Assembly: GCF_036507355.1 (NCBI RefSeq) | Contig: NZ_AP027878.1 | Source: Escherichia coli | GTDB taxonomy: Bacteria > Pseudomonadota > Gammaproteobacteria > Enterobacterales > Enterobacteriaceae | Reading direction: 5' to 3' (one strand) | DNA length: 64,000 nt | In this document: positions 1 to 64,000 of the stretch, one piece after another | Numbering within the stretch: position 1 is the stretch's first letter | Layout: the number at the start of each line of letters is the position of its first letter | Position numbers and translations under genes: made by a program | The notes under the pieces: model-generated | The model's database searches: none | Told to the model about the DNA's origin: nothing | Seen by the model: the letters and a program-made list of their open reading frames with translations, nothing else

Positions 1-208
1 ATAATTGTCGCCCGGCATCCACACCACGTCCGTCATCCCAGCCACGAATAAATTCACCGCGTAAATCCGGCAATTTATTAGTAGGGTAAGCCTTTGCCAG
101 ATTTGGGTACTTTTCAGAAGAAAATGCTGCTCCGTTACATTTCAGCCACCCCGTTGGCGGAGTGGCTGAGGGCCACGGAACAGGTACGCCAACAGGCAAT
201 GCTGAGCC
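1..208 (-). CDS. Tail-fibre tip cassette A, partial (conserved collar-like 5' segment; variable part lies left of the window)
   Basis: Fourth copy of the ~200-bp conserved unit seen at 550-740, 1040-1240 and 1560-1760; lies directly 3' (minus strand) of crossover site 1; truncated by the window edge. Confidence 0.5.
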
Positions 209-234
209 TTCCCCCAAACCAACGTTTTTATGTG
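209..234. other. Hin/Gin/Cin-family 26-bp crossover site 1 (TTCCCCCAAACC-AA-CGTTTTTATGTG)
   Basis: Two imperfect 12-bp inverted half-sites around an AA core, matching the hix/gix pattern TTCnnnnAAACC-nn-GGTTT; repeated at 723, 1222 and 1736. Confidence 0.6.
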
Positions 235-722
235 GCCCTTACAATGTAATTAAAAGCAACGTTGCGGGGGCGCATTGATATCCATGCCCCGGTAAAATTA
301 TCCTCTGCCGTCCTTTGAGTGCCTGTTATGGAGTTATCTGATGATGCTGGAACATAATCGCTATTATCTCCTGCTTTAGGATTAGCAGGGTTTCCAACAG
401 TTATAACAGAATCAGCAGTAGCATAAGCGATACCTACTTTGACATTAGTAGTCAGATCGACACCGTAATAATCCTGCAAAGCTGTACGAATAAATGTTGC
501 AGTCTGACCACTTAGCAATGAACGCCCTGTATCAATCCCTCTCGAATCATCCCAACCACGGATAAACTCACCGCGTAAATCAGGTAATTTTAACGTTGGG
601 TAAACCTTTGCCAGATTTGGGTACTTTTCAGAAGAAAATGCTGCTCCGTTACATTTCAGCCACCCCGTTGGTGGTGTGGCGGAGGGCCACGGAACAGGCA
701 CACCAACGGGCAGCGCCGAGCC
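228..722 (-). CDS. Tail-fibre C-terminal tip cassette B (collar-like N-part plus variable tip)
   Basis: ORF-track 228..701 extended to site 2; begins VPVPWPSATPPTGWLKCNGAAFSSEKYPNLAKVYPTLKLPDLRGEFIRGWDD; ends RPRNVAFNYIVRAT with its TAA stop inside site 1. Confidence 0.6.
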   Translation of the reverse strand, partial: GSALPVGVPVPWPSATPPTGWLKCNGAAFSSEKYPNLAKVYPTLKLPDLRGEFIRGWDDSRGIDTGRSLLSGQTATFIRTALQDYYGVDLTTNVKVGIAYATADSVITVGNPANPKAGDNSDYVPASSDNSITGTQRTAEDNFTGAWISMRPRNVAFNYIVRAT

Positions 723-748
723 TTCCCCTAAACCAACGTTTTTATGCC
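723..748. other. Hin/Gin/Cin-family crossover site 2 (TTCCCCTAAACC-AA-CGTTTTTATGCC)
   Basis: Same 26-bp pattern and orientation as site 1. Confidence 0.6.
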
Positions 749-1221
749 GCCCTTACGATGTACGTTGCGGGGGCGCAATATGCGATATTTCGTGGACCTG
801 GTGCACTCCCGCCAAATTTCTATTACCGAGTTATCGAGAATGAAATTGTCGGTGATGGAATCTGGCGGATTTCCCTGTCGATTTGATCATCAATAACAAA
901 ATTAATTGCGTGCATTTTTTACCATTGTCGCTATCCCATTTCCTTTTGTGTCGTAACGCATTGAGACTACACAATATGTCGGTGCTTTTCCAGCATTCCT
1001 GTCTGAATGCTCAATAAAGCACGTCCCGCATCCACCCCGCGCCCATCATCCCAGCCACGGATAAATTCACCGCGTAAATCCGGTAATTTATTGGTGGGGT
1101 AGGCTTTTGCCAGTTTGGGATACATTTCAGAAGAAAATGCTGCACCATTGCATTTCAGCCAGCCCGTTGGTGGTGTGGCGGAGGGCCACGGAACAGGCAC
1201 ACCAACGGGCAGTGCAGAGCC
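749..1221 (-). pseudogene. Degenerate tail-fibre tip cassette C
   Basis: Conserved collar N-part intact (ORF 967..1230) but the reading frame stops after ~87 codons; about 200 bp of non-coding remnant follows; the conserved 3' end carries an 11-bp deletion relative to 1248-1275. Confidence 0.45.
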
Positions 1222-1247
1222 TTCCCCCAAACCAACGTTTTTATGCC
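1222..1247. other. Hin/Gin/Cin-family crossover site 3 (TTCCCCCAAACC-AA-CGTTTTTATGCC)
   Basis: Same 26-bp pattern and orientation. Confidence 0.6.
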
Positions 1248-1735
1248 GCCCTTACGATGTAATTAAATGCAACGTTGCGAGGGCGAGTTTCTGTACCTAC
1301 ATTTCCACTAATTTCACCATAACGTTTAACACTACGAGAGCTAATAGCTCGTAGTGAGGAAGGCACCTTATGACCGGGTTCGTCCGTTTTAACTATTCCC
1401 CCGTCACCGTATGTAGCTAGTATTCCTGGATTTACGCCTTCCCGTGCACTTCCTGCGGCGAGTCCGTTCCCTGTCCATAATTCCATATAGTGTGCATGGT
1501 CCAAAATTGTGTGTGGCTGCCAATTAAGCAAAGCGCGGCCAGCATCCACCCCGCGCCCATCATCCCAGCCACGGATAAACTCACCGCGTAAATCAGGTAA
1601 TTTTAACGTTGGGTAAACCTTTGCCAGATTTGGGTACTTTTCAGAAGAAAATGCTGCACCATTGCATTTCAGCCACCCCGTTGGCGGTGTGGCTGAGGGC
1701 CATGGAATAGGTACACCAACGGGCAGCGCCGAGCC
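1241..1735 (-). CDS. Tail-fibre C-terminal tip cassette D
   Basis: Conserved collar N-part at 1560-1735 reads in frame into ORF 1241..1549; ends RPRNVAFNYIVRAA with its TAA stop inside site 3. Confidence 0.55.
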   Translation of the reverse strand, partial: GSALPVGVPIPWPSATPPTGWLKCNGAAFSSEKYPNLAKVYPTLKLPDLRGEFIRGWDDGRGVDAGRALLNWQPHTILDHAHYMELWTGNGLAAGSAREGVNPGILATYGDGGIVKTDEPGHKVPSSLRAISSRSVKRYGEISGNVGTETRPRNVAFNYIVRAA

Positions 1736-1761
1736 TTCCCCTAAACCAACGTTTTAGTCTT
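1736..1761. other. Boundary crossover site 4 (TTCCCCTAAACC-AA-CGTTTTAGTCTT)
   Basis: Left half-site conserved, right half diverges into unique DNA; lies 55 bp upstream of the invertase gene. Confidence 0.55.
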
Positions 1762-1815
1762 AATCCCTACCTATACCAACGATGTATTTTTAACTAAACA
1801 AAGAGGTTGTTTTTC

Positions 1816-2388
1816 ATGCAAATTGGCTACATTCGTGTGTCAACAAATGACCAAAACACAGATTTACAAAGAAATGCACTGAACTGCGCAGGATGTGAAC
1901 TGATTTTTGAAGATAAAATAAGCGGAACAAAGTCAGCCAGACCAGGCTTGAAAAAGCTGCTCAGAACGTTATCAGAAGGAGATACGCTGGTTGTCTGGAA
2001 GCTGGATAGGCTTGGCAGAAGTATGAAACACCTTATCACGCTTATAGAGGAGTTGCGGGAAAAAGGTGTTAATTTCCGTAGTCTGACAGACAGTATTGAC
2101 ACATCAACACCCATGGGGCGTTTCTTTTTTCATGTCATGGGTGCTTTAGCAGAAATGGAACGTGAATTAATTGTTGAGAGAACACTGGCCGGACTGGCAG
2201 CTGCACGCGAACAGGGACGCATTGGCGGACGTCGCCCGAAGTTGACAAAAGAACAACATGAGCAAATAGCGAGGTTGATCGAAAATGGCTACAGCAGGAA
2301 ACAGTTGGCAATTATTTACGATATCGGTGTATCGACGATTTATCGTTATCATCCTGTAGAGAAGCGCCAAACTCAATCTGAGCTGTAA
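1816..2388 (+). CDS. cin: Serine DNA invertase (Hin/Gin/Cin family)
   Basis: 190 aa; GYIRVSTNDQNTDLQRNAL, VVWKLDRLGRSMKHL, MGRFFFHVMGALAEMERELIVERT and a C-terminal HTH; ATG at 1816 follows an AAAGAGG ribosome-binding site. Confidence 0.85.
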   Translation: MQIGYIRVSTNDQNTDLQRNALNCAGCELIFEDKISGTKSARPGLKKLLRTLSEGDTLVVWKLDRLGRSMKHLITLIEELREKGVNFRSLTDSIDTSTPMGRFFFHVMGALAEMERELIVERTLAGLAAAREQGRIGGRRPKLTKEQHEQIARLIENGYSRKQLAIIYDIGVSTIYRYHPVEKRQTQSEL

Positions 2389-2823
2389 TTCTAATGCCGC
2401 GTCGGTGTAATTTATCTTGATAGAATAGGTACATTTATCGCGCGGCACATCAATTCGATGTATCTAGCGCCTGCTGACCGCTAATGAAAACTGTTCTCGA
2501 AATGTTGTCCCTAGTCCGAGACTAGGGTATCACCTCTGGAAAGCATACGCAGAACCTTTTTTAACCCAGGGTGCCCAGCCTTTTTGCTGCTCGCCTTATT
2601 CGCAAAAATTAGCTCACATCCTGCGCTTTCAAGTGCTTTTCACTGCATAGCTGTGTTTTGTTCATTTGTCTATATGCGTACATAGCCTATTAGCATATTT
2701 TTTGCCCACTATCGTTATTTATTGCAAGCCACAGGTTTTAATTAACAAAACCAGTGTGTGTGGAAATCACAAAGTGCATACCGTTCTCAAATGTTGTTCA
2801 ACTTACTGTTGTATAGGTAAAAA

Positions 2824-3087
2824 ATGACATTTTATGTACATATCGTGATGTTATCCCTTCTTGGTGGGGTGTATTCGTATTTGAGTGGGCTATGTGAAAA
2901 CCGTTACGAGTCTTCATGCAAGAAATTGCTGGCCGAATGTATTTCCGCCGTACTTGCTGGCTTTATTGGCATGTATCTCGCGGAATATAAGGACATGAAT
3001 GAAAGCCTTCAGAGCTGCATGGTTCTTATTTTCAGCGCCAATAGCAGGCTTATTATTGAAGGTTCCAAAAGTCGGTTGAATAGGTAA
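2824..3087 (+). CDS. Small two-TM membrane protein (lysis-associated, holin-like)
   Basis: 87 aa with two hydrophobic segments; first gene of the lysis/dar operon. Confidence 0.4.
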   Translation: MTFYVHIVMLSLLGGVYSYLSGLCENRYESSCKKLLAECISAVLAGFIGMYLAEYKDMNESLQSCMVLIFSANSRLIIEGSKSRLNR

Positions 3088-3161
3088 GTCTCTTATGCAA
3101 CATAACCGGTTGAGAAGTTACTTTGCATACCATTACCTCCTGACAACGTAGGAGGGAACTT

Positions 3162-3491
3162 GTGCTTGACACACAGGAATTAGCTCCAGTTGCTATTGCG
3201 CTCCTGCTTTCAGTAATTGGTGGGATAGGCACGTTCCTGATGGATGTCCGAGACGGTCGCCAGTCTGGCAATTTGTTGGGATTGGTTACGGAGATCTTTG
3301 TTGCAGTGACAGCTGGCGCGGTGGCGTACCTATTGGGGCAACACGAGGGCTGGGAGTTATCAATTACGTACTTAATGGTAACGATAGCCAGCAATAACGG
3401 TCATGAGGTGATTTCAGGGATGAAACGAGTGAATATCGATAGCATTCTGAATGTTCTTACAAGTTTGGTGAAAAAGGGAGGCGGGAAATGA
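3162..3491 (+). CDS. lydA: Holin-like membrane protein
   Basis: 109 aa with two to three TM helices; position as in the P1 lydA-lydB-dar operon (symbol by position). Confidence 0.5.
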   Translation: MLDTQELAPVAIALLLSVIGGIGTFLMDVRDGRQSGNLLGLVTEIFVAVTAGAVAYLLGQHEGWELSITYLMVTIASNNGHEVISGMKRVNIDSILNVLTSLVKKGGGK

Positions 3492-3931
3492 TTGGCTGGG
3501 GTGTATGCGTTCTTGCGTTAGCCTTAGCCGATCGCTATTTGCTAAAACGCAAGGACATCACGCATTTAGAACTTGGTGATGTGGAAATTAAACCGGGTTT
3601 CATCCGGGTGCCGTTCAAATACCGGTCTAAATTCCCGTTTTTGCGCGGCGCAACGGTCAGATATTGGATCCGCGATGTTCAGAAGCCGACGACAGTGATT
3701 GAAGGCGAACAACGTTGTTTGACGTCGGCTGAACAGGGCGAAAACAGTGAATGGTTGTACATACCCACTGAATATATGGGTAAAGGAGAGCGACTGTGGC
3801 ATTTCAACGTCATGGTTACGCATGGCGACTCGTTCATTAACCCGTTGTATCGGATTTTCCCTGTTACTCAGCAAATCCGCAGAAGTTACGTAATAAATCT
3901 CGCACAGGATGTGTCAGATGACGAAAAATAA
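3488..3931 (+). CDS. lydB: Antiholin-like protein
   Basis: 147 aa; N-terminal hydrophobic segment; start overlaps the upstream stop (translational coupling). Confidence 0.45.
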   Translation: MIGWGVCVLALALADRYLLKRKDITHLELGDVEIKPGFIRVPFKYRSKFPFLRGATVRYWIRDVQKPTTVIEGEQRCLTSAEQGENSEWLYIPTEYMGKGERLWHFNVMVTHGDSFINPLYRIFPVTQQIRRSYVINLAQDVSDDEK

Positions 3932-4520
3932 GTATGCAACGGTCGATTTTGACCAGGTTAATGAAAAGGGGCTGAAATCCCTTATCGCGGCGATCAATAA
4001 AACCGGTGTTACGGTAATTGAGGTTGACTCCAGCAACCGCGCAACAACGAAAGATGGCGTTAAAGTTAAAACCGCAAAGCTGGTTCTTAACGACGGACAA
4101 ATTCTTGCCATGCAGGTAAACGATACTGGCGATATATCGTCTGTGAGGCTGAATGGAAAAGCTATTCCTAACGCTCAGTCGCCGGATATCAAGACGCTTG
4201 GTACCGTCATGGGGCAAGCGGCCCGCAAAAACTCCGCAAAATTCCAGAAATCACTGATCGCCAAAGCGAAACGTGTTGCCAATCCGGTAGACAAGAAACC
4301 GGCAGTAAAATCCAACTTTCAGCGCCTGCAAGAGGCAAAACAGCGGAATGCTCAGGTGGTTGCCGCTTATAAATCAGCGCAGAACTCGGTGTCTTTCAAT
4401 CAACAGCAGATCACTGATTTGCGGGCGAAGCTGGATAAGGAGACAGGCCGACTCAATAACGAAAAGGCCCGAAATGGCGAACTCAAACGCCGTCTTAAGC
4501 AACTGAAAGCAGGAAATTAA
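3909..4520 (+). CDS. hdf: Head/antirestriction accessory protein (Hdf-like)
   Basis: 203 aa; immediately upstream of and coupled to darA; coiled-coil C-terminal half; symbol by position. Confidence 0.5.
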   Translation: MCQMTKNKYATVDFDQVNEKGLKSLIAAINKTGVTVIEVDSSNRATTKDGVKVKTAKLVLNDGQILAMQVNDTGDISSVRLNGKAIPNAQSPDIKTLGTVMGQAARKNSAKFQKSLIAKAKRVANPVDKKPAVKSNFQRLQEAKQRNAQVVAAYKSAQNSVSFNQQQITDLRAKLDKETGRLNNEKARNGELKRRLKQLKAGN

Positions 4521-4521
4521 C

Positions 4522-6441
4522 ATGGAACAGTTCAATATCAATAAAGGGGTGACGATCAAGCCTGGGCTTGACGTGCTTCCCCCGCCAGTGACTGATGATG
4601 AATATCGCGCATTAATGGCCGGTGAGGACCGCTATCTGATGACGGAATCCAACACCCTGGAAGAAATCGAGGCTACGTTCTTCTATGACACGCCGATCCA
4701 CTGGTGTGCTACGGATTTACTGGAGGCGATTAGTTCTACTCGTTTGCAGTTACACCGGACCATGCAGGCATTTGTCCGGGCATTGAACCAGAAGCTGAAT
4801 GGTACCGGAATATCTGCGGGGAGTGATAAAACGGGGGATGTGGCCCAGAGCGGCGCGCGCGCGATCGGCGGCGCTGAAATTGGCCGGGCACGTAACGTTA
4901 ACGGGCTGCCAGTCCTGCCAGCCATTATTCCGCTCAGTGATGGTCAGACTATCAGCATTCTGTTTCATAGCCCGACAGCGGAAAACCGGATCACCAATAG
5001 CGATACGCTGATTGCTTTCCAGTTCTTACTGAATAAAAAAGACGTTACTCATACCGTTGCTCCGATGAGTGGACGTGATATGACGCTGGCGCAGGTCACC
5101 ATGAAACTTGCCAACCTTGCAGAGAAAAACTCGGCAAAATTCCAGCGTGCGCAGAAGAAGAAAAAAGCCCTTGTTGATGAAATAACCCAACTACAGGCTG
5201 ACAGTGACCAGAAAGAGGATGCCATGAGCGACCTCGTGGATCAGGTGGCAGCGGTAGAAGGGCAGAAGGCAGATCTGGAGCAGAAAATTAACGCTGTTGC
5301 ATCGGAAGCGGATTCTCTTTATGAAGAGAATGAGCGTTTGCAGACGGAGATTGATCAGCTCAATCGCACTGGTGGGCGCGATACCATTGCTCCTGCGGGG
5401 ATGACTGGTGGACACTCTCGCGCGATGATGGATCGCCTTGCCAGTATCAAAAATCGTATGCATATGAACGGGGAAGTGACGCTCAGTAATGGTGCATCAA
5501 TGAAGCAATTCATTGAGGACGGCGAAGGGTATATCCAGTTAACCGATTCGGATGGCAGCGTGTACATGATCAAGGCTAAATCCATACAGGGTGTGGACAT
5601 GGCAGATGCGATCGGCAAGCTGTTTAAAGCCTATAAAGCGGGTAATGTATCGGAATACCAGGTCCAACCAGAAGAACATAAACCGGAAAACGTCGAACCT
5701 GAACCAGCGGAGGATACCGGTAGCTCTTCGCCTGAACCAGAAGTCTCTGTAGGTGCATATCGATATGCCCTGCAAATGCGTCCGGCGGCCCCTGGCGCAA
5801 TACCTGAAGGTAACAAAGCAATTCTGCCGCGCCCTGATGAAGGTGACCCGTATTATGAATATGCACGCTACGGCATTGCTACTTACGATACCCCGCTTTC
5901 TGATCAGCAAATGAGTGAGTACGACCTGAAGTTATTGCCTCGCGAGGATTCTTTCGACTTCCTGGCGAAGACACTTACTAATGGTCCGTTTGGCAAATAT
6001 GCACAAAAAGCTCTGGAGCTGGCCACCAGCTCACCAGACGAGTTCCGCGTAATGCTGAAAACTCAGTTTCAAAAAACTTTCCCCAATATTGCGTTTCCGG
6101 GGGGCGCTGGCACCGAGAAAATGGTGCAGAGCATGATCAATGCATTGCAGGCCGAAGTCGGTGAGATTACTCAGCCAGAACCTGCCCCGGCACAGCCTGA
6201 TGAAACGGTTAGCGAAGCAGATGCAGAGGCTAATAAAGCCATTGAATATCTCAATAACGTGATGGATATGCAAAGCACTGACATGGCGGAGATCCGTAAC
6301 GCCCGGGGTAATGTCCGGGAAGCGATTGCAGCCCTTCAGGCTGCCGGGCGTTTTGAGGAAAACGAAGAGCTGGTTAATGGCGCTGCTCGCCACCTGGCTG
6401 ATCTGCTGGTAGCAATCCAGAAAGCGGGGGTAGCGGCATGA
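4522..6441 (+). CDS. darA: DarA-like virion antirestriction protein
   Basis: 639 aa; central coiled coil and Pro/Glu-rich linker; size and operon position match P1 DarA. Confidence 0.65.
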   Translation: MEQFNINKGVTIKPGLDVLPPPVTDDEYRALMAGEDRYLMTESNTLEEIEATFFYDTPIHWCATDLLEAISSTRLQLHRTMQAFVRALNQKLNGTGISAGSDKTGDVAQSGARAIGGAEIGRARNVNGLPVLPAIIPLSDGQTISILFHSPTAENRITNSDTLIAFQFLLNKKDVTHTVAPMSGRDMTLAQVTMKLANLAEKNSAKFQRAQKKKKALVDEITQLQADSDQKEDAMSDLVDQVAAVEGQKADLEQKINAVASEADSLYEENERLQTEIDQLNRTGGRDTIAPAGMTGGHSRAMMDRLASIKNRMHMNGEVTLSNGASMKQFIEDGEGYIQLTDSDGSVYMIKAKSIQGVDMADAIGKLFKAYKAGNVSEYQVQPEEHKPENVEPEPAEDTGSSSPEPEVSVGAYRYALQMRPAAPGAIPEGNKAILPRPDEGDPYYEYARYGIATYDTPLSDQQMSEYDLKLLPREDSFDFLAKTLTNGPFGKYAQKALELATSSPDEFRVMLKTQFQKTFPNIAFPGGAGTEKMVQSMINALQAEVGEITQPEPAPAQPDETVSEADAEANKAIEYLNNVMDMQSTDMAEIRNARGNVREAIAALQAAGRFEENEELVNGAARHLADLLVAIQKAGVAA

Positions 6442-6803
6442 CACTATCAGCTATTGAGTTAATGGATCTCAGCGATAAGTTGGATGCTCTGATGTCCAAA
6501 GCGGCTACCGCGAGTGGCATGGAGTTGCTGGATATCAGCGATGAAATTGACCAGATCATGCAACAGATGGGGTACGGTGTGTCCGGCGGCAGTAGTGGCG
6601 AGGAAAAACAACCTTCGGTACATGATGGTGTGCCAAAACTGGTTGCTGATTTCCTGGCTGATAAATTCGTCGATCAGAGCACCGATGCATTTATCGGTAC
6701 CTTGCAGGATTTGAGTCAATATGTTGGCACATACATCGACCTGGACCAGGTTAAACAGCACACGGCGGCATGGATAGCCGCCAACATTAAAGAGGCAGCA
6801 TAA
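6438..6803 (+). CDS. ddrA: DdrA-like small acidic protein
   Basis: 121 aa; overlaps the darA stop; symbol by position. Confidence 0.45.
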   Translation: MTLSAIELMDLSDKLDALMSKAATASGMELLDISDEIDQIMQQMGYGVSGGSSGEEKQPSVHDGVPKLVADFLADKFVDQSTDAFIGTLQDLSQYVGTYIDLDQVKQHTAAWIAANIKEAA

Positions 6804-6815
6804 GGCGTAACAGGG

Positions 6816-20100: not shown

Positions 20101-23100
20101 ACTTCGTTGCTGCCGGACGTGTGGCCAGCGCAATGGATTCCGATTCCCATCGCAAAGAGGCCGCGCGTCGCCGGGTATTGTCGGAGTATTCAGATACCGG
20201 CACCGAAAAAGCAGAGAAGTATCCGTACTTTGAGGATATGGGCTTCGATAGTGTGATCGCCGACGAAGGCCACAACTACCGCAATAGCTATAAAAATGGT
20301 CGCGAAGCGTCACAGCTAGCCTATCTGCCCACCAGCGCGGTAGCGCAATCGGCGCGAGATATGGCAATTAAAAACGCGTACCTGATGAAAAAGAATGGTG
20401 GGCGCGGGCCGGTTCTCCTGACTGCAACGCCAGTCGTTAACACCCCGATCGATGCATACAACATGCTTTCTCATGTTCTGCCGAAGGAATACTGGCAGAA
20501 CATGGGGATCTACGGTCCTGATGACTTCGTTAAATTCTTCGGCAAGACCAGGCTGGAAACGGTACAGAAAATTAGCGGTGAAGTTGAAGAAAAAATGGCG
20601 CTGGTGGGCTTTGAAAACCTTGATGCGCTGCGCGGTATATTCCATCGCTGGGTAACGCTTAAAACGGCGGAAGACGTTAAGGATACCGTGGAGATCCCGG
20701 AGCTGGACGAACACCAGCAGGATGCACCACTTACTGAAGAACAACTGGCGGCGTATGAAGAATTGCGTCAGCAGGCGGAAGCGGCGGCCAAAGCCAACAA
20801 TGGCGTAACGACCTCGGTCAATGAAGACGGCGTGATTGAGCACGAGAAAGCCCGTCCGATCTTCTCAATAATCAGGGATATGGACCGCGTATGTACTGAC
20901 ATGGACCTGTACTATCGCCGGATCACCTATCGTTTCCTGCCGGAGTACGCCGATGCGGTGCAGCAGCTGGCGGACAGTTTGCCTAAACAAGCCACCAGCG
21001 AAGACGACGACAGTGATGATTCAATCACGCAGCAATCGCAATACTCCCTGATAGATAAGGGCGAGTTTATTCAGTTGCAGGTTCCGGAAGCGTTCGAGCA
21101 GGAAGTGAATAAGCGCCTGGCCAGGTTTGGCATTGACGAACAGACCGTAACTCACCCCGTTACGCCCAAATACGCGAAGCTGATTGCCACGCTGAAGGAG
21201 TTTTTCCCGGAAGGTAAGCAAATCATCTTCACCGATGAAAAAACGCAGCACCAGAAGCTCAAGCGCATTATCTGCAATGCTCTTAACCTTGAACCTTCAA
21301 AGGTGGGGATACTGAATGCTCAGACGGTTGCCGAGGCAGGTAAAACCGGTAAGAAACTGAAAGCGGTTAAACCGCCGAAAGAGTTACCGGATGAACCAAC
21401 AGATGCACAGATAGCGAAATACAACGAGCAAATGGCTCTGTATGACGCCTATATCGCGCAGCAAAATGAAATGTCGTTGGGCGGTCTGGAAAAGATTGCA
21501 GCCGACTTCCAGGAGGGCCGGACTCCGATCATCATCTGCAACAAAAAGGCAGAGGTGGGTATCAACCTGCATCGAGGAACGACTGACATCCATCATCTGA
21601 CGTTGCCATGGACTCCAGCCAGTATTGCGCAACGAAACGGTCGCGGTGCCCGAGTTGGCTCCAACCGTGCAAGCGTTCGCGTTCACTACTACTGCGGCAA
21701 GGGGTCTTTCGATGAATACCGACTGAAGACGCTGAAGCGTAAAGCAGGCTGGATCTCCGATATCCTCCGTTCAGATAAGTCAGAAATGGAGAACGCCGAC
21801 GCCAACGATATGATCGAAATGCAGATGTATACCGCGAAGGATGACGGCGAACGTCTGGCAATGATGCAGGTTCAAATGGATAAGGCGAAAGCTGCGAAAC
21901 GCGCTCGCCAGAAAGAACAGGCTACTATCGACCTTCAGAACTACATCAAGGCGCAGCACGCAGCTGGTGAGGATGTGGAGGTACTTACCGCTGAATTGGA
22001 GCGAAGCAAAGCGGAACTTGAAAAGACCACCGCCGACGTCGCCAAATTCAAACAGGCGGTAATGGCCAAAGCAGCTGATAACGCAGACTGGAAAGCCCGC
22101 TGGGGTAGCGTCCATCACACAGACCGTATGTTGTTAGCACAGTATCGCGCGTCGTTGAAAAGCGCCATTCAGCGCAAGGCTAATATCTCTCAGGCCATCT
22201 CCCGCTATGAGAAATTATTGAACCGTACTCAGAAGGCCGCGACGGATATCAAACGCCTGCGCCCGCTGGTGGAGGATGCAATAAATAAAGGCATTCTGGA
22301 TGTTGATCCTGATCTGGTTAACCATGCGAATGAGTTCCTTGTTATCGGCGATCGCTCATGGCGTGTAGGCCAATACTATGATTGTGCCGGTGATATCGTT
22401 CGCATTAAGTCGCTGGACTTCGACAGCCAGCGCGCAGACGTGGAGATCATCTTTACCTTCAAAGGCACCAAATCGGGTAACTGGGATGTGAAGACGCTGG
22501 ATAAACAGGTTGATGTAACTCCCGATGAAGATGCTGTTATGCAGAAAATCAGTGGTGGCGTCTCCATCGCCGGGATTAACGACATCGTTTCCTGTGACGA
22601 TTTCTACCGTTTCCAGCAGCGCGGCATGATCAAAATCACTGACTCATACGGCGTTCAGACTACAGAGTCAGGCTATAGCATTGATTTTGTTGGTACCTAT
22701 ACGGACCCACTGAAGCATGCGGTTTACCCGGATCGCCGTGACGGCGCGCTGAAGTCGTCAATTGCAAAATGGGTGCTTGGTATGATGTCGGAAGGGAATA
22801 ACCGCCAGATCCGTTCGGCAGAAGCATTCCTGGTTGAACTGTTTGGCTCCAATTATGGCGATGTAATCGCATCATACGGAGATACGCTATCCCCTGAAGC
22901 ACTTCAGGAGAAAATAGCGGATGCGATCGCCAGAATGCCGGAGAAAACAAGCCAGGGGGCTACTCGTAACGGGGATTCTGAACTTGAAGTCACCAATGCC
23001 ATTTTCGGTACCAATGAGTTCCGGGCGTCAGATTATGAGATCACCACAGCACAGTTTGGCACCATTGGCATTTACAGCAATAAAGCCGAGATCAAGCAGG

Positions 23101-23876
23101 CAATGGACGCAGCAAGCGCGCGCATCGCAGCAGAACGGGAAGCCAATCTGAATCATGCAGTCGCCGCGCTGACTCAATCGTGGGTAACAGCAATCAGGGA
23201 GGCCGCCACCACAGGGAAAATCACACCTGCAATAGCGGATGTCGTAAACGACGGCTCTAAATTTATGGATGCCTATCAAATGGATGCGGTGAAGTTGCCA
23301 TCAGCCTATGGTCAACTCAGCTATCGCATGACCTACAACCTGGTATCAATGTTTTCCGACCTTGCCATCCTTGGGCTGGTGGATCTTAACGAGGTTACGC
23401 CGGAATTGCTCAGCATGCGCAAGAATCATGTGGAGATATTGCAGAGAATTAACACGGTTCTTGCCGGGCGCACCGATGAAGAGAAACAGGCCGACGCTGA
23501 TCGGATAAACCTGGCCCTTGGCAACATCACGGAGGAAGAGATTGCCGCCAGAAACGAGAAACAAGAAGAGTTATCATCAATACAGGGTGATGCCACCAGC
23601 ATAGCTCAGTCTCTTGGTCTGAATTATCGCGTATCCACCGCCGACCTGAAGATGATGTACGCACCAAAATTCGCCGCTGGCGAGGTATTTGGGCTTCAGG
23701 AAGCCTCAGGCATGAAAGGCGTTCTTTTCCGTGCGAAAGACGCAATCAAGGCGAAATTCGGCGCTCGCTGGCTGCCAGCGAAGGCGAAGAACAGCGATTT
23801 CCCGGGTAACTGGTGGATTATCGAGACAAAACACAACGTGGCGGACGTTCTGGCCGTCATCCAACAATACGCATAA
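17109..23876 (+). CDS. darB: DarB-like giant antirestriction protein (N6-adenine methyltransferase plus SF2 helicase)
   Basis: 2255 aa; AdoMet motif LEPSAGTGVF and catalytic-like NVPFGG; helicase Walker A GFGTGLGKTTTALAL and DEGHNYRN box. Confidence 0.85.
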   Translation: MNKLSMGVFRCSSVSEILKYIRAITSHRAPIKYGVEKVEGKSYDRLRREANQKAIDLLNSLVDGATLTDEQRQILAGYTGEGGIGGSVSEYYTPKPIAEGVWEIMKLYGADVGNTLEPSAGTGVFNETKPVGTVMTATEISSVSGRINQLLHPEDSVQISPFEQLAVSTPNDSFDHVVGNVPFGGRDNTRNIDKPYAEETDMGSYFMLRMLDKIKPGGFMCVIVPPSIVSGSNMKRLRLRLSRKAEFLGAHRLPTGTFDANGTSTVVDVVLMRKHPAEMAEKIPLVDESTLESANVLWPTFISGKWFEKDGRRFVHGTQEKGFQGRIEVRADGQIDNQALKAKLIHRFESRIDWSLLNMAEPSPTADVVDEGEMRLINGVWQKYAGGRWIESDAGKELKIDVASYGADSWEALQRNLTTTEGRLGMTFTQMANVRDKYTTSISDDMVQLVDWINSQPEKYRERLYRGAMIGRMLIEYQDMKAAGHSAEQIEQQRLSLVSRLQAEIDRFGNPGRGPIAKLSGSGARAWFAFRGAIKLDGTISDELTGKLVTHDSSASYDSTSYQDTLRYLYSDLTRDPIQLDDFRLAFTGELPASDDELLNLLASTPGIAVSPYGGIVPFARATSGDINEIVAPKQEFLATLPDGPVKNNVLNQLAAIEEKRIKTPAENIRFKLNSRWFDRSVILEFLQENGYPDLRYVQSVQLEGDEMVSDTYHGGDGLFVGHRYGVVQRKDKETGEIRYEWDRKSGENATGFPAQLEKYLNGARIGGKDSATANGYREQMALLEDQFNKWIKTHDRYDELVAKYNDVFNSNIPYEHSGDPLGLKGLSGKRQPFDYQNSEVRRLSEDGRGILGFGTGLGKTTTALALEAFNYENGRSTRTAYVVPKSVLENWYYEAKEFLSEEAFSNYLFVGLDVLMDGDQIRQVPVLDENGKPVLGTDGTPVMRDALKLADEATITARMNAIPHSNYRAVVFTKEQYARIPLRDDTVDEHAQDMLYDFVAAGRVASAMDSDSHRKEAARRRVLSEYSDTGTEKAEKYPYFEDMGFDSVIADEGHNYRNSYKNGREASQLAYLPTSAVAQSARDMAIKNAYLMKKNGGRGPVLLTATPVVNTPIDAYNMLSHVLPKEYWQNMGIYGPDDFVKFFGKTRLETVQKISGEVEEKMALVGFENLDALRGIFHRWVTLKTAEDVKDTVEIPELDEHQQDAPLTEEQLAAYEELRQQAEAAAKANNGVTTSVNEDGVIEHEKARPIFSIIRDMDRVCTDMDLYYRRITYRFLPEYADAVQQLADSLPKQATSEDDDSDDSITQQSQYSLIDKGEFIQLQVPEAFEQEVNKRLARFGIDEQTVTHPVTPKYAKLIATLKEFFPEGKQIIFTDEKTQHQKLKRIICNALNLEPSKVGILNAQTVAEAGKTGKKLKAVKPPKELPDEPTDAQIAKYNEQMALYDAYIAQQNEMSLGGLEKIAADFQEGRTPIIICNKKAEVGINLHRGTTDIHHLTLPWTPASIAQRNGRGARVGSNRASVRVHYYCGKGSFDEYRLKTLKRKAGWISDILRSDKSEMENADANDMIEMQMYTAKDDGERLAMMQVQMDKAKAAKRARQKEQATIDLQNYIKAQHAAGEDVEVLTAELERSKAELEKTTADVAKFKQAVMAKAADNADWKARWGSVHHTDRMLLAQYRASLKSAIQRKANISQAISRYEKLLNRTQKAATDIKRLRPLVEDAINKGILDVDPDLVNHANEFLVIGDRSWRVGQYYDCAGDIVRIKSLDFDSQRADVEIIFTFKGTKSGNWDVKTLDKQVDVTPDEDAVMQKISGGVSIAGINDIVSCDDFYRFQQRGMIKITDSYGVQTTESGYSIDFVGTYTDPLKHAVYPDRRDGALKSSIAKWVLGMMSEGNNRQIRSAEAFLVELFGSNYGDVIASYGDTLSPEALQEKIADAIARMPEKTSQGATRNGDSELEVTNAIFGTNEFRASDYEITTAQFGTIGIYSNKAEIKQAMDAASARIAAEREANLNHAVAALTQSWVTAIREAATTGKITPAIADVVNDGSKFMDAYQMDAVKLPSAYGQLSYRMTYNLVSMFSDLAILGLVDLNEVTPELLSMRKNHVEILQRINTVLAGRTDEEKQADADRINLALGNITEEEIAARNEKQEELSSIQGDATSIAQSLGLNYRVSTADLKMMYAPKFAAGEVFGLQEASGMKGVLFRAKDAIKAKFGARWLPAKAKNSDFPGNWWIIETKHNVADVLAVIQQYA

Positions 23877-23909
23877 CAGGAGCGCCCGGTTCGCCGGGCG
23901 TCGCATAAT

Positions 23910-24350
23910 ATGGCCACACTATCTGATACAATAAAACCGAATAAAACATATCTTGAGGCGGTACTCCGTACAGCGTTGTTAGGAAAGACAGAAGACGAAT
24001 ACGTTGATTTCTTCCTGTCAGGGCTACGCGGGCGATTACTGAAAAATCCCCGCCTGTACCGCAGCTATGGTCCATACTGGCCGGAAATTAAAAAATTATT
24101 ACTGGAGCGCGGTTATGGTAATTTCGGTCGTCTCGTTGACCGTGACGTTCGCAAAATTTACCGTTATGACCGCCCGGCGCTGACACTCATAGCCGCGACG
24201 CTCTACAGCCAGGAGCGTTTTGATAATGGTCAGATATACTCAGCCTGGCATTTACTGCCAGTGCCTGAAGAGGTTGACGACCAGGACTATGAGTTTGAGT
24301 CTTACGATTTGGAAGTTGAAGCCTTAGCACAGGCTGGAGAGAAAACTTGA
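23910..24350 (+). CDS. ulx: Ulx-like protein
   Basis: 146 aa immediately downstream of darB; symbol by position. Confidence 0.45.
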   Translation: MATLSDTIKPNKTYLEAVLRTALLGKTEDEYVDFFLSGLRGRLLKNPRLYRSYGPYWPEIKKLLLERGYGNFGRLVDRDVRKIYRYDRPALTLIAATLYSQERFDNGQIYSAWHLLPVPEEVDDQDYEFESYDLEVEALAQAGEKT

Positions 24351-24595
24351 AAAAGCGATACTACACAGTAAAGCATGGGACGCTACGAGCATTACAAGAG
24401 TTTGCTGACAAGCATAACGTTGAGGTGCGCAGGGAAGGGGGAAGTAAAGCTCTGCGCATGTACCGTCCGGACGGGAAATGGCGGACGGTCGTCGATTTCA
24501 AAACAAACAGTGTTCCCCAGGGCGTCCGTGACCGGGCATTCGAAGAATGGGAGCAGATCATCATAGATAATGCATTGCTTCTCAATGCGGATTAA
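24347..24595 (+). CDS. Small protein (Lxc-like)
   Basis: 82 aa, coupled to the upstream ORF. Confidence 0.4.
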   Translation: MKKRYYTVKHGTLRALQEFADKHNVEVRREGGSKALRMYRPDGKWRTVVDFKTNSVPQGVRDRAFEEWEQIIIDNALLLNAD

Positions 24596-24746
24596 ACTTC
24601 CCCAAATTATGGCTGTTTGCTCACCGAGCATCGCTCAAAGAAGCACGATTCTTCAAACATATAGATAGTGATAGTGCCACAACTTCTGGCTCTAACGGGC
24701 TGGGGAGGCGGCGCTTTGTTGCTAAATGATCTGGTTTAAAATGGAT

Positions 24747-26687
24747 ATGAAAAAAGAAACGATTTTTTCCGAAGTAGAAACGGCTAACAGCAAGCAACTG
24801 GCTGTGTTGAAAGCTAATTTCCCACAGTGTTTTGATAAAAACGGAGCCTTCATTCAAGAAAAATTGCTTGAGATTATTAGAGCATCGGAGGTTGAACTCT
24901 CTAAAGAATCATACAGTTTAAACTGGCTGGGTAAATCTTATGCCCGTTTGTTGGCCAATCTACCACCGAAAACGTTGTTGGCAGAAGATAAAACACATAA
25001 CCAACAAGAAGAGAACAAGAACAGTCAAAACCTGTTAATCAAAGGGGATAACCTCGAAGTATTGAAGCATATGGTTAATGCTTATGCTGAAAAGGTGAAT
25101 ATGATTTACATTGACCCACCATACAATACGGGTAAAGATGGATTCGTCTATAACGATGATCGCAAGTTTACACCAGAACAGCTTTCTGAACTGGCAGGTA
25201 TCGAGCTTGATGAGGCTAACCGCATACTTGAATTTACCACCAAGGGTTCAAGCAGTCATAGTGCATGGCTGACATTCATTTATCCTCGTCTTTATATTGC
25301 ACGTGAACTTTTAAAAGAGGATGGAGTAATATTCATCTCCATAGACGATAACGAAGATAAACAGTTGGGATTATTATGCGACGAAGTATTTGGGCAAGGT
25401 AATTTTGTTGCAAAACTCCCTACAATCATGAATCTCAAAGGCAATCATGATAACTTTGGCTTTTCAGATACGCATGAATATATATATGTATACGCTAAAA
25501 ACAAAGATGTTTGTAGTTTGGGGCAATTCGATATTGATGAAAGTGAAGTTGAAAAAGAGTGGGATGAAGATGAATATGGGCTATTTAAAAGAGCTGATAC
25601 ATTAAAGCGTACTGGCCAAGATGCTTCTAGAAAATCAAGACCAAAAGGTTGGTTTCCGGTATTCATCAATTCAGAAAATAAGGTTTATGTAACAGATGAT
25701 GATAAACCTCTTAACGAAGATGACTATGTACTTTACCCAGTAAGCCCTACGGGTGAAGAGCTTTCATGGTCGTGGGGAAAGAAAAAAATAAATGATGAGT
25801 TTTATAATCTAATAGTAATAGATATAAAAGATGGTAAAAATATCTATAAAAAACAGCGGCCTGCTCTTGGAGAGCTACCAACTAAAAAGCCAAAATCAAT
25901 TTGGTATAAACCTGAATATAGTACAAGCACGGCGACAACTGAGCTTAAAAATCTTTTAGGTGCAAAATTATTTGAAGGACCAAAACCTGTTCCTCTTATA
26001 ACCGATCTTGTAAAAATAGGAACAAAAAAGGATTCATTAGTTCTTGACTTTTTTGCTGGCTCTGGTACGACAGCAGAAGCTGTTGCATATTTAAATGAAA
26101 AAGATTCAGGCTGTAGGAATTTTATATGCATACAAAAAGATGAAGTTATAAATAAAACAAAGAATGCCTATTCTCTTGGCTATAGATCTATTTTTGAAAT
26201 AACAAAAAAAAGGATACAGGAGGTATTTAAAAAAAGCACAACCACAAGTGATAATGCGGCTAAAATAGGTTTCAAAGTGATTCATACTATTGATGACTTT
26301 AGAGCAAAAGTTGAGTCTGAACTTACGCTCACTAATCATACATTCTTTGATGATGCGGTATTAACGCCTGAACAGTATGATGCCCTATTGACTACATGGT
26401 GTGTATATGATGGTAGCTTGTTAACAACACCTATTGAAGATGTTGATCTTAGTGGCTATACAGCACACTTTTGCAATGGCCGTCTGTATTTGATTGCACC
26501 TAATTTTACTAGCGAAGCATTGAAAGCGTTGCTCCAAAAGCTGGATTCAGATGAAGATTTTGCCCCAAACAAAGTCGTGTTTTATGGTTGTAACTTTGAA
26601 AGTGCAAAACAAAGGGAGCTTAATGAGGCGCTAAAAAGTTATGCTAACAAAAAATCTATTGAGTTAGATTTAGTGGTAAGGAACTAA
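24747..26687 (+). CDS. mod: Type III R-M Mod subunit (N6-adenine methyltransferase)
   Basis: 646 aa from MKKETIF; DPPYNTG motif; strongly AT-rich. Confidence 0.9.
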   Translation: MKKETIFSEVETANSKQLAVLKANFPQCFDKNGAFIQEKLLEIIRASEVELSKESYSLNWLGKSYARLLANLPPKTLLAEDKTHNQQEENKNSQNLLIKGDNLEVLKHMVNAYAEKVNMIYIDPPYNTGKDGFVYNDDRKFTPEQLSELAGIELDEANRILEFTTKGSSSHSAWLTFIYPRLYIARELLKEDGVIFISIDDNEDKQLGLLCDEVFGQGNFVAKLPTIMNLKGNHDNFGFSDTHEYIYVYAKNKDVCSLGQFDIDESEVEKEWDEDEYGLFKRADTLKRTGQDASRKSRPKGWFPVFINSENKVYVTDDDKPLNEDDYVLYPVSPTGEELSWSWGKKKINDEFYNLIVIDIKDGKNIYKKQRPALGELPTKKPKSIWYKPEYSTSTATTELKNLLGAKLFEGPKPVPLITDLVKIGTKKDSLVLDFFAGSGTTAEAVAYLNEKDSGCRNFICIQKDEVINKTKNAYSLGYRSIFEITKKRIQEVFKKSTTTSDNAAKIGFKVIHTIDDFRAKVESELTLTNHTFFDDAVLTPEQYDALLTTWCVYDGSLLTTPIEDVDLSGYTAHFCNGRLYLIAPNFTSEALKALLQKLDSDEDFAPNKVVFYGCNFESAKQRELNEALKSYANKKSIELDLVVRN

Positions 26688-26689
26688 TC

Positions 26690-29602
26690 ATGTCAAAAGG
26701 GTTCACATTCGAAAAGAACTTACCGCATCAGAAAGCAGGTGTCGATGCGGTGATGAACGTTTTTGTTTCCGCGACATCTCATCAGGAGGATAATGTTTCT
26801 ATTCGCCTGTTAGTTAATCCAGAATTACGGCTTACTGAACAGCAATACTATAAAAATATAAAAAAAGTTCAGGAACTCAATGGTATTGAACATGTAAAAA
26901 ATAATTACGATGCTAGAAGCAACGTAATTGATGTTTCTATGGAGACAGGTACAGGTAAAACGTATACCTACACTAAAACAATTTTTGATCTGAACAAATC
27001 ATTTGGCATTAATAAGTTTATCATTATTGTTCCTACTCTATCGATCAAAGCTGGAACAGTGAACTTTTTGAAAAGCGATGCGTTAAAAGAACACTTTAGA
27101 GATGATTATGAGCGTGAAATAAAGACTTACGTTGTTGAAAGTCAGAAAAATGCCGGTAAAAGCACAAAATCGTATATGCCTCAAGCTATACATGATTTTG
27201 TTGAAGCTAGTAATTTCAATAAGAAATATATACACGTTCTTGTTATTAACACGGGAATGATTCACTCTAAGAATTTAAATTCCACTTATGATGTTGGCTT
27301 GCTTGACAATCATTTTGATTCTCCCTTTTCAGCTCTTGGTGCGGTAAAACCATTCATTATCATTGATGAACCACATAAATTTCCTACTGGTAAAAAGACA
27401 TGGGAAAATATAGAGAAGTTTAATGCTCAATATATTATCCGCTACGGTGCGACCTTTAGTGAAGGCTATAAGAATTTAGTTTATCGACTTACAGCTGTGG
27501 ATGCATTTAATGAAGACCTTGTTAAAGGTATTGATGCGTACATTGAGGATATTGTTGGTGATGGTGACGCCAACCTAAAGTTCATTAAATCTGATGGGGA
27601 AGAAGTTACATTTGAGCTAAATGAAAATAACAAGAAAACTTTATTTAAGTTAACAAAAGGTGAATCTCTATCTAAGACACATAGTGCTATTCACGATTTA
27701 ACTCTTGATGCCTTAGGCAAGAATACAGTAGTGTTGAGTAATGGTATTGAGCTAAAAATTGGTTGCTCAATAAACCCCTATTCTTACGATCAGACACTTG
27801 CTGACAGCATGATGAGGAAAGCTATCAAAGAACACTTTAAGTTAGAAAAAGAGTTTCTGACACAAAGGCCACGCATAAAGCCTCTTACTCTTTTCTTTAT
27901 TGATGATATTGAAGGTTATCGTGACGGTAATAATATTGCCGGAAGTTTGAAAGCTAAGTTCGAAGAATATGTTTTGGCAGAAGCTAATGAACTGTTAAAA
28001 ATAGAAAAAGATGAGTTTTATAGTAACTATCTTGAAAAAACAGTTAAAGATATATCTTCCGTTCATGGCGGTTATTTTTCAAAAGATAACAGTGATAAGG
28101 ATGATAAAATCGAGAAGGAAATCAACGAAATCCTTCATGACAAAGAGCTTTTGCTGTCTTTAGATAATCCACGTCGTTTCATTTTCTCCAAATGGACGTT
28201 GCGTGAGGGATGGGATAATCCTAATGTCTTTCAGATCTGTAAGCTCCGTTCGAGCGGTAGTACCACATCCAAGCTTCAAGAGGTAGGGCGCGGTTTGCGT
28301 CTTCCTGTGAATGAATACATGTGTCGAGTGAAAGACCGCAATTTTACCCTTAAATATTATGTCGATTTTACAGAAAAGGATTTTGTTGACTCACTTGTTA
28401 AAGAGGTCAATGAGAGTTCTTTCAAAGAAAGGGTTCCAAGTAAGTTTACTCAAGAGCTTAAGGAACAAATCAGGGCTCAGTATCCTGAGCTTTCATCCAG
28501 AGCACTAATGAATGAACTTTTCAATGATGAAATCATTGATGACAATGATAATTTCAAAGATTCAGATGCCTACAGCCGCTTAAAATCCAAATATCCAGCA
28601 GCATTCCCTATAGGAGTGAAACCAGGTAAAATCAAAAAAGCTACTGATGGAAAAAGACGCACTAAAATGCGTGTTGGTAAGTTCAGTGAGCTGAAAGAAC
28701 TATGGGAATTAATCAATCAAAAAGCGGTGATTGAGTACAAAATAAACAGTGAAAATGAGTTTTTATCCATTTTCAAGTCATTCATGCTCGAAGAAACAGA
28801 ACGATTTACCAAATCAGGCGTTCATACTCGCATTGATAAAATTTACATCCACAATGATATGGCAATGTCGAAAAGCATTGTTAGTGATGACGATGACTTT
28901 GCTAAGCTAAACACAATGAGTTATCGAGAGTTTCTCGATAACTTATCACAGACTATTTTTGTTAAACACGATACTTTACATAAAGTTTTTTGTGATATAA
29001 AAGACACTATTAATATCACTGAATACCTGAATATTCAAACAATCAGAAAAATTAAATCTGGTTTTAGTAAGTATTTGTTGAACAATTCGTTTAATAAATT
29101 CAGCCTCGGATATAATTTGATTTCGGGTTCAATTCATCCCACAAAGTTCACAAATGCTGATGGTAAGCCTCTAGACGAGGTATTATCAAGTGATCTTGGT
29201 GTATTACAGGATAATTCAAAAGCACCATTAGATACTTATCTTTTTGAAGAAGTTTTTTATGATTCAGAGCTTGAAAGGCGTAATATAACAGATAGAGAGA
29301 TCCAGTCTGTTGTTGTTTTTTCAAAGATACCGAAGAATTCTATTAAGATCCCGGTAGCTGGTGGATACACTTACTCACCCGATTTTGCTTATGTTGTAAA
29401 AACAGCAGAAGGTGATTATCTTAACTTTATCATTGAAACAAAAAACGTAGATAGTAAGGATAGTTTACGGCTTGAAGAAAAAAAGAAAATTGAACATGCC
29501 CAGGCGCTTTTCAATCAAATAAGTCAGTCTGTTAAAGTTGAATTCAAAACGCAGTTTGCTAATGATGATATTTATCAGTTAATCAAGAGCGCATTACCAT
29601 AA
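26690..29602 (+). CDS. res: Type III R-M Res subunit (helicase-nuclease)
   Basis: 970 aa; Walker A ETGTGKTYTYT and IIIDEPHKF box; starts 3 bp after the mod stop. Confidence 0.9.
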   Translation: MSKGFTFEKNLPHQKAGVDAVMNVFVSATSHQEDNVSIRLLVNPELRLTEQQYYKNIKKVQELNGIEHVKNNYDARSNVIDVSMETGTGKTYTYTKTIFDLNKSFGINKFIIIVPTLSIKAGTVNFLKSDALKEHFRDDYEREIKTYVVESQKNAGKSTKSYMPQAIHDFVEASNFNKKYIHVLVINTGMIHSKNLNSTYDVGLLDNHFDSPFSALGAVKPFIIIDEPHKFPTGKKTWENIEKFNAQYIIRYGATFSEGYKNLVYRLTAVDAFNEDLVKGIDAYIEDIVGDGDANLKFIKSDGEEVTFELNENNKKTLFKLTKGESLSKTHSAIHDLTLDALGKNTVVLSNGIELKIGCSINPYSYDQTLADSMMRKAIKEHFKLEKEFLTQRPRIKPLTLFFIDDIEGYRDGNNIAGSLKAKFEEYVLAEANELLKIEKDEFYSNYLEKTVKDISSVHGGYFSKDNSDKDDKIEKEINEILHDKELLLSLDNPRRFIFSKWTLREGWDNPNVFQICKLRSSGSTTSKLQEVGRGLRLPVNEYMCRVKDRNFTLKYYVDFTEKDFVDSLVKEVNESSFKERVPSKFTQELKEQIRAQYPELSSRALMNELFNDEIIDDNDNFKDSDAYSRLKSKYPAAFPIGVKPGKIKKATDGKRRTKMRVGKFSELKELWELINQKAVIEYKINSENEFLSIFKSFMLEETERFTKSGVHTRIDKIYIHNDMAMSKSIVSDDDDFAKLNTMSYREFLDNLSQTIFVKHDTLHKVFCDIKDTINITEYLNIQTIRKIKSGFSKYLLNNSFNKFSLGYNLISGSIHPTKFTNADGKPLDEVLSSDLGVLQDNSKAPLDTYLFEEVFYDSELERRNITDREIQSVVVFSKIPKNSIKIPVAGGYTYSPDFAYVVKTAEGDYLNFIIETKNVDSKDSLRLEEKKKIEHAQALFNQISQSVKVEFKTQFANDDIYQLIKSALP

Positions 29603-29613
29603 TTCCAGTTTAA

Positions 29614-29636
29614 AAGGAGGTGAAAACCTCCTTTTT
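29614..29636 (+). terminator. Rho-independent terminator after res
   Basis: AAGGAGGT-GAAA-ACCTCCTT hairpin followed by TTTT. Confidence 0.75.
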
Positions 29637-29677
29637 ATGACATCCAACACGACCTGAAAGAAGTGGCGCTCAGGTCG

Positions 29678-30309
29678 TTAAAAATAGTTTCCCTTTCCAG
29701 TTAAGATTCCATGTGGAACGCTTTTTTCCGCAAGTCTCTGTGTGCCGCGAATTATGTTAATCAGTGGGCTTAGTAACGATGGTTCCTGGCGTGGCTCAAC
29801 TTCTCCAGCCATTGCCCTGATGTAGTCGGAGTTTGCAACGTTGTTGTATTCCGTTGCGAAGCAGCATAACAACGTCAGAACGTGCTCTGTCGTTATTTCG
29901 CTCCAGTTGATGTTGAAAAATTCATCGCCTTTTTTGTCATGTTCGGAATCGAAGATGCTTTGGTGGAGGATGTATTTGCCGGATTCCTTGCGCGGTAACT
30001 TGATCGCTTTCTGGCGTTCTAATTCCTTGTAAATCTGCATTGCTTCAATCAGTACCGGTCTACCGTTCATGAAGGGATCACGCAACCTTACACGCTGGCC
30101 AACTCGTCCAGTAATAAAGCTGTTTTCCTCTTCCACCAGCACGATAAAACCCTTTTCCTCTTTTTCTCGCAATTCGCGCAGCAGCTGGAGTTCCATATCG
30201 CGGCGGCGTTCAGGGTAGCTGGTCCGCTCAGCCATTATCAGCTCGTTATTGATCCATGCAGCAGTCATTGACGCCGGTTTGCCGACGCTCATCGAAACAA
30301 CGCATATTT
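29678..30309 (-). CDS. Hypothetical protein (Mat-like by position)
   Basis: ORF-track 29678..30466; probable start MDKKICVV. Confidence 0.4.
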
Positions 30310-30508
30310 TCTTATCCATAGCGCCCCCTACAAAAAAGAAAAGCCACCAGCGGCGGCTTAGCAATACAACTGAAGGTAGCGCCCGGTACTCAGACTGTGC
30401 CGTCCATGGAATATTTGAAAAGGGATCCATCCGTACCGGGCGTGTGATGATTCTGACTGAAGTCACTTGTCAGTTGTCAATCATTTATCATTAAAAATAA
30501 TATATTTA

Positions 30509-31069
30509 TTAGTGCATGATGTTTGCCATCTCATAGGCGTCAGCCAGTAACTCCATCTCTGACTTGTTCAGCAAGGTGAATTCTTTCTTGCCTCCAACCA
30601 CACCATCGGCATGAACAGGGACCAGCCATGGGTATTTTTCTCTTACTTCAGCCGGAGCTGCATGCTGGTGGTGCCATCTACAAAGTGGCAATTGCTTTTT
30701 ATGACAACCCGGCGCGGTACGACCGGCGATATGGTGCAGAGACACCTCATTAGATATTACTCCATGCATATAGCAGGCAATGCAGGGGAGAGCGCCAAGA
30801 GCATTGGCGATGCGCCGTTCCTCCGCCGTTGGTGTTCTCCCCTTCAAGCCACGAGATTTTATTTTTACCGCGCTTTTCCGCGTTTTGCTGGCTGGTGGGC
30901 GCTCTTTCTGTTTAGCGATACGGCGGTCGAGAGTATCCCGCATTTTCTGATATTGAGATTCTCGCCAGACCGGATCAGCCAACTTCTCCCGTTGCCGAGC
31001 GATCGCTCGTTCTCTGGCTGCCTTCTGCCACTTGCGGCACTGTTCAATTTTTTGTTCGATTGTTTTCAT
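30509..31069 (-). CDS. ref: Ref-like HNH endonuclease (recombination enhancement function)
   Basis: 186 aa from MKTIEQKIEQCRKW; HNH/zinc-finger-like C-terminus (CIACYMHGV ... HHIAGR ... CRWHH). Confidence 0.8.
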   Translation of the reverse strand: MKTIEQKIEQCRKWQKAARERAIARQREKLADPVWRESQYQKMRDTLDRRIAKQKERPPASKTRKSAVKIKSRGLKGRTPTAEERRIANALGALPCIACYMHGVISNEVSLHHIAGRTAPGCHKKQLPLCRWHHQHAAPAEVREKYPWLVPVHADGVVGGKKEFTLLNKSEMELLADAYEMANIMH

Positions 31070-31156
31070 ATGGCAAAAAAAAGGCGGCCTAATGGCCGCC
31101 AATGATGTCAAGGAGTGAAGTAATGGCAACGTCTTCGTAGTTGACAAAAACTGCGG

Positions 31157-31184
31157 CTCAATTATAGCAATCAATTAGAGCAAT
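31157..31184 (-). promoter_or_regulatory. Tandem C1-type operator-like sites upstream of ref
   Basis: AATTATAGCAAT and CAATTAGAGCAAT (reverse complements of ATTGCT(A/C)TAAT) overlapping the ref promoter region. Confidence 0.55.
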
Positions 31185-31316
31185 GATAGATATTTTGTTT
31201 ATCGCGAATCACATTTTTTCACTTCAGTACCTGTGTGCTATACTCCTTCTTGATTGATTGGATGCGGAATACAAACCCGCTCTTTTGTGCAGCCTGGCTC
31301 CTTGCCAGGCTTTTTT

Positions 31317-31628
31317 TTATTTCATCATGGAAGCTGTTAACGCTTTGGACCTTGCTGAACTGATTGAAAGGACATTGTTAACCTTACCCAAGAGTTCGCC
31401 AAACTCAGACATCACTTTAGCAAAACCGCGCCGTGCTTCTTCCTCGGTGGCATTCATCACGAAATGTTCAGCACTACGCATACTTTTGACAGGAAACGCA
31501 ACGGATATTGAGTCAATATCAGGCATTCTATCGCTCAGCTTTACAGTGACAATGACGGCTGGCGACTGAATATTAGTGCTTACAGACAGCACTACATATT
31601 TTCCGTCGATGTTGAAATCCTTTCTCAT
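31317..31628 (-). CDS. Hypothetical protein between cre and ref
   Basis: 103-aa ORF; operator-like site at 31643-31659 upstream. Confidence 0.4.
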   Translation of the reverse strand: MRKDFNIDGKYVVLSVSTNIQSPAVIVTVKLSDRMPDIDSISVAFPVKSMRSAEHFVMNATEEEARRGFAKVMSEFGELLGKVNNVLSISSARSKALTASMMK

Positions 31629-31678
31629 ATGTCACCATAAATATCAAATAATTATAGCAATCATTTACGCGTTAATGG

Positions 31679-32710
31679 CTAATCGCCATCTTCCAGCAGG
31701 CGCACCATTGCCCCTGTTTCACTATCCAGGTTACGGATATAGTTCATGACAATATTTACATTGGTCCAGCCACCAGCTTGCATGATCTCCGGTATTGAAA
31801 CTCCAGCGCGGGCCATATCTCGCGCGGCTCCGACACGGGCACTGTGTCCAGACCAGGCCAGGTATCTCTGACCAGAGTCATCCTTAGCGCCGTAAATCAA
31901 TCGATGAGTTGCTTCAAAAATCCCTTCCAGGGCGCGAGTTGATAGCTGGCTGGTGGCAGATGGCGCGGCAACACCATTTTTTCTGACCCGGCAAAACAGG
32001 TAGTTATTCGGATCATCAGCTACACCAGAGACGGAAATCCATCGCTCGACCAGTTTAGTTACCCCCAGGCTAAGTGCCTTCTCTACACCTGCGGTGCTAA
32101 CCAGCGTTTTCGTTCTGCCAATATGGATTAACATTCTCCCACCGTCAGTACGTGAGATATCTTTAACCCTGATCCTGGCAATTTCGGCTATACGTAACAG
32201 GGTGTTATAAGCAATCCCCAGAAATGCCAGATTACGTATATCCTGGCAGCGATCGCTATTTTCCATGAGTGAACGAACCTGGTCGAAATCAGTGCGTTCG
32301 AACGCTAGAGCCTGTTTTGCACGTTCACCGGCATCAACGTTTTCTTTTCGGATCCGCCGCATAACCAGTGAAACAGCATTGCTGTCACTTGGTCGTGGCA
32401 GCCCGGACCGACGATGAAGCATGTTTAGCTGGCCCAAATGTTGCTGGATAGTTTTTACTGCCAGACCGCGCGCCTGAAGATATAGAAGATAATCGCGAAC
32501 ATCTTCAGGTTCTGCGGGAAACCATTTCCGGTTATTCAACTTGCACCATGCCGCCCACGACCGGCAAACGGACAGAAGCATTTTCCAGGTATGCTCAGAA
32601 AACGCCTGGCGATCCCTGAACATGTCCATCAGGTTCTTGCGAACCTCATCACTCGTTGCATCGACCGGTAATGCAGGCAAATTTTGGTGTACGGTCAGTA
32701 AATTGGACAT
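31679..32710 (-). CDS. cre: Cre tyrosine recombinase
   Basis: 343 aa; matches the Cre sequence as I recall it (MSNLLTVHQNLPALPVDATSDEVRKNLMDMFRDRQAFSEHTWK ... MVRLLEDGD). Confidence 0.98.
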   Translation of the reverse strand: MSNLLTVHQNLPALPVDATSDEVRKNLMDMFRDRQAFSEHTWKMLLSVCRSWAAWCKLNNRKWFPAEPEDVRDYLLYLQARGLAVKTIQQHLGQLNMLHRRSGLPRPSDSNAVSLVMRRIRKENVDAGERAKQALAFERTDFDQVRSLMENSDRCQDIRNLAFLGIAYNTLLRIAEIARIRVKDISRTDGGRMLIHIGRTKTLVSTAGVEKALSLGVTKLVERWISVSGVADDPNNYLFCRVRKNGVAAPSATSQLSTRALEGIFEATHRLIYGAKDDSGQRYLAWSGHSARVGAARDMARAGVSIPEIMQAGGWTNVNIVMNYIRNLDSETGAMVRLLEDGD

Positions 32711-33128
32711 TTAACACTCAGATAATGGTTTTAAGTAAAGTGTACAGGATCGGCTCTGCCTTTACCTGTTTATGGTTCTCGTCATAGAAACGCCAGCGAC
32801 CGCGCGTGCGTTCTATTTTCTCTTCACCGCGCGATAATGACAGTTGGCAACTATCACGATCAAACCCTTTTGCCCGCCAGTAACCACGGTTTTTCTCAAG
32901 CTCAAGATGAGTGGACACTTTAGCAGTTGAATATCCCATTTTTCACCTCTGATTGATTGGTGGTGCTAAGTGCGCTACGCGAAATCTGTAGGACTAACAC
33001 CGCCAATTTTTCACAGATTTTACGTAGCGCAACCTTGATCAAATGATCAAGTGGTCACTATTTGACCTGCTAAGGTATTGAACTGTATGGATTTACAGGT
33101 AAATTGATCATATTCAATAACCCTTAAT

Positions 33129-33162
33129 ATAACTTCGTATAATGTATGCTATACGAAGTTAT
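33129..33162. other. loxP site
   Basis: Exact ATAACTTCGTATA-ATGTATGC-TATACGAAGTTAT. Confidence 0.98.
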
Positions 33163-33205
33163 TAGGTCTGAAGAGGAGTTTACGTCCAGCTGCGCATAAA
33201 AATCA

Positions 33206-33222
33206 AGAATTATTAGAGCAAT
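33206..33222 (-). promoter_or_regulatory. C1-type operator
   Basis: Reverse complement reads ATTGCTCTAATAATTCT. Confidence 0.55.
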
Positions 33223-33288
33223 AAATTTTGAGAGAAAAATCCAACTCCACCAGCCAAAAACTGGATTGTTTTTCATAGTTGTTTGACA

Positions 33289-33305
33289 ATTGCTCTAATA
33301 AATTA
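33289..33305 (+). promoter_or_regulatory. C1 operator (ATTGCTCTAATAAATTA)
   Basis: Near-perfect consensus upstream of coi-c1. Confidence 0.75.
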
Positions 33306-33543
33306 TAGTTTTGCCGCCGTTTCGTAATACGACTTTGGATTCACTATTTAATGTGTCTTCAGCGTTGTAGAGCGGCTCAGAAGGAAATGAGCAAACAGGG
33401 AAACCTTATACAACGGCATTACAGCTATGCATTGCTCATCTTACACACAGCGCAATGTTGTTAGATTACCCCAGCATGGATCATGGGTGAAACAGTAGGT
33501 CAGAGCTTCAGGCTCTGTGTTGTCAATACAGTGAGGCATAATT

Positions 33544-33753
33544 ATGGCTTTCATTCCACCAACCATCGACGACGTTAGACATTGCTCTAACGCTTTATCT
33601 GTAGACCCCGCCGAAACCGACGCTGCCCGCGCCATTGCTGAACACTACTCAAAGATATCCAATCAGGAGTACCGCATCACCCAAGACGACCTGGATGATC
33701 TCACTGACACAATCGAATATCTCATGGCCACTAACCAGCCAGACTCACAATAA
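33544..33753 (+). CDS. coi: Coi-like c1-inactivator
   Basis: 69 aa immediately upstream of c1. Confidence 0.65.
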   Translation: MAFIPPTIDDVRHCSNALSVDPAETDAARAIAEHYSKISNQEYRITQDDLDDLTDTIEYLMATNQPDSQ

Positions 33754-33863
33754 ATGCACTAATAAATCTATTATTTTCGTTGGATCCTTCTATAATGGTG
33801 GCCAACAACTCCCAGTGTAATCCGCTGTGAGTTGTTGGCCATGTCAATTCTGGAGGAGGATCA

Positions 33864-34715
33864 ATGATAAATTATGTCTACGGCGAACAACTGTACCAGG
33901 AGTTCGTCAGCTTCAGGGATCTCTTTCTAAAAAAAGCTGTTGCACGCGCCCAACATGTTGATGCCGCCAGCGACGGTCGCCCTGTTCGCCCGGTTGTCGT
34001 TCTGCCGTTCAAAGAAACGGACAGCATTCAGGCTGAAATTGATAAATGGACATTAATGGCGCGGGAACTGGAGCAGTACCCAGATCTCAATATCCCAAAG
34101 ACTATTTTATATCCTGTACCTAACATCCTTCGCGGTGTGCGTAAGGTTACGACTTATCAGACAGAAGCAGTGAACAGCGTCAATATGACCGCTGGCCGCA
34201 TTATTCATCTGATTGATAAGGACATTCGCATCCAAAAAAGCGCGGGGATCAATGAGCACAGTGCGAAATACATAGAGAACCTGGAAGCAACAAAAGAGCT
34301 AATGAAGCAGTACCCGGAGGATGAAAAATTCCGTATGCGCGTACACGGCTTTAGCGAAACAATGCTGCGCGTCCATTACATTTCCAGTAGCCCTAACTAC
34401 AATGATGGCAAATCAGTTAGTTACCATGTGCCGCTATGTGGCGTGTTTATCTGCGATGAAACTCTCCGAGATGGAATCATCATCAACGGTGAATTTGAGA
34501 AAGCAAAATTTAGCCTTTATGACTCTATAGAACCGATCATCTGCGACCGCTGGCCGCAGGCAAAAATATATCGCCTGGCAGATATTGAAAATGTAAAAAA
34601 ACAAATTGCCATCACTCGCGAAGAGAAAAAGGTCAAATCAGCCGCATCAGTTACGCGCAGCCGCAAAACTAAGAAGGGGCAGCCAGTAAACGACAACCCC
34701 GAAAGCGCGCAATAG
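33864..34715 (+). CDS. c1: C1 repressor
   Basis: 283 aa beginning MINYVYGEQLYQEFVSFRDLFLKKAV; cognate operators across the window. Confidence 0.9.
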   Translation: MINYVYGEQLYQEFVSFRDLFLKKAVARAQHVDAASDGRPVRPVVVLPFKETDSIQAEIDKWTLMARELEQYPDLNIPKTILYPVPNILRGVRKVTTYQTEAVNSVNMTAGRIIHLIDKDIRIQKSAGINEHSAKYIENLEATKELMKQYPEDEKFRMRVHGFSETMLRVHYISSSPNYNDGKSVSYHVPLCGVFICDETLRDGIIINGEFEKAKFSLYDSIEPIICDRWPQAKIYRLADIENVKKQIAITREEKKVKSAASVTRSRKTKKGQPVNDNPESAQ

Positions 34716-34739
34716 TTTCCATCCGGCATGGTTAATGAG

Positions 34740-36224
34740 TTATTCATTAAGCCATGCCAGAGCTTCATCAACCTGCGCTTCGTCTTCGACGCTAAGCACT
34801 TCATCTTGGGGAACATAGTTCGCCAACATAGCGAAACAATATGTATCCCAATGGTCCGGTGAGTGCAGGTTGAGTTTTTTCTTCATATCTTCCTTTGACA
34901 TCACCTTCCATTGACCTGCGGAATTTATCCCTACCGGTATCTTTGATGCTTCCTCTATAGTCGCAGCCCCCTTATCAAGCCTCATACGCCCTGATTTTAC
35001 AGCTTCTGCCGCCTGAATATTCGCGAAAGCGCGCATATCGAAATAAAGGCTTTTATCTTCACGGCTGTGCATCTTTTTACCCCAGCGGATACGCTGGACG
35101 GTAATGCCATAGCGTTCGTACATTAGATCAGCCGTCGATTTCCCCAAGCCATCGCCATCAATAGCTATGGTTATGTTCGGGAACCGTTCTGGGTTACATT
35201 CTGCGAAAATCTTGGCGGCTAACTGCGTTTCTGTAACGTCTGTGTATTCCAGCATACGATAGTTGATTACACGGCGTTTATTTCGCTGGCCGGACACCAT
35301 CATGATATTAATAACGGACTTATCTCGTCCTGTGCCACCAGCAACGTCAACACATGCAACCCAGCCCCATCCTTTGGCAATCTTGACCTTTCGCCGCGTC
35401 GCCCGCTCAACCTCATCACGACCAAGAAGAAAGCCATCTTGAGATTTGGGAAATTCACCACGTACTTTGATCATGTACATGGGGTTATCACGACCGCCAT
35501 ACTCCGCAAGTTTTGCTCGTATAAATTTTGCATCTACAAGCGGAGATTCTTCACTATTCAGTATTATCGCAGTAAACAATCCATCAGGATTTCCCGGGCG
35601 AATAGCTAGTCTGTGGTGTGAATCGTAGAAATAGCCTGAAGGTCGCGTAGGCTGGGAAAGAAGCAGAATACGGTTATCCTTACCGGTCAGCGCACCTGTT
35701 ATCACACTGAATGCTTTATCACTCACACCCGACGCTTCGTCGATGATATACAAGAGATGATCGGCGTGTTCACCAGCCAACGCCTCCTCATTTCCGGGGC
35801 GACAGGACTTTATCAATATTGTCCAAACACCCTTGCCAGTCACCTCAAAAAAAGACGTTTCTGTAAGAATGAAATACTTCGACAACCACGGGAATCTGCT
35901 AACAGCAGTAGCCCAATTGCTCTTTATGTATTTGAAAATACCATCAAGGACTTGCTGTCTTTTGTTAGCGACCAGAATGACGCGAGCGCCGGGGAAAAAC
36001 ATGATGAAGAGTATTGCAATGATACTCGTCATATCCGATTTACCAGTACCATGGCCGGAGGTCACACTTGTCCAACTGCCGTCCTGCTGCGTGGACTCAA
36101 TGATCTCATCCTGCTGCCAGGTTGGTGTCTTCCCAAACAACACATCAGCGGCCGCAATCCAGTCATAACGATATAGCGCCACCAGCTCGCGCCAACGTGG
36201 GTCCGTTACGCAACTTCTGGCCAT
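34740..36224 (-). CDS. pacB: Terminase large subunit
   Basis: 494 aa; Walker [10 protein letters not shown] and Walker B IIDEASGV; directly downstream of pacA. Confidence 0.85.
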
Positions 36225-37417
36225 TAATCATCATCCCCGTACAGTTTGCGGGTAACTTCTTCGTCTTCCTCCTCGTCTTCGTCCAGATCCTGTTCAAGCC
36301 ATGCTTCGTTTGATATGCCTTCCGCATCGACATCACCATAACCACCTGTATCGACGATATCGGCAATTTCTTCTCTACGATGCTCAATCCACAATGCCGC
36401 ATCAGCGCGGCGGCTGGCGGCCCGTTCTCGCGCGATTTTATCCAGATCTTCAAGTGATGGAGCGCCAGATGCTGTTTGGTTTTCCTCATCATCGGTATTG
36501 GTCTTAGGAGCACGCAGATCGGCTTTGATTTGCTCCAGCATCAGGGGCGGCACTTTTCCTCCATGCGCCTCGATGAATTCAGCCGCTTCCAGCACTGACC
36601 AGTTATTTTCACGCTTTCGTTCGTATGCCAGCTTAACAATGCCAGCTTGCCCCATAGATAAAGCGTGCTTTTCCGCCTCCCGGCTTTCTTTTCGATAGTT
36701 ATTCCGGATGCTGTAAATGGTGTTGATCAGGCTGCTTATCTGCGCGGAACAGCTGTTTAGCATGCTCGCGATACGGTATTCAGGCGGAGTACCTTCATCA
36801 TCGTCTTTTTGCTGATCGCGCATTTCCTGCACTAGGCGAATACACGTATCCCTGGCGTTCTCCAGCATAAGGAGATGAGAAAGAGACTTTTCCAGAAGAG
36901 TGGTTTCCAGAACATCGGCCCCGGACCGACGCAACATAGCGCGCGCGGCCTTCCGCGCTTCAACGTTATCTATCAGGTAATCGCCAGCTTCGAATTCAAA
37001 GCGTTCACCATCATCATCCAGGGTGTCGCGTTCCAGGCGATCACGTAAGGTCCGGTGGGCGCGGGTGATCACGTCATGATCATCTGAACGATCATTTATG
37101 CGCTTATTTTGGCGCTTCGCATTCTCGACTGCGGCACTGACAACGGCATTAACTCTTTGTTTTTCCGCTATTTCAGCCGAAATGTGATCACCTGCATGTT
37201 GATCATTAGAGTGATCAATGATCATGCTTTTTAGTGGCTTCCTGACTGGCTTATTTGGCTTGCGGCTGTCCGTAGTCCTGGTGTCTTCTTTGAAGGCACG
37301 GAGATAACGACGTGCGGTATTAGGGTTAAGATTAAACTCGGCGGCATACTGTGCGATGGTGTAACCACCATCTCGCGCCAGGCGAGCAAAATTCTTCTTG
37401 TGATCGTCCCAGGTCAC
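36224..37417 (-). CDS. pacA: Terminase small subunit / pac-recognition protein
   Basis: 397 aa; N-terminal HTH; the pac hexamer clusters lie inside its 5' region. Confidence 0.8.
37037..37223. other. pac site (two clusters of TGATCA/CGATCA hexamers)
   Basis: Hexamers at 37037, 37065, 37076 and 37088, then 37184, 37199, 37211 and 37218, each containing a GATC Dam site. Confidence 0.8.
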
Positions 37418-37502
37418 TTATGCTTCCTTTCGTAAAAACTCTTTTTGACGCGAGGGTAACGAAAGTCACATGTCAAAAGGCCCGGAACGGGCAAGCAATC
37501 AA

Positions 37503-37925
37503 TCAGATACGTGCGGATGTGGCATTACCGTAATGACGGTGCTGACGGGCCACCTTATTGAAAAGTTGACGCGCCATTACCCAAGGCTGGTGCTCCCGGC
37601 GTTCCTTTTCGTCCTGCGTCATATAGAGTTCGTTCTGGAGTTTTTCATCAAACCGGCGCGGAGCGCGGCTACGGCGAAAGAATTCAGGATTCAGAGAGTG
37701 GATCTGAAATCTACGTGGGCGTGTACTGTCATCTATCAAAACAGACGAATACTTAGACACAGCGATAGCCTTTAAGCGCAGATAAACATCGCGCTTATCG
37801 ACATCCAGATGCGGGTATTCCTTTTCAAGAATTGCTGCGAGTTCTTTCGCTGATAGAAGAGATTTAGTGCGGATCATGTAATCCGCAATCTCGTACGATG
37901 TTATTCGTGAGTGATTTATTTCCAT
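37503..37925 (-). CDS. lpa: Late promoter activator-like protein
   Basis: About 140 aa; sits between pacA and the operator at 38026; symbol by position. Confidence 0.45.
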   Translation of the reverse strand: MEINHSRITSYEIADYMIRTKSLLSAKELAAILEKEYPHLDVDKRDVYLRLKAIAVSKYSSVLIDDSTRPRRFQIHSLNPEFFRRSRAPRRFDEKLQNELYMTQDEKERREHQPWVMARQLFNKVARQHRHYGNATSARI

Positions 37926-38025
37926 GAAGTGGCGTCCCTGCCAGTTAAGTAACATCCTGTCACCTACTGATTAGCCCATGTCAACTAATCAACGTGGAAT
38001 ATAATACCCTCGATTAAAGAAATGG

Positions 38026-38042
38026 CAATACATTAGAGCAAT
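38026..38042 (-). promoter_or_regulatory. C1-type operator-like site
   Basis: Reverse complement reads ATTGCTCTAATGTATTG. Confidence 0.5.
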
Positions 38043-38043
38043 T

Positions 38044-39087
38044 TTATCTAACACTCGACGAATGACTTGTGATAACGCCCACTCCAAGCGCGTAATCAAA
38101 GAACAATCGTTGATGCATCGCCAACCTACCGTGCGTCTTCTCCCAATTATCGCGGTCACGCTCAATATCACGCTGGCATGACTGGCACAGAGGAATTGCG
38201 TAAATGTCATGCGCGCATAATCGACTATGACGAACGATATAAGGCGTAATGTGAGCGCCAGCTCCCGCAGCTCCACACCCACAGCATGGACGGGAAGCAA
38301 CAAAGTCCATGTACTCAGGTAATTTTAGCGATTGCAGTTTTGGTATTTTGAAATGCGCCATGCCAGGGTCGGAGTCAACATCCACAGGGCATACTTTTGC
38401 ACGCATCGGCGCGGCGCGTTCTTCCATCATCTGAACATATGCTGTAGCGCGATCGTCATACGGGCGAATATCCGCCTCTTTCAGAGGTCCGCTATCCTGC
38501 GGAGTAGCCTTCATCTTATTTATTGATATGCGGCAGACTTCTTCCGGCATCAGGTGCATCATGTTGCGCATGAAAGCCCACCAGCACAGCTCCTGAATAC
38601 TTAAATCATGGCTATTTGAAAGGCCCATTTCCTGACGGGCGACATCCAGTATCCAGTTAACGCGATTATTGTGCAGCGTTTCTTTCAGCTCATTAAAACC
38701 ACGCATCCGGTAATGGTTATCGTGATGCCAGCACAACAACACCGCGCTATTGTCTCGTTCAGCGTGGACAATATGGTTGTCACACCAACTACGATCTGCG
38801 GCCTGGCATTGACCCTCTTTCCTACGCAACCACGCCACCAGCGCGTCAATTCCACCAATACGGCGAAACAGTTCATCGCTGTTAAAAAACGGCTGCAACG
38901 CCTCATTTGTTGCCATGGTTTGCTCGGTAACAACGAGGCCGTCTTCCATGTGCTCGATTAACTCACGCGGCACCGGCTCCATAATAAATTTACGGCCAGC
39001 CTCCACCAGCTTTCTGACCTCCTGATCCACTTTGAACGTGGCGAGGCCAAGCTCTTTCTGTACAAAGGGAGTAATTACGGCTTTCAC
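38044..39087 (-). CDS. Cys/His-rich hypothetical protein
   Basis: 347 aa; C-terminal CCGCG ... H ... CAHD ... CQSCQ cluster. Confidence 0.5.
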
Positions 39088-39114
39088 ATCACACCTTTAA
39101 TCACTGATTGGGCT

Positions 39115-39315
39115 TTATCTGCTGCCCGGCATTCTCTGTTTAAGCACAACCATTTCCTGACGGCATAACACAGCAATAGCGGTCCTGACTCCAATTTGCT
39201 TACCAACCAGGTATTGCTTTACCTTGCGGCGACTCACGCCATCAAGAAGCATCTTTAACGCTTCACGGGACAATTTGTTGTATTTGCGTGCCATTAATCT
39301 ACTCCGCAGAACCAT
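39115..39315 (-). CDS. Small basic protein
   Basis: 66-aa ORF overlapping the doc 3' end; coding status uncertain. Confidence 0.3.
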
Positions 39316-39679
39316 ACAATCTACGTAACGTGTCGGCGACAGAAGATACAGATATCTCGCCAGTCGCAGCGCCTACAGTAAGGTCTGCCAGTTCAGGTGA
39401 ATCAAATACCTGCACCCCGTTACGGCGTAGAAATAGCAGCGCACTGTTTAGCGCGGTACGCTTATTGGCATCATTGAATATATGCCCTCTCGCTGTAGCC
39501 ACCAGGTAGGTGGCGGAGACTTCGAAAAGGTCGGTGATCTCTTCGTAGGCAACTCTGGCCTGAACTCTCCCGATAATGGCCTCTGCCCTACCCGGATCAG
39601 ACATTCCCGGCAGGCCGCCGTAGCGGCTTATATTCGCATCATGAAGCGCAATAAGTTCTTCCGGTGATATATGCCTCAT
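39299..39679 (-). CDS. doc: Doc toxin (Fic-fold kinase)
   Basis: 126 aa, [25 protein letters not shown]; start overlaps the phd stop (ATGA). Confidence 0.95.
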
Positions 39680-39900
39680 TATCGGTTAACCAGTTCCTTG
39701 TTGGTGGAGTCCAGGGTGTCAAACAGGGATGCAAATTCAGCATCCAGCGCCGCTTTTTTGTAGGCTTCGAAAGTAGCCTTGCTGACAATTACTGCTGGCT
39801 CACGGCCTCTGCGGGTGATTTCAACCTCTTCCCCGGCTTCAACATTGTTGAGCACTTCAGAAAGGTTGCCACGCGCGGTACGGAAGTTAATGGATTGCAT
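39679..39900 (-). CDS. phd: Phd antitoxin
   Basis: 73 aa, [49 protein letters not shown]. Confidence 0.95.
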
Positions 39901-39972
39901 AAACACCTCGTGTACTCGTTATGTGTACACAATTATAAACTTCACAGGCATAAAGCACCAGCACTTTGCAGC

Positions 39973-40362
39973 TTAAATAACCGGACAATCATCAAATTCC
40001 CCACTTCGGGCATCATTGATGACATGAGTGATCACACCAAAAACAGCATTACTGCCCGTGTATCCATCGTCATCTACTGGTAACGCCTCTTTCTTCCCGG
40101 TGCTTAAATCCTCCAGGTGCTGGCGCGGATACTTCCTGTATCTCTTTATGCGATATTCACCCTCCATAGCGCACACAAGCAGAGAACCATCAACCGGAGT
40201 AAGCGAGGAATCAACCACCAGCAAAGCACCCTGCAATATTCCCTCACGGTGATGGCTATCAGCTGCCCGCATGAAGTAGGTTGCTGATGGATGCCTGATT
40301 AGTTGCTGATCAAGAGAAATTCGGCTTTCAACATAATCCGCCGCAGGAGAAGGGAAGCCCAT
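39973..40362 (-). CDS. humD: UmuD' homologue
   Basis: 129 aa; S24 peptidase-like fold (LexA/UmuD C-terminal domain type); LexA box 20 bp upstream. Confidence 0.85.
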   Translation of the reverse strand: MGFPSPAADYVESRISLDQQLIRHPSATYFMRAADSHHREGILQGALLVVDSSLTPVDGSLLVCAMEGEYRIKRYRKYPRQHLEDLSTGKKEALPVDDDGYTGSNAVFGVITHVINDARSGEFDDCPVI

Positions 40363-40381
40363 AGCGTTTTCACCTCAATAA

Positions 40382-40401
40382 TACTGTTCATTTATACAGT
40401 A
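40382..40401. promoter_or_regulatory. LexA box (TACTGTTCATTTATACAGTA)
   Basis: Perfect CTGT-N8-ACAG core between the divergent humD and 40536 ORF. Confidence 0.7.
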
Positions 40402-40535
40402 TACATTAAAGAGACACCTTTGGTGCAAACGCGTTATGGAGCTTAACCCCTCTGATGACTTTGTGCGCTTTGCTACTATTCATCACCGCTGGATCAGCGT
40501 AACCTCGTAACTAATCAATTAATAAGGAATTAGCC

Positions 40536-41108
40536 ATGCCTGCCCGCATTCCTCTCGATCCTGCATTGCCCAAAAATTTTGACTGCACTCCTAACGAGAA
40601 ACGCTCCAAAGCCCATCTGGACGCCTGGTGGGACCACCCCTATGGAGTTACAGAACCTGACGGGAAAATTGTTGTTTATTGTCTGAACGGTGGCGCGTGG
40701 GACCGTCCATCCGTGCTTGGTTTTGTAGATAACTATGATGAAGCCTGTGAACTTGCCGAAAAACAGCAAGCTAGATGGGTCAAAACACGGTCTAAACCGT
40801 CATTCATGTTTTCAATAGAACCGCCATTTATACTGGCAAGGATGCCGCAGCGACCGGATCATCAACAAGAAATTGTTGCTGAATTTTCCTCAAGGGATGA
40901 GATGAATCTCTTCTCATTAAAGCAGGAAGAAAGGGATCGCGTCGAAGTGTCTCCAACTCTCGACCACAACCGGATGAACCTGGCCCAACTCGCCTGGTAC
41001 AGCAAAGAATTAGAGATGTCTATTGCCCGACTTGAAAACGAAAAAGCCGCTATCCAAGCCCAGCATGAAGCTGTCATTGCCAGGATACGAGAAGTTCAAA
41101 ACGGTTAA
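40536..41108 (+). CDS. Hypothetical protein, possibly LexA-regulated
   Basis: 190 aa, divergent from humD across the LexA box. Confidence 0.45.
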   Translation: MPARIPLDPALPKNFDCTPNEKRSKAHLDAWWDHPYGVTEPDGKIVVYCLNGGAWDRPSVLGFVDNYDEACELAEKQQARWVKTRSKPSFMFSIEPPFILARMPQRPDHQQEIVAEFSSRDEMNLFSLKQEERDRVEVSPTLDHNRMNLAQLAWYSKELEMSIARLENEKAAIQAQHEAVIARIREVQNG

Positions 41109-41114
41109 CTACCG

Positions 41115-41378
41115 CTATTTCTTTACGGCATCATCTTTCTGATATGCCGGATCGCTCCCTTTTGGCAACTGGAGGCTTAACTGCCGGTAGTGCCGTAGCC
41201 GTTCCATGAAATAGGTGCGCAGATTCTCTGGTTGCTCGCGGGCTACCTGTTCAGCTATGACAGGTATGTTCAATCGCTCTTTGTACGCCACACCGCTGGC
41301 AGCCAGATCAACGTTAACCTTATCCCGTTCTTCCTGACTTTTAGCTGCAATATTCCAATCGTACATATCAAATCCCAT
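41115..41378 (-). CDS. hot: DNA polymerase III theta-subunit homologue
   Basis: [43 protein letters not shown] closely parallels E. coli HolE. Confidence 0.75.
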
Positions 41379-41815
41379 CCAGAATAATTGAGTAACGACT
41401 ATTATTTAACCAGCAAAGTAACTTTTAATTTTTTTTCTTCTCCCATTGATTTTTGTGCACAGCTTATCTGCCTTGCCGTGCGCAGAATCAACTTTTTTCT
41501 TCCTGATTTATCCACAAAGTTATGCACTTGCAAGAGGGCCATTTTCTAAATATTGTGATGCTTCACAAATGAAATGAATTTTGATTAATGAAGATAAGGA
41601 GAAAATTTGAGATGCAATCATGACGTTAATAGATAGGGTCTGCATTACAGACCCCACCCGCATCAAGGAATTAGCCGTTCCCTGATGTTGTTCCGAAAAC
41701 ATGTGCCGTAAGCTCACGTTAACGACTTTCTTTCACCGAATCCAACTATATAAGGGTTGGGTTTCTACGTCAACGTGAGCAAGTGCTCCTTTACATTTGA
41801 CAAGGAACCACCTTA

Positions 41816-64000: not shown

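Follow-up and report, generated by a model that had tools for sequence, protein, structure and literature searches.

Genes pdcA and pdcB of bacteriophage P1: a probable third cistron of the phd-doc cassette and a DUF968-family His-Me finger protein unlikely to be a conventional HNH nuclease

Introduction

Jablonska et al. (2017; PMC5714182), in their classification of the His-Me finger superfamily, unite the families DUF968 and DUF1364 (YbcO, PDB 3g27) as group 7 and treat NinG as a His-Me finger family as well. A zinc-finger HNH motif was described in DUF968 proteins by Curtis et al. (PMC4118853). The fold interpretation of the family to which PdcB of bacteriophage P1 belongs is already published, and our literature search found no published assay of any DUF968 protein. 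A literature search on the neighbouring gene pdcA returned unrelated papers only.

The P1 toxin-antitoxin module phd-doc lies next to these two genes. Lehnherr et al. (1993) reportedly showed that phd and doc by themselves are enough to give addiction.

Genetic data on the two genes come from studies of P1. Knock-down of pdcB by CRISPRi gave an efficiency of plating of about 0.7 and no lytic defect (PMC10695390), and the same paper, citing Gonzales et al. (2022) for a survey of deletions, counts pdcA and pdcB among the non-essential genes. A pdcB::kan mutant was readily made and recovered (PMC10067587), and P1 carrying pdcB::kan forms stable lysogens (PMC10999674). Here we analysed a copy of the locus in Escherichia coli by computation, starting from an earlier note, made from the sequence alone, which had described a Cys/His-rich protein and a small basic ORF beside phd-doc and had proposed that a nuclease-like gene in one operon with phd-doc may belong to its stabilisation or exclusion function.

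Results

The locus is catalogued P1 DNA downstream of doc

The window is a 64,000-nt stretch of contig NZ_AP027878.1 (assembly GCF_036507355.1). Its positions 38044-39315 were found to be bacteriophage P1 DNA, with 98.9-99.3% nucleotide identity to P1 records; a megablast search with 37400-40500 gave 99.3% identity to MH422554 and 98.9% to the reference records AF234172 and NC_005856. The list of open reading frames contains both ORFs, on the minus strand, at 38044-39087 and 39115-39315 (Table 1). The 347-aa ORF is annotated in the P1 reference as pdcB and the small one as pdcA, both marked 'unknown protein function', and the products encoded in the window differ from the reference proteins by three amino acids (PdcB, AAQ14077) and one amino acid (PdcA, AAQ14076). 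These annotations date from 1993/2004, and an 'orf' spanning most of pdcB was already annotated in M95666, the GenBank entry of 1993 for phd-doc. That both ORFs are real and not chance ones was confirmed by the match of PdcB to DUF968, by the matches of both proteins to PHROG families and by the annotation of both in P1. The genes pdcA and pdcB are long-known, non-essential P1 genes, and the locus is an ordinary, catalogued one.

Both genes sit between doc and lpa, the same place as in the P1 reference, whose annotation gives the minus-strand order humD, Pphd, phd, doc, pdcA, pdcB, Olpa/Plpa, lpa, pacA, pacB. The description of the two ORFs as lying directly upstream of phd-doc is true in plus-strand coordinates only; all of these genes are on the minus strand, and the ORFs are 3' of doc, that is, downstream of it, which is why they were named pdc, for 'post-doc'. 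The operator Olpa starts 2 nt past the pdcB stop codon, and the transcription start of Plpa was mapped in M95666.

Table 1. Positions of pdcA, pdcB, their parts and their neighbours in the window
Feature	Position	Strand	Details and basis
pdcB	38044..39087	-	YdfU/DUF968-family protein of 347 aa; GTG start with AAGG before it; ORF list
PdcB C-terminal beta-beta-alpha (His-Me finger) module, predicted, residues 262-320	38128..38304	-	
PdcB N-terminal beta-beta-alpha zinc module, predicted, residues 94-130	38698..38808	-	
pdcA, most likely form, 59 aa (MARKYNKL...)	39115..39294	-	
pdcA, annotated 66-aa form, ATG start	39115..39315	-	
GGAG Shine-Dalgarno of pdcA, within last codons of doc	39302..39305	-	Sequence reading
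doc (toxin), upstream neighbour, same orientation	39299..39679	-	Pfam Fic/DOC; P1 annotation
phd (antitoxin)	39679..39900	-	Pfam PhdYeFM; P1 annotation, 222 nt
C1 operator Olpa	38026-38042	-	P1 annotation transferred by offset
Promoter Plpa	38001-38028	-	P1 annotation; promoter scan TTGCCA-16-TATTAT at 38028..38001
lpa (late promoter activator)	37503..37955	-	Pfam BPP1_LPA, E 3e-57

PdcB is predicted to contain two zinc modules

PdcB matched Pfam DUF968 (PF06147) over residues 161-337 and HMM positions 1-171 (E 4.6e-50), with a score of 170.4 bits against a Pfam gathering cut-off of 27.8, and it matched phrog_96 over its full length (E 1e-128); the NCBIfam search gave noise only. When 1.84 billion representative proteins were searched exhaustively with HMMER, 136 relatives of PdcB were recovered, a large share of which spanned the whole protein with 22-39% identity, and YdfU of the E. 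coli Qin prophage could be aligned with PdcB from end to end (26% identity, E 2e-44). Apparent fusions of the N-terminus of YdfU to tail-fibre or J-protein domains were also seen; they are most likely prophage-deletion chimeras and say nothing about function. The pN/pS ratio of pdcB against P1-like plasmids was about 0.1-0.2, indicating purifying selection.

PdcB contains 12 Cys and 16 His residues. The C-terminal cluster comprises C268-C269-G-C271-G, H279, H287, C291-A-H293-D294 and C301-Q-S-C304, and a second cluster, which the first reading of the sequence had missed, comprises C94, C102, H105, H108 and C119-W-H121-H122-D-N-H125. Since PdcB and a 40-member family profile found nothing among PDB sequences, the fold was tested by structure prediction. 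The AF2 model, based on a 96-sequence alignment, reached a pLDDT of 88.8 and revealed two beta-beta-alpha units, a C-terminal one with strands 280-284 and 297-301 and helix 302-310, and an N-terminal one with strands 106-111 and 114-119 and helix 120-129. Alignment of the family profile with YbcO using hhalign gave a probability of 81% over PdcB 263-310. Foldseek matches of the model to the PDB were weak (best E 0.65), and the top ones were mostly HNH proteins. The C-terminal unit of the model thus has the beta-hairpin followed by an alpha-helix, structurally similar to solved members, that marks the superfamily of His-Me fingers. Candidate zinc ligands flank the C-terminal hairpin, with C268, C271 and C301 invariant and C304 nearly so (C or H in relatives).

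Taken together, the DUF968 match, the published classification, the AF2 unit and the hhalign match to YbcO indicated that the C-terminal Cys/His cluster is, as modelled, a zinc-stabilised His-Me (HNH) finger fold. This agrees with the resemblance to an HNH or zinc-ribbon fold that had been noticed from the letters, and the predicted unit at 280-310 lies in the region, residues 280-347, for which fold prediction had been proposed as a check.

For the N-terminal unit, C94, C102, C119 and H122 are the candidate ligands, and the family motif is L-C-W-H-[HC]-D-N. D123 was invariant among the relatives, and C94, C119, W120, H121 and N124 were nearly so. In addition, relatives have either C or H at column 102 and either H or C at column 122, as zinc ligands would be expected to vary, suggesting that the N-terminal unit is a second zinc module. 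It was also compared with the C-terminal finger as a possible duplicate; the Cys of the second strand and the helix were in register, the hhalign probability was a non-significant 0.6%, and homology between the two is not claimed.

P1-type PdcB proteins keep the zinc scaffold and have replaced the catalytic histidines

The consensus of the C-terminal module in the family is QPCxxCG-x4-DPHH-IGHGxGGMGxKAHD-x4-PLCRx[C/H]H-x-ELH. We found that the column aligned to PdcB I284 was His in 36 of the 40 full-length relatives, and that the four exceptions were P1 PdcB and its three nearest cluster representatives, with TPYI, SPYL, YAYQ and HPFM. The same four have a Gly-rich loop shorter by about 5 residues and CQSCQRDIE where the others have CRxxHxELH. 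In P1 PdcB the catalytic 'PHH' is thus P282-Y283-I284, the helix 'H..H' is Q305/E309, and the metal-ligand motif of the helix, H-x-E-L-H, reads Q305-R-D-I-E309. The loss extends to all 15 P1-type sequences compared (65-98% identity), which have [S/T]-P-[Y/F]-[I/L/M] at this site; C268, C271, H293, D294, C301 and C304 are constant across them, and D294 and P299 are invariant across the whole family. Furthermore, Pfam HNHc_6 was matched by 23 of the 40 relatives (best E 1.3e-7), whereas P1 PdcB had no match to Pfam HNH, HNH_5 or HNHc_6 at E up to 0.1.

The P1-type clade, as far as the alignments tell, keeps the zinc scaffold and not the canonical set of general base and metal ligands, and with the catalytic His replaced across the clade a conventional HNH nuclease activity appears unlikely. 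The word nuclease in the earlier note is doubtful for PdcB on the same ground, and since no member of the P1-type clade has the catalytic histidines, the widespread label 'HNH endonuclease' probably over-annotates P1 PdcB.

Other residues might stand in for them. An alternative HMMER alignment puts H279 on the catalytic His column with a 1-residue gap and canonical spacing to D294; among the 15 P1-type homologues this position, which falls in a variable insertion, is H, R, N, Q or deleted. The counterpart of E309 in YbcO is an Asp, and relatives at 65-81% identity have A, V, S or R there. Against the reading of a lost motif stand the perhaps usable H279 of P1 itself, the conservation of H293 and D294, and E309 as a possible metal ligand. 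The main caveat to regarding PdcB as a dead nuclease is that its N-terminal module could host a non-canonical active site.

pdcB is found beside late-gene activators, with or without phd-doc

To see which genes accompany pdcB, we compared gene orders around its relatives. A P1-like element with a PdcB of 69% identity (Lpa 74%) has the order pdcB, lpa, pacA, pacB, c1, and no phd, doc or pdcA was found within 4 kb upstream. Elsewhere a PdcB homologue of about 36-37% identity is followed by an Lpa homologue (54% identity), with phd, doc and pdcA absent there, and a homologue of 38% identity lies among accessory genes in a locus where no phd, doc or pdcA was detected. One lambdoid prophage has the order hok, small ORF, DUF968, RusA, Q and another the order MT-A70 methylase, DUF968, Q; the order in Qin is relB, relE, hokD, rem, ydfU, ydfT (Q). 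The constant neighbour of the pdcB family is therefore a late-gene activator, which is lpa in P1-like elements; in lambdoid prophages, where the family stands at the end of the nin region, it is Q. Rem, the product of the small ORF before ydfU in Qin, was considered as a relative of PdcA, and sequence comparison revealed no relation.

The gap between doc and pdcA is 4 nt and that between pdcA and pdcB 27 nt, all on one strand, and a scan from doc to the end of pdcB found no terminator-like or promoter-like site. From this layout, co-transcription of pdcA and pdcB with phd-doc is plausible, with Pphd, and perhaps also the promoter of humD under LexA control, as the source of read-through. The '-22 box' of P1 late promoters was matched upstream of pdcA and pdcB with 2 mismatches only, and a late promoter is not claimed. 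The interval between pdcB and lpa showed no terminator or stable RNA structure (z -0.23). That there is no recognisable terminator before lpa would be awkward for constitutive read-through in lysogens.

A search of plasmids returned 1245 records carrying this phd-doc lineage, only 655 of which have most of the four-gene block. Among the matches listed, a run of plasmid records covers only query positions 1-1094 or 1-1097, ending inside pdcB. In the IncF plasmid pIP1206, phd-doc-pdcA is followed by no more of pdcB than its 5' end (blastn and tblastn put it at about 280-340 nt), phage D6 has phd-doc-pdcA and no pdcB, and some more divergent cassettes end inside doc or inside pdcA. A whole pdcA or a remnant of it stood beside this doc lineage in every locus examined, D6, IncF plasmids and an IncY plasmid among them, so that in these loci co-occurrence with phd-doc was found for pdcA only and not for pdcB. 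PdcA and PdcB matched no toxin, antitoxin or defence family, and PADLOC defence models gave no match to either at E up to 1.

pdcA most likely starts after doc and encodes 59 residues

The 66-aa form of pdcA begins at ATG 39315, which has no Shine-Dalgarno sequence and gives a 17-nt overlap with doc. There is another ATG in the same frame at 39294; between it and the doc stop codon (TAG, 39301-39299) are 4 nt, and the GGAG precedes it by 7 nt. PHROG 3345 (59 positions) matched residues 8-66 only of the 66-aa form, and PGAP and most gene callers give pdcA 59 aa. In view of the missing Shine-Dalgarno sequence, the PHROG coverage and the PGAP calls, the likely product is therefore of 59 aa and does not overlap doc, and ATG 39294 is the most likely start. 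The 98 database homologues of PdcA were mostly 59 aa long and all at least 70% identical to the query, and those having a source name were called PdcA. The earlier note had described a 66-aa basic ORF overlapping the 3' end of doc; the basic character stood, with 17 K+R against 3 D+E in the 66-aa form and 15 K+R against 3 D+E in the 59-aa form, and the likely 59-aa product lacks the overlap.

PdcA had no match in Pfam, NCBIfam or PDB sequences. Its AF2 model (pLDDT 74.6) consists of helices 2-17, 22-31 and 36-54, and this three-helix arrangement matched thousands of unrelated structures. L13, L16, L17, D18, G19 and V20 were invariant, and the pattern of the hydrophobic core was conserved. We then compared pN/pS among nine related loci, seven of which carry a full-length pdcA ORF. 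The ORF was intact in 7 of 7 full-length loci and pN was below pS in every comparison; the ratio, computed from small substitution counts, was 0.1-0.8 for pdcA compared to about 0-0.15 for phd and doc. Frameshifted or truncated variants were common among the database homologues. These data suggested that pdcA is probably a genuine gene under weak constraint, with its signals for translation placed within the end of doc. A role in nucleic-acid binding is possible.

Discussion

We propose, with a probability of roughly 0.55, that PdcB is a non-essential accessory DNA-binding protein of P1 with little or no canonical HNH nuclease activity, and that it is not a working part of phd-doc. The protein, as modelled, comprises two beta-beta-alpha modules stabilised by zinc, with a helical region between them, and its C-terminal module is a His-Me (HNH) finger. 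In lambdoid prophages and P1-like elements, members of the YdfU/DUF968 family occupy the last place of the early region, directly before Q or Lpa, and most of them, carrying the full signature CxxC...PHH...CxxH-x3-H, are presumed from their context to cut or process DNA in phage recombination or replication. The P1-type clade has retained the four zinc cysteines under purifying selection, its general-base and helix histidines having been replaced, and we infer both the loss of nuclease activity and the binding of DNA as an accessory protein. The gene pdcB would stand outside the addiction module, simply downstream of the phd-doc(-pdcA) cassette and probably read through from it. Since the end of doc contains the ribosome-binding site of pdcA, the phd-doc transcript probably has pdcA as its third cistron, and pdcA travels with the cassette.

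How far PdcB has moved from catalysis may be judged differently. It could be an active HNH-type endonuclease that uses non-canonical residues (H279 or H287, H293, D294 and E309, or H121/H122/D123/N124 of the N-terminal module) and acts on P1 or host DNA in recombination, replication or SOS repair. A fold of the His-Me finger type and DUF968 membership fit such an enzyme, as do the placing of H279 by HMMER at the canonical distance from D294, the invariance of D294 and P299, and the proximity of pdcB to the DNA-metabolism genes humD and hot; the RefSeq name and phrog_96 even call it an 'HNH endonuclease', but these names are transferred labels, not experiments. We regard this as unlikely, since the general-base column is Y/F-I/L/M in every P1-type homologue, relatives at 65-81% identity have R, N or Q instead of the substitute H279 or lack the residue, the helix histidines have become Q and E, and the HNHc_6 match seen in 23 of 40 relatives is missing in P1 PdcB. 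A bolder version of the loss can also be formulated, in which the P1-type protein is an ancient 'pseudo-nuclease' re-purposed as a zinc-dependent DNA-binding factor of the early-to-late switch (for example, insulating or timing lpa with respect to read-through from humD/phd-doc), or else works through an unrecognised N-terminal C-W-H-H-D-N active site; this we consider rather improbable.

The relation to phd-doc admits two further readings. One, built on the earlier note's view, makes PdcA and/or PdcB working parts of phd-doc stabilisation or exclusion, for instance PdcA as a third-component regulator and PdcB as a nuclease effector. It draws on the common strand, the short distances between the genes, doc even containing the ribosome-binding site of pdcA, the lack of a terminator-like site between doc, pdcA and pdcB, the presence of pdcA or its remnant with this doc lineage in D6, IncF plasmids and an IncY plasmid, and the similar order of toxin-antitoxin module, small ORF, DUF968 gene and late activator in Qin. 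However, the small ORF of Qin encodes Rem, which is unrelated to PdcA; PdcB homologues and pdcB-lpa pairs are known from places that lack phd, doc and pdcA; in many plasmids the pdcB that follows phd-doc-pdcA is truncated; pdcB::kan lysogens of P1 are stable; neither protein has a PADLOC match; and pdcA is less constrained than phd or doc, with frameshifted or truncated variants common. The sufficiency of phd and doc for addiction, as it is reported, points the same way. Hence the claim finds no support for PdcB, and as a whole it is very unlikely; for pdcA a role in stabilisation or exclusion is still a weak possibility because this gene co-travels with phd-doc. Conversely, pdcA might not be a functional gene at all but a short ORF kept by hitch-hiking on a young, highly similar phd-doc cassette. 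The restriction of the family to P1-type cassettes at 70% identity or above, pN/pS values of up to 0.6-0.8 in some comparisons, the many truncated or frameshifted variants, and a protein with no Pfam, NCBIfam or PDB match whose model resembles thousands of unrelated structures could all be explained in this way. The intact ORF in 7 of 7 full-length loci with pN below pS throughout, the well-placed GGAG, the conserved hydrophobic core pattern and a moderately confident AF2 model argue against it, and we hold it to be quite unlikely. The reading of PdcB as an accessory DNA-binding protein beside a cassette with which pdcA travels is the one we prefer.

As a discovery the locus has little value, the P1 genes being catalogued and the fold assignment of the family published. 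The useful new points are the over-annotation of PdcB, the conserved position upstream of the late activator and the correction of the pdcA start to ATG 39294. By position, pdcB belongs with lpa, as its relatives belong with Q, which matters for the use of pdcB as a neutral insertion site or PCR marker of P1-like phage-plasmids. For pdcA the better description is that of a third cistron, encoding 59 aa, in a mobile phd-doc cassette that has spread to IncF plasmids. Should the DUF968 family be assayed, the P1 clade offers a natural comparison for loss of the catalytic site.

Comparison with known systems

The closest described relative is YdfU of Qin (PF06147), which like PdcB is collinear over its full length, has two Cys/His modules and stands directly before a late-gene activator. 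YdfU and most relatives have DPHH...CRxxHxELH, whereas the P1 PdcB clade has TPYI...CQSCQRDIE and a loop about 5 residues shorter. YbcO of DLP12 (DUF1364, PDB 3g27, 'putative nuclease YbcO') is a single domain of 96 aa, and PdcB has about 260 extra N-terminal residues; in YbcO the general-base column is His and the helix carries an H...D pair, where PdcB has Y/I and Q/E.

P1 itself encodes Ref, a RecA-dependent HNH nuclease (PDB 3plw, Pfam RecA_dep_nuc) that is experimentally active and has an intact HNH motif, and the identity between Ref and PdcB is only 9%. Lambda Rap/NinG and RusA, like the PdcB family, are encoded where the early region ends, ahead of Q, and cleavage of branched DNA has been demonstrated for Rap and RusA. 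With PdcB they share this genomic niche, and NinG also the His-Me finger classification. Finally, the type II toxin-antitoxin module phd-doc adjoins pdcA and pdcB on the same strand, probably in the same transcript, and pdcA travels with it. For its part, pdcB is dispensable for stable lysogeny and is found without the module.

Presence and extent of pdcB

The positions of the features and loci considered here are listed below.

Coordinates of features in the window and of the comparison loci
Feature	Sequence	Position	Remark
phd mechanical ORF	window	39679-39906	GTG start, 75 aa
pdcB stop codon, Olpa and Plpa	window	38001-38044	
Phage D6 locus (L009)	MF356679.1	86507-87310	
pIP1206 locus (L013)	NC_010558.1	146333-152429	IncF conjugative plasmid
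E. coli K-12 Qin prophage locus (L012)	NC_000913.3	1643255-1645872	compared with window 38044-39900

Phd, as annotated and as known experimentally, is a 73 aa protein starting at the ATG at 39900, two residues shorter than the mechanical ORF. A difference in annotation was also found for pdcB, which is not annotated in the P1 record MH422554.1. The ORF is intact there and 99.9% identical to that of the window, so loss of the gene was rejected in favour of an annotation gap.

The phd-doc-pdcA cassette was also found without an intact pdcB. In phage D6, phd-doc-pdcA is retained with protein identities of 95-100%, pdcB is absent, and a convergent isaA-like gene borders the end of the block. The P1-derived piece of pIP1206 comprises phd-doc-pdcA and only the 5′ end of pdcB, and is adjoined by the divergent type I restriction-modification genes hsdM and hsdS. 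The same extent (query positions 1-1094/1097) was seen in 15 of the 45 rows of the sampled plasmid table, and hsdM replaces humD upstream of phd in several P1-like plasmids.

PdcB of pCE1537-E carries an in-frame deletion of four codons (residues 240-243, DPGMA to E) that maps to the low-confidence linker preceding the C-terminal module, consistent with this linker serving as a spacer that tolerates change. In the proteins P0147, P0176, P0178 and P0230, a YdfU-like N-terminal region of 160-220 residues continues into a domain of the tail-tip J, collar or tail-fibre type. Such fusions are most likely chimeric ORFs produced by internal deletions in decaying prophages.

The pdcB-lpa junction

The C1 operator of lpa begins 2 nt downstream of the stop codon of pdcB, and neither a terminator nor a stable RNA structure was found between the two genes. 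If phd-doc-pdcAB is a single constitutive transcript in the lysogen, the late-activator gene would have to be shielded from it, for which a roadblock formed by C1, the action of Rho or a low level of expression would be candidates.

Comparison with lambdoid prophages

Lambdoid prophages other than Qin (L003 and L005) carry, in this order, hok, a small ORF, a DUF968 gene, RusA and Q. The Qin order, relB-relE-hokD-rem-ydfU-ydfT (Q), parallels phd-doc-pdcA-pdcB-lpa of P1, with a toxin-antitoxin module followed by a small ORF, a DUF968 gene and a late activator. Qin Rem and P1 PdcA show no relationship, and the parallel may therefore merely mirror the insertion of toxin-antitoxin modules as extra genes in nin-like regions.

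What the first reader, a model, noticed from the sequence alone, without database searches (positions are those of the whole stretch)
40382..40401. Perfect LexA box between humD and a divergent 190-aa ORF
TACTGTTCATTTATACAGTA lies 20 bp upstream of humD and about 135 bp from the divergent ORF, so both are probably SOS-controlled. The 190-aa protein has no recognised family.
Basis: seen in the sequence. Interest (0 to 1): 0.3.

Follow-up and report, generated by a model that had tools for sequence, protein, structure and literature searches.

The report
Known phage P1 humD SOS operator
The 20-bp palindrome is a genuine, very probably functional LexA (SOS) operator, already annotated in phage P1 since 2004; it belongs to the DNA-damage-tolerance gene humD, and the neighbouring gene lxr is an inserted passenger whose SOS control remains unproven.

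Summary
The window is a P1-like phage-plasmid, 96.6% identical to phage P1 in this region. TACTGTTCATTTATACAGTA sits exactly at 40382-40401, 19 nt from the humD start codon and 134 nt from the divergent 190-aa ORF. No shuffle of 100 gave a perfect match.

The P1 and P7 GenBank records already mark this site as a LexA binding site, and the 190-aa ORF is P1 gene lxr ("LexA regulated function"). The finding is therefore already known.

What the tools add:
- **The box belongs to humD.** A strong LexA box sits upstream in all 11 humD-like loci and the one umuDC operon examined, from otherwise unrelated phages. In 9 loci it ends 14-18 nt before the start codon, whatever gene lies upstream. A full-length umuDC operon has the same geometry.
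- **Lxr relatives without humD have no box.** This held in six different contexts.
- **lxr is a swappable module.** In about two-thirds of P1-like plasmids a ~0.7-kb lxr module next to the box is replaced by ~70 bp, while box and humD stay.
- **Lxr has no known function.** It belongs to a large plasmid and phage family (481 clusters) with a confident predicted structure but no recognisable fold or Pfam family.

SOS control of humD is well supported. SOS control of lxr rests on adjacency only. No experimental test was found in the papers I could read.

The parts
40382..40401 (.). LexA (SOS) box TACTGTTCATTTATACAGTA, the humD operator
   Evidence: unique; 0 of 100 shuffles. (index 4.3, like the recA and sulA operators). 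(annotated as a LexA protein_bind site in P1 and P7). (conserved upstream of humD-like genes in unrelated phages).
39973..40362 (-). humD, a pre-truncated UmuD'-like protein (129 aa, Peptidase S24)
   Evidence: PF00717, 36.1 bits against a cut-off of 23.3. (phrog_811, UmuD-like). (99-100% identical to P1 and P7 HumD). (residue 2 aligns with residue 1 of UmuD', which is Gly25 of UmuD).
40371..40376 (-). humD Shine-Dalgarno sequence GAGGTG, between the box and the ATG
   Evidence: Read from the sequence.
40398..40428 (-). Proposed SOS promoter of humD: -35 TTGCAC (40428-40423), 19-nt spacer, -10 TATACT (40403-40398). The -10 overlaps the box. This is an inference.
   Evidence: best - strand candidate in the region, score 8.16; scores that high occur about 1.6 times per kb, so it is not significant alone. 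(a -35-like hexamer 17-19 nt before a box-overlapping -10 in N15, BTP1, MII_001, HK639, L021 and the umuDC operon L017).
40536..41108 (+). lxr (190 aa): N-terminal alpha/beta domain (1-~130) plus one long C-terminal helix (149-188); function unknown
   Evidence: 93.7% identical to P1 Lxr. (conserved family; invariant C49, G52, G53, D56, R57, C71, R85, P107). (AlphaFold2 pLDDT 88 and 91).
40436..41109 (+). Approximate extent of the exchangeable lxr module (own leader plus CDS). It is absent from most P1-like plasmids, where ~70 bp stand in its place.
   Evidence: about two-thirds of 636 plasmids match only up to ~40410-40412. (homology to lxr-less L021 resumes at 41110). (RCS47, D6 and pCREC-629_2 have hot directly next to box and humD).
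40452..40479 (+). Best-scoring but weak candidate promoter for lxr (-35 CTGATG, 16 nt, -10 TACTAT), 51 bp beyond the box
   Evidence: score 7.5. The + strand candidates that overlap the box score only 4.3-4.5. This stretch is conserved among lxr-carrying variants.
41115..41378 (-). hot (homologue of the DNA polymerase III theta subunit), the upstream neighbour in the ancestral hot-box-humD arrangement
   Evidence: PF06440, E 5e-34..
39299..39900 (-). phd-doc toxin-antitoxin operon downstream of humD (context)

Best explanation
The palindrome is the LexA operator of humD. In the plasmid prophage state a host LexA dimer sits on 40382-40401. That position covers the -10 and the transcription start of a weak promoter that reads leftwards into humD (proposed -35 TTGCAC, -10 TATACT), and so keeps humD off. 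DNA damage activates RecA, LexA cleaves itself, and humD is transcribed. HumD starts exactly where RecA-mediated cleavage would cut UmuD, so it needs no activation step and can pair at once with host UmuC for translesion synthesis. Transcriptional control by LexA is therefore its main gate. The operator, Shine-Dalgarno sequence and start-codon spacing are inherited from a umuD-type operon. lxr is a separate ~0.7-kb accessory module inserted between hot and this operator in a minority of P1-like elements. It brings its own leader and most likely its own promoter, so its control by LexA is unproven and, on balance, unlikely or weak. Shown here: the site, its rarity, its conservation, its linkage to humD and the module boundaries. 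Inferred: the promoter positions, LexA binding and SOS induction.
For: Perfect box, 0 of 100 shuffles. The index is in the range of strong E. coli operators, and the only two outliers in 64 kb are the two LexA sites annotated in P1. One strong box lies upstream in all 11 humD-like loci and the one umuDC operon examined. It ends 14-18 nt before the start codon in RCS47, D6, CMS-2020a, N15, HK639, BTP1, Huey, yong1 and MII_001, whether the upstream gene is hot, a tail fibre gene or gtrA. It ends 20 nt before the true start of a full-length umuD. The flanks are otherwise unalignable, so the box is the only conserved element. A -35-like hexamer 17-19 nt before a box-overlapping -10 recurs. HumD residue 2 aligns with residue 1 of UmuD', with the Ser and Lys of the dyad aligned. 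Box and humD are retained while the lxr side is replaced in about two-thirds of 636 plasmids. Lxr homologues without humD lack any LexA-like site in six contexts, including a P1-like Salmonella plasmid that has lxr but no humD.
Against: No LexA binding or SOS induction data for this site were found in the papers I could read. The proposed humD promoter has a 19-nt spacer, and its score is not significant on its own. The tool's stricter promoter scan found nothing in the intergenic region. The P1 record instead predicts PhumD about 480 bp upstream, inside lxr. The LexA matrix was recalled from memory. A box-overlapping lxr promoter (TTCACC, 18 nt, TATACA) exists as a weak candidate, so co-regulation cannot be excluded.
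Confidence: 0.8

Rival explanations
1. Bidirectional SOS operator, which is the first reader's view and the 2004 P1 annotation. One LexA dimer on the box represses two divergent, overlapping promoters, so both humD and lxr are SOS genes, with lxr carrying a 5' leader of about 130 nt.
For: The box lies in the 173-bp humD-lxr intergenic region. P1 annotates it as 'in the regulatory region of lxr and humD'. Weak + strand promoter candidates overlap the box: TTCACC/18/TATACA and ATAATA/18/TACATT. Divergent pairs sharing a LexA site exist: dinI and the umuD'-like gene in phiKO2, where the site is annotated, and in HK140.
Against: The box-overlapping lxr candidates score only 4.3-4.5, a level reached about 16-18 times per kb, while the best candidate lies 51 bp beyond the box. 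Lxr homologues in six other contexts have no LexA site, including a P1-like plasmid with lxr but no humD. lxr sits in a module whose boundary is next to the box. P7 annotates the same site for humD only.
Confidence: 0.3
2. LexA acts as a roadblock. humD is transcribed from the promoter that the P1 record predicts inside lxr, about 480 bp upstream, or by read-through from hot and its late promoter. LexA bound just before the ribosome-binding site blocks elongation rather than initiation.
For: The P1 annotation places PhumD inside lxr. hot and humD are co-oriented and adjacent in the common lxr-less arrangement.
Against: The predicted PhumD is absent wherever lxr is absent, yet box and humD persist. 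In N15, HK639, BTP1 and others the upstream gene is unrelated or divergent, and a -35/-10 pair overlapping the box is present. The same geometry occurs in a umuDC operon.
Confidence: 0.1
3. The palindrome is a chance match or is bound by some other protein, with no SOS role.
For: No direct binding data were found.
Against: 0 of 100 shuffles gave a perfect match. Position and sequence are conserved across unrelated phages while the flanks diverge. The scan recovers exactly the annotated P1 LexA sites.
Confidence: 0.02

Closest known systems
LexA binding site between lxr and humD of phage P1 (GenBank AF234172, AF234173, NC_005856; the same site in P7, AF503408)
   Same: Homologous locus: 96.6% DNA identity, the same 20-mer, the same gene order doc-phd-humD | box | lxr-hot. 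Annotated there as a LexA protein_bind feature.
   Different: Only allelic differences: Lxr is 93.7% identical, and one base next to the box differs. My analysis disagrees with the P1 record on the position of PhumD and on the implied control of lxr.
umuDC operator and promoter (SOS box overlapping the -10, about 20 nt before the start codon)
   Same: Same operator type and the same spacing to the start codon: 19 nt here against 20 nt in the phage-borne umuDC operon L017, whose promoter is TTGATC-17-TACTGT. The encoded protein is a UmuD homologue.
   Different: humD lacks codons 2-24, so it is born as UmuD', and has no umuC partner gene. The -35 is weaker and the spacer is 19 nt.
phiKO2 and HK140 divergent pair of dinI and a umuD'-like gene sharing a LexA site
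   Same: A single LexA site in a short divergent intergenic region upstream of a humD-like gene. The phiKO2 record annotates the site.
   Different: There the divergent partner, dinI, is itself a classic SOS gene. Here the partner, lxr, belongs to a family that shows no LexA boxes elsewhere.
The second P1 LexA site, at P2coi and the cre regulatory region
   Same: It is also present in this window (33081-33100) and is also annotated in P1, at positions 46-65. It links the prophage to the SOS response.
   Different: The match is weaker (index 7.9). It overlaps a promoter reading towards the immunity region rather than a repair gene.

Membership tests
Gammaproteobacterial LexA (SOS) box | 20-bp palindrome with a CTG-N10-CAG core, matching TACTG(TA)5CAGTA | tested here: met
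   TACTGT-N8-ACAGTA with 0 mismatches.
Gammaproteobacterial LexA (SOS) box | Score within the range of validated operators and clearly above the genomic background | tested here: met
   Index 4.3 against 0.8-10 for 27 known operators; the background in the window starts at 12.65. The matrix was recalled from memory.
Gammaproteobacterial LexA (SOS) box | Overlaps the promoter or transcription start of the regulated gene | tested here: inconclusive
   Predicted only: -10 TATACT at 40403-40398 overlaps the box, and the geometry is shared with umuDC. No transcription start data were found.
Gammaproteobacterial LexA (SOS) box | Conserved upstream of orthologous genes in other genomes | tested here: met
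   Present upstream in all 11 humD-like loci and the one umuDC operon examined, in 9 of them 14-18 nt from the start codon.
Gammaproteobacterial LexA (SOS) box | LexA binding, and derepression on DNA damage | not testable with these tools
   No experimental report was found in the held literature.
HumD / UmuD'-like proteins (Peptidase S24) | S24 peptidase-like domain | tested here: met
   PF00717, 36.1 bits against a cut-off of 23.3. 1umu UmuD', E 2.4e-23.
HumD / UmuD'-like proteins (Peptidase S24) | Starts at the UmuD Cys24/Gly25 cleavage point, with no N-terminal arm | tested here: met
   Residue 2 aligns with UmuD' residue 1 and with UmuD residue 25 (8gmt_B, 25-136).
HumD / UmuD'-like proteins (Peptidase S24) | Substitutes for UmuD' in SOS mutagenesis | not testable with these tools
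   Reported for P1 HumD by McLenigan et al. 1999. I saw only the title, in reference lists; the paper is not held.
P1 Lxr orthologue | Full-length similarity to P1 Lxr and the same position between humD and hot | tested here: met
   93.7% identity over 190 aa, with synteny.
SOS regulon membership of lxr | LexA box linked to the gene across its homologues, or overlapping its promoter | tested here: not met
   No LexA-like site lies upstream of Lxr homologues in L003, L004, L005, L018, L022/23 or L027/28. The best promoter candidate is 51 bp from the box.
Known DNA-binding or antitoxin folds for Lxr (HicB-N, AP2, dsRBD-like beta3-alpha modules) | Significant structural or sequence similarity | tested here: not met

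The most novel reading that the evidence does not exclude
In the P1 lineage the insertion of the lxr module next to the humD operator has placed a member of a large, uncharacterised plasmid and phage protein family under SOS control. The family has 481 clusters at 50% identity, a confident predicted structure with no recognisable fold, invariant CLNGGxWDR and QRPD motifs, and distant members fused to an antitoxin-like N-terminal motif. Lxr would then perform a new damage-induced function, for example a regulator or an anti-defence or stability factor. That would make P1 a convenient model for discovering what the family does.
Probability: 0.2. Interest if true: 0.4.

Novelty: already known. 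Interest (0 to 1): 0.12.

Why it matters
It matters little as a discovery. The site and its interpretation have been in the P1 and P7 GenBank records since 2004, and humD is generally treated as an SOS gene. The useful outcome is a correction of emphasis. The operator is a humD or umuD-type operator that travels with humD across many temperate phages. The name 'LexA regulated function' given to lxr rests only on adjacency. About 12.5% of complete E. coli genomes carry this humD region, almost always on P1-like plasmids. An SOS-gated, pre-activated UmuD' could therefore influence mutagenesis under antibiotic stress. Lxr is also a tractable entry point to a widespread family of unknown function.

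Tried and rejected
- **Consensus promoter scan of 39850-41450:** nothing in the intergenic region. I replaced it with a rough PWM scan, whose scores are not significant on their own.
- **Phylogenetic footprinting of the lxr leader:** uninformative, because P1, P7 and a variant whose Lxr is 79% identical are 96% identical there. The leaders of more distant Lxr homologues are unrelated.
- **Literature:** the P1 genome paper and the HumD paper are not held. The Ref paper measured humD, phd and hot only after thermal induction of the lytic cycle, not after SOS induction. The P1vir RNA-seq paper mentions neither gene. The CRISPRi screen says only that lxr and humD are non-essential.
- **Alphaproteobacterial LexA motif upstream of the Bradyrhizobium homologue:** only chance-level hits, none in the intergenic region.
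- **Chance palindrome:** rejected.

Full report
**Observation.** The 20-mer TACTGTTCATTTATACAGTA lies at window 40382-40401. It is the only perfect TACTGT-N8-ACAGTA in the 64-kb window, and none of 100 dinucleotide-preserving shuffles contained one. At up to 2 mismatches the pattern is no longer significant, with about one hit expected. The box lies 19 nt from the humD start codon (CDS 39973-40362, - strand) and 134 nt from the start of a 190-aa ORF (40536-41108, + strand). I scored the window with a heterology-type index built from 27 E. coli LexA operators recalled from memory. The box scores 4.3, similar to the recA, sulA and lexA operators. Only one other site stands out (33081-33100, index 7.9), and the background starts at 12.65.

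**What the locus is.** The region is 96.6% identical to phage P1, with the gene order pacB-pacA-lpa-pdcB-pdcA-doc-phd-humD | lxr | hot. The P1 GenBank records already carry a protein_bind feature at the homologous 20-mer: 'LexA binding site in the regulatory region of lxr and humD'. They name the 190-aa ORF lxr, 'LexA regulated function'. The P7 record annotates the same site as 'regulation of humD expression' and calls the ORF Upf94.2. The second outlier in my scan corresponds exactly to the other LexA site annotated in P1, at positions 46-65, overlapping P2coi in the cre regulatory region. The finding therefore rediscovers a 2004 annotation. I found no experimental test of this site in the papers I could read. 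A review-type paper simply states that humD is LexA-regulated. A CRISPRi screen found lxr and humD non-essential. The Ref study measured humD only after thermal induction of the lytic cycle. The P1 genome paper and the HumD paper themselves are not held.

**Which gene owns the box.** I fetched 11 humD-like loci and one full-length umuDC operon from phages that are otherwise unrelated and scanned them.
- Every locus has exactly one strong LexA box (index 0.8-5.8).
- In RCS47, D6, CMS-2020a, N15, HK639, BTP1, Huey, yong1 and MII_001 the box ends 14-18 nt before the humD-like start codon. This holds whether the upstream gene is hot, a tail-fibre gene or a divergent gtrA.
- In phiKO2 the box ends 44 nt upstream, next to a divergent dinI, and that record annotates a LexA site.
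- In HK140 the box precedes a small ORF that heads the humD operon.

An alignment of the upstream regions shows that the box is the only conserved element. In the full-length umuDC operon (L017) the box ends 20 nt before the true start codon. Its left half forms the -10 of a TTGATC-17-TACTGT promoter. HumD residue 2 aligns with residue 1 of UmuD', which is Gly25 of UmuD, and the Ser and Lys of the catalytic dyad are aligned. So humD looks like a umuD gene that lost codons 2-24 but kept its operator, ribosome-binding site and spacing.

**Lxr relatives lack LexA boxes.** The N-terminal ~130 residues of Lxr have homologues on about 900 plasmids, mainly from Klebsiella, Citrobacter, Salmonella, Aeromonas and Bradyrhizobium. 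I examined six contexts that lack humD:
- a K. variicola IncFIB plasmid;
- a Citrobacter plasmid;
- a Bradyrhizobium repABC plasmid;
- a Salmonella P1-like plasmid that has lxr but no humD-phd-doc;
- a Klebsiella-type element where the gene sits among RecA, gp32 and Pol III alpha genes;
- a context next to a Fic gene.

None has a LexA-like site upstream; the best index anywhere nearby exceeds 10. The alphaproteobacterial LexA motif is also absent upstream of the Bradyrhizobium homologue.

**lxr is an exchangeable module.**
- Of 636 plasmids matching window 40300-40560, only 221 cover at least 80% of that query, which includes the lxr side. The listed examples of the rest match humD and the box and stop at about 40410-40412.
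- The common arrangement is hot, box, humD (RCS47, D6, pCREC-629_2).
- Direct alignment shows homology up to about 40411, with weaker similarity to about 40435 that covers the proposed -35. Homology resumes at 41110, just after the lxr stop codon. About 70 bp replace the ~0.7-kb lxr module.
- In complete E. coli genomes, 681 of 5426 carry part of the region, 692 of the 709 matching places lie on plasmids, and 179 genomes carry the full humD-box-lxr form.

**Promoters (inference).**
- The strict consensus scan found nothing in the intergenic region.
- With a rough sigma-70 matrix, the best leftward candidate is -35 TTGCAC (40428-40423), a 19-nt spacer and -10 TATACT (40403-40398). It overlaps the box. 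Its score of 8.16 is not significant alone. It is matched by TTCACA-18-TATACT in the lxr-less variant and by similar pairs in N15, BTP1, MII_001 and HK639.
- The P1 record instead predicts PhumD inside lxr, about 480 bp upstream. That promoter cannot exist where lxr is absent, yet box and humD persist there.
- For lxr, the best candidate (CTGATG-16-TACTAT, 40452-40479) lies 51 bp beyond the box. Candidates that overlap the box score only 4.3-4.5.

**What Lxr is.**
- It has no Pfam, NCBIfam or PADLOC family. It falls in PHROG 6164, of unknown function.
- The family is real and conserved, with invariant C49, L50, G52, G53, D56, R57, A70, C71, A74, R85 and P107. An exhaustive profile search found 481 clusters at 50% identity.
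- AlphaFold2 gives confident models: pLDDT 88 for the full protein, and pLDDT 91 with pTM 0.78 for the N-domain. The model is an alpha/beta domain followed by one long helix.
- I could not trace the basis for the name 'DNA-binding protein' that NCBI and UniRef records give many members.
- Some distant members carry an N-terminal extension that matches the PaaA2 antitoxin motif above its cut-off in one case (P0104). In six others it matches the start of Pfam Glyoxalase_8 below the cut-off.

**Verdict.** SOS control of lxr is an old label without comparative or experimental support. The finding is already known, so interest is low. The residual value is the refined promoter and operator model for humD, and the open question of what the Lxr family does.

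Noticed in passing
window 33081-33100: A second LexA-like site, AACTGTATGGATTTACAGGT (index 7.9), lies between cra/cre and the imcA-imcB-coi-c1 block. It corresponds to the LexA site annotated in P1 at positions 46-65, which overlaps promoter P2coi.
   Followed up: yes
L001 3441-3467 (P1), roughly window 40840-40866: The P1 GenBank record places the predicted humD promoter inside lxr, about 480 bp upstream of humD. Relatives that lack lxr keep box and humD, which argues for a promoter overlapping the box instead.
   Followed up: partly
L018 3752-3771 (Salmonella plasmid p21-SA00706-0): A strong LexA box (TACTGTATTTTCATACAGTA, index 2.9) lies 15 bp upstream of an uncharacterised 88-aa ORF (3470-3736, - strand). 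This P1-like plasmid has no humD, so the ORF may be another SOS-controlled accessory gene.
   Followed up: no
window 40536-41108; proteins P0091-P0234: The Lxr N-domain family is large (481 clusters at 50% identity). It carries the motifs CLNGGxWDR and QRPD and two invariant cysteines. Many distant members have an N-terminal extension of about 60 residues (pattern ATLxAKxKRxAKxxAK...HSxALExxAxxxGYxSWHxL). The extension matches the PaaA2 antitoxin motif above its cut-off in P0104 and the start of Glyoxalase_8 below the cut-off in six others.
   Followed up: partly
L022-L026, 4001-4396: In Klebsiella-type contigs of about 110-136 kb, the short Lxr homologue lies next to a HEPN/Toprim gene, inside a cluster that encodes RecA, gp32-like SSB, a 5'-3' exonuclease and a Pol III alpha subunit. 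That is an unusual plasmid or phage-plasmid replication island.
   Followed up: no
L017 1366-1848 (Klebsiella phage ST846-OXA48phi9.2): The annotated umuD CDS starts upstream of, and runs through, its own LexA box. The true start is probably the ATG at 1429, giving MQFYTPVEL..., 20 nt after the box.
   Followed up: partly
L005 3971-4402 (Bradyrhizobium repABC plasmid): An Lxr N-domain homologue sits alone in the intergenic space between repA and the traI-trb operon of an alphaproteobacterial conjugative plasmid. This shows how far the family reaches beyond enterobacteria.
   Followed up: no
whole window: Over 40300-41120 the window is 100% identical to several E. coli P1-like plasmids, for example NZ_CP063505.1. 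It is therefore a natural P1-like phage-plasmid rather than laboratory P1.
   Followed up: partly
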